From positions 96,001 through 160,000 of the forward strand of contig JAVHQC010000020.1 in NCBI GenBank assembly GCA_036170915.1: a stretch of 64,000 bases of DNA, in the 5' to 3' direction. Position numbers and translations under genes: made by a program. Positions 1 through 64,000 of the stretch are shown in pieces; the first letter of the stretch is position 1, and every line of letters begins with the position of its first letter. The notes beneath the pieces are model-generated. The model saw only the letters and a program-made list of their open reading frames with translations. It was not told the DNA's origin and searched no databases. This DNA comes from Cyanobacteria bacterium auto_48_18. GTDB taxonomy: Bacteria > Cyanobacteriota > Vampirovibrionia > Obscuribacterales > Obscuribacteraceae.

Positions 1-8
1 GAGTAGCG

Positions 9-965
9 ATGGATTTAAAAGACTGGTTCGCCAGCCGCCAGAAGCGCCGCGAGATTCAAGAAGTTATTACTCAGCCCCTGACAACGGAAGAGTACTGTGC
101 TCTTTGGAAACAATGTTTCCAGTGTCGAGAGCTTCTTTACACCCGCGACTTGCGTACTAATTTAGATGTTTGTCCCAAGTGCGATTATCACTTCAGAATC
201 GGCGCCCTAGATCGCATCGAGCAGCTGGCTGACGAAAATTCATTCGAAGAGCTCGACGCCGATATGCGCTCATCTGATCCCCTTAACTTTTTTGACACCG
301 AAGCTTACACAAAAAGACAAGACGAAGCCAGTCGCAAATCAGGTTTGCGTGAAGCCGTGCTCACTGGTATTTGTAAAATCGAAGGGCAAACAGCCGCTCT
401 TGGCTGTATGGACTTTGGCCACTTCGGTGGCTCCATGGGCTCCGTGGTAGGAGAGAAAGTTACTCGCTTAACCGAAGCCGCGATTGAGCGGAAATCACCC
501 CTAATTGTAGTGTGCAGCTCTGGTGGTGCCCGCATGCAGGAAGGGATTCTGAGTCTGATGCAAATGGCGAAGACCAGTTCGGTGCTTAAGTCTTTTAGTG
601 ATGCCGGTGGTCTCTATATTTCTATTTTAACTGAGCCTACATTTGGCGGCGTCACCGCCAGCTTTGCTATGCTCGGTGATTTTATTATTGCCGAGCCTGG
701 TGCCAGAATCGGTTTTGCCGGCCGTCGGGTAATTGAGCAAACCATCCGTCAGAAGCTGCCTGCCGATTTCCAGACAGCAGAATATTTGCTGAAGCATGGT
801 CAAGTCGATATGGTCGTCAGCCGCAACAAGTTGAAAGAGACACTGGGTCGCTTAATTGCTTTCCACCAGAGTGCCGCTTTGGAACTCGATAATCAAGATA
901 ACTCCAGCGAAAATTCTAACGGACAAGGCTCTTCTGAGCCAAAACCGTTGGGTGCGCGCAATTAA
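9..965 (+). CDS. accD: Acetyl-CoA carboxylase carboxyltransferase beta subunit
   Basis: Zn finger CFQC...CPKC, GGSMGSVVGEK, SGGARMQEG and PTFGGVTASFA motifs; directly upstream of accA. Confidence 0.97.
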   Translation: MDLKDWFASRQKRREIQEVITQPLTTEEYCALWKQCFQCRELLYTRDLRTNLDVCPKCDYHFRIGALDRIEQLADENSFEELDADMRSSDPLNFFDTEAYTKRQDEASRKSGLREAVLTGICKIEGQTAALGCMDFGHFGGSMGSVVGEKVTRLTEAAIERKSPLIVVCSSGGARMQEGILSLMQMAKTSSVLKSFSDAGGLYISILTEPTFGGVTASFAMLGDFIIAEPGARIGFAGRRVIEQTIRQKLPADFQTAEYLLKHGQVDMVVSRNKLKETLGRLIAFHQSAALELDNQDNSSENSNGQGSSEPKPLGARN

Positions 966-986
966 TTAGGGTCGCAAGCGAGAGAT

Positions 987-1949
987 ATGGCAACTGACAA
1001 AAAACCAATACCTCTAGAATTTGAGCAACCTCTGGCAATCCTGGCTCAGAACATGGACGCGCTAGAAAAACAGTTGTCGGATAATCCGGAATTGGAAGCA
1101 GATCTTGATCGTATGCAAGAGCAGTACAGCTCGCTCAAGCGCTCTCTCTATCTCAATTTGCGCCCCATTGACCATTTGGCCATTGCCCGCCACCCGCAAA
1201 GACCTTATACAAGAGATTACTTTGCCGCCTGGGATCCGAACTGGATTGAATTACATGGCGACCGCAAAGGTGTGGATGATGCAGCCATGGTTGGTGGTCT
1301 GCTGGATATTGACGGCATTAAAGTAGTGGCAGTTGGCACTCAAAAAGGTCGCACCTTGCGTGATAAACAACAATGCAATTTCGGCATGCCTCAACCTGAA
1401 GGCTACCGCAAAGCATTGCGACTGTTCCGCCACGCTAATAAATTTAGACTGCCGATTCTTTGCTTGATAGATACTCAGGGAGCCTATCCTGGTATTGCCG
1501 CCGAAGAGCACAATCAATCGCAAGCCATTGCCGAGAATCTTATGGAGCTGGCCGGTGTGACGGTTCCTGTGGTGGCAGCGATTACCGGTGAAGGTGGTTC
1601 AGGTGGTGCCCTGGCAATTGGCGTCGCCAATCGCATACTGATGCTTGAGCATTCTGTTTATTCGGTGATTACACCAGAAGGTTGCGCGTCAATTTTATGG
1701 CGCTCAAATGATAAAGTGTCGGAAGCCTGTCAGGCTATGAAAATGACAGCTAAAGAGATTTTGCAATTGGGTGTGATCGATCAGGTGATTAAGGAGCCTC
1801 TTGGTGGTGCTCATCACGATCATCAAAACGTGGCAGCCAATTTGAAAACAGCGATTGTCGAGCAACTGCAAGAGCTGCTCAAGCTCTCGCCGCAAGAAGT
1901 TCGCCAGCATCGGCAAGACAAATTTAGAGCTTTCGGCAGCTTCAGGTAA
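987..1949 (+). CDS. accA: Acetyl-CoA carboxylase carboxyltransferase alpha subunit
   Basis: ARHPQRP, FGMPQPEGYRKA, GEGGSGGALAI and EPLGGAH motifs. Confidence 0.97.
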   Translation: MATDKKPIPLEFEQPLAILAQNMDALEKQLSDNPELEADLDRMQEQYSSLKRSLYLNLRPIDHLAIARHPQRPYTRDYFAAWDPNWIELHGDRKGVDDAAMVGGLLDIDGIKVVAVGTQKGRTLRDKQQCNFGMPQPEGYRKALRLFRHANKFRLPILCLIDTQGAYPGIAAEEHNQSQAIAENLMELAGVTVPVVAAITGEGGSGGALAIGVANRILMLEHSVYSVITPEGCASILWRSNDKVSEACQAMKMTAKEILQLGVIDQVIKEPLGGAHHDHQNVAANLKTAIVEQLQELLKLSPQEVRQHRQDKFRAFGSFR

Positions 1950-1958
1950 ATATCAGAC

Positions 1959-3665
1959 TTACTTGGCTTGCCTTTTTGCCTTGCGCAAAAGATCTTTAGC
2001 TGATTGACTTTGGTTTACTTTGCCTGGTACTTGCTGCAAAACCGCAACAGCTTCGTTGAATTTTTTGTCTTTGATATAAAGCTTACCGAGGCTAACGCAA
2101 GTAGTGTAATACTTGTCGGTCAGATCAGCCGGCAGCTTGCCTTGAGCTTTCATAGACTTCATAAGAGCTACAGCCTGAGCTAGTTTTCCAGCTTTGATCA
2201 AAGCTTCCGGATCATCTTCATCGACTGGTTTTGAATCGGCGGATTTAGCCCAGGGCATCATTCCTTGAAACTGTGCTGAATTCATAGCGAACATTACTGC
2301 TGCACCAATTAGTGCCAGTGTAGCTAGAACAGGCAAGAAACGCAGGGCGGTGGAAAAGACTCGCCCGATACCACCTGGGCCACCACGTCCGGCAGAAAAA
2401 TTAGTCGAAGATTTGTTCTGGCTGTGCGAAATATCGGCGTGTTTCTGAGCATCGCGGTAAGCTGCCACCTGGTCGGCATAATTATTGCTCATGCCCCGTT
2501 GACCGTTGTCTTCGGCAGGTTGCGATCCTGCTACGCCTATGGAGGCAGGATTGGTGGCATTTTGCTGGTTAAGCATTTCGCGGGTCAGGGGTCTTTGCTG
2601 CAACATTTCTCTTGACTCTTTACGATGTTGCAAGGACTCATCTTGAGCTAGAGGGCCTGGTGCCATATCTCTCTGGAGAGTCTGCGTGATGCCAACGGAA
2701 GTTTTTGTTTCAGGCTCTTTCATGGCTTCTTCAAGCGCTTGCGAAAGTTCGTCCATGGTCTGATAGCGATCGTTTGGATTTTTCAGCAGGGTTTTATGCA
2801 CCACTTGCATTAAAGCTTCTGGGAAATTTAAATCAGGGCGCATTTCGTTCAATGGCACAGGCGTATCTGATAAGTGCATGGCCATAACTCTGACCAACTC
2901 TTCATGTTGGAAAGGCACTTCGCCGGTGAGAGATTCATAGAAGACAATGCCGAGCGAGTAAATATCGCTTCTATGATCAACTTTGCTTGATGTGCACTGC
3001 TCAGGACTCATGTAAGTGGGGCTACCACATACGGTGCCTGTGCGAGTGATTTTAGCTTGATCAGATTCTTCTTGCACCAGTCTGGCAATGCCGAAATCTA
3101 CCACTATGGGGAAATTCTTTTGCCCTCCCCGCTCCACTAACACGATGTTTTCAGGCTTGATGTCGCGGTGTACAACACCTTGGCGGTGCGCTTCAGCTAG
3201 GGCTGCGCAAACTTGAGTGAAAATCGGGACTGCTTCCACCGGCGCAATGTGATTTACTTCAGCGATAAAATCAGACAGCGGCGTGCCGTTAAGTAAATCC
3301 ATGGCAATGTAAGGTCGGCCACCACCTTGAGGAATGACGCCGAAATCGTAAATGGTAATAATATTTGGATGATTGAGGCGACTGGATGCCTTCGCCTCTT
3401 GCTTAAAGCGTTTGATGAACTCATCATCTGATACCAGATAGTCGTGCAGCACTTTAACTGCCACTTCGCGGCCAATCAATTCTTGTACTGCCCGGTAGAC
3501 TGTGCCTGCCGAACCCTGACCAATGACTGACTGGATTTTGTAACGACCCTCAACCACCATGCCGAGTAGAGGGTCATCACCGACGGTGACCATAGACGAT
3601 CCGTCACGAGGACAGATATCTTGCTCGCCAGCAGTCTGAAAATTACATATCAGACAAAGTTTCAT
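1959..3665 (-). CDS. Hanks-type Ser/Thr protein kinase with N-terminal Zn ribbon, one TM helix and a short helical C-terminal domain
   Basis: CLIC...CPRD N-terminus; GQGSAG, VAVK, HRDIKPEN, DFG, YMSPEQ and SDIYSLG motifs; hydrophobic segment FLPVLATLALIGAAVMFAM. Confidence 0.93.
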   Translation of the reverse strand: MKLCLICNFQTAGEQDICPRDGSSMVTVGDDPLLGMVVEGRYKIQSVIGQGSAGTVYRAVQELIGREVAVKVLHDYLVSDDEFIKRFKQEAKASSRLNHPNIITIYDFGVIPQGGGRPYIAMDLLNGTPLSDFIAEVNHIAPVEAVPIFTQVCAALAEAHRQGVVHRDIKPENIVLVERGGQKNFPIVVDFGIARLVQEESDQAKITRTGTVCGSPTYMSPEQCTSSKVDHRSDIYSLGIVFYESLTGEVPFQHEELVRVMAMHLSDTPVPLNEMRPDLNFPEALMQVVHKTLLKNPNDRYQTMDELSQALEEAMKEPETKTSVGITQTLQRDMAPGPLAQDESLQHRKESREMLQQRPLTREMLNQQNATNPASIGVAGSQPAEDNGQRGMSNNYADQVAAYRDAQKHADISHSQNKSSTNFSAGRGGPGGIGRVFSTALRFLPVLATLALIGAAVMFAMNSAQFQGMMPWAKSADSKPVDEDDPEALIKAGKLAQAVALMKSMKAQGKLPADLTDKYYTTCVSLGKLYIKDKKFNEAVAVLQQVPGKVNQSQSAKDLLRKAKRQAK

Positions 3666-4016
3666 ACAAATTCGCTAGCAAAGCGCCAGTTCTTTCTAGT
3701 AAGTAGTAAATGACCCGCCAAAAGGCAATTTCCCCCTGCCATCTTTCTTTTAATTACCCAGAGACGTGATCCGCAAACATCTTAACTGTTCGCTTCTTAA
3801 TATCTCAGTAAAAAAGCAAGCAAATATTAACTGTAGGGCTTAAAGATAACCATAGCAACAGTTTACTCTTTCACATCGGCCTTTAAATTGCTTCAGATAG
3901 CTCACTTGCTGTAGAAAGCCGCCCGCAAAGCAGACAGAATTAACTAGCTGGCCGGAAAATTTGTCACTTCACCCAAGTGCGAAAACTGACAGCTAAGTTT
4001 TCAGGAGACCGTAATT

Positions 4017-5207
4017 TTGTCATCTGCCAAAAGCAAAGCGCCCCTTCTTCTAATCTTCATGACCGTCTTCATCGATCTGATGGGCTTCGGTCTGGTAATT
4101 CCGATACTGCCGACCTACGCACAGCAATTGCATGCCTCAGACTTTGTTATCGGCCTCTTGATAGCCAGTTACTCCGTTATGCAATTCATTTTTACACCGT
4201 TCTGGGGCAGGCTCTCAGACCGAATTGGTAGACGTCCGGTACTTCTGATTAGCCTATTGGCTTCGTTTATCGGTTATATGATCTGGGGCTTTTCTGGGTC
4301 TCTAATAGGGCTCTTTGCTTCGCGCATTGTGGCTGGTTTTGGCAACGCCAACATTGCTGTAGCTCAGGCATATATTACTGACATCACCACAAAAGAAAAC
4401 CGCGCTCGCGGGATGGGGATGGTAGGCGCTGCCTTTGGTCTTGGTTTCGTGCTTGGACCGGCCCTCGGGAGTGCGCTGGTGCAATATGGTCTGCAAACCG
4501 TGGGTTTCTTTGCCGCCGCTTTCAGCTTGCTTGATTTGATTTTGACATTCTTCTTACTGCCGGAACCGAAAGAGCGTGGCAATTTCGGCAAAGAGCGCTT
4601 TGGCTTGGGTCTGGATTTTTATCTAAAAAATATTGTCAGCGAAAAATTGCGCGTGTCATTTCTGATTTTCTTTATTTCCACTTTTGCTTTTGCCAACATG
4701 GAAGCTACTCTGGTTTTACTAACCGCTAAGCTTTACAACTGGGGCCCAAAAGAAAACACTTACCTTTTTGTCTACATTGGTATTTTGATTGTCATAGTTC
4801 AAGGCGGAATGATTCGCCAGCTGACAAAAAAATATAGCGAACGCAAATTGATCACAGCAGGATCATTGATGATTGCCGCAGGACTGTTCGTTACTCCCAT
4901 TACCCAAAACTGGCTTGTACTGGGGCTGGGCATGACACTTCTCTCTGTGGGATCTGGCATAAACAACCCCTGCAATCAGAGCGTCATCTCCAAACTGGCT
5001 CCAGAAGAGACTGCCGGTGGTGTTCTAGGTCTTGGCCAATCGGTTTCTACTTTAGGAAGAATTTTTGGACCAATTGTTGGTTGCGCACTCTTTGGCCAAT
5101 TTGGCCACATGAGCCCTTATATCGCTGGTGGTCTGTGTATGTTGGTTGTGGTGGTGCTCAGTCTCAAACTGCCTGAAACCGAGCCCGGCTCTGCCGCTGC
5201 TCACTAA
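4017..5207 (+). CDS. MFS transporter, TetA/DHA1-like
   Basis: GRLSDRIGRRP motif A, GLGFVLGPALG motif C, about 12 hydrophobic segments; TTG start preceded by AGGAG. Confidence 0.9.
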   Translation: MSSAKSKAPLLLIFMTVFIDLMGFGLVIPILPTYAQQLHASDFVIGLLIASYSVMQFIFTPFWGRLSDRIGRRPVLLISLLASFIGYMIWGFSGSLIGLFASRIVAGFGNANIAVAQAYITDITTKENRARGMGMVGAAFGLGFVLGPALGSALVQYGLQTVGFFAAAFSLLDLILTFFLLPEPKERGNFGKERFGLGLDFYLKNIVSEKLRVSFLIFFISTFAFANMEATLVLLTAKLYNWGPKENTYLFVYIGILIVIVQGGMIRQLTKKYSERKLITAGSLMIAAGLFVTPITQNWLVLGLGMTLLSVGSGINNPCNQSVISKLAPEETAGGVLGLGQSVSTLGRIFGPIVGCALFGQFGHMSPYIAGGLCMLVVVVLSLKLPETEPGSAAAH

Positions 5208-5527
5208 AATTTTTGCCGGATCAATGCAGAAACGCATTAAATGTGGCCTTTGCTCTTGGCAAATGGTGGCCCTCAGCGTATGTTCGTGATATATTATTTT
5301 TGGCTCAAGTTTGTGATTTGTTCTTAGTGACTGCTTAACTTCGCCTGGGATATAAATAAAAAGTTCTGTATCCAAGCTGCGTTCACCGAATCAAAAGTCG
5401 TCACTAAACCGTCCTTTCATATGAAGCGCTGAGTTCAGCGATTGAGCAATTTTTAGGTATCACAAATAAATTTAGAACCCTTCGTTTTAAAAGACGTATA
5501 GAAGAGAAGTTGAAGAGAAGTATTGAA

Positions 5528-5701
5528 ATGGCAATAGAGAAGAAGAAAGAAAAGAATTTGCATTCGTCCAGAAACAAAGTAGCCGGCACACAAACCGAAA
5601 CCAAAAATGATGTTCAGACGCGCTATCAGCAAGATTTCAACCGCTATCAAGCGCAAATAGAAAAAACACGTCAGGTTTTCGAGAGCGCCGAAGTAGCCTG
5701 A
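5528..5701 (+). CDS. Small hypothetical protein
   Basis: ATG at 5528 inside the 5510..5701 ORF, after a purine-rich stretch; charged helical sequence; no recognisable family. Confidence 0.4.
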   Translation: MAIEKKKEKNLHSSRNKVAGTQTETKNDVQTRYQQDFNRYQAQIEKTRQVFESAEVA

Positions 5702-5887
5702 CCTTATCTGCTGCGCCTGCGCTCAGGCTCAACAGTAGGTAGCTATTTGAGACATTACGCAATCTTCACCTCGAGCAAATGCCCGTGGGAAGCCTTAAGC
5801 AGAGTGCATTAGATATATGCGCTAGGTTATTAGTCGTTTGTATGGTCTGATCTGGCTAGAATTGGCTAGCTCTGGCTTGGCCAGGTC

Positions 5888-5955
5888 TGACTGTAGCTAG
5901 ATGTGACTGTAGCTAGATGTGACTTTAGCTAGATATGCTTTAGCTAGATTGACTA
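5888..5955. repeat. Tandem repeat, about 4 x 16 bp (TGACTGTAGCTAGATG)
   Basis: Read directly: tgactgtagctagatg tgactgtagctagatg tgactttagctagata tgctttagctagat tgacta. Confidence 0.9.
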
Positions 5956-5989
5956 ATTAGTACGTAATGCAGCGGCGGAGGCCCCAAAA

Positions 5990-7081
5990 ATGAAGGCAAT
6001 GGTTTTAGCGGCGGGTGTTGGTTCACGATTGGACCCACTGACTGCGTCCACCCCTAAACCACTTGTTCCAGTCGCCAACTTTCCGGTAATGGAGCACTTG
6101 CTCAATCTACTAAAAGGGCATGGTTTCACCGATGTGATCGCTAATCTGCATTATTTGCCAGAAGGCTTGATCGATTATTTCGGCGATGGGAAAAAATTTG
6201 GCACCAATGTTCAATTTCGCGTAGAAGAAAAATTGAGCGGCGATGCTGGTGGCGTTCGCTATTGTCGTGACTTTTTGCAAGACGGCACTTTTGTTGTGCT
6301 TATGGGAGATCTGCTCACAGACGCTGATCTTTCCTATATCGTGGCCGAACACAAGCGCAAAAAAGCAGTGGCCAGCATTGCTCTTAAACAAGTCGCTGAT
6401 GTTACTCGTTTTGGCGTGGCGGTTTTAAACGATGACAAATTTATTGTCGGTTTTCAAGAAAAACCGGCCAAAGAAGAAGCGCTCTCCAACCTGGCTTCTA
6501 CGGGTATTTATATTCTCGAGCCGGAAGTATTTGAGCACATACCTGCCTCTGGCGATTTTGGTTTCGGTCGCCAGCTTTTCCCAAATTTAGTCAAGGCCGG
6601 CTTGCCGGTGCTCGGTGTTGAAATCGAGTCGTACTGGTCTGATGTGGGCACACTCGAGCAATACCAGATTTCTAATTTTGATGTTCTTTCAGGTCGTTTT
6701 AAGACTGACTTGCCCGGATACAAAAAAGAAAAGCGGGGGCAATACAATCTCTATCTGGCAGAGCATGCGGTTGTCGATTCATCGGTGACAGTTGAAGGCA
6801 ACGTCATTGTCGGCAAAGGATCGCAAATCAAAGCCAATGTGGTGCTTAAGGGCAACGTGGTAATTGGTGATCACTGTGTGATTGAAGCCGATTGCCAGCT
6901 GAGCGACAGCATTTTGTGGCCAGATAGCAAGATTGAGCTTGCAACCACACTTGATGGCATTATTTATTCACCAGCAGGCATTACAAAAGTAACGCACCAG
7001 GTAAATGCCGACCCAAAGCCGCAGGGACCTGCAAGTAAAATGCAGGTCCAAGACCGGGATTGCGCAGAAACCTGCGTCTAA
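5990..7081 (+). CDS. NDP-sugar pyrophosphorylase (mannose-1-phosphate guanylyltransferase-like) with C-terminal left-handed beta-helix
   Basis: MKAMVLAAGVGSRLDPLT...PKPLVPV, FQEKP, YWSDVGT motifs; C-terminal hexapeptide repeats. Confidence 0.88.
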   Translation: MKAMVLAAGVGSRLDPLTASTPKPLVPVANFPVMEHLLNLLKGHGFTDVIANLHYLPEGLIDYFGDGKKFGTNVQFRVEEKLSGDAGGVRYCRDFLQDGTFVVLMGDLLTDADLSYIVAEHKRKKAVASIALKQVADVTRFGVAVLNDDKFIVGFQEKPAKEEALSNLASTGIYILEPEVFEHIPASGDFGFGRQLFPNLVKAGLPVLGVEIESYWSDVGTLEQYQISNFDVLSGRFKTDLPGYKKEKRGQYNLYLAEHAVVDSSVTVEGNVIVGKGSQIKANVVLKGNVVIGDHCVIEADCQLSDSILWPDSKIELATTLDGIIYSPAGITKVTHQVNADPKPQGPASKMQVQDRDCAETCV

Positions 7082-7097
7082 TTTTCGATGCAGTCAG

Positions 7098-7412
7098 TTA
7101 TGAGGGACACTTAGCTGTGCTTGGCCCGGCCATTGCTTTTTTTGCAGCGAGGGCAAGATCATGATCACGTTCATGATCACTATCTGCATTTGTATCAGCA
7201 GACTCTTTTTCAGCTAACTGTGCCGCTTTCCAGATTTCCATCCAGAGCCAATAGTGAAATGGATTGAGCTTTTCAATATCCAATGTTTCTACTGGTTCAA
7301 GCAATGACAGCCAGGTGTGTGGATTGGGAAATCTTTTGGCAAGGCTGTAACAGTCCGCCATCCAGAGAACTTGATCGGTTGTTTCTTTGGTGACCATGGC
7401 CTTTTTCCCCAT
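7098..7412 (-). CDS. Hypothetical protein
   Basis: Fills the gap between flanking genes; ATG start; no family recognised. Confidence 0.6.
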   Translation of the reverse strand: MGKKAMVTKETTDQVLWMADCYSLAKRFPNPHTWLSLLEPVETLDIEKLNPFHYWLWMEIWKAAQLAEKESADTNADSDHERDHDLALAAKKAMAGPSTAKCPS

Positions 7413-7600
7413 TTCCCGCTTACAGTCTTTTACTGTTTAGTTCGCAAACTGTTAAACAATTTTTCAAACTACTCTGCCCTTCCTCAGTAGTAATACCCAA
7501 ATTGATAGTGCGCGAAACCGGCATTTTTAGTTACTGCGATACAAAAGTTTCAAGAGCAGCTCAAAACGGCCTGGGGTCGAGACCTTGTAATAGGTTGCCG

Positions 7601-7957
7601 TTAGCCTGGCGGCCAGAGCATTTGTCTCTCGCCGAGCACGTGTATATGCAGGTGGCCTACTGATTGACCGCCATCAGCACCTGTATTCACGACTAAGCGG
7701 AAACCGGATGTCAGATTTGCGCGCTGAGCCACCCGGGCGGCGGTGTAAAAGAGTTCTCCCATCAATATTTTGTCGTCTACCGCAGAGATGTCGGTATAGT
7801 GCTTCTTTGGAATGACAAGAATGTGTGTGGGGGCCTGAGGCGTTATGTCATTTATGGCATAACATTGGTCGTCCTCATGGACAAATTTTGAACTGATGGT
7901 ACCGTTGCCGATTTTGCAAAACAGGCAATTCTCTATATTTGTGGGCGGCTCGTTCAT
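7601..7957 (-). CDS. Histidine triad (HIT/Hint) nucleotide-binding protein
   Basis: CLFCKI, PQAPTHILVIPK, HLHIHVLG and C-terminal WPPG. Confidence 0.95.
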   Translation of the reverse strand: MNEPPTNIENCLFCKIGNGTISSKFVHEDDQCYAINDITPQAPTHILVIPKKHYTDISAVDDKILMGELFYTAARVAQRANLTSGFRLVVNTGADGGQSVGHLHIHVLGERQMLWPPG

Positions 7958-8123
7958 GGTTGTCTCCTTGTCTCGCTCATGATCGTCTCCTTAGATAAGT
8001 AACAAACAGACCACTTTTGCGCCGATAAGTTTATCCTTATAGGTGATCTTAGAAGATATTGGATTTTGGCTAATTAATTGGCCAGCGTGGAAAAAAGCCT
8101 ATGAGCGGTTTGGAGTATGCAAG

Positions 8124-9803
8124 ATGACAAGTGAAGGGAATATTCTGCCTCGTTTTTTGCAATTGCAGAAAACGCTGACTTCATCTCTTCGATTGAAAGA
8201 TGTACTTGATTCAGTAGTCATTATGTTTACTGAAATGGGTGGTGGTGCCAAAGTCGCAATATTTTTAGCCGACAATGAAAGTATGTCTTTCAAGTTGATG
8301 GCCGCCAAGGGTTACACAGAAGGTTCGCTGGATCAGCTCAAAATTGTTCCTTTTAATCTAGAAAGTTTGCTCAAGTATGTCTATCAAAAACGTATAGCAC
8401 TGACAGCTGCAGATGCCGCCTCGGCTCCTGACTTTAGCGCCACAATCATGAAGCGAGAAACTTCCAAAGGGCAAATCGCCATTCCCATGACCACGTCGAA
8501 CATGCTTGTAGGTGCGGTTTTGCTCGAAGTAAACAACGCGCAGATTCTTTCTATGACGGATTTCTTGCAAGATATCGCCGACCTTTGCGCTACTTCAGTG
8601 GCGAATGCGGTTATGTTCGGCCGCAGCGAGTATGAGCGCGAGCGGTTGGCCACTCTTTACAGCACCACCTGCGCTTTGAACGATAGTGCTCTGGAGATCA
8701 CTCAGGTTTTGCAAGTGGCGGCGGATACAGCGCTAGTGCTGGCCAATACTCCCAGTTGCGCCATTGTTTTAGTTGACAGCGATTCTGATACATTGCAATT
8801 GGCCGCCTTCAAGGGCCTGGACGGGCCCAGTCTGGGCGAGTTTGATATGTCTGTGCGCAAATCTATTGCCGGAAGTTGCCTGCGCTCTGGCGCCACTGAA
8901 ATATTTGGTGACGGATCTCGCGAACCTTTTGGTTTGCCTCGAGCCATGGGCGGCAGGCCATTCGCCAGTGCCCTGGCTATTCCCCTGATTTACTCGCAGC
9001 GCAAAATTGGCGTATTGGAAGTTTTTTCCACCGAGTCTCGAGCCTTTCAGCGTGAACAAATTGAGTTGCTAGAATCGCTCTCCAAGCAAGTTTCAACTTC
9101 ATTGAACATTGCTCTTTCTCATGAATCAAACAGTGCAATGGCATTTTTAGACGCCCATACCGGTCTTTCCAACCGCGTGCATTTTGACCAGGCGTTGAGC
9201 AAAGAAATTGACCGCTCTCAGCGCCACAATCGTGAAATGGCTCTGCTTCTCATAGATATTGATCACCTCAGCCAAATAAATGACATGCTCGGCCAAAATC
9301 GAGGCGACGAGGCCATTAAACACGTGGCTAACACCGTTAAGCTTGCTTTGCGAGACATCGACTTACCGGCCCGTTACGGCGGTGAAGAATTTGCCGTGAT
9401 GCTGCCTGAGACCAATCACGCCAGCGCCATGGAAGTGGCAGAAAGGTTGCGGCAGAAAATCCGGAAATCACCAGCTCCAGGAATTGGTCTGATTACAGTT
9501 TCAATCGGCGTCGCCAGCTACCCTGCTAATGCTGAAGACGCGGCCTCAGTGCTGCGCGACGCTGAGCAAGCACTTAATGTAGCTAAGTTCGAAGGCCGCG
9601 ATCGTATTAAGGGTGCCCTTACCGGAAGCTTCAGCGATTCGGGCTCAGGTGGTATTGCCTGGAACGATCTGGCCACTCAGGCCAAAATGTCTGTAATTTC
9701 TGAGCGGCAGGGTCGCCTGCAAAGCCGGCTCACGGCAACCCCAGAATACGCTACCTGGTTGGCGAAACCGGGTAGTTTGGTGGGTAAGAAAAAGAATGGG
9801 TGA
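8124..9803 (+). CDS. GAF-GAF-GGDEF diguanylate cyclase
   Basis: Two GAF-like regions, DAHTGLSNR, RDID I-site and RYGGEEF; start moved from 8043 to the in-frame ATG at 8124 with GGAG upstream. Confidence 0.9.
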   Translation: MTSEGNILPRFLQLQKTLTSSLRLKDVLDSVVIMFTEMGGGAKVAIFLADNESMSFKLMAAKGYTEGSLDQLKIVPFNLESLLKYVYQKRIALTAADAASAPDFSATIMKRETSKGQIAIPMTTSNMLVGAVLLEVNNAQILSMTDFLQDIADLCATSVANAVMFGRSEYERERLATLYSTTCALNDSALEITQVLQVAADTALVLANTPSCAIVLVDSDSDTLQLAAFKGLDGPSLGEFDMSVRKSIAGSCLRSGATEIFGDGSREPFGLPRAMGGRPFASALAIPLIYSQRKIGVLEVFSTESRAFQREQIELLESLSKQVSTSLNIALSHESNSAMAFLDAHTGLSNRVHFDQALSKEIDRSQRHNREMALLLIDIDHLSQINDMLGQNRGDEAIKHVANTVKLALRDIDLPARYGGEEFAVMLPETNHASAMEVAERLRQKIRKSPAPGIGLITVSIGVASYPANAEDAASVLRDAEQALNVAKFEGRDRIKGALTGSFSDSGSGGIAWNDLATQAKMSVISERQGRLQSRLTATPEYATWLAKPGSLVGKKKNG

Positions 9804-9837
9804 TGGCCAGGGGGGCCTGGTTGTGGGGGAAATTTTG

Positions 9838-9865
9838 AAACTGGATGGATATCCATCTATGGTTT
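9838..9865. repeat. Dispersed intergenic palindrome, copy 1
   Basis: aaactggatggat|atccatctatggttt; perfect 14-bp core at 9844-9857. Confidence 0.8.
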
Positions 9866-10061
9866 TGAATATGCCTTCAGCCACGTTGCCATTATGTGTT
9901 CTTTAGTAATGGCTAAATCTTAAGAAATATAGCTAGAGCACGGTTTCTACCACTATTGGTCTATACACTTCTGTTGTGAGCAATCTTCCTGTTTGCGCAG
10001 AAGATTGGCTCCACTACACATTTTAATTGCGAGTGAATCTTCGTAATAGGAGGATAGAACC

Positions 10062-10373
10062 TTGGCTACTGCATCTGCAAACAAGCTTCAACTGAAACCC
10101 TTGGCTGACCGCGTTGTTTTGAAGAAACTTGACGCTGAAGAAAAAACATCAGGTGGCATTGTCCTTCCTGATACTGCCAAAGAGAAGCCGCAGCAAGGCG
10201 AAATCTTGGCCGTAGGTCCAGGCCGCGTCGATGACAAAGGCACCCGTACACCAATGGAAGTAAAAGTTGGCGACAAAGTTTTGTTCGCTAAATACTCCGG
10301 TACTGAAGTGAAAATCGAAGGCGTTGAATATTTGATCATGACCGAGCGCGACATTCTCGCTGTTGTCGGTTAA
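10062..10373 (+). CDS. groES: Co-chaperonin GroES
   Basis: [21 protein letters not shown] and KYSGTEVK motifs; AGGAGG SD with TTG start. Confidence 0.98.
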
Positions 10374-10431
10374 TTCGATTTTTGACCTGTTTTAAGTACA
10401 CAACTCATTAAAGAAAACCCTATTCCAATAG

Positions 10432-12078
<1,647 letters not shown>

Positions 12079-12129
12079 GAATAGGCCCTGCGCCTGTAAT
12101 TAGAATTCATTTGCTTAAGCAATAAAGAA

Positions 12130-12156
12130 AAGGGCGGGGATTAAATCCTCGCCCTT
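12130..12156. terminator. Probable bidirectional intrinsic terminator after groEL
   Basis: Stem aagggcggggat / atcctcgccctt; the A-rich run before it gives a U-rich tail on the minus strand; lies between convergent genes. Confidence 0.7.
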
Positions 12157-12474
12157 ACTCTTAACGATGCCTGCGGCATCATGAGCGTGACCAATTCTGA
12201 AAGGGCCAGTTGTGTTTAAAACACTTGTGTTGCCACATTCGCATTGCTCTTCAGTCGGCCACGGTGTTGGTGAATTCAGTTCTTTGTACTTTTCGGTGGG
12301 ACATTTCTTACTTGCTCTCCAATCATATGTCATGAAGATCGAGTAAAAAGTTCAGCTAGCCCCCATCTTTTGTATAGCCAGCCCATAGTATTTATAGAAA
12401 CATGGTCAGGGAGCGATTTGTCCTGAAAATTGCGCTGAGAAATTTGCTCTAGTTGCTCTTTGTGTTTTAAAGAA

Positions 12475-12942
12475 TCACTGGTTCGGTCTGGCAATCACGC
12501 TTATTTTTCCGTTGGTCTCGACCATAGCAACGTGCACTCGAGCAATAGAAAGGCATCCAGATTCCCGAATGGCTCGCATTACATCTTCGTGACTCAGCTG
12601 TTCTTCAGCCAGCGTCTTATGATTGACTTTGCCGTTGTGAATCAAAACCTTAGGATCGCCCTCTAGTAAGTGGTCCACAAATCTGATCTTGTAAGAGAGG
12701 AAATTGATCGCGGCACTCGTAGCCACAAATGTGGTCATGGAAATTATGGCGGCGGTAAGCGAATCATCAGATTTCATGGCCGAGCTGGCTGCCAAATTGC
12801 CAAGGGTGAACAGAACCACAAGGTCAGTGCCTGAAATTTCTCCACCGCCTCTATTGCTTAATCTAATCAGAATTAAGATAAAAACGGAGAGTATAAATGA
12901 TCGCAGAACGATCTCCCACCAGGGCACAGTCAGTTCCCACAT
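12475..12942 (-). CDS. DUF421/YetF-family membrane protein
   Basis: Three N-terminal TM segments, LLEGDPKVLIHNGKV and VETNGKISVI. Confidence 0.85.
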   Translation of the reverse strand: MWELTVPWWEIVLRSFILSVFILILIRLSNRGGGEISGTDLVVLFTLGNLAASSAMKSDDSLTAAIISMTTFVATSAAINFLSYKIRFVDHLLEGDPKVLIHNGKVNHKTLAEEQLSHEDVMRAIRESGCLSIARVHVAMVETNGKISVIARPNQ

Positions 12943-12994
12943 ATGCTTAATTTTCCTCCCGCGAAGGCACTGCCTGTGGTGCCAATTCTTTTAT

Positions 12995-13588
12995 CTAACT
13001 GGATTGTCTTTTTTTGCTCACTTGGGCAATTAATTCATCTGCGCCTAAAATTTTTGCCTTGAGTAGTGTCCTCATCTTATGCAGAGCCATGGCCGTATCT
13101 TGCCTAGTTTTGGCCAGGACCCCGTCGCTGATGATTGTCAAATCGAATCCACGCATGTATGCATCATTGGCTGTGTACATGACGCAAATGTCAGCAGCAA
13201 GCCCGGCAAGAATTAATTTCTTTGCCTTCATTTTGCTCAGCAATATTTGCAAAGATGTGCCGTAGAAACCTGAATGCATCGGTTTCAGAACAAAAAAGTC
13301 AGCTTTGGTAGGCGTAAGTTTTTGCGCCAATATTTTGCCCTTTGATTTTCCGCACAAGCATTGCTCTAGTTGTTCATTGAAATTCGAATGCCAGTTATTG
13401 TAGTTATCATTTAGATAGATAGTGGGCACGCCGGCCCTACTGCAGGCAGTTTTTACAGTTTTAAGAGTTCGAGCTAACTCCGGTACACCGGCAATAATTT
13501 CTTCATTGCCTGGAAAATCCAGATCGTTAATTACGTCAATTAAAAGCAAAACTGTTTTCGCTTCAATGTTCCTTTTTAAGCTATCCAT
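12995..13588 (-). CDS. Isochorismatase-family cysteine hydrolase
   Basis: LLLIDVIND, KPMHSGFYGT and GLAADICV...DAYMRGF. Confidence 0.9.
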   Translation of the reverse strand: MDSLKRNIEAKTVLLLIDVINDLDFPGNEEIIAGVPELARTLKTVKTACSRAGVPTIYLNDNYNNWHSNFNEQLEQCLCGKSKGKILAQKLTPTKADFFVLKPMHSGFYGTSLQILLSKMKAKKLILAGLAADICVMYTANDAYMRGFDLTIISDGVLAKTRQDTAMALHKMRTLLKAKILGADELIAQVSKKRQSS

Positions 13589-13738
13589 TTTAAGCTATCC
13601 ATTTGTTCGACCATAATTGCCTTACTCAACTATTTGCATCTGTGACGCGATTGTGCACGCTCGGTTCCAATTAGCCTATATGGGGCCGTAGCCGGACCAT
13701 ATTTGTGGCACATTTGTGGCACAATAGTTGGGCAGTGA

Positions 13739-15501
<1,763 letters not shown>

Positions 15502-15516
15502 TGAGGAGAGTTTCTA

Positions 15517-16293
15517 ATGGTTGATGTGTCGACTCAAGTGGCGCCCATAATGGTTGTTGCCTTTTCACTGGAGGAGGCCAAACAAGCCGAATTCGATCGC
15601 TTTTATCAGCATCAATATTTACCAAAATTACTGTCGGTAGCGCCAGAAATCAAAAACATTGTGCGTTACCAGTCTGACCGAAGAGTGCCGGCCACTGCTT
15701 CTGAAGCGCCTTCTGGAGAATTTTTGACCATATACGAATTGGCCTCCACCGAATCGCTCAAGAATACAGATGAGATTTTTACTCGCACGGGATTGGCTGA
15801 GGAGATGGCTGAGTTCAAGCGATGGAAAGAGCAGGTGAGCGGATTTTCTCGCATCAATTATCAGCTTACCTATGAGCATGCCCGCCGGCCTGCTGCCGGA
15901 CGATTTGGCAATCAGCATTTGCTTTATTTCACTTCAGAAGTTTTGCCTGAGAAAGTAGAAGAATTTCGCCAGTGGTATCAGGTTTCTTATTTGCCTAGAT
16001 TGATGGCCGACATTCCTAGTATCAGTGCATTAAGGCGCTATTCTTCATGGAGTGGCAACGCTATAACCGCAGAAAAATCTGATGACAAACTTATCGATAA
16101 ACCGGCTAAACCGGTAGGTCAATTTCTCACTGTGATGGAAAGCGCTAATGAGTTGACCCTCGCCTCTTCTATTGAACGCATGGCGGCTCCCCATCGTCTT
16201 CAGGAAAATGAGGCAATGCAAAAATGGCTCGACACAGCAGTGAAATTCACCGCCAGCAACACCTATAAACCCATATTTTCCATGCCAGCTTGA
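15517..16293 (+). CDS. Hypothetical protein with two EthD/dimeric alpha-beta barrel-like repeats
   Basis: Repeated pattern EFDRFYQHQYLPKLL...VRY and EFRQWYQVSYLPRLM...RRY; GAGGAG SD. Confidence 0.7.
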   Translation: MVDVSTQVAPIMVVAFSLEEAKQAEFDRFYQHQYLPKLLSVAPEIKNIVRYQSDRRVPATASEAPSGEFLTIYELASTESLKNTDEIFTRTGLAEEMAEFKRWKEQVSGFSRINYQLTYEHARRPAAGRFGNQHLLYFTSEVLPEKVEEFRQWYQVSYLPRLMADIPSISALRRYSSWSGNAITAEKSDDKLIDKPAKPVGQFLTVMESANELTLASSIERMAAPHRLQENEAMQKWLDTAVKFTASNTYKPIFSMPA

Positions 16294-16329
16294 ATAGACT
16301 AGGCTTAGCTTTATTGGGCTAGCGTTTTG

Positions 16330-16815
16330 TTAGCCTTGATAAAGTAAAGCTATGGCCTGACAGGCGAGGGCATTGCCTTTGCCAATTTCATCGAGTCCTT
16401 CGTGAGTTTTGGCTTTAACACTGATGCGATTGAGGCTGATATTTAAGACTTCAGCTAAAAGCTTGCGCATAGACTCCAGATGTGGTGCCATTTTAGGCTG
16501 TTCTACAATAATAGTTGAATCGATATTGCCGATCACATAACCTTCACTGGTGACAAAACCCTTGACCTGAGCCAGCATGTCTAGCGAGTTGGCGCCCTTG
16601 TAACGCTCATCAGATGGTGGAAAATGTTGGCCAATATCGCCCATTGATAGTGCACCAAGGAGAGCATCAATAATTGCGTGTATTAAAACGTCGCCGTCCG
16701 AGTGACCTAGTGGACCTTTGTTAAAGGGTATTGTCAGCCCACCGAGGATAAGAGGGCGGCCCTCCACTAGCTGATGAATGTCATAACCCTGTCCTATTCG
16801 CATATTGGCTGACAA
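16330..16815 (-). CDS. ispF: 2-C-methyl-D-erythritol 2,4-cyclodiphosphate synthase
   Basis: RIGQGYDIH, GHSDGDV, GDIGQHFP and SVKAKT motifs. Confidence 0.96.
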   Translation of the reverse strand: MSANMRIGQGYDIHQLVEGRPLILGGLTIPFNKGPLGHSDGDVLIHAIIDALLGALSMGDIGQHFPPSDERYKGANSLDMLAQVKGFVTSEGYVIGNIDSTIIVEQPKMAPHLESMRKLLAEVLNISLNRISVKAKTHEGLDEIGKGNALACQAIALLYQG

Positions 16816-16870
16816 ATGGATACCTCAAATGTTTTGTAGTCGCAGTAAACTAGCTTAATCACTGACTTAG

Positions 16871-18751
16871 CTAGTCGCCAATCACGAGCAAAAGTGAGTG
16901 AGCGTCTACTGTTTGACCTGATTTGACTTTTATTTCTTTGACCACGCCATCGCGATCGGCAAGGATGTCAGATTCCATTTTCATCGCTTCAAAAATCATA
17001 ATTTTTTCACCGCTTTTTACTGCAGCTCCTTCTTTCACCATGATTTCTTTGACGAGGCCGTGCATTGTCGACTGTACTTTGCCTGTGCCCGTTGCTGAAG
17101 CGGTTTTAGCAGCACGCTCTTTCGTCGGGGCAGCGGCTTTGGGTGCAGACCTGCTGGGCTGCGATTGTTGAGCCCGTGGTTTAGAAGGGTCAATCATTTC
17201 CGTGACAGCAACTTTGAAAATTTTCTGGTTGACGTCAACTTCAAAACTGCGAGTATCAGCTCTTTCAATAATGGCTGCCTCGCCACTTTCTGCTTTTGTG
17301 CCGTGCGAGCCATTTCCATTTGTACCAGTAGTGCCAGAGGCGTTAGCTGTACCACCAGCGGTGCCGCCGGCGGCTTTCATAGCCTGGCTCTTTTCAGCAG
17401 CACTGGCAGAAAAGCGCTTCATGAAATCTTGCTCGACGTAGGTTGTGAATACATCACCGGCCTGAAAAGCAGCATCGTCCAGCATTGCCACATGGAAAGG
17501 AATAGTGGTGGCTACTCCTTCGATAATGAAATGTTTCAGGGCCACCCTTGTGCGTTGGATTGCTTCTTCTCTGTTTTTTCCCCAGACTACAAGTTTTGCC
17601 AGGAGCGAGTCATAGAAAGGCAAAATTGTATAACCGGGATAGCATGCGGTGTCTACGCGCACCCAGGGATGGTGGGGCAATTCAAAACGAGTGAGCATTC
17701 CAGGGCTGGGCATGAAATTCTTCAGTGGATCTTCGGCGTTAATGCGGCATTCGATGGCATGGCCGCGAGGTTCAATATCGGCTTGAGTGAATGAAAGCTT
17801 TTTGCCGGCGGCCACTAACAACTGTTCTTTAACAATATCGATGCCGGTAATCATTTCACTGATTGGATGTTCAACTTGAATGCGAGTGTTCACTTCCAGG
17901 AAATAAAACTCATTGCCTGACACCATGCATTCAACTGTTCCTGCAGAAGAATAACCGAGAGCTTGAGCGCCTTTTACTGCGGCCGCAGTCAAGCGAGCTC
18001 GCAAATCTTTGTCGAGTTTGGCAGCAGGTGCTTCTTCCAAAAGTTTTTGGTGACGTCTTTGACTGGAACAATCACGTTCGTATAGATGCACGATATTGCC
18101 ATGTTCGTCGGCGATAATTTGCACTTCAATATGTCTTGGGTGGTCCAAATATTTTTCAACATAGACTTCATCACTACCGAAATAGCTTGCCCCTTCTCTC
18201 TGGGCTCCCGATAATGCTAGTTCTACATCTTCTTCTTTGCGCACCACGCGCAAGCCTCTGCCACCACCACCGGCACTAGCCTTGATGGCAATCGGATAGC
18301 CATACTTTTTGCCCAGTGTGCGCACTTCTTCAACGGTGGTTACAGGATCGGTTGTTCCCGGCACTACAGGAACGCCTGCCTTTTCCATTACTCGTCGTGA
18401 TTCAATTTTCGAACCCATTTTGTGAATCACTTCAGGGCTCGGGCCTATGAATTTGACGCCAGCCTCACCGCACTGTCTAGCGAAGTCGGCATTTTCGGCA
18501 AGAAACCCATAACCGGGGTGAATTGCATCAGCGCCGGCGCGCTTAGCAATATCAAGAATTTGCGTGCCATCCAAATAAACTTTGGCCGGTTGGCCTTCCA
18601 AACGCCACTGTTCTGTAGCCATCTTGACGTGTTTACCATCTTTGTCGGGCTCAGAAAAAATTGCCACAGTTTCCAAACCTAATTCACGGCAGGCTTGAAT
18701 CACCCTGACTGCAATTTCGCCACGGTTAGCAATTAGAACCTTTTTGAACAT
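16871..18751 (-). CDS. accC: Biotin carboxylase fused to biotin carboxyl carrier domain
   Basis: KVLIANRGEIA, HPGYGFLAEN, GGGGRG and EVNTRIQVEH; low-complexity linker; C-terminal EAMKM biotinylation motif. Confidence 0.92.
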   Translation of the reverse strand: MFKKVLIANRGEIAVRVIQACRELGLETVAIFSEPDKDGKHVKMATEQWRLEGQPAKVYLDGTQILDIAKRAGADAIHPGYGFLAENADFARQCGEAGVKFIGPSPEVIHKMGSKIESRRVMEKAGVPVVPGTTDPVTTVEEVRTLGKKYGYPIAIKASAGGGGRGLRVVRKEEDVELALSGAQREGASYFGSDEVYVEKYLDHPRHIEVQIIADEHGNIVHLYERDCSSQRRHQKLLEEAPAAKLDKDLRARLTAAAVKGAQALGYSSAGTVECMVSGNEFYFLEVNTRIQVEHPISEMITGIDIVKEQLLVAAGKKLSFTQADIEPRGHAIECRINAEDPLKNFMPSPGMLTRFELPHHPWVRVDTACYPGYTILPFYDSLLAKLVVWGKNREEAIQRTRVALKHFIIEGVATTIPFHVAMLDDAAFQAGDVFTTYVEQDFMKRFSASAAEKSQAMKAAGGTAGGTANASGTTGTNGNGSHGTKAESGEAAIIERADTRSFEVDVNQKIFKVAVTEMIDPSKPRAQQSQPSRSAPKAAAPTKERAAKTASATGTGKVQSTMHGLVKEIMVKEGAAVKSGEKIMIFEAMKMESDILADRDGVVKEIKVKSGQTVDAHSLLLVIGD

Positions 18752-18802
18752 GGAAAAAAATCCTCGATGGTGTGTGGGTGAGGGTTCAGGCCTTCTCTTG
18801 AC

Positions 18803-18828
18803 ACCTTGGATCGATATCGATCCAAGGT
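18803..18828. repeat. Dispersed intergenic palindrome, copy 2 (perfect 26 bp)
   Basis: accttggatcgat|atcgatccaaggt. Confidence 0.95.
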
Positions 18829-19117
18829 TGGCAGCTTTGATTGTGGTTCAGCCGCTTTGACTCCATTTAATCTTGAGCGGCAATTGATACTGCTACTGCA
18901 TATTCTTCCATTGACTTTAACCTGGAGTTAAACTCATTTATATAATTTGAGCAGATCTTATGATTTCCTCCTGATTACCTCGTTTGAAACCGTAATCGCG
19001 TTAACCTAGACAGTTGTCACAGTGTTGGGTAAACCGGGTTGTGCACTATCTTGATGGTAGGATCTGAGAAGTTCGCCAGGATAACTGGTGAGATTGCGGG
19101 AAACTTCGAGGTTTGAG

Positions 19118-19987
19118 ATGGCAGGAGCCACTACTTTTCCGACTGTCTTTGTAGCCGGCAGCGGATTCATGGGATCAGCTATCGCTTTTTTGGTTGCTTC
19201 AAAAACATCCGCTAGTGTGCAAATTTACGACATTTCAGAGGCCCAGCTGGCTAAGGCTGAAGCTACTATTGATAAGTTCGGTAAATCATCCGTAGAGAAG
19301 GGTTTTCTTGATGCAGCTCAGTTCGCTGATCTGAAGAAACGCATCCACACCACTCAGTCAGACAAACTTGCTGCTCATTGCGATATCGTCATAGAGGCTA
19401 TTGCCGAGAATCTGGCAGTCAAAAAAGATTTTTTCAAGCGCCTTGACAACATCTGCAAGAAAGAAACCATTTTTGCCTCAAATACATCTTCTTTGCCCAT
19501 AACTACTCTGGCGGCTTCCACCAAACGCTCTAGGCAGTTTATCGGCATGCACTTCTTTTCGCCGGCGCACGTGATGAAGCTGGTGGAGTTGATTCCTGGT
19601 TATGACACCAGTGATGAAACTCTGGAAAAAGTGAAAAAATTTGGTGAAGAGTTGGGTAAGACGCTCATCTGTTCAAAAGACTTTCCTGGTTTTATTACTA
19701 CCAGGCTTGGTTTGGTGCTTATTAACGAGGCAGCTTTTGCATTGATGGAAGGGCTTTCCACAGCCGAAGAAATCGATACGGGAATGAAGCTTGGTTACAA
19801 TCACCCAATGGGTCCGTTGGCATTGGCTGATTTCATTGGCCTTGATGTGTGTTTGCATATTCTGGAAACATTGCAGGAAGGTTTTGGGGATCCGAAATAC
19901 AGACCCTGTCCTGTGATCAGGCAACTGGTGGCAGCCGGCCATTTGGGTAAAAAAAGTGGCAAGGGATTCTATGAGTACGGTGGTTAA
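19118..19987 (+). CDS. hbd: 3-hydroxybutyryl-CoA / 3-hydroxyacyl-CoA dehydrogenase
   Basis: GSGFMGSAIA, ASNTSS, GMHFF and HPMGPL motifs; in-frame ATG at 19118 preferred over the track start at 19088. Confidence 0.9.
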   Translation: MAGATTFPTVFVAGSGFMGSAIAFLVASKTSASVQIYDISEAQLAKAEATIDKFGKSSVEKGFLDAAQFADLKKRIHTTQSDKLAAHCDIVIEAIAENLAVKKDFFKRLDNICKKETIFASNTSSLPITTLAASTKRSRQFIGMHFFSPAHVMKLVELIPGYDTSDETLEKVKKFGEELGKTLICSKDFPGFITTRLGLVLINEAAFALMEGLSTAEEIDTGMKLGYNHPMGPLALADFIGLDVCLHILETLQEGFGDPKYRPCPVIRQLVAAGHLGKKSGKGFYEYGG

Positions 19988-19993
19988 CTAGAA

Positions 19994-21229
19994 ATGCTAC
20001 TGAGTATTTTCCTGGTCACAACTTTGTCCATTATGGTGCTCTATGGAGCCACCCTGATTTATTATGTGCTGCTCAAACCGATTGAAACGAGCAAGCGTAG
20101 CGATCGAGATTTGCCCTTTATTTCAGTGCTCGTGCCGGCTCGCAACGAAGAGGGAAAAATTCGGCGCTGTCTTGAATCTTTGCTCAAGCAGAATTATCCC
20201 AATTTTGAACTTATCGTCATTGATGATCGCTCGACTGATTCAACCGGCCAAATTATTCAGAGCATTGCCGAAAGTGATGACCGGGTCAAGTACGTTAAGG
20301 GCAAAGACGCCCCTTCCGGCTGGATCGGCAAATGCAATGCCCTGGCTCATGCCGTTGGTCATGCCTCTGGAGAGTTTTTCATCTTTACCGATGCTGATAC
20401 TTATCACCACTCTAATTCTTTGAGAGATTCGGTCACTCACGCCATAGACAACAAAATTGATTTGATGTCCTTTGTACCGATGCAAGAATTAGGTAGCTTT
20501 TCTGAGCGGCTAATCATGCCGGTTTTACTCAGCTCGTTTTTAATTGGTGACCCTTTTCACGCCGTCAACAATCCAAAAAATACCCGCGCCTATGCTTATG
20601 GTCAATATATACTCTGTCGTCGCAGCAGCTATCTGGCAGCCGGTGGGCACCAGAGCGTGCGCGATGAAATTGTGGAAGACCACGCCATTGCCAGAGTGTT
20701 CAAAGAGAAAGGCTTTAAAATTGAGGTGGCCGACGGCAAGAGTCTTTACTCTGTGCGCATGTATACAGATCTTGAATCGTTGTGGATGGGCTGGACCAAA
20801 AATCTCTATTCATTTATAGAGAGCAAGTGGTTGAACCTAGTGATGATGATTATTTTGACGAACTGCATCGTCGTTTTGCCATGGATCTATCTTGGTTACG
20901 TCATTTCGCGCTATGTCTCGGGAGATATCGATCAAGTATTGTTCGGGCTTACAGCACTAGTCGCCGTTCAAATCGCTGTGTTGGCTCTGTGGCAGAAAAG
21001 AACGTCGTGCCACCATGCGGGACTGAAGTGGTATCACTTTTTCCTCACGCCATTTGGCTGCATGACTATGAGTGCCCTCTACCTGCATTCTGCATATCTA
21101 GTGCATACAGGCGGCCAGGTCAACTGGAAAGGTCGCCGTTACGTGGTCAACATGCACAAAACCATCGAGAATGAAGATGGTCAGGACAGTCGCTCCGCTC
21201 AATTGCTCAGTCGTGACCTGACAGAATAA
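19994..21229 (+). CDS. Membrane GT2 glycosyltransferase (lipid/carotenoid/hopanoid glycosyltransferase-like)
   Basis: VPARNEE, DDRSTD, GWIGK, TDAD, VED and WKGR motifs; N- and C-terminal TM segments. Confidence 0.85.
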   Translation: MLLSIFLVTTLSIMVLYGATLIYYVLLKPIETSKRSDRDLPFISVLVPARNEEGKIRRCLESLLKQNYPNFELIVIDDRSTDSTGQIIQSIAESDDRVKYVKGKDAPSGWIGKCNALAHAVGHASGEFFIFTDADTYHHSNSLRDSVTHAIDNKIDLMSFVPMQELGSFSERLIMPVLLSSFLIGDPFHAVNNPKNTRAYAYGQYILCRRSSYLAAGGHQSVRDEIVEDHAIARVFKEKGFKIEVADGKSLYSVRMYTDLESLWMGWTKNLYSFIESKWLNLVMMIILTNCIVVLPWIYLGYVISRYVSGDIDQVLFGLTALVAVQIAVLALWQKRTSCHHAGLKWYHFFLTPFGCMTMSALYLHSAYLVHTGGQVNWKGRRYVVNMHKTIENEDGQDSRSAQLLSRDLTE

Positions 21230-21234
21230 AGAAA

Positions 21235-21462
21235 ATGTCGATTACCCAGGACAATAAAACTCCCACCACCGCTGAGTTGCAGAAGTTTATTCGCGCCGAA
21301 ACCGTGCTTGAGTTTCTTTCCCTTGACGGCAAGGGCAGCAAGTACACTGGCTCATTGCGCTGGTTTGATGAAGAGGCTTTTCACATCAAGCAAGAAGACG
21401 GATCTGAAATCACTCTTCTACGCTCGGCCATTCTTGGATATCGCGCCAGAAAGACCAAATAG
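21235..21462 (+). CDS. hfq: Cyanobacterial-type Hfq-related Sm-fold protein
   Basis: 75 aa; TPTTAELQKFIR helix, GSLRWFDEEAF and LLRSAILGY resemble cyanobacterial Hfq. Confidence 0.65.
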   Translation: MSITQDNKTPTTAELQKFIRAETVLEFLSLDGKGSKYTGSLRWFDEEAFHIKQEDGSEITLLRSAILGYRARKTK

Positions 21463-21564
21463 TGCTAAACTAGGGCCCTGTGCGATTATATCGGCGTTTA
21501 TATTGGCAGTATTGTAAAACGATATCTACTAAGTGATCTTTAGTAAGTAATATTTGGAGTAACA

Positions 21565-22596
21565 GTGGTCTGGTTCAAGAGTTTCTTCTGGCACGGCATA
21601 GGCATTGACCTGGGCACGGCAAACACACTCATTTATGTGCCCGATAAAGGTGTTGTTCTGCGCGAACCATCAGTTGTCGCCATTGACGAAAATACCAATA
21701 TGGTGCGCTGGGTAGGCGAAGAAGCCCGAGCAATGATTGGTCGCACGCCGCAGGGTATTCGCGCTGTCAGACCCTTGCAGAACGGGGTGATTGCCGATCT
21801 CGAATTCGCCAAGATTATGCTCAAAAAATTTGTGGAGCGTGTTGCTGGTGCTGGTGGTATTAAAAACCCTGATATGGCTATCGGTGTGCCATCTGGCGTG
21901 ACGTCTGTAGAACGTATTGCCATCAAATCTGCCGCTGAAAATGCCAGGGCCAATCTTATTTACCTTCCAGAAGAACCAATGGCCGCTGCAATTGGTGCTT
22001 CACTGCCGGTGGTGGAACCGACAGGATCTATGATCGTCGATATTGGTGGTGGCACAACTGAAGTGGCGGTCATAAGCCTTTCTGGAATTGTTGTCAATGA
22101 ATCAATTCGCATCGCCGGTGATGAACTGAGCGAGTCAATTGTTTTTTATCTGAAGAAAGTGCATAGCCTGGCTATTGGCGAGCGCACCGCTGAAGAAATC
22201 AAATTCCGTGTCGGCTCTGCTTTTAAGACAGCGGATAACGATAAAATTGACGTGCGTGGTCTCAGTCTTTTGAACGGTATGCCTCGTACTATCACTATTA
22301 GCCGCGGTGAAGTGCGTGAGGCCATGCGAGAGCCTCTCTGGGCCATAGTTGAGGCAGTTAAGCGCACTTTGGAGCGCACCCCTCCGGAGTTAGCGGCAGA
22401 CATTTTCAATCGTGGCATTGTCCTCACCGGTGGTGGCGCACTTTTGCAAGGATTGGACGAATTAATTTCTAGCGAAACCGAAGTACCTGTTTTTGTTGCT
22501 GATGACCCGCTTTCATCGGTGGCCATAGGCACCGGCAAAATGCTTACAGATCCAAGTTATAGACGCGTTCTTGAACAGTGCATGTTTCATAAGTAG
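21565..22596 (+). CDS. mreB: Rod shape-determining actin MreB
   Basis: GIDLGTANT, EPSVVA, DIGGGTTE and LTGGGALL motifs. Confidence 0.97.
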   Translation: MVWFKSFFWHGIGIDLGTANTLIYVPDKGVVLREPSVVAIDENTNMVRWVGEEARAMIGRTPQGIRAVRPLQNGVIADLEFAKIMLKKFVERVAGAGGIKNPDMAIGVPSGVTSVERIAIKSAAENARANLIYLPEEPMAAAIGASLPVVEPTGSMIVDIGGGTTEVAVISLSGIVVNESIRIAGDELSESIVFYLKKVHSLAIGERTAEEIKFRVGSAFKTADNDKIDVRGLSLLNGMPRTITISRGEVREAMREPLWAIVEAVKRTLERTPPELAADIFNRGIVLTGGGALLQGLDELISSETEVPVFVADDPLSSVAIGTGKMLTDPSYRRVLEQCMFHK

Positions 22597-22615
22597 ATTT
22601 CACAAATAAAAAGGT

Positions 22616-23440
22616 TTGAGGAGAGTAAATTTGGCTGGTAGAAACGAGTCTGACCTCGAGGCTCAATCTCAGTCGATTGCTGAGTATCTCTTCTTGATCA
22701 TGCTGATTTTAATGGTAGCGGTGCCGGTAAGCGGTATGGCACTTTCGTCTTCCAGTTGGTTTTCATCGATTTATGCCAAAGGCGAGTATTCTTTCGTTTC
22801 CACCCGAAATCTGGCGGAACAATTACTCAATGCGTCGTCGCGCATTCGCACTTTAGAGAGCAAGCTGGCTAAGAACGAATTAGAGCTGGCTAGACTCAAG
22901 CAGCAATCGCGCGACACCGACAGACTGCGCACTTTGCTCGGCCTCAGAACCCGCTCTGGGCGCGTCACTGTGGCGGCAGAAGTAGATGGTCGCAACCCGG
23001 ACAACTGGTTCCAGCAGATTGTCATAGACAAAGGCAAGTCTGACAAAATTACAGTTGGCTCTGCCGTAATTTCTATTGCCGGAGTTGTGGGTCAAGTTGT
23101 TAAAGTCGATGATCATGCCAGCGTTGTGCGCCTGGTTACCGATCCGGAACAGAAACTTGGCGTGCTGGTGCCAAGACTGGGACTGACAGGCATTCTGGTT
23201 GGCAATTATCAAAATTTGGCACGCATCGATTATGTACCCAGCGGCACCAATGTAGATGTGGGCGACAAAGTTGTGACCCTCGGTAAAGCTGGCACTTTCC
23301 CCGATAATCATCCTGTGGGCACTGTGGCTGCGGTGCGGCGTGATGCTAATAACAGCGGCTCGATGCAGATCGACGTTAAACTTTCTGAAAACTGCTATGA
23401 CATCAGTCAGGTGCTGGTGTTGCCTCCCCTGGAGCATTGA
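22616..23440 (+). CDS. mreC: Rod shape-determining protein MreC
   Basis: TM, coiled coil, IDKGKSD and GVVGQV; synteny with mreB. Confidence 0.92.
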   Translation: MRRVNLAGRNESDLEAQSQSIAEYLFLIMLILMVAVPVSGMALSSSSWFSSIYAKGEYSFVSTRNLAEQLLNASSRIRTLESKLAKNELELARLKQQSRDTDRLRTLLGLRTRSGRVTVAAEVDGRNPDNWFQQIVIDKGKSDKITVGSAVISIAGVVGQVVKVDDHASVVRLVTDPEQKLGVLVPRLGLTGILVGNYQNLARIDYVPSGTNVDVGDKVVTLGKAGTFPDNHPVGTVAAVRRDANNSGSMQIDVKLSENCYDISQVLVLPPLEH

Positions 23441-24084
23441 TCATGATTCTTGGATCGATGCGCAGCCGCAAGCGCCTGAGCGAAATTGGTCTGGCGGCTT
23501 TTCTTGTCATATTGGTCTGGTTGATTCAGCTGGCACTTTTAAGTAAATTTCGATTTGGCGATGTGCTCTGCAATTTGCCCCTCACCATGACCATTATTTG
23601 GGGAGTGACCTTCGGCTCACCCATGCCGAAACCGACAAACGACGAATTGCGCATGTCAAATCTGAGTACAGTTCTGGTGCGCCAACTTTTATCTGGTTCA
23701 CCATCAGGAGCATTAATCGGAGCCTTTTTCGCCGCACTAAGCGCTTCAGTTATTCCGGTTTATCCGATTGCCTATCCCGTCATTGGCTGGATTGCCGGTT
23801 ACTTTTCATTGAAAAACTTCAATCAGGCTGCCTTTCTTTGCATTCCTCTAGTGTTGCTTTTAACCTTTTTAGGCGAAACAATCATGGCTGTGCAATTATG
23901 TTTGATGCACGGTCGCGAATTTGTCTCTGCAGCAGGACGCCTGGTGGTGCCTGAGGAATTCAGTCATCTAGCTATGTTTATTGTGCCGGAGGCCCTGCTT
24001 AACGCTTTGATCGCGCCAGTGCTTTTTATTCCCATGAGAGGCTGGTACGAATTTTTTCGCTGGCGGCAAATGTCTTCCGACTAA
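23437..24084 (+). CDS. mreD: Rod shape-determining protein MreD
   Basis: Polytopic membrane protein between mreC and mrdA. Confidence 0.75.
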   Translation: MIMILGSMRSRKRLSEIGLAAFLVILVWLIQLALLSKFRFGDVLCNLPLTMTIIWGVTFGSPMPKPTNDELRMSNLSTVLVRQLLSGSPSGALIGAFFAALSASVIPVYPIAYPVIGWIAGYFSLKNFNQAAFLCIPLVLLLTFLGETIMAVQLCLMHGREFVSAAGRLVVPEEFSHLAMFIVPEALLNALIAPVLFIPMRGWYEFFRWRQMSSD

Positions 24085-24128
24085 TATTTTTCCGATTCAT
24101 ATTTTTCGATTATTGAGGACAGATTTTA

Positions 24129-26003
24129 GTGGTAATGAGCGGCGACCGAACTACATTTAATACCACTTCAACGCCGCAACGCGACCTGCGGCCGAAAGTT
24201 GTGATTTTGGCATTGATAGTGGTGCTGGCTATGGGAGCTCTTGTAGCGAGGCTCGTCTGGCTGCAAATTTTGCAGAACAATTATTACAAGAATCAAGCAG
24301 TGGAAAATTCCACTCGCGTAACTTTTCTACGTGCACCACGTGGCAATATTTATGACCGCCACGGTAGTTTGCTGGCCACCAATAAGCAGTCATTGTCAAT
24401 GATAGCAATTCCGGCCCAGCTCGATAACGTTAAAGATCTGGCCACCAGACTGAGTCGCGTTCTCAATGAACCATATCCTAAAGTTTTGCAGGAATTGCTT
24501 AAGGCTAAAGCTTCAGGTTCGGTTTTGCCGGTGGTAATTGATCACGACGTTGATATGAATATTGTCTCGCGATTTTTTGAGAACAAGCTTTTTTTGCCGG
24601 GTATCGACATCATGCCCGACATCAGCCGAAGCTATCCTAATGCTGAAGTAACCGCTCACGTGCTGGGTTACTGCGGATCAATCTCGCAGGCACAACTTTT
24701 GCACAAACCATCAAGAAAGATGGGAGATGTGGTTGGCCAGGATGGAGTTGAGAGACTTTATGACGATCAGCTACGCGGTATTGATGGTGAGCAAAGAGTA
24801 CGAGTGAACGCCATGGGCAATTCGCTTTCTGCCGCTACTTCTCATCCGCAAATTACTAAAGAGCCTGTGGCAGGAAAACCTTTGGTTCTCTCCATTGACC
24901 TTGATTTGCAGAAGGCTGCATACGAGGCTCTGGGGCCGCGTTCAGGAGCAATTGTAGCCATTGATCCACAGAATGGCGAAGTGCTCGCTATGGTTTCTCG
25001 GCCGAGTTATGACCCTAATGTCTTTACTAAAAGAATTACACCGGCCGTCTGGAAGCGCATTAATGCTCCGGACCATCCGCTTTTTAATCGCGCCCTTTCT
25101 GGCTATCCGCCAGGTTCAATCTGGAAAGCGATTACTTTATTAGCAGCGCTGCAATGTGGTGCTGTTAAACCTGATACCAAGCTTCATGTTTCTGGCGGCA
25201 TTTCTCTAGGTGGTTTCTTCTTTGGCGACTGGACCAGCACCACCGGTCTGTTTGACCTGGTCAAATGTCTGGCCTGGTCACGAGATTCGGCATTTTATCA
25301 AATGGCTCTCAAGATGAAGCCTGAGCAAATTAAAGAGTGGGCAGTAAAATTCGGTGCCGGTCGTCCCACAGGTCTCGAGTTGCGTCATGAAGGGAAAGGT
25401 CTGGTACCGGACTCGGCCTGGAAAGAGCGTGTCTATCACGAAAAGTGGTATCCGGGAAATACTCTGCACATGTCGATTGGACAAACTTACGTGCAAGTTA
25501 CTCCGGCTCAAGCTGCCAGAATTTTTGGCGGCCTTGGTATGAAAGGAAAAATACCAAACTTGCATTTAGTGATGAAAATTGCTGACAGGCAGATTCCTGC
25601 ACCTAAATGCGAAATGGTTAAGACCAATCCAGTTTATTTGAAAGTGGTCCTCGATGGACTTAAAGCTGTGGTCGCCAGTGGCACCGGCGGCGCCACCAGG
25701 TTGGGTGACGTTGCTGTCGCTGGAAAGACCGGATCTGCTGAGGCACCACCCGCCGGAAGTAAGACGCACGCATGGTTTGCTTGCTATGCGCCGGCGGATA
25801 AGCCGCGTATTGCTGTTGCCTGTTTTGTCGAGCATGGTGGCCACGGCGGGAGTACCTGTGCTCCGTTGGCTAAAGTTGTTCTCGAAAAGTTCTTTGCTGT
25901 ATCTAAACCAGTAGCGGACGATAAAGAAAAACCGCCAGAGCCTCCTGCTAAGACCAAAACCACAAAAAATAAGAATGGCAAAAAGAGATCAGCTGTTCGC
26001 TAG
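24129..26003 (+). CDS. mrdA: Penicillin-binding protein 2
   Basis: APRGNIYDR, SxxK (SIWK), SRD and KTG motifs; synteny with mreBCD. Confidence 0.93.
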   Translation: MVMSGDRTTFNTTSTPQRDLRPKVVILALIVVLAMGALVARLVWLQILQNNYYKNQAVENSTRVTFLRAPRGNIYDRHGSLLATNKQSLSMIAIPAQLDNVKDLATRLSRVLNEPYPKVLQELLKAKASGSVLPVVIDHDVDMNIVSRFFENKLFLPGIDIMPDISRSYPNAEVTAHVLGYCGSISQAQLLHKPSRKMGDVVGQDGVERLYDDQLRGIDGEQRVRVNAMGNSLSAATSHPQITKEPVAGKPLVLSIDLDLQKAAYEALGPRSGAIVAIDPQNGEVLAMVSRPSYDPNVFTKRITPAVWKRINAPDHPLFNRALSGYPPGSIWKAITLLAALQCGAVKPDTKLHVSGGISLGGFFFGDWTSTTGLFDLVKCLAWSRDSAFYQMALKMKPEQIKEWAVKFGAGRPTGLELRHEGKGLVPDSAWKERVYHEKWYPGNTLHMSIGQTYVQVTPAQAARIFGGLGMKGKIPNLHLVMKIADRQIPAPKCEMVKTNPVYLKVVLDGLKAVVASGTGGATRLGDVAVAGKTGSAEAPPAGSKTHAWFACYAPADKPRIAVACFVEHGGHGGSTCAPLAKVVLEKFFAVSKPVADDKEKPPEPPAKTKTTKNKNGKKRSAVR

Positions 26004-26145
26004 GTGTTTTTTTAGAGGCAGCTTCAATATGCACCGTATATAGAGTCGTTCGTTGTCTAAAAAAAGTGGACAACGGCGCCAATTCTGGCCATAATAGGCC
26101 ACGCACATAGCCATTTTATTTGTCCGCCAAGCGAGGGATTTCGAT

Positions 26146-26862
26146 ATGACCAGTCAACCACTGCTTTCAGAAACCATCGCCAATACTATCGATCCTTCGG
26201 TTGTCGAGTCACAAATTACTTCAAGCACTACGCGTGAAACTGAGTCGCTTGAAACATCTACCGCTGAGCGGGTTTCCACTGAAGATGTTGATCTCGACTC
26301 CTTCAACGCCGAACCGGAAGACGAAAGTGTCAGCAAGAATGAGATAACCGCAGTAAAAAATCTTGTTACTGGAGATGATCGAGTCTCTAAAAAAGATCTG
26401 GTGCAGTTGCTAGAAGGCTTTGTCAGCATTCTTAAAACTGACGCGCAAAGCGAACTGGTACCGTATTCGCAGAATCAGCAACGTACGGAAGTTCATGTCA
26501 ACGACCGCACAGTCGAAGTCGATTCACTGCGTAATCTGGTCATTGAAGCCCAAGATACTATTATTAAGCTGTTGACTGACCGTGTCGAAGATCGCGCTCG
26601 CATAGCTGGTTTGGAGACACAGTTAAGCATTCTCCCTGACCTGCAGGCGCAAGCTGATAGAGCGATGATGGTTGCTGTTAGAACCGAAGATTACCGCGCT
26701 GAGCTAACTAAAGTAAAGTTTGAATTAGACCGTTTTCGCTTATTTAGAGTGCGCAGTGAAGTCGAGAAGAGAAAAGGCACTGTTTGGACGAAAATTCAGC
26801 GCTGGCTTTTACGTCGTCCGCATGTCACAGAAGACGATGCGGTAAAGCCGGTAAAGCCATAG
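26146..26862 (+). CDS. Hypothetical coiled-coil protein
   Basis: Acidic disordered N-terminus, coiled coil, C-terminal amphipathic VWTKIQRWLLRR. Confidence 0.7.
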   Translation: MTSQPLLSETIANTIDPSVVESQITSSTTRETESLETSTAERVSTEDVDLDSFNAEPEDESVSKNEITAVKNLVTGDDRVSKKDLVQLLEGFVSILKTDAQSELVPYSQNQQRTEVHVNDRTVEVDSLRNLVIEAQDTIIKLLTDRVEDRARIAGLETQLSILPDLQAQADRAMMVAVRTEDYRAELTKVKFELDRFRLFRVRSEVEKRKGTVWTKIQRWLLRRPHVTEDDAVKPVKP

Positions 26863-26919
26863 TTTAGGCCAGGGGTTGGTTCTTGCTTGGTGGCGCTTCG
26901 CGGGCATGTGTATAAATTG

Positions 26920-26947
26920 AAACTTGGATCGATATCGATCCAAGTTT
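26920..26947. repeat. Dispersed intergenic palindrome, copy 3 (perfect 28 bp)
   Basis: aaacttggatcgat|atcgatccaagttt. Confidence 0.95.
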
Positions 26948-26989
26948 TGCCTTTATACCCCAAAATCAAATCTGACAGCCTACCCCAAA

Positions 26990-27880
26990 TTAGGGGCCGA
27001 AAATCGCACAGTCTTTCATTTTGCCACGGAGTCGCGCAATGCCAATTTCCGTTACTTTCGTATCTCGTAGCTCGAGATGTTCCAGTTGTGTGGCTTCGGA
27101 CAGTGAATCCAGGCATTTGTCGGTGATTTGAGTACCATTGAGGAACAGCACTTTCAGGGCTGGCATATCTTTGACCTGAACCACGCTATCGTCACCCAGC
27201 GTTGTGTCATTTACGTACAGTGTACTTAGAGTCTTTAGTCCAATCAGTGATTTCATGGCAGCGGCTGAAAGCGCTGTATAGGAGAGATCTAGATCTTCAA
27301 TGCTGGCAGATTGGGAAAGGGCCTCGACTCCGGCATCGGTAATGGTTGCTGGCAGGTGCAAGTTCTTTAGCTTCGGCAAAGCGGCTAGTGCTTTCATGCT
27401 GCTGTTGGTGATTTTCGTGCTTTTTAGAATCAGGCTAGTGAGCGAGGTCACTCCCTGCAAAACAGGAAGCATCTGGTCATCCACTGAGCTACCTGTTAGC
27501 CAAAGAGTCTCAAGGCATGAACTTTCGTTTAAGTTGATGAAATCTTGAGTGGTCAAGTTCAGAAAATCAAGGCGCAGCTCATTCAATGCTGACAGCTTCA
27601 TTATTGCTGCCAAAAATGAAGCAGAATATTTGGAAGTGGAAAGATCCATGGAATGAATTTGGCCCAGGGCCGACGAGCTGCCTTCTGCCATTTTTGCGTC
27701 GACATCGTGCGCCAGAGCCAGTCCGATCATTGATTCGGGCGGCAGGTTTAGTTTGACTTCACCGGCCGCCTGGCCTACCCAGGTGCGGTTGTGAGGAAAA
27801 ACTTGCTTTGATAAGTAAAGGTTGCCCAGGGTGTGTTGGGCCGGAAAAGTCAAAATCTGCTCTTTTGTCGTCGCTACCAA
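26990..27880 (-). CDS. Leucine-rich repeat protein
   Basis: About 24-aa repeats of pattern LxxLxLxxTxITD (e.g. LKVLFLNGTQITD, LEHLELRDTKVTE). Confidence 0.88.
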   Translation of the reverse strand: MVATTKEQILTFPAQHTLGNLYLSKQVFPHNRTWVGQAAGEVKLNLPPESMIGLALAHDVDAKMAEGSSSALGQIHSMDLSTSKYSASFLAAIMKLSALNELRLDFLNLTTQDFINLNESSCLETLWLTGSSVDDQMLPVLQGVTSLTSLILKSTKITNSSMKALAALPKLKNLHLPATITDAGVEALSQSASIEDLDLSYTALSAAAMKSLIGLKTLSTLYVNDTTLGDDSVVQVKDMPALKVLFLNGTQITDKCLDSLSEATQLEHLELRDTKVTEIGIARLRGKMKDCAIFGP

Positions 27881-28022
27881 GATAAATTCTCCAGTGGATT
27901 TATGGGAGAAACCGGGGGAGCCATATTGTAAGGCTTAACCGCTCTGACCTATAGTGGTTGTGTGGTCAAGTGTTACGGCTGCGCATAGAATCAGTCAAAG
28001 CAAAAAAGAGAAAGATACAAGA

Positions 28023-29330
28023 ATGTCGCAGTGGAATCGATATGAAGAAGACTACTCCAGCGGCGGCTATCGCCAGGATGTGGCCTATCAGAACGGCATA
28101 TTTGACGATTATGCGATGCCTAATCGCCAGGTTAATCGAGATTATGATCGTGGCTATGACCGGTATGACCGTGGCTATGACCGTAATTATGATCGTGGCT
28201 ATGACCGCGGCAATCTGGCAATGTCCGTCTCTTTGGGCCCAGTAGATTTTCTTCTCGGTAGTATTGCGAATGGCGGGAATGGCGCTTTTGGCATTCACAG
28301 CGGAAGATACGGACACCACCAGGGTCAACAATGGGGACGCCAGACCTATTTGACTCCAGACTATAACTATCGGCGTGGCTATGAAGACTTTGGCGAATCA
28401 TCTTATAACGTCGCTCAGGGATATCGTCCGCAAACCAGATTCGGCGATTCTTTCCGCCAGGATATTTACGATTCGCGCTTCCATAGGCACCATGACAGAA
28501 ACCAGATGAACTTTGATCTGCGTTTCGATGGAGGCCGCCAGTATCAGTCTGAGCGCTATTCGAGACCTTATATTCAAGAAGATTACAGAAGCTATGAACG
28601 TGAACGCTATGTGGAGCCTCGCCCGCGTATGCCTGAGCGCGAGTATGTCCAGGAAAATTATGACAGTAACTATTTAGAAGAGACCGTCCAGACTGAGCGC
28701 ACCCGTGAAGTGCAAACAGACGACCGTCCAACTCGTACATTGCCGACCAACGCAATGAGCGAGTACGACTGGGCTGTCTACACTAAACTTTGCAATACCG
28801 CCGAAGGGCTGATTGGCAAACGCACAACCGATTATGACAAGCGCGTGCCGACAGACAGGCTGGGTTGCGTCAAGGCCGTGAGCCTGCTCGTTGATCAAGC
28901 ATTCGGCTATGATACCAATGACGTCAACACTCGCACCTTTGAGAAAAATCTGCGCAACAAAGGCTTTGCCGAAGTGGCTGTAAGTGATATTAAGCCGGGC
29001 GATGTAATTCTTGGCTATCGCGCTGACGGTGACTATTCGCATGCCGCTTTGTATATGGGAAATGGCAAAATTTTCAATAACGATAGCGATGCCGGTACGA
29101 TGCAAATTCAATCGATTGATAAATTCAACTCGACTGAATACAAACGCTTTGTGATTTTGCGCCACCCGCCAAAAGTTCCTGGAGTAACAGGAGTAGCTGA
29201 AAAGAGCAACACAGCAACCGGTTCTTACGAAGCCGATGCTCAAATGCAACGCGGCGAGCAGCAGCAGCTGAACGTAGATCCGGAAGAAGATTTTCGGCCG
29301 GCTCCAACTCAGTCGCGCGCCAAGCGTTGA
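28023..29330 (+). CDS. Protein with Tyr/Arg/Asp/Gly low-complexity N-terminus and C-terminal NlpC/P60-like (papain-fold) domain
   Basis: GCVKAVS (Cys), KPGDVI and SHAALYMGNG (His); YDRG repeats; in-frame ATG at 28023 preferred over the track start at 27954. Confidence 0.75.
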   Translation: MSQWNRYEEDYSSGGYRQDVAYQNGIFDDYAMPNRQVNRDYDRGYDRYDRGYDRNYDRGYDRGNLAMSVSLGPVDFLLGSIANGGNGAFGIHSGRYGHHQGQQWGRQTYLTPDYNYRRGYEDFGESSYNVAQGYRPQTRFGDSFRQDIYDSRFHRHHDRNQMNFDLRFDGGRQYQSERYSRPYIQEDYRSYERERYVEPRPRMPEREYVQENYDSNYLEETVQTERTREVQTDDRPTRTLPTNAMSEYDWAVYTKLCNTAEGLIGKRTTDYDKRVPTDRLGCVKAVSLLVDQAFGYDTNDVNTRTFEKNLRNKGFAEVAVSDIKPGDVILGYRADGDYSHAALYMGNGKIFNNDSDAGTMQIQSIDKFNSTEYKRFVILRHPPKVPGVTGVAEKSNTATGSYEADAQMQRGEQQQLNVDPEEDFRPAPTQSRAKR

Positions 29331-29406
29331 GACCGCCTGTAGTATCAAGTATTAGCTTGCGCCTGTAATGCTATTACGCTGGCTTCAGTAACATAGAGCG
29401 ATGCGT

Positions 29407-30963
29407 TTACTTAGCACTCGTGGGCTTAAGGGTCTCTTCAATGCGCTTGAATATAGGCCCGGCATTGCGCACTTTTTGCCCTGCAGGAATCATGTCAAAA
29501 AATCCATCAGGCCGATCGCTGTCACCAAAGACTTCAAGGTCGTCGTCGTGGCCTAACTGCCACCATAAGTCTGATGCCAGTTTGGGCGCAAAAGGATATA
29601 TTTGAAAAGCCATGCGCCTGAGCATTTCAACTGAAGTATAAAGCACTTCTTGGCCTTCCTTGCTTTTGCCTTCTTTAAAGAGCGACCATGGTTTTTCATC
29701 GGCAAAATATTTGTTAGTCAAATCTACCAGTGCAAGAATAGAGTCAATCGCTTTGGCATACTCAAGTTTGACCATGTGGGCGTTGTAAACAACATGAAGT
29801 TCATTGGCATTTTCGCGAAGTAAATTTTCTGGTTTGGCGTCTGGAAGTTGGCTATCGCAATTGGTCTCTATCAGCTTCAGTGTGCGGCTGAGCAAATTAC
29901 CCATGCCGTTAGCCAGTGCGGAGTTGCAGGTGCTAATAAACTCGGCCTTCGAGAAATCACCATCTTGATCCATTGGTGTGCGACTGAACAAATAAAAGCG
30001 CACCGCGTCGGCGCCGTACTCTTCCACCAGTTTGTTTGGATCAATCACATTGCCTAGCGACTTGCTTATTTTCTGCCCTTCTACGGTAATAAATCCATGA
30101 GCGAAGATCTGCTTGGGCAGCGGAATACCGGCAGCGAGTAGGAATGCCGTCCAATAGATGCTGTGAAACTTAGTGATGTCTTTGCCAATTAAATGCAAGT
30201 CGGCTGGCCAGTATTTTTGAAACTGCTCGTCGTCAGTAAGATATCCACAGCCCGTGATGTAATTACTCAGCGCGTCCATCCACACGTAAATGACCTGGTC
30301 ATCATCGTCAGGCACAGGGATGCCCCAGGTCAGTGATTTTTTCGAACGGGAAACGCTGAAGTCACCGAGCTCAGGATCATTCAACTGATTGAGAACTTCT
30401 TTTCGTCGACCGTCCGGCTGCACAGCAGTCGGATTGGCTTCCAGCCAAGCTTGTATTTGTGGTTTGTATTTTGTCAGCTTGAAAAAATAATTTTCTTCTG
30501 CCACTTGCTTTGGTGGCTTAAGGTGATTGACGCAATTGCCGTTAGCATCTAGATCTCGCTCTCTGACAAAGTCTTCACAACCTTCACAGTAGAGCGCTGA
30601 GTAAGTTGATTTGTAAATGTCTCCTTGATCGCGCAATTTGCGAAACAAACTTTGCACCACTTTCTCATGATCGGCCTCAGTGGTGCGAATAAATCGATCG
30701 TAAGAGAGATTGAGATTGTTCCAACTCTCTTTGAACATCTCTGAAATTTCGTCGCAAAACGCTTGCGGTGTTTTGCCCGCTTGTTCTGCCGATCTTTGAA
30801 TCTTGATGCCGTGTTCATCAACCCCAGTGAGGAAACGGACGTCATAAGCTCTCATGCGGTAATAGCGCGCAATAACGTCGGCTGCAATTTTCTCGTAGGC
30901 GTGGCCGATATGCGGAGCGGCATTAACGTAATCGATGGCTGTTGTGACGTAGAACTTATTCAT
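29407..30963 (-). CDS. metG: Methionyl-tRNA synthetase (short form, no C-terminal tRNA-binding domain)
   Basis: YVTTAIDY, HIGH, GVDEHG and KISKS motifs. Confidence 0.97.
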   Translation of the reverse strand: MNKFYVTTAIDYVNAAPHIGHAYEKIAADVIARYYRMRAYDVRFLTGVDEHGIKIQRSAEQAGKTPQAFCDEISEMFKESWNNLNLSYDRFIRTTEADHEKVVQSLFRKLRDQGDIYKSTYSALYCEGCEDFVRERDLDANGNCVNHLKPPKQVAEENYFFKLTKYKPQIQAWLEANPTAVQPDGRRKEVLNQLNDPELGDFSVSRSKKSLTWGIPVPDDDDQVIYVWMDALSNYITGCGYLTDDEQFQKYWPADLHLIGKDITKFHSIYWTAFLLAAGIPLPKQIFAHGFITVEGQKISKSLGNVIDPNKLVEEYGADAVRFYLFSRTPMDQDGDFSKAEFISTCNSALANGMGNLLSRTLKLIETNCDSQLPDAKPENLLRENANELHVVYNAHMVKLEYAKAIDSILALVDLTNKYFADEKPWSLFKEGKSKEGQEVLYTSVEMLRRMAFQIYPFAPKLASDLWWQLGHDDDLEVFGDSDRPDGFFDMIPAGQKVRNAGPIFKRIEETLKPTSAK

Positions 30964-31132
30964 CGAGTTGAACGTATCCTTATTTGGAATGATTTAGATG
31001 GTTATTTCATTTACAATATCAGTAGACCATAATAGTACAGAGTGACAGAATGTTGATTCTTGAGCCAATTCGTTTTGAGCGTCAGCTCTTCAAAGAATTT
31101 GTTTGTGGCCGTCGTAACAGAGGTAAGGTGCA

Positions 31133-32410
31133 ATGACCATGAAGAAGTCTTCCAAGAAAAGAGATACCAAATTCGGCTTCGACTCCTTCAATCCACTTGA
31201 GAACAAGACGGTGTTGCTCGGCATTAGCGGTGGCATTGCTGCTTACAAAGCCTGTGATATCGCTTCCCAGTTGAGGCATGCTGGAGCTGATGTTCATGCT
31301 GTGCTCACTCCCAATGCAAAAGAGTTTATTACTCCACTTTCGCTAACGACTATAACCCGCAACCAGGCTCATTGTGAGCAATATGGACCGGCCGCAGATT
31401 GGCGTCCAGAGCATATCGATTTGGCCAAGAAAGCAGATTTGATTTTAATCGCTCCTGCCACTGCCGACATAATCGCTAAGCTTGCCAACGGCATTTGCGA
31501 TGACTTGCTAACTTCGATGGTGTTGGCATCACCGGCCAAAGTAATGATCGCTCCAGCGATGAATCCTCTAATGCTGCAGCATCCAGCCACTCAACATAAT
31601 CTGGCGATATTAGAGAATCGCTATCGCTACGACGTTATTCCACCAGAGTACGGCGAAGTCGCTTGCGGTGACTGGGGCACCGGGAAGATGGCTGCTGTTG
31701 AGACCATCATTGCTGCTGTAGCGGCCAGATTGCTAGCCCACTTGACCCTTTCAACCAAGCGATTATTGATCACCGCTGGTGGCACTCGAGAACCGATTGA
31801 TCCAGTGCGCTTTATCGGCAACCGCTCTTCCGGCAAAATGGGCATAGCTATGGCCGACGCTGCTCACGGTCGTGGGGCCGATGTAACTCTGGTTTCGACT
31901 GTCGATGTAGAACGAGCCTATCCGGTGATTGTGGTTGAGACTGCTCAAGAAATGCAAGATTCTGTAGAGTCAGAATTTGACGGCTGCGATGCACTGGTGA
32001 TGACCGCTGCTGTGGCTGATTTCCGACCACTGACTACCTCCACTCATAAAATTAAAAAGACTGATTCTGAGGACTTAGTTTTAGAGCTAACTAAAAATCC
32101 AGACATTATCGATTTGCTGGGACGTGTCAAACGCAAAGACCAGGTGATCATTGGCTTTGCTGCTGAGTCTGAGGCCTTGCTTTCGAACGCCACTCAAAAG
32201 CTCAAGCGTAAGAATCTCGATGTCATTGTCGGTAACGATATCTCGGTGCCTGATATCGGTTTTGGCTCAGACGATAATGCCGTTATTATTCTCAATTCTG
32301 ATGGCACTAAAGAGAGTTTGCCGCGTATGCCAAAAAGGGCAATTGCAGAGCACCTCTGTGACCTGCTTGCTGAGCGTTTTCAAGTCATAGAAAAGACGCC
32401 TGTCCACTGA
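31133..32410 (+). CDS. coaBC: Bifunctional phosphopantothenoylcysteine decarboxylase/ligase
   Basis: [37 protein letters not shown] and GFAAES motifs. Confidence 0.96.
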
Positions 32411-32426
32411 TTGCGGTCTCGTCTGA

Positions 32427-32455
32427 AAACTTAGATCGATATCAATGCAGGGTTT
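32427..32455. repeat. Dispersed intergenic palindrome, copy 4 (degenerate)
   Basis: aaacttagatcgat|atcaatgcagggttt, starting 17 bp after the coaBC stop. Confidence 0.7.
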
Positions 32456-32628
32456 AATTTGGGGTAGTTATCCAACTATCCCGCGACTATCTTTCAAGCA
32501 AAATTGGGCCGGCTTTAAAAGAATGGCGTTAAACAAGCATTCACACATAGATCATTCGAGGCTATATATAAGCACTGAGTGATATACTCCGTGTCTGAAT
32601 ATCGGGGTCGGAGGCCAGTAGAAACTTT

Positions 32629-32973
32629 ATGGGTAGAGCCAATCAATCGCAAGATCAATCCATGCAAAAAGCCGGTGGCGGCTTGGGATCCCTTCTCACA
32701 GGACTGGTTTTGGGCATGCTCGGCGGCGTTACTTTAGCTCTGCTGACAGCACCAAAATCTGGTAGTGAGACAATCAACGTCATTCAAAGAAGCGCTAAAG
32801 ATGTGCCAGAGCGCCTTGGTGAAGTTGTAGACGACTCTCTTGACCTTTACGCTTCCCTTCTCAACTATTGCCAACTGAGCGTAGAAGAGCAAGGCTTGCG
32901 CTTTAAAAGAGCTCTGGCTGCGGGCAAATTAGCCGCTGCTAAAAAGCGTGAAGAAATCGAAATCGGCGGTTAA
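32629..32973 (+). CDS. YtxH-domain protein
   Basis: GLVLGMLGGVTLALLTAPKSG motif. Confidence 0.8.
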   Translation: MGRANQSQDQSMQKAGGGLGSLLTGLVLGMLGGVTLALLTAPKSGSETINVIQRSAKDVPERLGEVVDDSLDLYASLLNYCQLSVEEQGLRFKRALAAGKLAAAKKREEIEIGG

Positions 32974-32983
32974 TGAGCTTTCG

Positions 32984-33039
32984 GTTCAATGTCCAAAGTT
33001 CAATCTCCAAAATTCAAAGTTCAGCGTTCAATGTTCGAC
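32984..33039. repeat. Degenerate heptamer tandem repeat (GTTCAAT-like, STRR-type)
   Basis: gttcaat gtccaaa gttcaat ctccaaa attcaaa gttcagc gttcaat gttcgac. Confidence 0.7.
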
Positions 33040-33097
33040 GTCTTGTTCAATGATCAGCATTTCCAGCAGGTTTCAACCTAGATAAAAGGGGTTTTTT

Positions 33098-33532
33098 GTG
33101 GAGCACGTTACGTCTTGGATGGACATCTTAGTGGCCGTGGCCCTTATTTTCCTGGCCGTGTCACTAATGGCAGTCAGTCTGCCTTTGATGTCGATGGTGA
33201 AACAGTCTGAGCGCACTCTTTCCGCTTTAGAACGCCTTTTCGGCACCATCGATCGCGAATTGGGACCAACGCTGAAGCAGGTCGACACACTTCTCGGTAC
33301 TGTGCTTGAGCTCAAGACTAGCGCTGAAAAACGTATTACTGAAGTGGGCTCTAAAGTTGGCGATGTCAAAGGTGGTCTGACTAAAATTACCGGTGAAGCC
33401 AAGAAGCAGTCTTCTGTCTTTGGCGCCGGGTTATTCGCGGGCATACGTTCTTATATCGAGCGACCCGATAAAGCCCGCCAGGAATCAGCAAAAGAAAATG
33501 AAGCAATGAGACTGTCCGAAGTGGGCAAATAA
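33098..33532 (+). CDS. DUF948/YoxC-like membrane-anchored coiled-coil protein
   Basis: N-terminal TM then helical region; flanked by YtxH genes, a known association. Confidence 0.7.
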   Translation: MEHVTSWMDILVAVALIFLAVSLMAVSLPLMSMVKQSERTLSALERLFGTIDRELGPTLKQVDTLLGTVLELKTSAEKRITEVGSKVGDVKGGLTKITGEAKKQSSVFGAGLFAGIRSYIERPDKARQESAKENEAMRLSEVGK

Positions 33533-33559
33533 AATTCAGTAAGGATTGAGGTGAAATAA

Positions 33560-33892
33560 ATGAGCAGATTTCTAGAAGGGTTGGTGGTTGGTGGAGTGTT
33601 GGGCTACATTGTTGGCATTCTATCTGCTCCTAAGTCTGGCGCAGAGTTGAGACAGCAAATCGCCGACAATTCGGAAGACTTATATAAGCAAGCATCTGAC
33701 TCTCTCGTTGATATTCGCGAGAAAACTGGCACTGTGATCAATGAAGCTCAAACCAAAGGCACCGAAGTCTTCAAGAAAGCTTCAGACTCAGTGGTGGGCA
33801 CTAAAGATCAAATTGCGCAGAAGCTCCAGGAGTTGGCTGGCCAAAGCACCAAAGTAATGGTTGACGATGTGGAAAGTGCCACCTCGGGCTAA
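33560..33892 (+). CDS. YtxH-domain protein
   Basis: FLEGLVVGGVLGYIVGILSAPKSGAELR motif; GAGGTG SD. Confidence 0.85.
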   Translation: MSRFLEGLVVGGVLGYIVGILSAPKSGAELRQQIADNSEDLYKQASDSLVDIREKTGTVINEAQTKGTEVFKKASDSVVGTKDQIAQKLQELAGQSTKVMVDDVESATSG

Positions 33893-33910
33893 CAGTTAGA
33901 GATAGATTGA

Positions 33911-34669
33911 TTGAATAAGAAAAATTCCAGTCCCAAGCGGCTGCTGAGGCTTAATCGTGCTTTAGCGGCCACTGGCCTTTGTTCTCGTCGCAAGGCTGAT
34001 GTGTTGATCGCCGAAGGTCAGGTTCGCCTTAACGGCGAAGTGGTGACCGATTTTAATCGGTTGGTAGACTTGGGCCGAGACAAACTGGCTGTGGACGGTG
34101 TTCCCCTTCATGGCAAGCGGCTCGAGTATGTTGTCATGAATAAGCCCAAAGGTGTGGTGGTAACTTGCGACGATGATCGTGGCAGGCGCACTGTAATCGA
34201 TCTGTTACCAGAAGAGTTGATGCATCTCAAGCCGGTGGGCCGGCTAGATTCAGATTCCGAGGGGCTCTTGCTGCTCACCAATGACGGAGACTTGGCCCGT
34301 TTCCTTACCCACCCCTCTCACGAAGTGCCCAAGCTTTATAGAGTCAACGTGGAAGGCGACATATCCAAGAATGCGATAACGGCACTGCGACAGGGAGTGC
34401 GGTTGTCAGAAGGAATGACTGAGCCTGCCTTCGTGCGTAAAATTTCTGCAAATACTCGTTATTCTCAAATCGAAATTGAGCTAACGGAAGGCAAGAATCG
34501 GCAGATCAGGCGGATGTTAGCTCAGGTTGGTTACAGAGTAACGCGTTTGGTCAGGGTTGCCATTGGTGGGTTACAATTAAGTCAACTGGAGTCTGGATCG
34601 TGGCGGCATCTGAACAATCAGGAATTGGCCTTCCTGCGAGCTGCTGAGGCGGAGCAAAACGTAGAATAG
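33911..34669 (+). CDS. rluB: RsuA/RluB-family pseudouridine synthase
   Basis: S4 domain (SRRKAD), NKPKG, GRLDSDSEGLLL and EGKNRQIRRM motifs. Confidence 0.85.
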   Translation: MNKKNSSPKRLLRLNRALAATGLCSRRKADVLIAEGQVRLNGEVVTDFNRLVDLGRDKLAVDGVPLHGKRLEYVVMNKPKGVVVTCDDDRGRRTVIDLLPEELMHLKPVGRLDSDSEGLLLLTNDGDLARFLTHPSHEVPKLYRVNVEGDISKNAITALRQGVRLSEGMTEPAFVRKISANTRYSQIEIELTEGKNRQIRRMLAQVGYRVTRLVRVAIGGLQLSQLESGSWRHLNNQELAFLRAAEAEQNVE

Positions 34670-34748
34670 CGATGGTGTTGCCGTAATTCAGTGGTAAGCA
34701 GTCGCCAGCAGCAAATGAATACACTTTGAAAATACCTGGATACGCGAA

Positions 34749-35810
34749 ATGTCTCTTGAGCAGATTGGGCAGAAACTAAAAAACACACGCGAGGCGCAAA
34801 ACCTGACTCTTGGGCAGGTTTATGATCGCACCAAAATTCCCACAAATCATATTGATGCTCTTGAGAGTGGAAGGTTTGATGACCTGCCAGAGCCGGTTTA
34901 TGTAGCTGGTTTTATCAAACGCTACGGTGAGATGCTGGGTTTAAACGGACAGTCTCTGGCAGACGAATACAAACGCGCTGGTCAGCCGGCACCAGATACG
35001 GGGCGCGGACTGTTCAACCGCGGTGGTGGTGTGCAACAAGCAGTGGCACCCGTGGTCTATGTCTCTAAAGCACGCGTTGAAACTGAGGCGCCAAGCTTTA
35101 CTAAAACATTTTTCTATCCAAGTTTGTTGCTGGTGGCCGTTCTTGGTGTTGTCTGCGGCCTGGGTGCGTGGTATCAAGCGCAAATGGCTAATCAGCAAGA
35201 TCCTGGTGTACTCGCACTTGGACGCTCTGCCGACCGCTACAATGCCGCTCAAATTCCTGCCACTGTTAGTGGTACCGCTGTTAACGGTCAACCGGTTAAT
35301 GGCACAACTGCTGCTCCTAACACAGATAACAAAATCGCTTTGCTGGCCAGTCAGCACGTCTGGCTAGAAGTCAAATCGCTGGCTTCCGGACAATCCTTGT
35401 ATACCGGTTATTTAGAGATGGGAGAGCGCCGCGACTTTCAAGATCCGCAAGGGCTGCGAGTGCGCGCTGGCAACGGCGGAAGTCTAACTGTTGATTATCA
35501 AGGCAAGTCGGAATCGTTCGGTCTGGCTGGCAAAACCACTGAACGTGTCTTTGCTCCAGTTGCTAGCGCCACAACAGGCGACGCTGCTACTGCTGCTGCC
35601 ACAGCCGCCAGCATAGCCAAACCTGTAACAACTGTAAAGTGGAAACCAGCCGTGAGAAAAGCCACAGTTGATGGCTCCGGCAGCCAGGGGCGCCGCTCTC
35701 GCCGTTCTGACGAGGGTACACGCGACATTCCAGGTGTCTCATCTGGAGGCGGTGCTAGATCCATAGATGTGCCATACCGCTACAATGAGGGTCGTCTTGA
35801 TAACGATTAG
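34749..35810 (+). CDS. rodZ: RodZ-like HTH-TM-DUF4115 protein
   Basis: N-terminal HTH (GFIKRYG), single TM, RVRAGNGGSL; upstream of rimO. Confidence 0.85.
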   Translation: MSLEQIGQKLKNTREAQNLTLGQVYDRTKIPTNHIDALESGRFDDLPEPVYVAGFIKRYGEMLGLNGQSLADEYKRAGQPAPDTGRGLFNRGGGVQQAVAPVVYVSKARVETEAPSFTKTFFYPSLLLVAVLGVVCGLGAWYQAQMANQQDPGVLALGRSADRYNAAQIPATVSGTAVNGQPVNGTTAAPNTDNKIALLASQHVWLEVKSLASGQSLYTGYLEMGERRDFQDPQGLRVRAGNGGSLTVDYQGKSESFGLAGKTTERVFAPVASATTGDAATAAATAASIAKPVTTVKWKPAVRKATVDGSGSQGRRSRRSDEGTRDIPGVSSGGGARSIDVPYRYNEGRLDND

Positions 35811-35870
35811 AGCATTCAACGTATATTTCAGTTGAGAGCCAAGCGTTAGCGACTCTGGAGAAAGTGAGAA

Positions 35871-37280
35871 ATGCGTAACCCTAAAATAGGGGTGGTTTCT
35901 TTGGGTTGTCCCAAAAATGCCACTGACACGGAAGTGATGCTCGGTCTTTTGAACGAGGCCGGATTCGAAGTCACTTTCGACAATGACGATGCCGACATGT
36001 GCCTGGTCAATACCTGCTCATTTATCGGAGACGCTCGCAAGGAGTCGGTGCGCACCCTTGTTGAATTAGCTGATCAGGGCAAAGAGCTTATTATTGCAGG
36101 CTGTCTGGCCCAGCATTTCAAAGAAGAATTATTGACAGAAATACCAGAGGCGCGAGCAGTAGTAGGCACTGGTGATATCACTAAGATCGTCGATGTAATC
36201 AAAGCCGTGGCTCGCGACTCATCTTTAAGAGTGGTGGAAGTCAGCGATGTGCCGAACAATTATGATGACGAAGTATTGCCGCGGATGGCCATAGGCGTTG
36301 GCGCTTCTGCATATTTGAAAATCGCTGAAGGCTGCGATCATGCCTGCACTTTCTGTATCATTCCGATTCTGCGAGGCAAGTTCCGCTCGCGCACCATTGA
36401 GTCGCTTGTTAAAGAAGCACGTATTTTGGTGAAGGGCGGAGTCAAAGAAATCATTCTGGTATCACAAGATTCCAGCTATTACGGACTTGATATTTACAAT
36501 AAAATGGCTCTGCCAGAGCTTCTTGAAGCACTGCATGAGATTGAAGATCTGGACTGGATTCGCATTATGTATTGCTATCCAACCGAGACTAATCGCGCTT
36601 TACTTGAAACCATTGGCCGTTTGCCCAAAGTCGTAAAGTATGTAGACATTCCACTGCAACACTCACATCCTGCCGTTCTCTCAGCCATGGCAAGACCAAG
36701 AAATCCTGAAAAAGTTATGGACTTAATTCGCGAAGTCTTGCCGGAAGTAAAAATTCGTTCCACATTTATCGTCGGATTCCCTGGCGAAACAGACGAGCAG
36801 TTTGAGCATCTTGTGCAGTTTATCGAGAAATATCGCTTCGACAGACTAGGCGTATTTACCTATTCCAAACAGACTGAAGTGCCTTCCGGTCACATGGACA
36901 ATCAGATTACTGAAAAAGTGAAAAAGGCCAGACGCAACCGTATTATGCGTTTGCAGCACGATATTGCTTTTTCTTCCAACAAAGCCATGATCGGTCAAGT
37001 GATACCAGTGTTAATCGAAAGCTATGACGAGAGCAAAAATCTCTACATCGGCCGCAGCCCCTGGGATGCTCCAGGTATCGACAATCAAGTCTATGTGCGT
37101 TCCTCGGATGATGCGCCCGTCTACATGGCAGAGGTAAATATGGTACTTATCGAAGAAGCCAAACCCTACGATTTAATTGGTGTTGCTTGCAGTGGCACAG
37201 AAAACGGCCCGATTACTGAGGCATCAGGTGCCTCGGAATCGGACAAAGAATTGGTAACGGCAGTTTCCATTTCTAAATAG
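35871..37280 (+). CDS. rimO: Ribosomal protein S12 methylthiotransferase
   Basis: SLGCPKN, NTCSFI, EGCDHACTFC radical-SAM motif, DAPGID TRAM region. Confidence 0.95.
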   Translation: MRNPKIGVVSLGCPKNATDTEVMLGLLNEAGFEVTFDNDDADMCLVNTCSFIGDARKESVRTLVELADQGKELIIAGCLAQHFKEELLTEIPEARAVVGTGDITKIVDVIKAVARDSSLRVVEVSDVPNNYDDEVLPRMAIGVGASAYLKIAEGCDHACTFCIIPILRGKFRSRTIESLVKEARILVKGGVKEIILVSQDSSYYGLDIYNKMALPELLEALHEIEDLDWIRIMYCYPTETNRALLETIGRLPKVVKYVDIPLQHSHPAVLSAMARPRNPEKVMDLIREVLPEVKIRSTFIVGFPGETDEQFEHLVQFIEKYRFDRLGVFTYSKQTEVPSGHMDNQITEKVKKARRNRIMRLQHDIAFSSNKAMIGQVIPVLIESYDESKNLYIGRSPWDAPGIDNQVYVRSSDDAPVYMAEVNMVLIEEAKPYDLIGVACSGTENGPITEASGASESDKELVTAVSISK

Positions 37281-37376
37281 AATTTGGTTGCGCTAAACAT
37301 GCATTGATTAGGTCGTTTTTTGGATTGTTGGTTTTGTCCTGGGGCCGGCGGGCGTGCTGGTCTGAAACTCTATCCT

Positions 37377-37404
37377 AAACTTGGATCGATATCCATCCGG
37401 GTTC
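37377..37404. repeat. Dispersed intergenic palindrome, copy 5
   Basis: aaacttggatcgat|atccatccgggttc. Confidence 0.85.
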
Positions 37405-37580
37405 ACCGATTAAAGACTTCCACCTCTCAAATTTAGTCAAATTTAGTACTAAATATGGTGCTAGATTTGCTTTGCACTATTAATAGTCAAAAAACAGCCA
37501 TTTCAAATAATAGTTTTCATTTTGTTTGAACTTTCCCGTTCGATTTTACGTTGAACATAATAGGACCGGGAGGGAAAGTC

Positions 37581-38639
37581 ATGGCCAAGTCAGAAGCTGA
37601 AATCGCGCTGGGCATTGCGATTAAGAAGACATACAGAGCGTTTAACCGCAAGATAAGAACTGATGGCGACGCTGCCGATCTTATTTTCAATAAACTAAAA
37701 AAACAAAAGCGGATTAGATGTCATTGCGGCTGCACTAAAGTGCATCGCAGCACAGGCAGTCGAATATTTGTATGTCAGGCGTGTAAAGCTAAAACACATT
37801 TTACGGCTGGTACTGCCTATGAAGGAGCAGGACGCTTGCGCGCTAGGCTCGGAGTAATTTATTTCGCGGAGCGTAATCTCATTTTGACGGCTTCGAAAGT
37901 AGCGCAACTATTTAAAATTGGTAGCGGCACCGCACGCAACATAGTTTTAAATCAGGCGATAATCTTAAATGAAACTATGCCGGATTCTGCTCTCGAGTTA
38001 ACGGGTCACGAAGTAGCATCTTTGATTTATCGCAGAAGTTGTGAAACACCAGCACGGCGACCGCCGTTTGCAGAACAAGAAGAAATTGACAATGAAGTTT
38101 CGCAGTCAGATGGTAGCAATAATGCTGGAAATTGCGAAAGTGATATTACAGAAAACGTTGACGTCGATGGTTTCGCACCCGATCTTAGTGACGCTCAAAA
38201 ACAAGTTTTCGCTGCACTATCGAACGTGCCCCGATCGGCAGATGATCTTTGTATTCTAACTGGCTTACCGGCCGGTATCGTAGGCAGTTCACTAGTGATT
38301 TTGCATCTCGACAATTTGATTGAAGAGTTGCCTGGTGCACGTTACACCCGCATCACCTTGCGCAAGAAATCAGGGCCGTTACCTTCATCGCCGAATGATT
38401 TTGCCATGCTCGAGATCTTGCTCAAGGCTTTTCATACTTTTATAAAATTGTCTTCGAAGGGTGTGTCAAGAAAGTCTATGCAGCTTTACTTGGCTCAGTT
38501 CTGGTATTACGTTGATAAAGGGCGCTGGCGTAAAAATGATCTCTTCAATTTATACCTTGATCACGCTCCGCTGGGCCCGCTAGACGTGCGGAACTTCGTT
38601 TCTTCAAATCGATTGAAACTGCCATTAGTTTCAATATAA
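37581..38639 (+). CDS. IS1595-transposase-derived protein with internal DprA-like winged helix
   Basis: Zn ribbon CHCGC...CQAC then HFTAGT; HTH-like ASKVAQLFKIGSGTA; C-terminal KGVSRKSMQLYLAQF; wHTH LSDAQKQVFAAL...LIEELPGARY; ATG at 37581 with GGAGG SD. Confidence 0.7.
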   Translation: MAKSEAEIALGIAIKKTYRAFNRKIRTDGDAADLIFNKLKKQKRIRCHCGCTKVHRSTGSRIFVCQACKAKTHFTAGTAYEGAGRLRARLGVIYFAERNLILTASKVAQLFKIGSGTARNIVLNQAIILNETMPDSALELTGHEVASLIYRRSCETPARRPPFAEQEEIDNEVSQSDGSNNAGNCESDITENVDVDGFAPDLSDAQKQVFAALSNVPRSADDLCILTGLPAGIVGSSLVILHLDNLIEELPGARYTRITLRKKSGPLPSSPNDFAMLEILLKAFHTFIKLSSKGVSRKSMQLYLAQFWYYVDKGRWRKNDLFNLYLDHAPLGPLDVRNFVSSNRLKLPLVSI

Positions 38640-38677
38640 AAGTAGCTTCGCATTAACTCGAGTGACCGCATTGGAAT

Positions 38678-39370
38678 TTAAACAACTGATTTGGATGATT
38701 CCAGAGCGCTGCGAAGGTGTTCCCGTGCGATTTTAAACAGGTTGTCTGCCATGGCCAGATGGTCATAGTCGTAGTTTTGGCAAAAATATTGCAGCTCTTC
38801 CAAGCCATCAGCCGCCTGGGCAATTGAATGACGCATCCATTGCAATGAAGGTTTCAAGGTAAGCGGTGGTGGATTAGCCGTGAACTCATCACTTGCTTTG
38901 CGCAGGGTTTGCTCAATTTCCTCTACATATAGGGAAAATTCTTCTAATAGCTGGTCATCATAAATGTCTTGTGATAGTGCGCTAAGTCGTTGTTTGTACT
39001 TGGACAAAATAGATTCGATGGACCGGCGCAATGGCAGAAAAACCTGCTTCAAGTAGCGTTCCCTAGCCTTTTCTTCGTCAAGCGAATCTTGGAAGTGAGT
39101 GGGCATGCGCATTTGCGTACGCGGGCGGCTGCGAATTACAACTGAGTCGTAGTGGGCGCGTTTATCGGTATCCATTAAGGTCTCGTAGGCCTCATTAATG
39201 GACATCATGTGTTCCGTCTCAGTCACTACCTGAGTGTCGGGCTTTTTGCTTAAGGAGAGGTCAGGGTGGACATTCTTAACCAGGTTGCGATAAGCGCGCT
39301 TGATTTCGGCCGCGCTCACATCGGGCGCTAGTCCAAGAATTTCGTAGTGGTTGATTTTCCTCAGGGCCAT
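38678..39370 (-). CDS. J-domain (DnaJ-like) protein, cyanobacterial type
   Basis: HYEILG, HPD and INEAYETL, followed by a helical C-terminal domain. Confidence 0.88.
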   Translation of the reverse strand: MALRKINHYEILGLAPDVSAAEIKRAYRNLVKNVHPDLSLSKKPDTQVVTETEHMMSINEAYETLMDTDKRAHYDSVVIRSRPRTQMRMPTHFQDSLDEEKARERYLKQVFLPLRRSIESILSKYKQRLSALSQDIYDDQLLEEFSLYVEEIEQTLRKASDEFTANPPPLTLKPSLQWMRHSIAQAADGLEELQYFCQNYDYDHLAMADNLFKIAREHLRSALESSKSVV

Positions 39371-39436
39371 AAAGTAATTATGCCCGAACTGCTTATATAA
39401 GCAAATTTACGGCAGATGCCCGTTTATAATTGATAG

Positions 39437-39973
39437 ATGTTCTGTCCGTTTTGTAACCACCGCGAAAGCAGAGTGCTTGAATCCCGCTTAACCACGGAGA
39501 ATTCGGTCAGACGTCGGCGCGAGTGTGAAGGTTGCGGCAAGCGCTTTACTACTTATGAAAAGCTTGAGACCGTGCAATTTCTGGTGATTAAGCGCTCCGG
39601 AATACGTGAGCCTTACACAAGAGATAAGCTCAGAGCGGGCATCAGCCGTGCTTGCTCTAAAACTACTGTGACTGCCGAACAAATTGATGATCTGGTCGAC
39701 TCAGTTGAAAGCGAACTTCTGGCATCCGGCCGCAGAGAAGTGCCGGCATCGCTGCTGGGAGAGTTAGGATTGCGCTTGCTTAGCGGGCTTGACCAGGTGG
39801 CCTATGTCAGATTTGCCTCGGTCTATCGCCAGTTTCGTTCTATTGAAGATTTTATTGCTGAGCTTAATTTGCTTCGTAGTAGCCAGATTAAGGGCAATCA
39901 GTTACTTGAGTCTGAAGAATTACCGATCGCTGCTCCTGCCACCGCAGGTAGTGCGAAAAATCAGCAGGATTAG
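39437..39973 (+). CDS. nrdR: Transcriptional repressor NrdR
   Basis: CPFC, RRRREC, RFTTYE, ATP cone and AYVRFASVY. Confidence 0.97.
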   Translation: MFCPFCNHRESRVLESRLTTENSVRRRRECEGCGKRFTTYEKLETVQFLVIKRSGIREPYTRDKLRAGISRACSKTTVTAEQIDDLVDSVESELLASGRREVPASLLGELGLRLLSGLDQVAYVRFASVYRQFRSIEDFIAELNLLRSSQIKGNQLLESEELPIAAPATAGSAKNQQD

Positions 39974-40124
39974 GCCTCGGCTTGGCAACTGGCCGTTTTA
40001 TTTGAAGATGAAAGATCTCCAATCTCGCTTAACGCTTGTTAGCCGAAGCCCCACGGTTGCAGATGGTGGTGTTACAATCGCAGACCGCTTGTCTAGAATA
40101 TCTTGAAGAACCAATTAGTGAGCC

Positions 40125-40607
40125 ATGAATAGCATTATTAAAGAGATCGAAGCCCCTCTCCTCAAGTCCAACTTGCCAAAGTTTGATGTCGGGGACACTG
40201 TCAAAGTTTTCGTAAAAATCAAAGAGGGCGGCAAAGAGCGCACTCAAGGTTACGAAGGCGTTGTGATTAAACACACTGGCCACGGAGTCGGCGAAACCTT
40301 CACCGTCCGTCGTGTCTTCCAGGGTATTGGCATCGAGAGAGTATTCCTCGTTCACAGCCCTCGTGTAGAAAAAATCACGGTTCTGCGTCGAGGTGACGTT
40401 CGTCGCGCCAAGCTTTATTACTTGAGACAACGTACTGGTAAGGCTACTCGTATTAAAGAGAAGCTTGGTGGTAAGAAAATTACGGCCAACATCAGTGCCA
40501 ACGCTCCAGCTGTAGCTCCAGCTTCGGCACCTGCTGAAAAATCTGCTGCCACTGCCAGTGCAACATCTGCTCCTTCTGCTGAAGCCGCTGCTCCAGCCGA
40601 AAGCTAA
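40125..40607 (+). CDS. rplS: 50S ribosomal protein L19 with Ala-rich tail
   Basis: GDTVKV, GIERVF and [10 protein letters not shown] motifs. Confidence 0.97.
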
Positions 40608-40624
40608 TTGCTCTTAGAAGTTGC

Positions 40625-41677
40625 GTGAGCATTAAAAAGACCTCGTCCAAATTCAGCAAAGCGCCAACAGGCAAGTTTGCTGCCGGACAGTCTGCTGCGA
40701 AAAAAAACAGCAATAAAGGCTCTGATGCCATTGCTAAAGCCGCTCAATCTGCCCGCACAGCGGGTGCTGGGCGGCTTCCGGCTAAGTATGCCAGCAGCGC
40801 AGGCAGTGCTCCAGGTGCTGCAAAAGCTGTACGCAACAAGCCGAAACCAGCTAACACTCCCTTTCAAAGGCTAACCGAGATCGTAAAGTGGGTGGATCTC
40901 GTCATTGAAGTGCTTGATGGCCGCTTGCCTGAAACCACCAGACATCCTGCATCGGAAGAAATTTTCGGTAATAAGCCCAGAGTACTGATTTTTTCTAAAG
41001 CCGATTTGGCCGACTCAACTAAGCTGCGAGTCTACGTTAAGGCTGCGGGCGAGAAGCCTCACAATGGTCCGCCGGAGAAGTTGTTGATCTTAGACTTAAA
41101 ATCAATGGCCCACAAAAATACCTTTATCGAGGCCGCCCTGGCAGTCACCGCAGAAAAAAGAGCGGCACTTGCCAAGAAAGGATTGCTTGAGCGGCCTATG
41201 CGCGCTTGTGTGGTTGGCATTCCGAACGTGGGCAAATCATCTTTGATCAACTGGTTTGTCGGACGCAAGAAGGCTAAGACCGGTGATTCTCCTGGAGTCA
41301 CAAGGGGCACACAGTGGATTCGTGTTCATCCACAACTAGAATTGCTCGATACCCCGGGCATTTTGCCTGCCAATTTGTTTTCGACTGAAGAAAGACAAAG
41401 GCTGGCTCTCCTCAATTTGCTACCTGCCGACGGATATGACAATGTCGAAATAGCTAAATTCGGTTTGATGTTAATGAAAAAGTACTACTCTGGTATGCTC
41501 GAAGCATATCTACCAGGCCTGTCAGGCATTGAAGACGGGCTTGACTACATTGCTGAGAAGAAGCACTATTTAGGTAATGGTGGCAGGCTAGACCACTATC
41601 GAGCGGCAACTATCTTTCTGCGCGATTTACGAGCAGGAAAATTAGGCGACGTTACTTTCGATAATCTCACTGTGTAG
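40625..41677 (+). CDS. rbgA: Ribosome biogenesis GTPase RbgA/YlqF
   Basis: Circularly permuted GTPase: SKAD, GIPNVGKSS, PGVT and DTPG; rplS-rbgA-rnhB synteny. Confidence 0.92.
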   Translation: MSIKKTSSKFSKAPTGKFAAGQSAAKKNSNKGSDAIAKAAQSARTAGAGRLPAKYASSAGSAPGAAKAVRNKPKPANTPFQRLTEIVKWVDLVIEVLDGRLPETTRHPASEEIFGNKPRVLIFSKADLADSTKLRVYVKAAGEKPHNGPPEKLLILDLKSMAHKNTFIEAALAVTAEKRAALAKKGLLERPMRACVVGIPNVGKSSLINWFVGRKKAKTGDSPGVTRGTQWIRVHPQLELLDTPGILPANLFSTEERQRLALLNLLPADGYDNVEIAKFGLMLMKKYYSGMLEAYLPGLSGIEDGLDYIAEKKHYLGNGGRLDHYRAATIFLRDLRAGKLGDVTFDNLTV

Positions 41678-41694
41678 CAAAGTGCGGGGCAGGA

Positions 41695-42552
41695 ATGGCA
41701 AAAGTAGAAGCTCCAGCAAAGCCGCCCTTACACAAACTTCTTGCCTTCGATACCAAACTTTTAAATAAAGCGCAAAAATCAAATCAGGCTCTTGTGGGAA
41801 AAACTGGTCAGCCTGTTAATAAAAACTTGAGCAGTCGTCTACTGGCCATGCAGGAACACCAGACTCAAATTTTTAAAGGGTCGTCGTCAGGTATCATCGG
41901 CGTAGACGAAGTTGGCCGCGGCTGTCTTTCTGGGCCGGTGGTAGCTGCAGCTGTAATGCTGCCGCAAATTGAGAAAAAATCTAAATTGGCTCAAGAACTG
42001 GCGAATCTGGACGACTCGAAAGCTCTAAAAGCTGAAGTCCGCGAAGAACTTGCAGCAGTGCTTCGCGCAACGTGCCATTACGCAGTTGGTGAAGCTTCGC
42101 CGGAAGAAATCGATCAGATCAATATCTTGCAAGCAAGCTTGCTGGCCATGCGGCGAGCTTTAGACAATCTCTTTCTTCAATTATCGTTTGGACGTGAGCA
42201 ACTGCTTTTGTTAGTTGATGGCAATCAACGTATCAAAGAAATAGAACTGGAGCAAATTACCGTAATCCAGGGTGACAGCCATTCAGCCTCCATTGCCGCA
42301 GCCTCAGTACTTGCGAAGGTCTATCGCGATTCTTTCATGCGCGATTTGTCAGAAAGCTATCCGCACTACAACTGGCATAGCAATAAAGGCTATGGTTCAA
42401 AAGTCCATCGTCAAGCCATTGCGGAACACGGACTAACTCAGTGGCATCGCCTGAGTTTCGGCCCCTGTAAAGACCCGCAGAGTGGCTTAAATGATGACCT
42501 TGAATTGGACGATGATAGTTCAGGAACCGAATTGGAATTAAGCGCGAGATAG
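41695..42552 (+). CDS. rnhB: Ribonuclease HII
   Basis: GVDEVGRG, DSK, VDGN, SIAAASVLAKV and NKGYG motifs. Confidence 0.96.
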   Translation: MAKVEAPAKPPLHKLLAFDTKLLNKAQKSNQALVGKTGQPVNKNLSSRLLAMQEHQTQIFKGSSSGIIGVDEVGRGCLSGPVVAAAVMLPQIEKKSKLAQELANLDDSKALKAEVREELAAVLRATCHYAVGEASPEEIDQINILQASLLAMRRALDNLFLQLSFGREQLLLLVDGNQRIKEIELEQITVIQGDSHSASIAAASVLAKVYRDSFMRDLSESYPHYNWHSNKGYGSKVHRQAIAEHGLTQWHRLSFGPCKDPQSGLNDDLELDDDSSGTELELSAR

Positions 42553-42715
42553 CTTAGATTTTCGCCTGCTAAATTGAATGGATTTGTGAGCAAAAACTGT
42601 TCTAGATTTGCACGGTTTTTAGAGTGAGTTTTGCCACTTTACACTCAGTTCGGAAGATTAGAAGTGTAGCTCTGTCTTGATCTTAACGCGGCTAAGATTG
42701 TAGGTGTGCCGTTAA

Positions 42716-42751
42716 TTTAAAACCTGGATGGATATCCATCCAGGTTTTAAA
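42716..42751. repeat. Dispersed intergenic palindrome, copy 6 (perfect 36 bp)
   Basis: tttaaaacctggatggat|atccatccaggttttaaa. Confidence 0.95.
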
Positions 42752-42819
42752 AGTCACACAACAGACCCGCGTTTTTAAAGCCCGCTAAAGCTCAAAATTG
42801 AACTTTCTTACGGTCAAAT

Positions 42820-43638
42820 TTAACGAGTTACAGCCGGCAAATTCGGAGTGCCACCACCCTGGCCGCCGTCGCCATCGTACTTTTTCATTTTTTGCTCAGT
42901 CTTGCCGCCGCCATCAAGAATCTGGGTCTTCGAAAGCTGATCGACAATGTAGTCTACGCCGCGCCATGAAATCATAAACATACGATCGCCCATCTCAATT
43001 AAATTGGTCTCGCGCAAATACCAGAGGGCAAATTCAATCTCTACAACGTTATCGATAGAAAGAATATCCATCATCATTTTGGCTGTAGCGCCGCCAGTTT
43101 GAGGTCGTTTTTTCTTGGCCACAAGCAGAATTTGCAGGATAGCTAGACGCAGCTCAATCTCGTTCCACGAAATACCAGTCTTCGGTATTTTCGGCATGGA
43201 GTCTTTGCCGAACTGAGATGGCGCACCACTAGGTCCACCTCCACCACCGGCGGCTCCGCCGCTGGGTTTCGACTCTTTAGCACCAAGTGACATGTCGTAA
43301 GCAGCGCGTTTACCTTCGTCTGAAAGTGTACGCCAGGCTTCTGTAATGATGCGGAATTTCTCTGCGTCGCCTGATTCACCGTTGTCTGGGTGATACATGG
43401 CAGCTAGAAAGCGGTATGCGTAGCGGATGATTGTGGGATGAGCGTCTCTATCGACTTGAAGCAGTTCGTAATAGCTGATTTCTTTGAAGTTTTTGCCGAT
43501 TGGTCCGCCGGACCCAGCTCCAGGCTGACCACCGCCGCCCTGTTGGCCGCCGCCTTGTTGACCCTGATTACCTTGATTATTCCCGCCGCCCTGTCCGGGA
43601 GCGCCTGGTCTGGGAGGAGGAGGTGGTTGCCACGACAT
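42820..43638 (-). CDS. J-domain protein with P/G/Q-rich N-terminus and putative C-terminal winged helix
   Basis: YYELLQV, YHPDN and EAWRTLSD; C-terminal IEFALWYLRETNLIE...ISWRGVDY. Confidence 0.85.
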   Translation of the reverse strand: MSWQPPPPPRPGAPGQGGGNNQGNQGQQGGGQQGGGGQPGAGSGGPIGKNFKEISYYELLQVDRDAHPTIIRYAYRFLAAMYHPDNGESGDAEKFRIITEAWRTLSDEGKRAAYDMSLGAKESKPSGGAAGGGGGPSGAPSQFGKDSMPKIPKTGISWNEIELRLAILQILLVAKKKRPQTGGATAKMMMDILSIDNVVEIEFALWYLRETNLIEMGDRMFMISWRGVDYIVDQLSKTQILDGGGKTEQKMKKYDGDGGQGGGTPNLPAVTR

Positions 43639-43641
43639 TTT

Positions 43642-44820
43642 TTATAGTCCCTTCAATACGTTGCTTGCAATTACCAAACGCTGCACTTCGGAAGTGCCTT
43701 CATAGATTTCCGTGATTTTAGCGTCACGCATATAACGTTCCACCGGATAGTCGGTGACGAAACCGTAACCGCCAAAAATTTGTACACATTTTACAGTATT
43801 GCGCATTGCCATTTCTGAAGCGTAGAGCTTGGCCTGCGCGGCTAGCTTAGTGAATTTTTCACCGCGATCTTGAGCGACGCACGCATTGTATGTCAGTAGT
43901 CTGGCAGCATCGATTTCAGTCTGCATTTCAGCGAACATAAATTGAATGGCTTGAAATTGATTGATGGTTTTGTTGAAAGCGACTCGCTCTTTGCTGTATT
44001 TAAAAGCGTGATCCCAGGCGCCTTGTGCAATGCCCACAGCTTGAGATGCGATGCCGATTCTTCCCCCATCAAGTGTGACCATTGAGACTTTAAAGCCATC
44101 ACCTACCTGACCGAGCATGTTCTCCACAGGTACTGGAGTATCTTCGAAGTTAATTTGGCAAGTTGATGAGCCTTTGATACCAAGCTTGTCTTCCAGTTTT
44201 CCGAAAGTGAAACCAGGAGCGCCTTTCTCTACAATTAATGCCACCAGGCCTTTGTGCTTTAAACTCTGGTCTGTTTGGGCAATGACCAGATAGTAGTCAG
44301 CTTCCACCCCGTTGGTGATCCAGTTTTTGGAACCATTCAAAATAAACTGATCGCCTTTGCGAATGGCCATGCATTTTGCCGCAGCCGAATCGGATCCGGA
44401 GTCTGGCTCAGAAAGAGCAAAAGCACCTAGTTTTTTGCCCTGACACATGGAAGGTAAAAGGCGTTTTTTCTGTTCTTCAGAGCCAAAAATATAAATTGGT
44501 GTGGCGCACAGAGAGACGTGGGCCGAATACAAAACTGAAGTTGTAGCGCAAGCACTACCGAGCTCTTCCACTACAACGCTGTAAGAAACGTGGTCCATTC
44601 CGGCCCCACCGTACTCTTCCGGAAAAGGCAAGCCGCAAAGATCTGACTGCGCCAAAAGGTCCCAGTTTTCTCTCGGAAAACGATGATTCTTATCGACTTC
44701 AGCCGCTCTTGGTGCAAATTCCGCCTGGGCTAATTCTCTTACAGTTTCTTTGATCAGCAATTGATCTTCGGTCAGACGAAATCCAAGAGGCAAGTCCTTA
44801 TGTGTTGTGGCTGTCAACAT
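43642..44820 (-). CDS. Acyl-CoA dehydrogenase (butyryl-CoA/short-chain-like)
   Basis: FALSEPDSGSD, GSKNWITNG, GGYG and EIYEGTSEVQR motifs. Confidence 0.95.
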   Translation of the reverse strand: MLTATTHKDLPLGFRLTEDQLLIKETVRELAQAEFAPRAAEVDKNHRFPRENWDLLAQSDLCGLPFPEEYGGAGMDHVSYSVVVEELGSACATTSVLYSAHVSLCATPIYIFGSEEQKKRLLPSMCQGKKLGAFALSEPDSGSDSAAAKCMAIRKGDQFILNGSKNWITNGVEADYYLVIAQTDQSLKHKGLVALIVEKGAPGFTFGKLEDKLGIKGSSTCQINFEDTPVPVENMLGQVGDGFKVSMVTLDGGRIGIASQAVGIAQGAWDHAFKYSKERVAFNKTINQFQAIQFMFAEMQTEIDAARLLTYNACVAQDRGEKFTKLAAQAKLYASEMAMRNTVKCVQIFGGYGFVTDYPVERYMRDAKITEIYEGTSEVQRLVIASNVLKGL

Positions 44821-45003
44821 TTTTCACCTGAGATATGGATACTTGAATTATCGGATCATTGCTCTAAGCTCAATGGGGCCCGCTTCGGTCAGCGCCTATC
44901 CTTTTTTCAGGCTCTGATCATAGCACCTGAAAGAGCCTCTTGACCGGCTTTAGCAGTTGATGATGTTGTACAGTATTGAGGAATAAACGGAAGGAAATAA
45001 ATT

Positions 45004-46482
45004 GTGGCGGATATCAAGGTACTCTATGTCGAAGACTCCAAAAGCTCGAGCTCGAGCCTGCGGCAAGCCTTAAAAAACGAAGGTCTGACTGTTGTTTTTT
45101 GTGGCGGCGGCTTTGACGCCCTTGATGAGCTCGCCAGCGACGGCGCCGACATTGTCGTGGCCGCAACCAAGGTCAACGATTTAAGCGGTTATCAATTGGC
45201 CAGTTTAATTAAATCGAGTGAAGTGGTCAGTCAGCTGCCGGTTGTATTGTTCGTCTCCGACGACGCCGCCCCCGATGATTTCTGGATCAAAGCAGCGCGC
45301 CCTGATGTAATTGTCAGTGCCGAAGATCTCAAGGAGCCGGCCAAGGTCGCCACTATGATTCGCGATCTGGCTGAAAACGCCAGGCTGGCAGGCTGGGAAA
45401 AATCGATTGGAAAAGCAGTTCTGGTGCCATCTCAAGGTTTCTCTTCGGCGAGTTTAATTGAAAGTTACTCCAGCTTATTGAACGATCTTTTGCTCGAGCG
45501 CGCCGTCAATCGCACTGCCCGCACACTTACCGCTCTGGTTGAGCCACGCAGTCAATTTCTAGAAGCGTTCTTTACTTTCATCACTGAAATTTTTGAACCA
45601 GATATGTTAGGAATTGTCATTGCCGACGTCAATTCGCCCTGGGCCGCCATGCAGGTTAAAGACACGGTTTCGCAATACGCTTACGACTCAGTAATCAAAC
45701 AAATTTCTAAGCAGCTTGATCTGGCCGAGAATATTAAGGTGGAATTGCGTGGCAGTTTGAGTGATCAAAACAGTGGCAGCACACTGGGATCAATTGAGAT
45801 TCTCAACGTAGCGACGGAAAAACAAGGCATGGGTGCACTTGTATTTGCCAGTAGCGGAAAAAATGCTTTCAGCCCCGCTGCTAAATCTTTTATGGCAGTG
45901 CTCAAACAGGAGCTAAAGCCTGTTGTTCAGCTGCTTCTGGCTAAGCAAGAAATCGAAGAGTTGCATTCGCGTGAAGCTTATCGCGCTGCCATCGATTCGC
46001 TCACTGGTCTATACAATTTAGAATTTCTTGTGGGCTTTTTACAACAACAATTGCTGTTCTCTTTCCGCCAGAGATTGCCTGTCGGTATGGCCATTATAGA
46101 CGTTGATAATTTTGCCAAGATCAACGAAGAGCATGGTTATGAAATCGGCGACTCAGTGCTCAACACCATTGCCAACAGGCTATTACAAATCACCCGTTCA
46201 AGCGATCTTCTGGCTCGATATGGTGGTGACCAATTTGCTGTGGTCTTGCCCAACACCGATCTGGCCGGCACCAAAATTCTTGGTGAAAAGGTGAGATCTG
46301 AAATGGAATTTGTCAGCTTCAGTCAAGACAATGGGCGCAAGGGGCCAAGGGTGACGGTTTCGGTAGGCTGCGCAAACTTCAATATGGAAGATTTAAATCC
46401 GGAGACAATTTTGCGCGACGCTAAATTGGCTTTGAGACAAGCAAAAGATGCAGGACGCAATCAGGTTGCAGCTAGCAGCTAA
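45004..46482 (+). CDS. Pseudo-receiver plus GGDEF-domain protein (GGDQF variant)
   Basis: N-terminal REC-like fold; DSLTGLYN, RSSD and RYGGDQF. Confidence 0.85.
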   Translation: MADIKVLYVEDSKSSSSSLRQALKNEGLTVVFCGGGFDALDELASDGADIVVAATKVNDLSGYQLASLIKSSEVVSQLPVVLFVSDDAAPDDFWIKAARPDVIVSAEDLKEPAKVATMIRDLAENARLAGWEKSIGKAVLVPSQGFSSASLIESYSSLLNDLLLERAVNRTARTLTALVEPRSQFLEAFFTFITEIFEPDMLGIVIADVNSPWAAMQVKDTVSQYAYDSVIKQISKQLDLAENIKVELRGSLSDQNSGSTLGSIEILNVATEKQGMGALVFASSGKNAFSPAAKSFMAVLKQELKPVVQLLLAKQEIEELHSREAYRAAIDSLTGLYNLEFLVGFLQQQLLFSFRQRLPVGMAIIDVDNFAKINEEHGYEIGDSVLNTIANRLLQITRSSDLLARYGGDQFAVVLPNTDLAGTKILGEKVRSEMEFVSFSQDNGRKGPRVTVSVGCANFNMEDLNPETILRDAKLALRQAKDAGRNQVAASS

Positions 46483-46491
46483 AAAGTACAT

Positions 46492-47664
46492 TTACACTTC
46501 GGCCGTCAGTACGCTGTAAAAACTGTCTATTGTTGTAAGCAATGTTTTTTCGTCAATCAGAGCCATGACACTTGCTAAAAGTATGGCTGCGCCCGCTCCC
46601 ACTCCTTCTTTGACGTGACCTAATTCGTAGGCTCGCAGTCCGGGGTGGCCCGATTCTGCCAGGCTTAAGTTTGATGCAACAAATGGAGCACCTACTAGTG
46701 CAGCCAGAGTAGCGGTATCAGCAGTAGTGTCACAGGCAACCCATTTTGTGGTGGCAACCAAAGTGTTAGCCAAGACGCGATTTTGTTTGGCGGCCATTTG
46801 CGAAGCCAGGGCATAAACCGCTAGCATTTGTGATCCACCGGCCAACACGGTGATCAATCCTTGTGATGACCGGGCAGTGACTAAGGCTACGGCAAATGCT
46901 TGCATAGGGTCGCCCACTGCGGCAATGGCGTCCAGCGGATCAGCCTTAAAATATTCACTGCTGTTGCCATTTAAATGTCTCCGGTTAGAAGCATTAGCAA
47001 CTGCTCTTTTGGCCAGGGCGACTTTTTGCCCGTGATTACTTTTCACCAGGCTGCTGGAGAGCAAATTCTCGGCTTCAAAGCCAAGGGCGTGAAAAACGGC
47101 TTGAGCTGTGGTGGTGCCTCCAGGAACACACTCAGCTAAGACTACGATTTCTTCACTTGAGAGTTTTTCAGCCAAACTCAGACCAGAGTGAAAAAGCAAT
47201 TTGATTTCGTCGTTAGTGAGGGCGTCGACATTGGCCTCAGCGTCTAGAGTGCGCCCGGGCTGTGCACCGGCTTTAATATGACTGACTGTGGGGCTGACAA
47301 AAGCACCACAATCGACAATGGTTGTTTTGTGCGGAATTAAACTCAGTGCCGCCCGCGCTAGCACCACTGGTGATGCTATTCCGCCAGGTGATTTGGGGAT
47401 TTCTCCATTGTCCGAAGCCGATACAAGAGCGTCCGCGTCCAGAGCCGGAGTAAACCTGCGGGCTTGGGCCGTGACACCAGCGGCTGAAATGTTTTCAATA
47501 TCGCTGACTGCTGTTCCTGCAAGCGCCAGCACAAAATGCATATGGCGGCACCGGCTAATGCGCTCGAGAAGCTTAGTTGCCGCGCCTCCTGCATCGAAGA
47601 CTATGTTTGCACCATTTCTATAATGCGGATGGCCGTTATGATTCAAGCGGCACCACACTGTCAC
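46492..47664 (-). CDS. cobT: Nicotinate-mononucleotide:base phosphoribosyltransferase, cyanobacterial/archaeal CobT type
   Basis: ISAAG, ECVPGGTTTA, LAGGSQM and VKEGVGAG motifs; exact start uncertain. Confidence 0.85.
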   Translation of the reverse strand: MTVWCRLNHNGHPHYRNGANIVFDAGGAATKLLERISRCRHMHFVLALAGTAVSDIENISAAGVTAQARRFTPALDADALVSASDNGEIPKSPGGIASPVVLARAALSLIPHKTTIVDCGAFVSPTVSHIKAGAQPGRTLDAEANVDALTNDEIKLLFHSGLSLAEKLSSEEIVVLAECVPGGTTTAQAVFHALGFEAENLLSSSLVKSNHGQKVALAKRAVANASNRRHLNGNSSEYFKADPLDAIAAVGDPMQAFAVALVTARSSQGLITVLAGGSQMLAVYALASQMAAKQNRVLANTLVATTKWVACDTTADTATLAALVGAPFVASNLSLAESGHPGLRAYELGHVKEGVGAGAAILLASVMALIDEKTLLTTIDSFYSVLTAEV

Positions 47665-48589
47665 GCAGCACCTCGCAGAGCATGGCTACGCTCATCGGTA
47701 TAACGATTAAACTAGACAGTCCCTGCCAGATTTGCCAGGCATAACTCGTAAAATCGATTGTCAGAGTCGTTGGCGCTGGCTGAAATAGCAGAGGCACCGC
47801 ATATGGTGTGGTAATGACGTAAACTGCTATCGACACCAAAAGCGATACTATAGTTAATGCTGGTGAGGCAACGATGGAAAGCCATAGGCTCTCGATAGTT
47901 ACCTCTTTCACGCTCTTGCTCAGCATAGTCGACATGGCCAAAACAGCCATTGAGTAATTGGACAATATCAATCCTACAATCAGCAGAGCTACTCCAGCAC
48001 CAGTTTTTAAATTGTTTACCGGCTCAGGTGGTATCTGCAGTTGAGCGATCACTTCCGGTGTTAGACCTGTAACTACAGCAGAACAAGCACACCAGACGAA
48101 CAGCAAGGGAATCATGATTACAGTGCTGGTAAGCCAGGCCTTTACTAAAGTGCCTTTATGAGCTCGTACCATTTCCAGCGCCTGAGAAAGATCTTGTTCA
48201 ATTTTCGTCTGATAACCTGGTGCGCCAATTTGACTGAGAGGAAATCTCAGGTAGGCTCTGGTGAAACCGGCCAGGCGCATGACCAGAATAAAGAGGGCGA
48301 TGAGCATTAAGATGCCGGCAATCATTGAGGTAGCGCTAAAACCAATCAAAGCTGGAAAAAGCTTATTGGCGTCCATGACGTTGTCCGCTCCCGGCTTAAC
48401 ACCGCTAAGTACCTGTAAGCCAGCGGTCAACAGTAATGAGCCGAGGGTGCTCAAAATCACTGGTGCTTTGAAGTAGCGCACAAAGGCCAGGGCAAAAGCG
48501 AAAGTGTGACGCCACCATGAGGCTCGAAAGAAGCGTTTCATCGCTGCAAAACTTTGCCATTTAGATGGTTTTTCGTTGCTATCCGTCAT
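47636..48589 (-). CDS. Hypothetical polytopic membrane protein
   Basis: About 6 hydrophobic segments; overlaps the cobT start. Confidence 0.75.
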   Translation of the reverse strand: MTDSNEKPSKWQSFAAMKRFFRASWWRHTFAFALAFVRYFKAPVILSTLGSLLLTAGLQVLSGVKPGADNVMDANKLFPALIGFSATSMIAGILMLIALFILVMRLAGFTRAYLRFPLSQIGAPGYQTKIEQDLSQALEMVRAHKGTLVKAWLTSTVIMIPLLFVWCACSAVVTGLTPEVIAQLQIPPEPVNNLKTGAGVALLIVGLILSNYSMAVLAMSTMLSKSVKEVTIESLWLSIVASPALTIVSLLVSIAVYVITTPYAVPLLFQPAPTTLTIDFTSYAWQIWQGLSSLIVIPMSVAMLCEVLRDSVVPLES

Positions 48590-48835
48590 GTTGCTTCAAA
48601 AATGGAAATCATTAAATGCTATTTACCGCTGTCGTGTTTATGCCGAAAAAAACGGAAACTATGCCAGGGTGCTGCATCTCAGCTTGCTTGAGTTTTCAGT
48701 GCGGCAACCGGGCGCAATAATAGGAGCTTACAGTAAGGGAGTCTAAGATGAATTCTTGACAAATTGTGCCATGATTCCAACAGGAAGTCGAAGCAAGCGC
48801 CGAACGTACAAGGCCATACAGGGAAACAGACAAAA

Positions 48836-49915
48836 ATGATTTTGTCGCTGGGAAATGCCAACCAAGAGATTGTAGACAGGGTTTGTCAGAACCTGACTGA
48901 TCGCGGCCTGGAAAACAAAGTGGTGCGCTGCGCTAAGACAACGCTGGTGGTTGTGCTTTCTGACGCTGACACACTGCCTGGTCACATTTTTAGTCAAATG
49001 GAAGGCGTACAGAAAGTTGTGCGCATGAGCAACAGCCCCCTAGTTAAAGATGTAACTCCAGGGTCGATAAGTATTTCCGCAGGAGAGCAGCTCGTCGAAC
49101 TGGGTGGCGGATTGCCACCGGTGATGATCGCCGGGCCTTGCGCCATTGAAAGTCGCGAACAGATTCTTGAACTGGCTAAGGCGGTTAAGAGCGCAGGTGC
49201 TGTGGCCCTTCGCGGTGGTGCTTACAAGCCACGCACTTCACCTTACGATTTTCAGGGCCTGGGTCTTGATGGCCTCAAGTATATGAAAGAAGCCGGTTTG
49301 CAAAACGGGCTGCCTGTTATTAGCGAAGTGGTCTCTATCGAACAAATTGAACCGTCGGCGCCCTATATCGATGTTTTTCAGGTCGGCGCTCGCAATATGT
49401 TCAACTATGAGCTTTTAAAAGAGCTTGGCCGCCAGCGCAAACCAGTTCTGCTTAAGCGCGGCATGTCGGCCACTATCGACGAACTTTTGCAAGCAGCCGA
49501 ATATATTTTACTGCAAGGCAATTTGCAGGTGATTTTATGCGAACGTGGCATTCGCACTTTTGAAAATCGCACTCGCAATACGCTCGATCTTTCTGCTGTG
49601 CCTGTTCTTAAGTCTTTGACTAGCCTGCCGGTGGTGGTAGATCCCTCTCACGCTGTAGGCAAACGCGACTTCATTGCACCACTTTCTCGAGCCGCCATCG
49701 CCTGTGGTGCTGATGGTTTAATCGTAGAGAGCCATTGCACCCCTGATCAGTCAATCTCTGATGCTGCTCAGGCTATTACTCCTGAAGTGCTCGCAGGCAT
49801 AGTTAATGACGCCGCCACTATTTTCCATGCTCTTAATCCAGGCTACGTAGCCAGTGCTTCCGGCTTGAATGCGAACTCCGGTCTTGGTGCTTCGCGCTTT
49901 GCCGTAGCGAAATAA
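48836..49915 (+). CDS. aroF: DAHP synthase type I-beta with N-terminal regulatory domain
   Basis: [24 protein letters not shown] and DPSH motifs; in-frame ATG at 48836 preferred over the track start at 48764. Confidence 0.93.
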
Positions 49916-49944
49916 GTTTCAGCCGAATCAGTGTCAGACTTGAA

Positions 49945-49985
49945 CTTAGAATTTAAACTCAGAACCTAAACTCAGAACTTAAACT
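49945..49985. repeat. Tandem repeat, 3 x 13 bp, between convergent genes
   Basis: cttagaatttaaa ctcagaacctaaa ctcagaacttaaa ct. Confidence 0.75.
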
Positions 49986-49988
49986 GTC

Positions 49989-52670
49989 TTAGCGCTGAGT
50001 ATTTCTTTCTGGCCCAAATTTATCGAGAATCTTGACGAAATTATCGTTAACGGCGATTTCGTCAGGCACTGCGCCATAGGTGTCTGCCACCATCTTTTTG
50101 TAGACCGGTCTGCCGCCTGCATTATTGCCTTTATTGAGCTGCACTTTAACGCCGTTTTCATAAATCGGTTTGAGCACCACCATTCCGGCAATGTCGTCCA
50201 CATTGTTGGTGAAGCGGTTGAAACCGGCTCCATCAGCGCCAACACCATGTTCGGCCAGGCGAGAGACCTCAATGAAATGCGGTGAGCGTGTGCCAGGTTG
50301 ATTAATGAAGCGGCCGTTTTTGCCGAAGAGCACAATTGTGCCGTCTTCCGGCAAGGTGCCATTGTTCTGGCGGTTGAGAATTTCTTTGAGCACTGGTTGG
50401 TTCTCGGCAAAATCATGCAACTGGCGATTTCTGGTTTCGTCCAGCAATCTGGTTTTTGATTCGAGGTGTTGTTGAATTTCGGCCAGGCGTTTTTCAGGAG
50501 AGCCATTACTTACGCCGCGGCCTGGTTCGCGCAAATCGGCGAGTTTTTCGCGGAAGCCTTTGTATGAGTTTGGCAGGCCGTTCATCATGCCTTCCAGTTC
50601 AGCCACAGATTGAGTGGCTATCTGTCCGCGTTTGCCAGAATCGGCTGTCTGAGCCAATTCTTTTGAAACAGCTTTAGCGTACTGTGAAACTACTTTTAGA
50701 GCACGGGTGTAGGATGGTCCACGATCGCCGCCCAGTTCTGTTTGTGCATTTTGAATATTCTTTTCGGCTTTCAATCTGGTCTCAGCCAGTGATTCGCCGG
50801 GTCTGGCTTTGTATACATTGCTGTCAATTTCGAGAATGGTTTTTCTGTTGACTTCAATTTCACGCACCAGTTTATTTGCTTCCACAATGGCGTGAGCGTT
50901 ACTTCTGGCTGTTTCTAAAGCTGGGCTGACCTTCACGGTCTCTACGGGTTTAATAGCATCTGGAGCTTTTTCGCTCACCACTTCTGCGGGCTTGGAGGTG
51001 GTTTCGCGAGCTACAGGCTCCTTAACAACAACAGGCTGTTCTTTAGCAACAACAGGCTGCTCTTTAGCAACTACAGGCTGCTCTTTAACGACTACAGGCT
51101 CAGTTTTGGCTTTTACTTCGGCCAGGGCCTCGGCGATGGCCGTGCGACCGCTATCTTTTACAACTACTTCAGGGGCTACTTCAGCAGCTGGTTTAGTCGC
51201 AACAACTTTTTCTACTGGCTGTACTTGTTCTGCTTGCTTTGCTGGCTGTGCTTTCTCGACTTTGACTAATTTAGTGGGGTCGGCTTCCAGCTCAGACATG
51301 CGCTTCTGGTGGCTGGTGACAAGCTCTTGAGCGCTGGCATTCAAGGTCTCGCGCTGAGTGCGTACAGTGCCCAGTTCAGCTTCGGTGGCTTTGATTTGCT
51401 CGTCGAGCAAAGCAATTTTGCCTGGCTTCGCTTGTTCGGCGGCAGTGAGAGCTAACTCGGCTTCACTGACTCGCTGTTTGGCGCGAGTCATGGCTTCCGG
51501 TCCGCCCATGGCTTTAGCTTCTTCAAAAGCGGTTTTTGCGTTGCGGAAATCTTGATTCTTGCTGTCGAATGCTTGTTTTTCGGCAGTTGGTTTGCCATCA
51601 GGGGTGGTGGCTTCAGTAATTTTGCCGCGCAGTTCTTCTCTTTCGCGGAACAATCTGTCGTGCTCACGGCGTTTGGGCTCAATGGTGCGAGCGACTTCTT
51701 CCGTTGCCCTAAGATTTTCTTGAGCGCGGCTCAGTTGACCTTTTTCGGCAGGCGCACCGGTCAGTGCGTCTTTCTCTTGCAACTGTTTGGCTATTTTGCT
51801 GGTGAGCTGAGTCTCTCTGGTGGCCAGAGTGAGGTTTTGATGATGGGCATCGGTGAGCTTGCCTTTGAGATCGACAATGACACCATCTTCGCTCAGCGCT
51901 GCTTTTTTCAGCTGCACTTGCAAATCTGTAAATGAGGCGGCCGCTTTGGGTTTGGTATTTACCAGTTCTTTGACTTGCTCAAAGACACCAGTGGCGCCAC
52001 CTTTTTCTTTGCCGGCAAAGCTGCGCGATGATAGGCCGCTGACATTCTCAGTGCCCAAGAATTCTGTCACTTTGCCGATGTGAGTCTTACCGGCAGAAAT
52101 TGCGTCTACATGCCAGTTGCTTTTAATTGTGGACATTCCGGCTTTCATACCGAGACCACCAGCAGTGCCAGCCAGAGCTACGTCAAATAAAATCGCTCCG
52201 CCGCTATTGGCCACCGCTTTGCGATTGGCTTCCAGGTTGGATCCCGAGTGATATGCGTCGCTGACAGCATTGAAAGTTGCTTGCGGTCTGCCGGCATTGA
52301 ATTCGCTATATACCCAGGCAGCGCCCATGCCGAGCCCTGCTGTTATTGCTCCAGCCTTACCGTATTTGCCCATTTTTGACACGGCCGACAGGCCGTAACC
52401 GACTGCAAAACTCTCAGCCACAGTAGTGGCAGTCTGCAATTTATTTTCTGCTGAGTGTGTAATACCATTGCTCATTCCGTCCAATAGGCCGCCAGCCAGG
52501 ACCGATGTTGCTCTGACGGTGCCCGACAGGCCTCCGTCAGTTTTTGTACTTGGATTTAGCATTTCCAGAGACAGACGCGAACGCGATTCGTTGTTGACTA
52601 AATCACCATCACTTTTGATTTTATCGGGGTCAACCGTAATTTCTTTGGCGTGATTCGCGGTTTGTGGCAT
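49989..52670 (-). CDS. Large hypothetical protein: Gly/Ala-rich hydrophobic helices, coiled coil, EQPVVAK repeats and C-terminal globular domain
   Basis: 893-aa uninterrupted ORF with GGAG SD; 21-bp repeats at about 51010-51100. Confidence 0.85.
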   Translation of the reverse strand: MPQTANHAKEITVDPDKIKSDGDLVNNESRSRLSLEMLNPSTKTDGGLSGTVRATSVLAGGLLDGMSNGITHSAENKLQTATTVAESFAVGYGLSAVSKMGKYGKAGAITAGLGMGAAWVYSEFNAGRPQATFNAVSDAYHSGSNLEANRKAVANSGGAILFDVALAGTAGGLGMKAGMSTIKSNWHVDAISAGKTHIGKVTEFLGTENVSGLSSRSFAGKEKGGATGVFEQVKELVNTKPKAAASFTDLQVQLKKAALSEDGVIVDLKGKLTDAHHQNLTLATRETQLTSKIAKQLQEKDALTGAPAEKGQLSRAQENLRATEEVARTIEPKRREHDRLFREREELRGKITEATTPDGKPTAEKQAFDSKNQDFRNAKTAFEEAKAMGGPEAMTRAKQRVSEAELALTAAEQAKPGKIALLDEQIKATEAELGTVRTQRETLNASAQELVTSHQKRMSELEADPTKLVKVEKAQPAKQAEQVQPVEKVVATKPAAEVAPEVVVKDSGRTAIAEALAEVKAKTEPVVVKEQPVVAKEQPVVAKEQPVVVKEPVARETTSKPAEVVSEKAPDAIKPVETVKVSPALETARSNAHAIVEANKLVREIEVNRKTILEIDSNVYKARPGESLAETRLKAEKNIQNAQTELGGDRGPSYTRALKVVSQYAKAVSKELAQTADSGKRGQIATQSVAELEGMMNGLPNSYKGFREKLADLREPGRGVSNGSPEKRLAEIQQHLESKTRLLDETRNRQLHDFAENQPVLKEILNRQNNGTLPEDGTIVLFGKNGRFINQPGTRSPHFIEVSRLAEHGVGADGAGFNRFTNNVDDIAGMVVLKPIYENGVKVQLNKGNNAGGRPVYKKMVADTYGAVPDEIAVNDNFVKILDKFGPERNTQR

Positions 52671-52953
52671 GGGCTAGGTTCTCCAAGAAAATTGTGGCTT
52701 GTCAGCTAGTGACTTTGCCTTCCACTGGTTTCGGGGTTTGTGATAGGCATCTTAAGTGCCTGCCAAGAGCAAGTCGATTGGGGAAAATCCCCATCACTCC
52801 GTAGTCCTCCCATGCCTGAAGATGAAATTGGCACCTGTGCCTGTCCCCTCAGAACTGCAGGCCAAATTCATTTTTTCTACCGACCTATATATAGAAGTGG
52901 CAGCATTGCTAAACAGCGCCATAAATTGCTAGATTGACTCCCTGAAACAATTT

Positions 52954-54378
52954 TTGTCTTATATAGAGGGAATTAGCCGCTTGCTCACTGGAATACTATG
53001 CCTGGCAGTTTTTCTGGTCATGGCTATGTTCATGTATGCCAGGCGAATTTCAGCACTGCTGGCCTTGCCCATTATGGCTTTTGCCATAGCTTTGATTGGC
53101 GGCGTCGAGCCCAAAAATATTGTCAAAGATGTGCTCAGTGCAGGCTCACTTAAATTGCATGCCGCCTATACCACAACTATGTTCGGAGCAATGCTGGCCG
53201 AGCTCATGAATAAACACGGCATGGCCCGCGCCCTGGTGCGCTGGGTGGCAGAGTTTGCCGGTGATAATCCGTATTTACTGGGCATTTTGCTCACTGCTGT
53301 GACCGCCCTTCTGTTCTCCACCCTGGGGGGCTTAGGGGCTGTAATCATGGTAGGCACCATCATTTTGCCGGTGATGCTTTCTTTAGGCATTCCCGCTCTA
53401 GGAGCTGCCGGACTTTTTCTTTTTGGCATATCGCTGGGGGGAATGTTCAATCTGACTAACTGGCAGCTCTATACCGATGTTTTGAAAGTAGAGCAAGCAG
53501 CCATCGTCTCATTTGTCGCCCCTTTTGCTTTGATAATTTGTTTTGTGGTGTTGCTCTTTCTGGCTGTGGAATTAAAAGATCGGCGCAATTTGAAATTCCT
53601 CGGTATAGGGGCGCTTCTCTTAGCCGGGCTTTATCCACTATTGGCTCAATTTACTCCAGCAGGCCCGGCAGCAAAAGAGCCGCCCCCGGTGTCGTATGTG
53701 GTGGCGGGCGTAAGTCTTCTTGCTCTCAGTCTATTTGCGCTCTTGCGTCATCTACGCAGAAGCACCAATCTGCCTGGTATCGCCTTGCTCACTCCTGTTA
53801 TTCCGCTCTTTTTTGTACTGGTTTTTCGCTGGGAAATCATTCCTGCCTTTATCATTGGTCTGGTTTTTGGTGTGCTCACCACCTGGTGTAATCAGTCAAT
53901 TAATTTGCTCACGCGATCAATTATCGACGGCGTCAGCAATGTTATTCCAGCTGTGCTTTTGATGATGGGCATTGGCATGCTGATTACGGCGGTGATGGAT
54001 CCCAAAGTTTCCGACGCCATTGCACCGATTATCAAAGCTGTAGTGCCGGTGACACCTCTGGCATACATACTGGTATTTGCTCTGGCTTCACCACTGGCTC
54101 TCTATCGCGGTCCACTAAGCTTGTGGGGCATGGGCAGCGGCCTTGTGGCGCTGACTGTAAAAGTAACCACGCTCACTCCGCAGGCGATTATGGGAATGCT
54201 CATGTCTGTTGGTCAGGTGCAGGGTGTGTGTGACCCGACCAATACTCAAAATATCTGGATTGCAACTTATCTTGGTGTGGACACTCAAGCGATTTTGCGC
54301 AAGACCATGCCTTACGCCCTGATCGCCGTGGTACTGGGCCTCACTCTTTCAGTGGTGAAAGGTTTTGTGCCATGGTAA
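52954..54378 (+). CDS. Ion-transporter-superfamily permease (GntP/citrate-transporter-like)
   Basis: More than 12 hydrophobic segments; DPTNTQN motif; overlaps the hydantoinase gene. Confidence 0.75.
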   Translation: MSYIEGISRLLTGILCLAVFLVMAMFMYARRISALLALPIMAFAIALIGGVEPKNIVKDVLSAGSLKLHAAYTTTMFGAMLAELMNKHGMARALVRWVAEFAGDNPYLLGILLTAVTALLFSTLGGLGAVIMVGTIILPVMLSLGIPALGAAGLFLFGISLGGMFNLTNWQLYTDVLKVEQAAIVSFVAPFALIICFVVLLFLAVELKDRRNLKFLGIGALLLAGLYPLLAQFTPAGPAAKEPPPVSYVVAGVSLLALSLFALLRHLRRSTNLPGIALLTPVIPLFFVLVFRWEIIPAFIIGLVFGVLTTWCNQSINLLTRSIIDGVSNVIPAVLLMMGIGMLITAVMDPKVSDAIAPIIKAVVPVTPLAYILVFALASPLALYRGPLSLWGMGSGLVALTVKVTTLTPQAIMGMLMSVGQVQGVCDPTNTQNIWIATYLGVDTQAILRKTMPYALIAVVLGLTLSVVKGFVPW

Positions 54379-56606
54379 TTAACTCACAAGAGCATAATCA
54401 ACATACTCGTGTTCACGTCGAGCGTGAAAATCTTAGCGCTGATACTCTCTATCGCATTGGTATCGACGTTGGTGGCACATTCACCCATGCTGTGGCCATC
54501 GACTCATCTTCGGCCAGTCTGGTGGCGAAGGCCATGGTGCCCACCAGTCACCGCGCCGCTGCTGGTGTGGCCGCCGGCATTGTCGAAGCTTTGCATCTGC
54601 TTTTGCAGTCTGCCAAAATTGCCCCGGCTTCTGTCAGCTTTATTGCTCATAGTACTACTCAGGCCACCAATGCATTGCTCGAGGGTGATCTTGCTCATGT
54701 GGGCATTATTGGTATGGGTACCGGTGCTAATGCCATTTTAGCCAGAGCCTCAACCAAGTTAGGGCGAGTGCCGGTAGCGGCTGGGTGCTATCTGGAGACA
54801 AGCCATAGATTTATCGACACAGCGGTGATAACACCAGATCTGGTGCGCAAGACAATTCTGGAATTAAAATCATTCGGCTGCACCGCCATTGCTGCCAGCG
54901 AGGCATTCGCACCAGATCAACCGCAAAGCGAGCAAATGGTTTTGTCCATCGCCGCAGAACTGGGCATGCTGGCCACAGCCGGAGCTGAGGTGAGTCAGCT
55001 TTATGGTTTGAAAGTGCGCACGCGCACTGCCGCCATAAACGCCGGAATTTTACCCAAGATGATCGAGAGCGCCGACCTGACCGAAAAAAGTGTGCGTGAG
55101 GCCGGCATTAGTGCTCCGATTATGATCATGCGCTCTGATGGTGGTGTGATGGACATCGCCGCCATGCGCAAACGTCCCATTCTTTCAATTTTGTCAGGAC
55201 CAGCTGCTGGTGTGGCTGCAGCCATGATGTTTTTGCGTATCTCTGATGGAGTGTTTTTAGAAGTTGGAGGCACCAGCACAGATATTTCAGCAATTGCCAA
55301 CGGCCGCGCCTTAATCAGATCTGCTGAAATAGGTGGCCATCGCATCTATATGCGCACCCTTGATGTGCGCACCGTGGGAGTGGCTGGTGGATCACTCAGT
55401 CGTATCGATAAAGAAATAACTCATGTGGGCCCTCGCAGTGCTCACATAGCCAATCTCGCTTACGCTTCTTTTAGCCCTCCGGCAGCTGAAGGCGAAAACT
55501 TTAAAGTTGAAACTTTAAGTCCCCTGGCAAAAGATCCCGCCGATTATCTGGCCCTGAGCCGCTCCGGCGCCGGCAATACTGATAGCAAGTTCAGCCTCAC
55601 CCCCACTTGCGCAGCCAATTTGCTTGGCCTGGTGCCCGAAGGCGACTGCGCTCGCGGCAATATTGAGACCATTAAGCAGAGCTTTAGCGCTCTGGGCAAA
55701 CATCTCAAAAGCGGGTCAGAAGAGCAATTGGCCGAACGTATACAAAAATTGGCAGCGGCTCAGTGTATTCCTGTTGTGAAAAAATTGATTGCCGAACACA
55801 AGCTTGATGCTGAACTGGTTACTTTAGTTGGTGGCGGCGGCGGTGCCGCGGCAATTGTTCCTTATGTTGCGAAAGAAATGGGTTTGCGTTTTCAGCTGGC
55901 TCAACACGCCGATGTCATTTCGGCTATCGGTGTGGCTATGGCCCTGATTCGCGAGACTGTTGAGCGCCAGGTGGCCAATGTTGCTTCTGCCAATGAAACC
56001 ATTTTAGCTATGCGACAAGAAGTATTTGACGCCGTGCAAAAAATGGGAGCTGACCCTGCCACCATTGAAGTGCATGTGGAAATCGACAGCAAGACCTCAA
56101 TTGTTAGGGCCACCGCCAGCGGTGCGACAAAATTAGCGGTGGGTGAGGCGCGTGTCACCCTCAACGCAGAAGAACGCACCGCTCTGGTGGCTGATTCAAT
56201 GCGAGTTGAGCGTAGCGAAGTGGAAAACCTTTGCAGCAACGAATATTTTACGGTCTACGCTGCCAGACGCAAAGTGCATTCAGGTTTACTCAGTCTTTTT
56301 TCCGCCACCAGGCAAGCTTTGCGTGTGCTAGACAAAGAAGGCAGCATTCGCTTGCAAGCTGCCAGCGGCGACGCCCGGGCTGCAACTCGCGAAGAAGCGG
56401 AAGCGGCAGTGCTCAGTTTAATTGAGGCCCATGCCACCTGGGGTGATGCCGGCAAAACTATTCCCACAATGATTTTATTTGTCGGTGCCAAAATTATCGA
56501 TTTGTCGGGTCTGCTTGATCAAGAGCAAGTAATCGCTCTGGCCCGCGCTGAATTAGCCAATGTGCCAGTGGGCTCGACTGTCGTAATCGTTGCCAAGCTT
56601 ACTTGA
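54372..56606 (+). CDS. Hydantoinase A / 5-oxoprolinase-family ATP-dependent protein
   Basis: IGIDVGGTFT, HSTTQATNALLEG, SGPAAG, EVGGTSTD and VAGGS motifs. Confidence 0.88.
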   Translation: MVINSQEHNQHTRVHVERENLSADTLYRIGIDVGGTFTHAVAIDSSSASLVAKAMVPTSHRAAAGVAAGIVEALHLLLQSAKIAPASVSFIAHSTTQATNALLEGDLAHVGIIGMGTGANAILARASTKLGRVPVAAGCYLETSHRFIDTAVITPDLVRKTILELKSFGCTAIAASEAFAPDQPQSEQMVLSIAAELGMLATAGAEVSQLYGLKVRTRTAAINAGILPKMIESADLTEKSVREAGISAPIMIMRSDGGVMDIAAMRKRPILSILSGPAAGVAAAMMFLRISDGVFLEVGGTSTDISAIANGRALIRSAEIGGHRIYMRTLDVRTVGVAGGSLSRIDKEITHVGPRSAHIANLAYASFSPPAAEGENFKVETLSPLAKDPADYLALSRSGAGNTDSKFSLTPTCAANLLGLVPEGDCARGNIETIKQSFSALGKHLKSGSEEQLAERIQKLAAAQCIPVVKKLIAEHKLDAELVTLVGGGGGAAAIVPYVAKEMGLRFQLAQHADVISAIGVAMALIRETVERQVANVASANETILAMRQEVFDAVQKMGADPATIEVHVEIDSKTSIVRATASGATKLAVGEARVTLNAEERTALVADSMRVERSEVENLCSNEYFTVYAARRKVHSGLLSLFSATRQALRVLDKEGSIRLQAASGDARAATREEAEAAVLSLIEAHATWGDAGKTIPTMILFVGAKIIDLSGLLDQEQVIALARAELANVPVGSTVVIVAKLT

Positions 56607-56992
56607 TGGACAATTCTTTCGACTGTAAAGCGCCGCTATTTGTCCGCGGTATTGAAGAGTTTAATCGCCAGGATTTCTATGAATGTCATGAGACTTTAGA
56701 AGAATACTGGAATACTTTGCCGGCAAGTTTACCTGAGCGGCAATTGGTGCAGGGCATCATTCAGATTGCGGTGGGTTTTTATCATCTCAAGCGCGACAAT
56801 GTCAAGGGAACGCTCAAGCTTTTTACTCGCGGTAACGACCGGCTGATTAGTTCTAGCAATTTTGTTGCTGGTCTCGATGTGGGGCCGTGCTCAGCCGCTG
56901 TGGCCGCCAATATTGCCTTGCTCGAAGGGGGCTGCGCCTTTGACGACGCCCGTTTGACGGTGCCCGTGATTGGCCAAAATTCACTTCTGTAA
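56603..56992 (+). CDS. DUF309 protein
   Basis: FYECHETLEEYW and QGIIQIAVGFYH motifs. Confidence 0.85.
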   Translation: MMDNSFDCKAPLFVRGIEEFNRQDFYECHETLEEYWNTLPASLPERQLVQGIIQIAVGFYHLKRDNVKGTLKLFTRGNDRLISSSNFVAGLDVGPCSAAVAANIALLEGGCAFDDARLTVPVIGQNSLL

Positions 56993-57113
56993 TGGCAAAT
57001 TCAAATCTTCCTCTCTATACGTTGTTGAATTGAAGTCAACCAGCTATTATCAGAGTTTGGGCGCGATATAAATCAGGCGCTCGGTAACTAGGCTCGAATT
57101 ACTAAAACTGAAC

Positions 57114-58022
57114 GTGAAAAGCAACACTATCCTCGTAGTCGATGACGAACAAGCGGTCACCACTTTATTGAGTGAGGTGCTGAAGAAAGCCGGCTATGCA
57201 GCCAGTGTCGCCAACGACGGCTTCAAAGCCATTGCCGCCTGTAAAGTGCGCACCCCAGATGCCATCATTCTTGATTTGCATATGCCTCTTATGGGCGGAA
57301 TGGAAGTCTATAACCGCCTCAAGGCCGACGAAAAAACGGCAGTGATACCCATAATTTTCCTGGCAGCCCGAGACAAACCACTGCCAACATTTACCGGCGA
57401 CGCCAGTAATGAAGATATTATTTTCAAACCCGCCGAAGGCAATGAACTGCTTTCGCGAGTCAAAGCGGTCTTAAAAGAAAAAGCCTTGCGCGATGAATTG
57501 CGCCGCAAGGAAAGTCAGTTGAAAGAATTATCGCTCACTGATAGTTTGACCGAGCTCAAAAGCAGTCGCTATCTCGATGAGTTTATGCAAATAGGCATTC
57601 GTCAGGCCAAGCGTTACAGCGTGCCATTTTCGCTGGTAATCATGGAAATCGATCATCATCAGCAGTTGCTCAAAAGCGGCCAGGCCAATTTTGATGCTGT
57701 AGTCAGTCAGGTCGCTCAGCTTGTTGCCAAGCAGATGCGCGAATCAGATATTGTGGTGCGCACCAATACGGCAGAATTTACTGTGGTGCTCACTTGCACA
57801 ACTAAAGAAGGTGCCATCGAAGTGGCTGAACGTCTGCGCACTTCTGTGGCAGCCTCAGTTTTTGCAGTTGGAGCTCAATCACAAGCGGTAACAGTTTCAG
57901 TGGGAATTTGCCAGTTCGCCAAACATATGGATGACGAAGGCAAGCTGCTCATGAGCCATGGTAGAGCGGCAGTGGATCATGCCCACAGCAGTGGTGGCAA
58001 CATGACTCTAATGGCTGAGTAA
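57114..58022 (+). CDS. Response regulator receiver plus degenerate GGDEF protein
   Basis: ILVVDDE, DLHMP and KP (intact REC); RESD I-site; RTNTAEF in place of GGDEF. Confidence 0.85.
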   Translation: MKSNTILVVDDEQAVTTLLSEVLKKAGYAASVANDGFKAIAACKVRTPDAIILDLHMPLMGGMEVYNRLKADEKTAVIPIIFLAARDKPLPTFTGDASNEDIIFKPAEGNELLSRVKAVLKEKALRDELRRKESQLKELSLTDSLTELKSSRYLDEFMQIGIRQAKRYSVPFSLVIMEIDHHQQLLKSGQANFDAVVSQVAQLVAKQMRESDIVVRTNTAEFTVVLTCTTKEGAIEVAERLRTSVAASVFAVGAQSQAVTVSVGICQFAKHMDDEGKLLMSHGRAAVDHAHSSGGNMTLMAE

Positions 58023-58031
58023 AATACGCTG

Positions 58032-58673
58032 ATGCTGGCATATTTAAAAGGCCAAATAGTCGTCAAAGAAATGTCCGGCGGTCCAGTGGACAGGCTGGTG
58101 CTTGATGTAAACGGTGTGGGCTACGAGCTCGCTGTGGCGCATTCAACTTTATTGTTGCTCGGTCAGCCGGGAGATACCATTATGGTTCACACCTCCGTAG
58201 CAATTCGTGAGAACGAGTGGACAATATTCGGCTTTCGCGACAATAGTGAGCGTCAGCTTTTCAATTTATTGCAATCAGTCACCGGCATTGGGCCAAAGCT
58301 GGCTCTGGGTCTGGTTGGTACCCTGGGCATCGAAACTCTGGTGGAAGCGGTGCTCACTGAGAATCAGAAAATGATCTCGCAGGCGCCTGGGGTCGGCACC
58401 AAAGTTGCTCAGCGAATTATTCTAGAGTTGAAAACTAAAATTGAAGATTTCTCGCATACCCTTGCCACTAAGACCTTTGAGCCAAGCACGTTGTCTGCTG
58501 GAAAATCAGCGGTATTTGAAGAAGTGACCGAAATTCTTGGTAATCTCGGCTATACCCCCACTGAAATTCACAGCGCCTTGAAAAAAGCCAAAGAGACCAC
58601 GCTGGCTATAGATAGTGCTGAAGAATTGGTGCGTTTCGCCCTCAAACATTTGAGTGCTCCTCAGGTTGTCTGA
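58032..58673 (+). CDS. ruvA: Holliday junction branch migration protein RuvA
   Basis: DVNGVGY, VTGIGPKLA, PGVGTKVAQRIILEL and LGY motifs. Confidence 0.96.
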   Translation: MLAYLKGQIVVKEMSGGPVDRLVLDVNGVGYELAVAHSTLLLLGQPGDTIMVHTSVAIRENEWTIFGFRDNSERQLFNLLQSVTGIGPKLALGLVGTLGIETLVEAVLTENQKMISQAPGVGTKVAQRIILELKTKIEDFSHTLATKTFEPSTLSAGKSAVFEEVTEILGNLGYTPTEIHSALKKAKETTLAIDSAEELVRFALKHLSAPQVV

Positions 58674-59334
58674 AGAAGTCGAGCTTGAAGCCGGCACCAC
58701 CGGTAGTGTTAGCAAGAATAATGTGGCCGTGCGTCTTCAGGCGGCTTTAATTTGCACTCTTGTGGCCGCGGTTTTTGTTTTGACCCCTCCACTGGGAGTG
58801 GCTAAACCGCTGCCCCGCGAATTTTTGCATCAGGCGCAGTATATCTTTTATGCTATCTGTCTGATTGCCGCTTTCCTTACCGGTTTTGCCGTAGAGCCAG
58901 CGAAAATGTCAGCCTGGCTCAGACCGCGCACCCTCAGCGCCTGGAACGAGCGTCTTGGTTACCTCACATATTTTAGCCTCTACCTCACCAGCGCCCTTCT
59001 ATGTATGCGTATGAAGTTGGCTCTTTTTGGTCCTTATGAGTTGTTCTATCCCTTAGCTTATTTTGGACTGGTACTTACGGTACTCGGCTCCTGGCTCTTC
59101 ATCAAAGGTCTAAACGGTCTTAAATTGGCCAAAGTAGCCTATCCACATTACCTCGGTGTCATAATTGGGGCGATTGGATTGGCACTTTCTCACCTTACAT
59201 ACTTTCCACTGGCCGCAATTCCAGGAATTTTGGTTTTCATGAAGTGGCGTATAGAAAAGTTGGAGGCACTCCGAGACCCCCTACCTGAGGGCGTTACCGA
59301 GCCTCGCTACAAAGTTATTCCTCTGGTTTTTTGA
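58654..59334 (+). CDS. Membrane protein, weakly ICMT/PEMT-like C-terminus
   Basis: Multiple TM segments; YPHYLG and terminal YKVIPLVF; start uncertain. Confidence 0.6.
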   Translation: MLLRLSEEVELEAGTTGSVSKNNVAVRLQAALICTLVAAVFVLTPPLGVAKPLPREFLHQAQYIFYAICLIAAFLTGFAVEPAKMSAWLRPRTLSAWNERLGYLTYFSLYLTSALLCMRMKLALFGPYELFYPLAYFGLVLTVLGSWLFIKGLNGLKLAKVAYPHYLGVIIGAIGLALSHLTYFPLAAIPGILVFMKWRIEKLEALRDPLPEGVTEPRYKVIPLVF

Positions 59335-59560
59335 TTCAAAATGCTGATGGTTAGCGTTTCTTTATCTCTACATTAAATGTCAAGCATTGCTTCCTCTTGA
59401 TATGGCCTTACAATCGAACTAAGGACAAGCGGATTCAACTCCTGATGCATGGCTCAAAAGGACGCTGGATAACTGTTTAGACGCTTGAAAGAAATGATGC
59501 GTTATGTATTGCGCAATTCATTCATTTCCCCTGGTTGGCCTGTAAATGGAGAGCATATAA

Positions 59561-59776
59561 ATGAACGAGACTACCCTCTCAAATGATGAAAGACGATGCC
59601 TGCAAATGTGGTTCAGGCAGGCAATTGCCAAACTTGAACTAGAAGAAGTGACTGATGTGATGCTAAAAGAATATCCAGTGGAAGCTGATTCACAAGGCGC
59701 CCACCGCACAACAACCTCGCGCAGACGAGTGTCCCGCTCCAGACTTACTTCTCATTTGAAGGAGTTGATAGTCTAG
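59561..59776 (+). CDS. Small hypothetical protein
   Basis: GGAG SD before the ATG and a strong hairpin after the stop. Confidence 0.6.
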   Translation: MNETTLSNDERRCLQMWFRQAIAKLELEEVTDVMLKEYPVEADSQGAHRTTTSRRRVSRSRLTSHLKELIV

Positions 59777-59803
59777 AAGCTTTTTTCAGGCCAATAAGCT
59801 ATT

Positions 59804-59831
59804 AAACAGGAAGGCGTAAGCCTTCCTGTTT
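59804..59831 (+). terminator. Intrinsic terminator hairpin
   Basis: aaacaggaaggc-gtaa-gccttcctgttt; perfect 12-bp stem with GNRA loop. Confidence 0.8.
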
Positions 59832-59998
59832 CGCTATGTGCCTATCTGGCTAAAATATTTGCCCAATTTTGAAAAAATTGGCAAATATATTGAACTTTTG
59901 GGGCTGGTTGGACGTAGTAATAAGAGGGAATTACTTAGAATTAGAGTGGCTGAGGTGCAATTCTCAGTTAAGCGCTAATTGGCATTGCCAGGAGAGTC

Positions 59999-62900
59999 AT
60001 GAGTCCTCGTCCATACGTACCACTGCATTTGCACACCGAATATAGTCTGCTCGATGGCGCCACCATGATAAAAGATCTGGTGAAGAAAGCCAAAGCAGAG
60101 AATATGCCGGCGGTTGCCATTACCGATCATGGTGTCATGTACGGTGCCGTTGAGCTGACAAAAAAATGTCAGGAAGTAGGTGGTCTCAAGCCTATCATCG
60201 GCTGCGAGGCTTATATCATCGATGGTGATATTAAAGACAAATCGGCCAAGCAACCGCTCTATCACCTGACTATGCTCTCGCGCAATAAAGAAGGCTATCG
60301 CAATCTGGTGCGCTTAAATTCCCGCGCTCATTTGCAAGGCTTTTATTACAAGCCGCGCATCAATAAAGAAATGCTCGAGGCGCAAAAAGAGGGCCTGATC
60401 ATTCTTTCGGGTTGTCTTGGTGCAGAGCTTTGTCAGCATTTGCTCAAAGACGATTATAAAAAAGCTCTAGAAGTGGCCGACTGGTATAAACAAACTTTCG
60501 GCGAAAATTACTACATTGAAATTCAAGATCACGGCATGCCCGAAGATCGCAAAGTCAACCGCTCGCTTGTGCAAATCGCTCGCGAGCTAAAAATCAAGTT
60601 GACTTGCACAAATGACAGTCACTTCACTAACAAACAAGATGCAAAGGCGCATGACTGCTTGCTTTGCATTCAGATGGGCAAGAACGTTACCGACTCCAAT
60701 CGCATGAAATTTACCGGTTGGGAATACATCAAAAATGGCGATGAGATGGCTTATCTTTTTCGCGATCACCTTGATACTGAAATCATTGAAGAGTCGATTT
60801 TAAGCACTTTAGAAATTGCCGACAAAGTTGAAATGGTCAAATTGGCCAGCGAACCACGCTTGCCTAATTTTGAAGTACCGCAAGGGCACACAGCCGAAAG
60901 TTATCTCAATCGACTGGTCTTTGATGGGCTGAGAGAGCGCTTTCCTGAGTGGAATCAAGAAATAGAAGATCGCGCTTTTCGCGAACTAAAAGTAATCGAA
61001 GATATGAATTTTGCTTCTTACTTTTTAATTGTGGCCGACTTCATCGATTACGCTCGCAAAAAAGATATTCCGGTAGGGCCTGGTCGAGGGTCAGCCGCCG
61101 GATCAATTGTGGCTTATGCTCTTGGTATTACCAATATTGATCCTTTGCGCTACAACCTGCTCTTTGAGCGGTTTTTGAACCCTGAGCGTAAGAGCATGCC
61201 TGATATTGATACTGACTTTTGTATCGAACGGCGTGGTGAGGTAATTAAGTATTGCGCTGAAAAATACGGCGAAGACAGAGTTGCTCAAATCATTACCTTC
61301 AACCGCATGACCTCCAAAGCCGTCATTAAAGACGTGGCAAGAGTGCTCGAATTTCCTTTCGGTGAATCAAACAAGCTCGCCAAAATGGTACCGGTTGTGC
61401 GCGGTAAGCCAACACCTCTAGATGAAATGGTGGAGGAGCATCCTGAATTCAAAAAGGTCTACCAGACTGATGATTACGCCAAACAAGTAATTGACCTGGC
61501 GCGCAAACTCGAAGGCTGCAACAAAACCTTTGGTATGCATGCTGCTGGTGTAGTGATCTCTGACGTGCCTATGGAAGAAATGATTCCGCTGCAGAGGAAC
61601 AACGACGGCACCATCATTGCGCAATACTACATGGAAGACGCAGCCTATGTGGGCCTCGTTAAAATGGACTTCCTTGGCCTGCGCAACTTGACCATGATCG
61701 ACAAAGCTTGCAAGCGCATTAAAGAAGTGCGCGGCATTGAAATCATTCCTGACAAAATTCCACTTGATGATGAGAAGACTTTCCAGACAATTTCAAATGG
61801 TGATCTGGCCGGAGTATTTCAGTTAGAAACATCCGCTGGTATGAAACAGGTAGCTCGAGACATGCGCCCTTCCAACATGGAAGACATCTCAGCGCTGATT
61901 GCACTCTATCGCCCAGGCCCACTCGATTCTGGAATGATCGATAAATTTATTGATTGCAAACACGGCAAAACCAAAATTACTTATCAAACGCCTTTGCTTG
62001 AGACTATTCTCAAGCCTACTTATGGTCAGATTGTTTATCAAGAACAGATCATGCAAATTGCTCAGGTGCTTGGTGGTTACAGTCTCGGCCAAGCAGACCT
62101 GTTGCGCCGGGCCATGGGTAAAAAGCTGCCCGCTGAAATGGAAAAGCAGCGCGCTTTGTTTGTGGAAGGCTGTGCGAAAAATTCGGTCAGTCCTGAAATC
62201 GCCAACAATCTCTTCGATATTATGGTGCAGTTTGCCGAGTATTGCTTCAACAAGTCACACAGTGCGGCCTACGGAGTAGTCACTTATCAAACTGCTTATC
62301 TAAAGACACACTATCCTGTGGAATATATGGCTGCTGTACTTTCTTCGGTTTCGTCAGATACCGACAAAGTGCAGGGTTACATCGCTGAATGTCAGGCTAT
62401 GAATATTGATATTTTGCCGCCTGATATGAATGTATCAGGATCTGACTTTACCTCAGATGGTGGTGCCATTCGTTTTGGACTGTCAGCCACCAAGGGTCTG
62501 GGTGACGCCGCTGTGCAAGCCATTGTTGCCGAGCGCGAGCGCGGTGGTACTTTTGCCACCATGCAAGATTTTCTCGACCGCATCGACTTGCGTCTGGTGA
62601 ACAAAAAATCGCTAGAATCGCTTATTAAGTCTGGTGCTTGCGTGGGTCTCGGCATGAGCCGCAAGCAAGCCTTGACCAATCTTGATTCGCTGGTTGATGC
62701 TGCCAACCGCCGGCAAACTTCGAAAAATACTGGACAGATCAGTTTGTTCAGCTTAGGCGAATCGCAAGGCATCAATTTAGAGACGCCGCTGATTGGCGAT
62801 CCTTCTGAATTTGGCGAAGGCGAGCTGCAAACCATGGAGCACGAGCTGCTTGGCTTTTACGTCACCAGCCATCCTCTTAAGCGCATTGCTAATCGATTGC

Positions 62901-63445
62901 GATATTTGACCACGCACTCGGTCAAAGAAATGAAAGAGTCGCCTGACGGCACCACTGTCATTCTTGGTGGCCTGGCTAATTCTATTGAGAAGAAACTGAC
63001 CAAACAAAATAAGCTGCTTTGCATAATCCACCTTGAAGACCTAACCGGCAAAGCCGAGATAGTCCTTTATAGCGAGGCTCTGGAGAAAGTTTCTTCTGAT
63101 GTGCTCTTGCCCCAATCACTTCTACTTGTTAAGGGAAAAGTTAAGAAGAACGAAGAGAGCACTTCTGTGATGGGCTCAAGCATTCGTCGCATCGGCGACG
63201 CTTCCATGGTCGACGTGATCTTCAGCACTAATCAGTCTTTCTCTGACCTGCACAGACTGAAAGACTTGCTCATTTTGCACAAAGGCGAAGATCCGGTTTT
63301 GTTGCACTTCCCTCAGGGCAAGCGCTCTTCAGCCATTCTCGTCGGTGCTCAGTTCTGGGTTGATGCCGCTTCCAGTCTGCCGGCTGCCATCGAAACCAAT
63401 TTCGCCGAGACCGTCAAGGTCAGAGTGAATAAGATTCATATTTAG
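59999..63445 (+). CDS. dnaE: DNA polymerase III alpha subunit (unsplit, intein-free)
   Basis: LHLHTEYSLLDG PHP domain, GRGSAAGS, PDIDTDF and FNKSHS motifs. Confidence 0.98.
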   Translation: MSPRPYVPLHLHTEYSLLDGATMIKDLVKKAKAENMPAVAITDHGVMYGAVELTKKCQEVGGLKPIIGCEAYIIDGDIKDKSAKQPLYHLTMLSRNKEGYRNLVRLNSRAHLQGFYYKPRINKEMLEAQKEGLIILSGCLGAELCQHLLKDDYKKALEVADWYKQTFGENYYIEIQDHGMPEDRKVNRSLVQIARELKIKLTCTNDSHFTNKQDAKAHDCLLCIQMGKNVTDSNRMKFTGWEYIKNGDEMAYLFRDHLDTEIIEESILSTLEIADKVEMVKLASEPRLPNFEVPQGHTAESYLNRLVFDGLRERFPEWNQEIEDRAFRELKVIEDMNFASYFLIVADFIDYARKKDIPVGPGRGSAAGSIVAYALGITNIDPLRYNLLFERFLNPERKSMPDIDTDFCIERRGEVIKYCAEKYGEDRVAQIITFNRMTSKAVIKDVARVLEFPFGESNKLAKMVPVVRGKPTPLDEMVEEHPEFKKVYQTDDYAKQVIDLARKLEGCNKTFGMHAAGVVISDVPMEEMIPLQRNNDGTIIAQYYMEDAAYVGLVKMDFLGLRNLTMIDKACKRIKEVRGIEIIPDKIPLDDEKTFQTISNGDLAGVFQLETSAGMKQVARDMRPSNMEDISALIALYRPGPLDSGMIDKFIDCKHGKTKITYQTPLLETILKPTYGQIVYQEQIMQIAQVLGGYSLGQADLLRRAMGKKLPAEMEKQRALFVEGCAKNSVSPEIANNLFDIMVQFAEYCFNKSHSAAYGVVTYQTAYLKTHYPVEYMAAVLSSVSSDTDKVQGYIAECQAMNIDILPPDMNVSGSDFTSDGGAIRFGLSATKGLGDAAVQAIVAERERGGTFATMQDFLDRIDLRLVNKKSLESLIKSGACVGLGMSRKQALTNLDSLVDAANRRQTSKNTGQISLFSLGESQGINLETPLIGDPSEFGEGELQTMEHELLGFYVTSHPLKRIANRLRYLTTHSVKEMKESPDGTTVILGGLANSIEKKLTKQNKLLCIIHLEDLTGKAEIVLYSEALEKVSSDVLLPQSLLLVKGKVKKNEESTSVMGSSIRRIGDASMVDVIFSTNQSFSDLHRLKDLLILHKGEDPVLLHFPQGKRSSAILVGAQFWVDAASSLPAAIETNFAETVKVRVNKIHI

Positions 63446-63756
63446 AATGGGTTAGTGCCAAAGTCTAAAGCTAGGTAAAGGGCAAATTCGCCCCTTAGAG
63501 CAATTTTGTTTACACGCGGAACATTTCCTGTAGAATACGTCTTTCGATCTATCTTCATTATGGAGGTTGATGCACCACACAACGCCCAACTCCCAGGCCC
63601 TGTCTAATCTTAATCTGGTGTAGATAAGCGTTTCGTGTACCCCGCAGGAAAGCGAATATAAAGCAAAAGCCAAGGCTCGCGCTTTTTACAAATTCCTGAA
63701 CTCTCGGATACCAATTTCATTGCTGCTCACTTGGAGCAGCCCAAGGGGGAAGAAAC

Positions 63757-64000
63757 ATGTTTGGACCACATTTGATCCTTGAAGCTTATGGTTGCCCAAA
63801 AGAACTTTTGGCAGACATGACACTAATGAGTCAAGCGCTTGATGCTTATCCTGCAAAGCTTGATATGACTAAGATTATGCCGCCTTACGTCTTTACCTAT
63901 CATGGTGCCGTTGAAGACGATTGGGGAGTAAGCGGAGTAGTGTTGATCGCCGAATCGCACATCTCCATTCACTCTTTTCCAGAAAAAGGCTTCGCTACTC
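63757..64000 (+). CDS. speD: S-adenosylmethionine decarboxylase proenzyme (truncated by window end)
   Basis: Own translation: MFGPHLILEAYGCP...GVSGVVLIAESHISIHSFPEKG, including the E/SH autocleavage motif; not in the ORF track because it lacks a stop. Confidence 0.93.
   Translation, partial: MFGPHLILEAYGCPKELLADMTLMSQALDAYPAKLDMTKIMPPYVFTYHGAVEDDWGVSGVVLIAESHISIHSFPEKGFAT

Follow-up and report, generated by a model that had tools for sequence, protein, structure and literature searches.

RAYTs are typically single-copy genes of the HUH class with catalytically active products. Palindromic sites confined to one region of a chromosome are familiar from the matS/MatP, parS/ParB, and Noc systems. 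In natural transformation, the uptake machinery recognizes the DUS and USS motifs, hundreds to thousands of which are spread over the whole genome (PMC2817400; this and the other sources are cited for their accessible parts). The winged helix of DprA binds ComM and recruits it for branch migration in Helicobacter pylori and Vibrio cholerae, and that of H. pylori does not bind DNA, according to the accessible text of 10.1101/2024.10.21.619469. ComM is a bidirectional helicase, which is needed to integrate heterologous DNA and matters most for such DNA (accessible text of 10.1101/147660). In Legionella, comEC, comM, radC, and comF are co-regulated competence genes; comM is often disrupted by mobile elements, and the ways in which such elements inhibit transformation include this disruption, RocRp, RokLS20, ComI, and Paratox, as far as the accessible part of PMC12378983 describes them.

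Here we analyze gene X, located in the window (the whole 64,000-nt stretch of DNA under study) in a genome of the Obscuribacteraceae. What is described here is real, shared across the family of X, and unusual; its anatomy is new, and the mechanism offered below is a proposal. No description of the X family or of its regulon was found in the main texts of the mostly freely accessible literature that was searched.

Gene X and Its Locus

Gene X is an unbroken ORF of 352 codons (37581-38639, +), as had been predicted from the letters alone. It is flanked by rimO and a convergent gene for a DnaJ-domain protein, and a Shine-Dalgarno sequence supports its start (Table 1). The rimO-dnaJ interval contains X in 3 of 15 congeners and a TPR gene in the other 12; at this locus, X replaced a TPR gene. 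The latter, recognized by eye by its TPR repeats (L004-L015), encodes a protein of about 410 aa, and this assembly, which is 86% complete, holds no close copy of it (best identity 28%).

Table 1. Features of gene X and its surroundings, with positions in the window.
Feature	Position	Strand	Remark
Putative cognate site, tandem spacer	9843..9858	.	~28 kb upstream of X; kept in G006
Putative cognate site, divergent spacer	18808..18823	.	kept in G006
Putative cognate site, convergent spacer	26926..26941	.	kept in G006 and G009
Putative cognate palindromic site adjoining gene X	37383..37398	.	GGATCGATATCCATCC
ECF-sigma-type promoter motif TTGAAC-N17-CGTT	37526..37552	+	common to comM, comEC, comF, yraN, radC, recA, and the ECF sigma gene
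Shine-Dalgarno GGAGG	37569..37573	+	from sequence; supports gene X start at 37581
Gene X, 352-aa IS1595-derived protein without RNase H/DDE core, with DprA-type winged helix	37581..38639	+
IS1595-type Zn ribbon, aa 41-70	37701..37790	+	C47, C49, C65, and C68 conserved 99-100% (149 members)
Helix-turn-helix, aa 104-131	37890..37973	+	homologous to IS1595 HTH
Degenerate first catalytic strand, aa 138-142, then family motif	37992..38075	+
Acidic linker, aa 166-198	38076..38174	+	at the expected place of the RNase H core
DprA-type winged helix, aa 199-257	38175..38351	+	helix consensus near host DprA
IS1595-like C-terminal helices	38391..38621	+	KGVSRK...QLYLAQFW; family consensus HGISRKYLQxYLA; no conserved catalytic Glu
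Putative cognate site between convergent rnhB and DnaJ-domain gene	42726..42741	.

Domain Architecture and IS1595 Ancestry

The original prediction described X as an IS1595-derived scaffold with a Zn ribbon, an HTH, and a C-terminal motif, and the analysis bears this out. A profile of 149 family members aligned with an intact IS1595 transposase at an hhalign probability of 99.1% over 136 columns, which span the Zn ribbon and the HTH and stop just beyond the first catalytic strand; Pfam alone matched Zn_ribbon_IS1595 to aa 41-70 weakly and below the cut-off (E 0.039). The HTH is presumably the site-recognition element. The catalytic strand is followed by the family motif R-R-S-x-E-T-P-x-x-x-H-P-x-x-E (aa 151-165), in which X has Pro at the His position. 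X is an atypical member of the family, with Pro161 and Lys293 in place of conserved His residues and Tyr325 in place of a conserved Cys. Another genome, G481 (L184-L205), contains 18 highly diverged copies, many of which have long acidic inserts around the winged helix and have lost the H-P-x-x-E motif.

The predicted lack of a catalytic core was confirmed. X gave no Pfam match to DDE_Tnp_IS1595 (PF12762), the family alignment has no triad columns, and two structural models lack an RNase H sheet. As a positive control, the intact IS1595 of a congener matched the DDE domain at E 2.9e-23. In our reading of the alignment, the first catalytic Asp falls at or beside a column that holds Ser in 77% of the 149 members and corresponds to G142 in X, and no D/E-rich column is found at the expected place of the catalytic Glu. 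The AlphaFold2 models represent X and a member of 261 aa that lacks the winged helix; both have high confidence (pLDDT 92.0 and 92.2) and only short strands. Foldseek searches with both models returned nothing at E <= 0.001, which is not proof of a new fold. With VIA-align, full-length X matched only winged helices (Z up to 9.9, rmsd 1.9 over 62 residues), and the core, represented by the member without winged helix, reached a Z of at most 3.5. Sequence searches against NCBIfam and the PDB yielded only weak Zn-ribbon and winged-helix matches, and Pfam no HUH (Y1) transposase in X. Where the RNase H core would be, X has the acidic linker that had been noted in its place (aa 166-198), which is variable and modeled partly with low confidence.

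The segment that had appeared DprA-like (38181-38351, aa 201-257) is a winged helix, matched by Pfam DprA_WH at aa 199-252 with E 2.4e-11 and 43.9 bits (cut-off 22.9). The Rossmann domain of DprA (DNA_processg_A) has no Pfam match in X, and a true dprA was found elsewhere in this genome. The family consensus of the third helix, LSAALTMLEL, and of the turn that follows is close to LSSTLTMLEL of DprA in these genomes, so that the winged helix was probably captured from host dprA. By analogy with DprA, it is more likely a protein-binding module, with ComM as candidate partner, than a DNA-binding one. At aa 242, X has His where 83% of the members have Glu. Judged by spacing, this position appears to match a Glu that is needed for ComM binding in V. 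cholerae DprA (accessible text of 10.1101/2024.10.21.619469), and by the same analogy the X copy with its His may bind ComM only weakly.

A Putative Transformation Regulon

The promoter motif upstream of X is a property of the whole family. Among the non-redundant family genes of other genomes, 130 of 133 have the pattern TGAAC-N16/17-CGT upstream, as do 9 of the 10 copies of this genome, against a background of 62 among 4009 genes of this genome. With gene names taken from Pfam domains, the strict motif also occurs in this genome before comM, comEC, comF, yraN, radC, and recA, before priA, recJ, xseA, and dnaE, before an ECF sigma gene with a zf-HC2 anti-sigma, and before unrelated genes (Spy-like, DUF1800, an acyltransferase). 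The dnaE gene of the window (59999-63445) has TTGAAC-N17-CGT at 59890-59916 (+). Across genera, the motif precedes comM in 29 of 30 loci (best 30 of 65 matched genomes), comEC in 30 of 30 (best 30 of 64), and the ECF sigma gene itself in 20 of 20 (best 20 of 87), with no match in the controls; before dprA it is missing in the four genomes checked. The complete genome G429 gave 13 matches to the strict promoter pattern (control 4), none of them at com genes, and a looser pattern found the motif at its comEC. Of the 103 other family genomes, 86 contain the operon of ECF sigma and zf-HC2 anti-sigma (L242, G000:C23:45300-47500).

This sigma factor likely is the competence sigma of Obscuribacterales, as far as sequence can tell, and it would read the motif because its own gene carries it, apparently as a self-promoter. 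X, comM, comEC, comF, yraN, radC, and recA, which share the one motif, thus appear to form a transformation regulon. Since repair and envelope-type genes also belong to this set, the regulon could be a broader stress regulon.

A second multi-copy family is found behind the same promoter motif, with one copy confirmed as DUF6088 and four recognized by eye (G000 C15:59385, C22:109969, C22:31220, C25:106001, and C35:228978; L308). Upstream of two of its copies is a palindrome whose class is matched about 11 times in the genome, and this second family may be a system parallel to X.

Palindromes Centered on Gene X and Its Paralogs

The palindromic site that adjoins X lies about 140 bp before its promoter and is a perfect 40-nt palindrome in the G009 ortholog. 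The site type of X, GGAT[CG]GATATC[CG]ATCC, has only six matches in 4.94 Mb, five of which are within 28 kb of X (p 8e-8 for four of five, with the adjacent site removed). G006 retains all five, and G009 retains the three whose positions are covered there. The site between rnhB and the DnaJ-domain gene accompanies X in the three genomes that have the gene here; 11 others have a short spacer without the site, one of them judged by spacer length alone. Around the sister paralog C4, 8 of the 11 matches to a related site are within 31 kb of the gene.

The same association recurs across the family. In 90 of 126 genes, the 300 nt ahead of the promoter contain a palindrome with the core ACCGATATCGGT or a variant, a count to be compared with 8.6 in shuffles and 13 of 100 in windows further upstream; the core pattern misses diverged types, that of X among them. 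The palindrome arms are paralog-specific, and gene-proximal palindromes reach perfect symmetry over up to 60 nt. In the complete genome G429, 103 site matches were found (control 11), 52 of them in four 80-kb windows that are centered on its four genes and make up 6% of the chromosome. Each of these clouds has its own arm sequence, with the sites packed most closely around the gene; according to a rough ORF call, 22 of the 52 cloud sites fall in ORFs. The complete genome G003 behaves likewise, with 9 of its 14 dispersed site loci no more than 55 kb from a gene (p 3e-5). Of 89 genomes that have the family, 66 contain a 14-nt form of the site; among 18 that lack it, a single genome does, with one occurrence. 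Here p-values across genomes overstate the case because kin genomes are not independent; one 14-nt pattern gave 0-125 matches per genome, clustered around the genes. Thus, X and many of its paralogs sit at the center of their own palindrome clouds, and because these cognate palindromes track the gene, X is very probably DNA-binding. The C3-type and C23-type sites (21 matches each) are spread over the assembly without clustering, and paralogs C15, C22, and C25 have no clear cloud. Further palindrome classes of G000, with about 21, 18, 17, and 9 near-matches, have no paralog assigned to them.

The 83 site loci of this genome comprise 17 in ORFs and 66 in intergenic regions, and the latter include 27 convergent spacers (background 13%) and 10 divergent ones (background 35%). 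Because the intergenic sites favor convergent spacers, we do not regard them as operators. The possibility that dispersed sites are relics of promoters was rejected, as TTGAAC is near 12 of the 66 intergenic sites compared to a background of 17%. Among 26 anchored orthologous positions, the only ones counted, 25 have retained their site, with DNA identity at about 75%.

The sites originated in more than one way. Those in two kinase-like genes (recognized by eye; G000 C8:45057-45106, 57809, 58689, and 60207; peptides PLTV and STVNG) are in frame and free of indels, and a 36-nt in-frame duplication of a site was also observed. Other sites arose through 45-50-nt inserts or tandem duplication. In L281 (G000:C20:22390-23649), which is a conserved gene, 18 nt of L286 are replaced in frame by a segment of 45 nt that bears a palindrome and adds nine residues, and in one case an indel of about 50 nt carries a site. 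Members of the family without winged helix have tandem arrays of 35-37 nt next to the gene, with 3-23 units that contain the site core (e.g., L055-L059 in G003). By our own count, which drops one frameshifted gene, such arrays precede 20 of 21 of these members, most of the array-bearing genes belonging to two clades, and none of 111 genes flagged as bearing a winged helix.

Distribution, Selection, and Mobility

The X family was found only in Obscuribacterales. It was detected in 88 of the 103 other genomes of Obscuribacteraceae (E <= 1e-35) and, at the same threshold with the best five candidates at most scored per genome, in none of three genomes of the sister family and none of 400 sampled elsewhere in the phylum. 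Named records with the family are mostly Ca. Obscuribacterales or Melainabacteria, and the few under other labels are probably mislabeled bins. A library search returned 672 clusters at E <= 0.001 and 520 at 1e-10. Viral contigs searched with the A3 patterns contained no relative, and the A3 profile found no relative of 717-2045 aa, which is weak evidence.

This genome has 10 copies, nine of full length and one shortened, and the other copies share 24-42% protein identity with X. In G006, all 10 are syntenic on at least one flank, as are seven in G009 but none of the nine copies of the more distant congener G003. Compared with its G006 counterpart, X has a dN/dS of 0.142 at a dS of 0.41 (neighboring genes: dS 0.45-0.47, dN/dS 0.016-0.074), and all 10 paralog pairs fall between 0.09 and 0.20; no dN/dS was taken from the comparison with G009, in which dS is saturated. 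Purifying selection is therefore evident. Copy numbers range from 0 to about 19 per genome, and a FastTree phylogeny of 143 rows contains clades of 19, 10, and 6 rows (support 100), each made up almost wholly of one genome's copies; its deep branches are not resolved. Over short times, then, X stays intact and passes down vertically; over longer ones it increases in number and changes location. Independent expansion in many lineages and the turnover of loci within the genus indicate the behavior of a selfish element. The description of X as a domesticated, non-catalytic protein is accordingly right in its second term, since the DDE core is lacking, and not fully supported in its first.

No inverted repeat brackets X, and a scan for TIRs with TSDs, which recovered three of three intact IS1595 controls with their 8-bp TSDs, found none at the 10 paralogs of this genome, in agreement with the earlier remark that no terminal inverted repeats are visible. 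The controls are the three copies of one intact IS1595 in G003 (L064-L066), which have TIRs and perfect TSDs of 8 bp. In other genomes, 9 of 116 genes gave scattered matches without a common end (mixed-flank control 1 of 116), and three of these nine are the cognate palindromes. Four recent duplicates in G474 have ragged shared ends and no TIRs; upstream of the promoter the shared sequence runs on for 95-353 nt, and downstream of the stop for 10-77 nt. The closest duplicates examined are 78-88% identical in DNA. A relic right TIR after the stop was considered for the G474 copies, where the shared sequence ends at about +10, and was rejected for want of a matching left end or TSD.

A Proposed Function and Its Alternatives

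A competence promoter motif, IS1595 DNA-binding modules without their core, a DprA winged helix, and conserved sites centered on the gene are what was observed. Our tentative reading of these features, which could well prove mistaken, is that X is a selfish gene of transposase origin, able to guard itself against deletion by natural transformation. The ECF sigma factor would switch on competence and with it the production of X, which would bind its chromosomal palindromes as a symmetric dimer, neighboring sites often being 33-40 bp apart. When incoming DNA of an X-minus relative pairs with the flanks of the X locus, bound X would block, trap, or reverse ComM by means of its DprA-mimicking winged helix. 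Branch migration would then fail to cross the locus, and the empty-site DNA could not replace X. An X-plus allele could enter X-minus cells but not the reverse, and through such a conversion bias the gene would persist and new sites would be selected the more strongly the closer their linkage to it. Selection graded by linkage would give rise to the gradient of sites, to sites in coding DNA, and to divergent specificities between paralogs. Members without winged helix might use the dense array of 35-37 bp beside the gene instead.

We favor self-protection because it covers most of the facts. Protection alone leaves some of them unexplained, since some sites arrived as 45-50-nt inserts, and the model is silent on the route by which copies reach new loci. 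In more general terms, X probably represents a new class of selfish gene, which traded catalysis for a host ComM-binding domain and a competence promoter and so biases transformation at its own locus. So framed, the class would include self-shielding as well as steered ComM-driven integration, would seed the site gradient, and would, on balance of what we see, amount to a natural gene drive on the transformation machinery.

Of the alternatives, the first two are not exclusive. One, in itself doubtful, is the idea that mobility has been outsourced, with the ComM-recruiting domain of X in place of the catalytic core. X would bridge sites on the chromosome and on incoming DNA and load ComM there; the result, for which we likewise see a small probability, would be ectopic integration of X and of short site-bearing pieces, perfect palindromes folding back in single strands. 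The ragged, TIR-less ends of the recent G474 duplicates, the 45-nt palindrome that replaced 18 nt in frame, the site-bearing indel of about 50 nt, the perfect symmetry of gene-proximal palindromes over up to 60 nt, and the lineage-specific expansions would all be expected from such a process. However, it does not account for dispersed sites that are kept between species, the indel-free in-frame ones included, an X-minus recipient has no X protein that could assist the entry, and the loci are stable between close species, as the synteny with G006 documents.

It also seems unlikely that X is a host-domesticated competence factor, whose paralogs tag chromosome regions and bring ComM to them, so favoring recombination, or else organize the nucleoid and compact it in competence or stress, comparably to matS/MatP or parS/ParB. 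Membership in a host regulon, presence in 88 of 103 genomes of the family, purifying selection on all 10 pairs, and the regional, regularly spaced sites would suit a host function. Against this, copy number varies from 0 to about 19, no G003 copy is syntenic with this genome, the clouds center on the gene wherever it lands and not on chromosome landmarks, and several of the 15 family genomes without a match to X keep comM, comEC, and the sigma factor.

A cryptic non-DDE active site that copies palindromes locally, in the manner of RAYT/REPIN systems, is very unlikely. Candidate residues do exist (R152, S153, E155, T156, H161, E165, H293, and C325, several of the polar ones 72-99% conserved), and paralog-specific palindromes, the convergent-spacer bias, and the inserted sites would fit. 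X, however, lacks H161, H293, and C325 and yet keeps five conserved sites, several G481 members also are without H-P-x-x-E, many sites are in frame without indels, and the Foldseek and VIA-align searches, a weak test, recognized no nuclease fold (core Z <= 3.5). Most improbable are an ordinary transcription factor with local operators, including self-regulation from the site close to the promoter of X, given that the sites avoid divergent spacers, also lie in ORFs, and have TTGAAC nearby no more often than the background, and a decaying remnant of IS1595, which the ancestry would suggest and a dN/dS of 0.14 refutes, the intact promoter arguing against decay as well.

If self-protection is indeed the function of X, the locus touches on the open question of whether transformation exists to cure chromosomes of parasites, and the gene-centered gradients would preserve a record, in a little-studied lineage, of how far recombination tracts extend. 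The dozens of natural protein/site pairs make these ideas testable in laboratory strains. Whatever X does, the analysis defines a conserved, putatively ECF-sigma-dependent transformation regulon in Obscuribacterales and a large set of paralog-specific protein/palindrome pairs.

Comparison with Known Systems

With the DDE transposases of IS1595 (ISXO2-like) elements, X shares the Zn ribbon, the HTH, the first catalytic strand, and a C-terminal motif of the HGxSRK type. Unlike these, it has no RNase H core, catalytic residues, TIRs, or TSD; its copies are 24-42% identical within the genome and syntenic in G006, whereas IS1595 elements are near-identical copies at variable loci, and it stands under a competence-regulon promoter motif amid cognate palindromes. 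To DprA it is linked by a C-terminal winged helix (PF17782) that matches above the Pfam cut-off, by the helix consensus close to that of host DprA, and by the promoter motif of comM, which points to co-regulation with comM. In X, however, this winged helix is fused to a putative site-specific DNA-binding scaffold and not to a Rossmann domain for ssDNA binding. RAYT/REPIN systems resemble X, as far as accessible sources describe them, in that a transposase-derived gene is flanked by its own dispersed palindromes, which favor convergent spacers. X differs in being multi-copy, apparently catalytically dead, and of IS1595 ancestry, and its sites form a gradient around the gene and are often in frame. 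Judged by the features that define each of these, X is not an IS1595 element, a DprA, or a RAYT.

Other parallels concern the sites and their possible role. DUS and USS likewise are short motifs tied to transformation that accumulate in coding sequences (accessible part of PMC2817400), but the sites of X number tens and fall into several classes per genome, each centered on a protein gene. The inhibitors of transformation encoded by mobile elements also let an element avoid chromosomal curing, with ComM as a frequent target, and according to the accessible part of PMC12378983 they disable competence cell-wide. X would leave competence intact, join its regulon, and shield its own neighborhood, and such a locus-specific shield within the competence regulon would be a strategy unlike the cell-wide shut-off described there (PMC12378983, accessible part). 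For MatP, ParB, and Noc, finally, the searches with X brought up matches to winged helices only, which would be compatible with distant kinship as well as with none, and whereas those systems relate to the origin or terminus, the X family consists of many independent paralog/site pairs in which the sites follow the gene.
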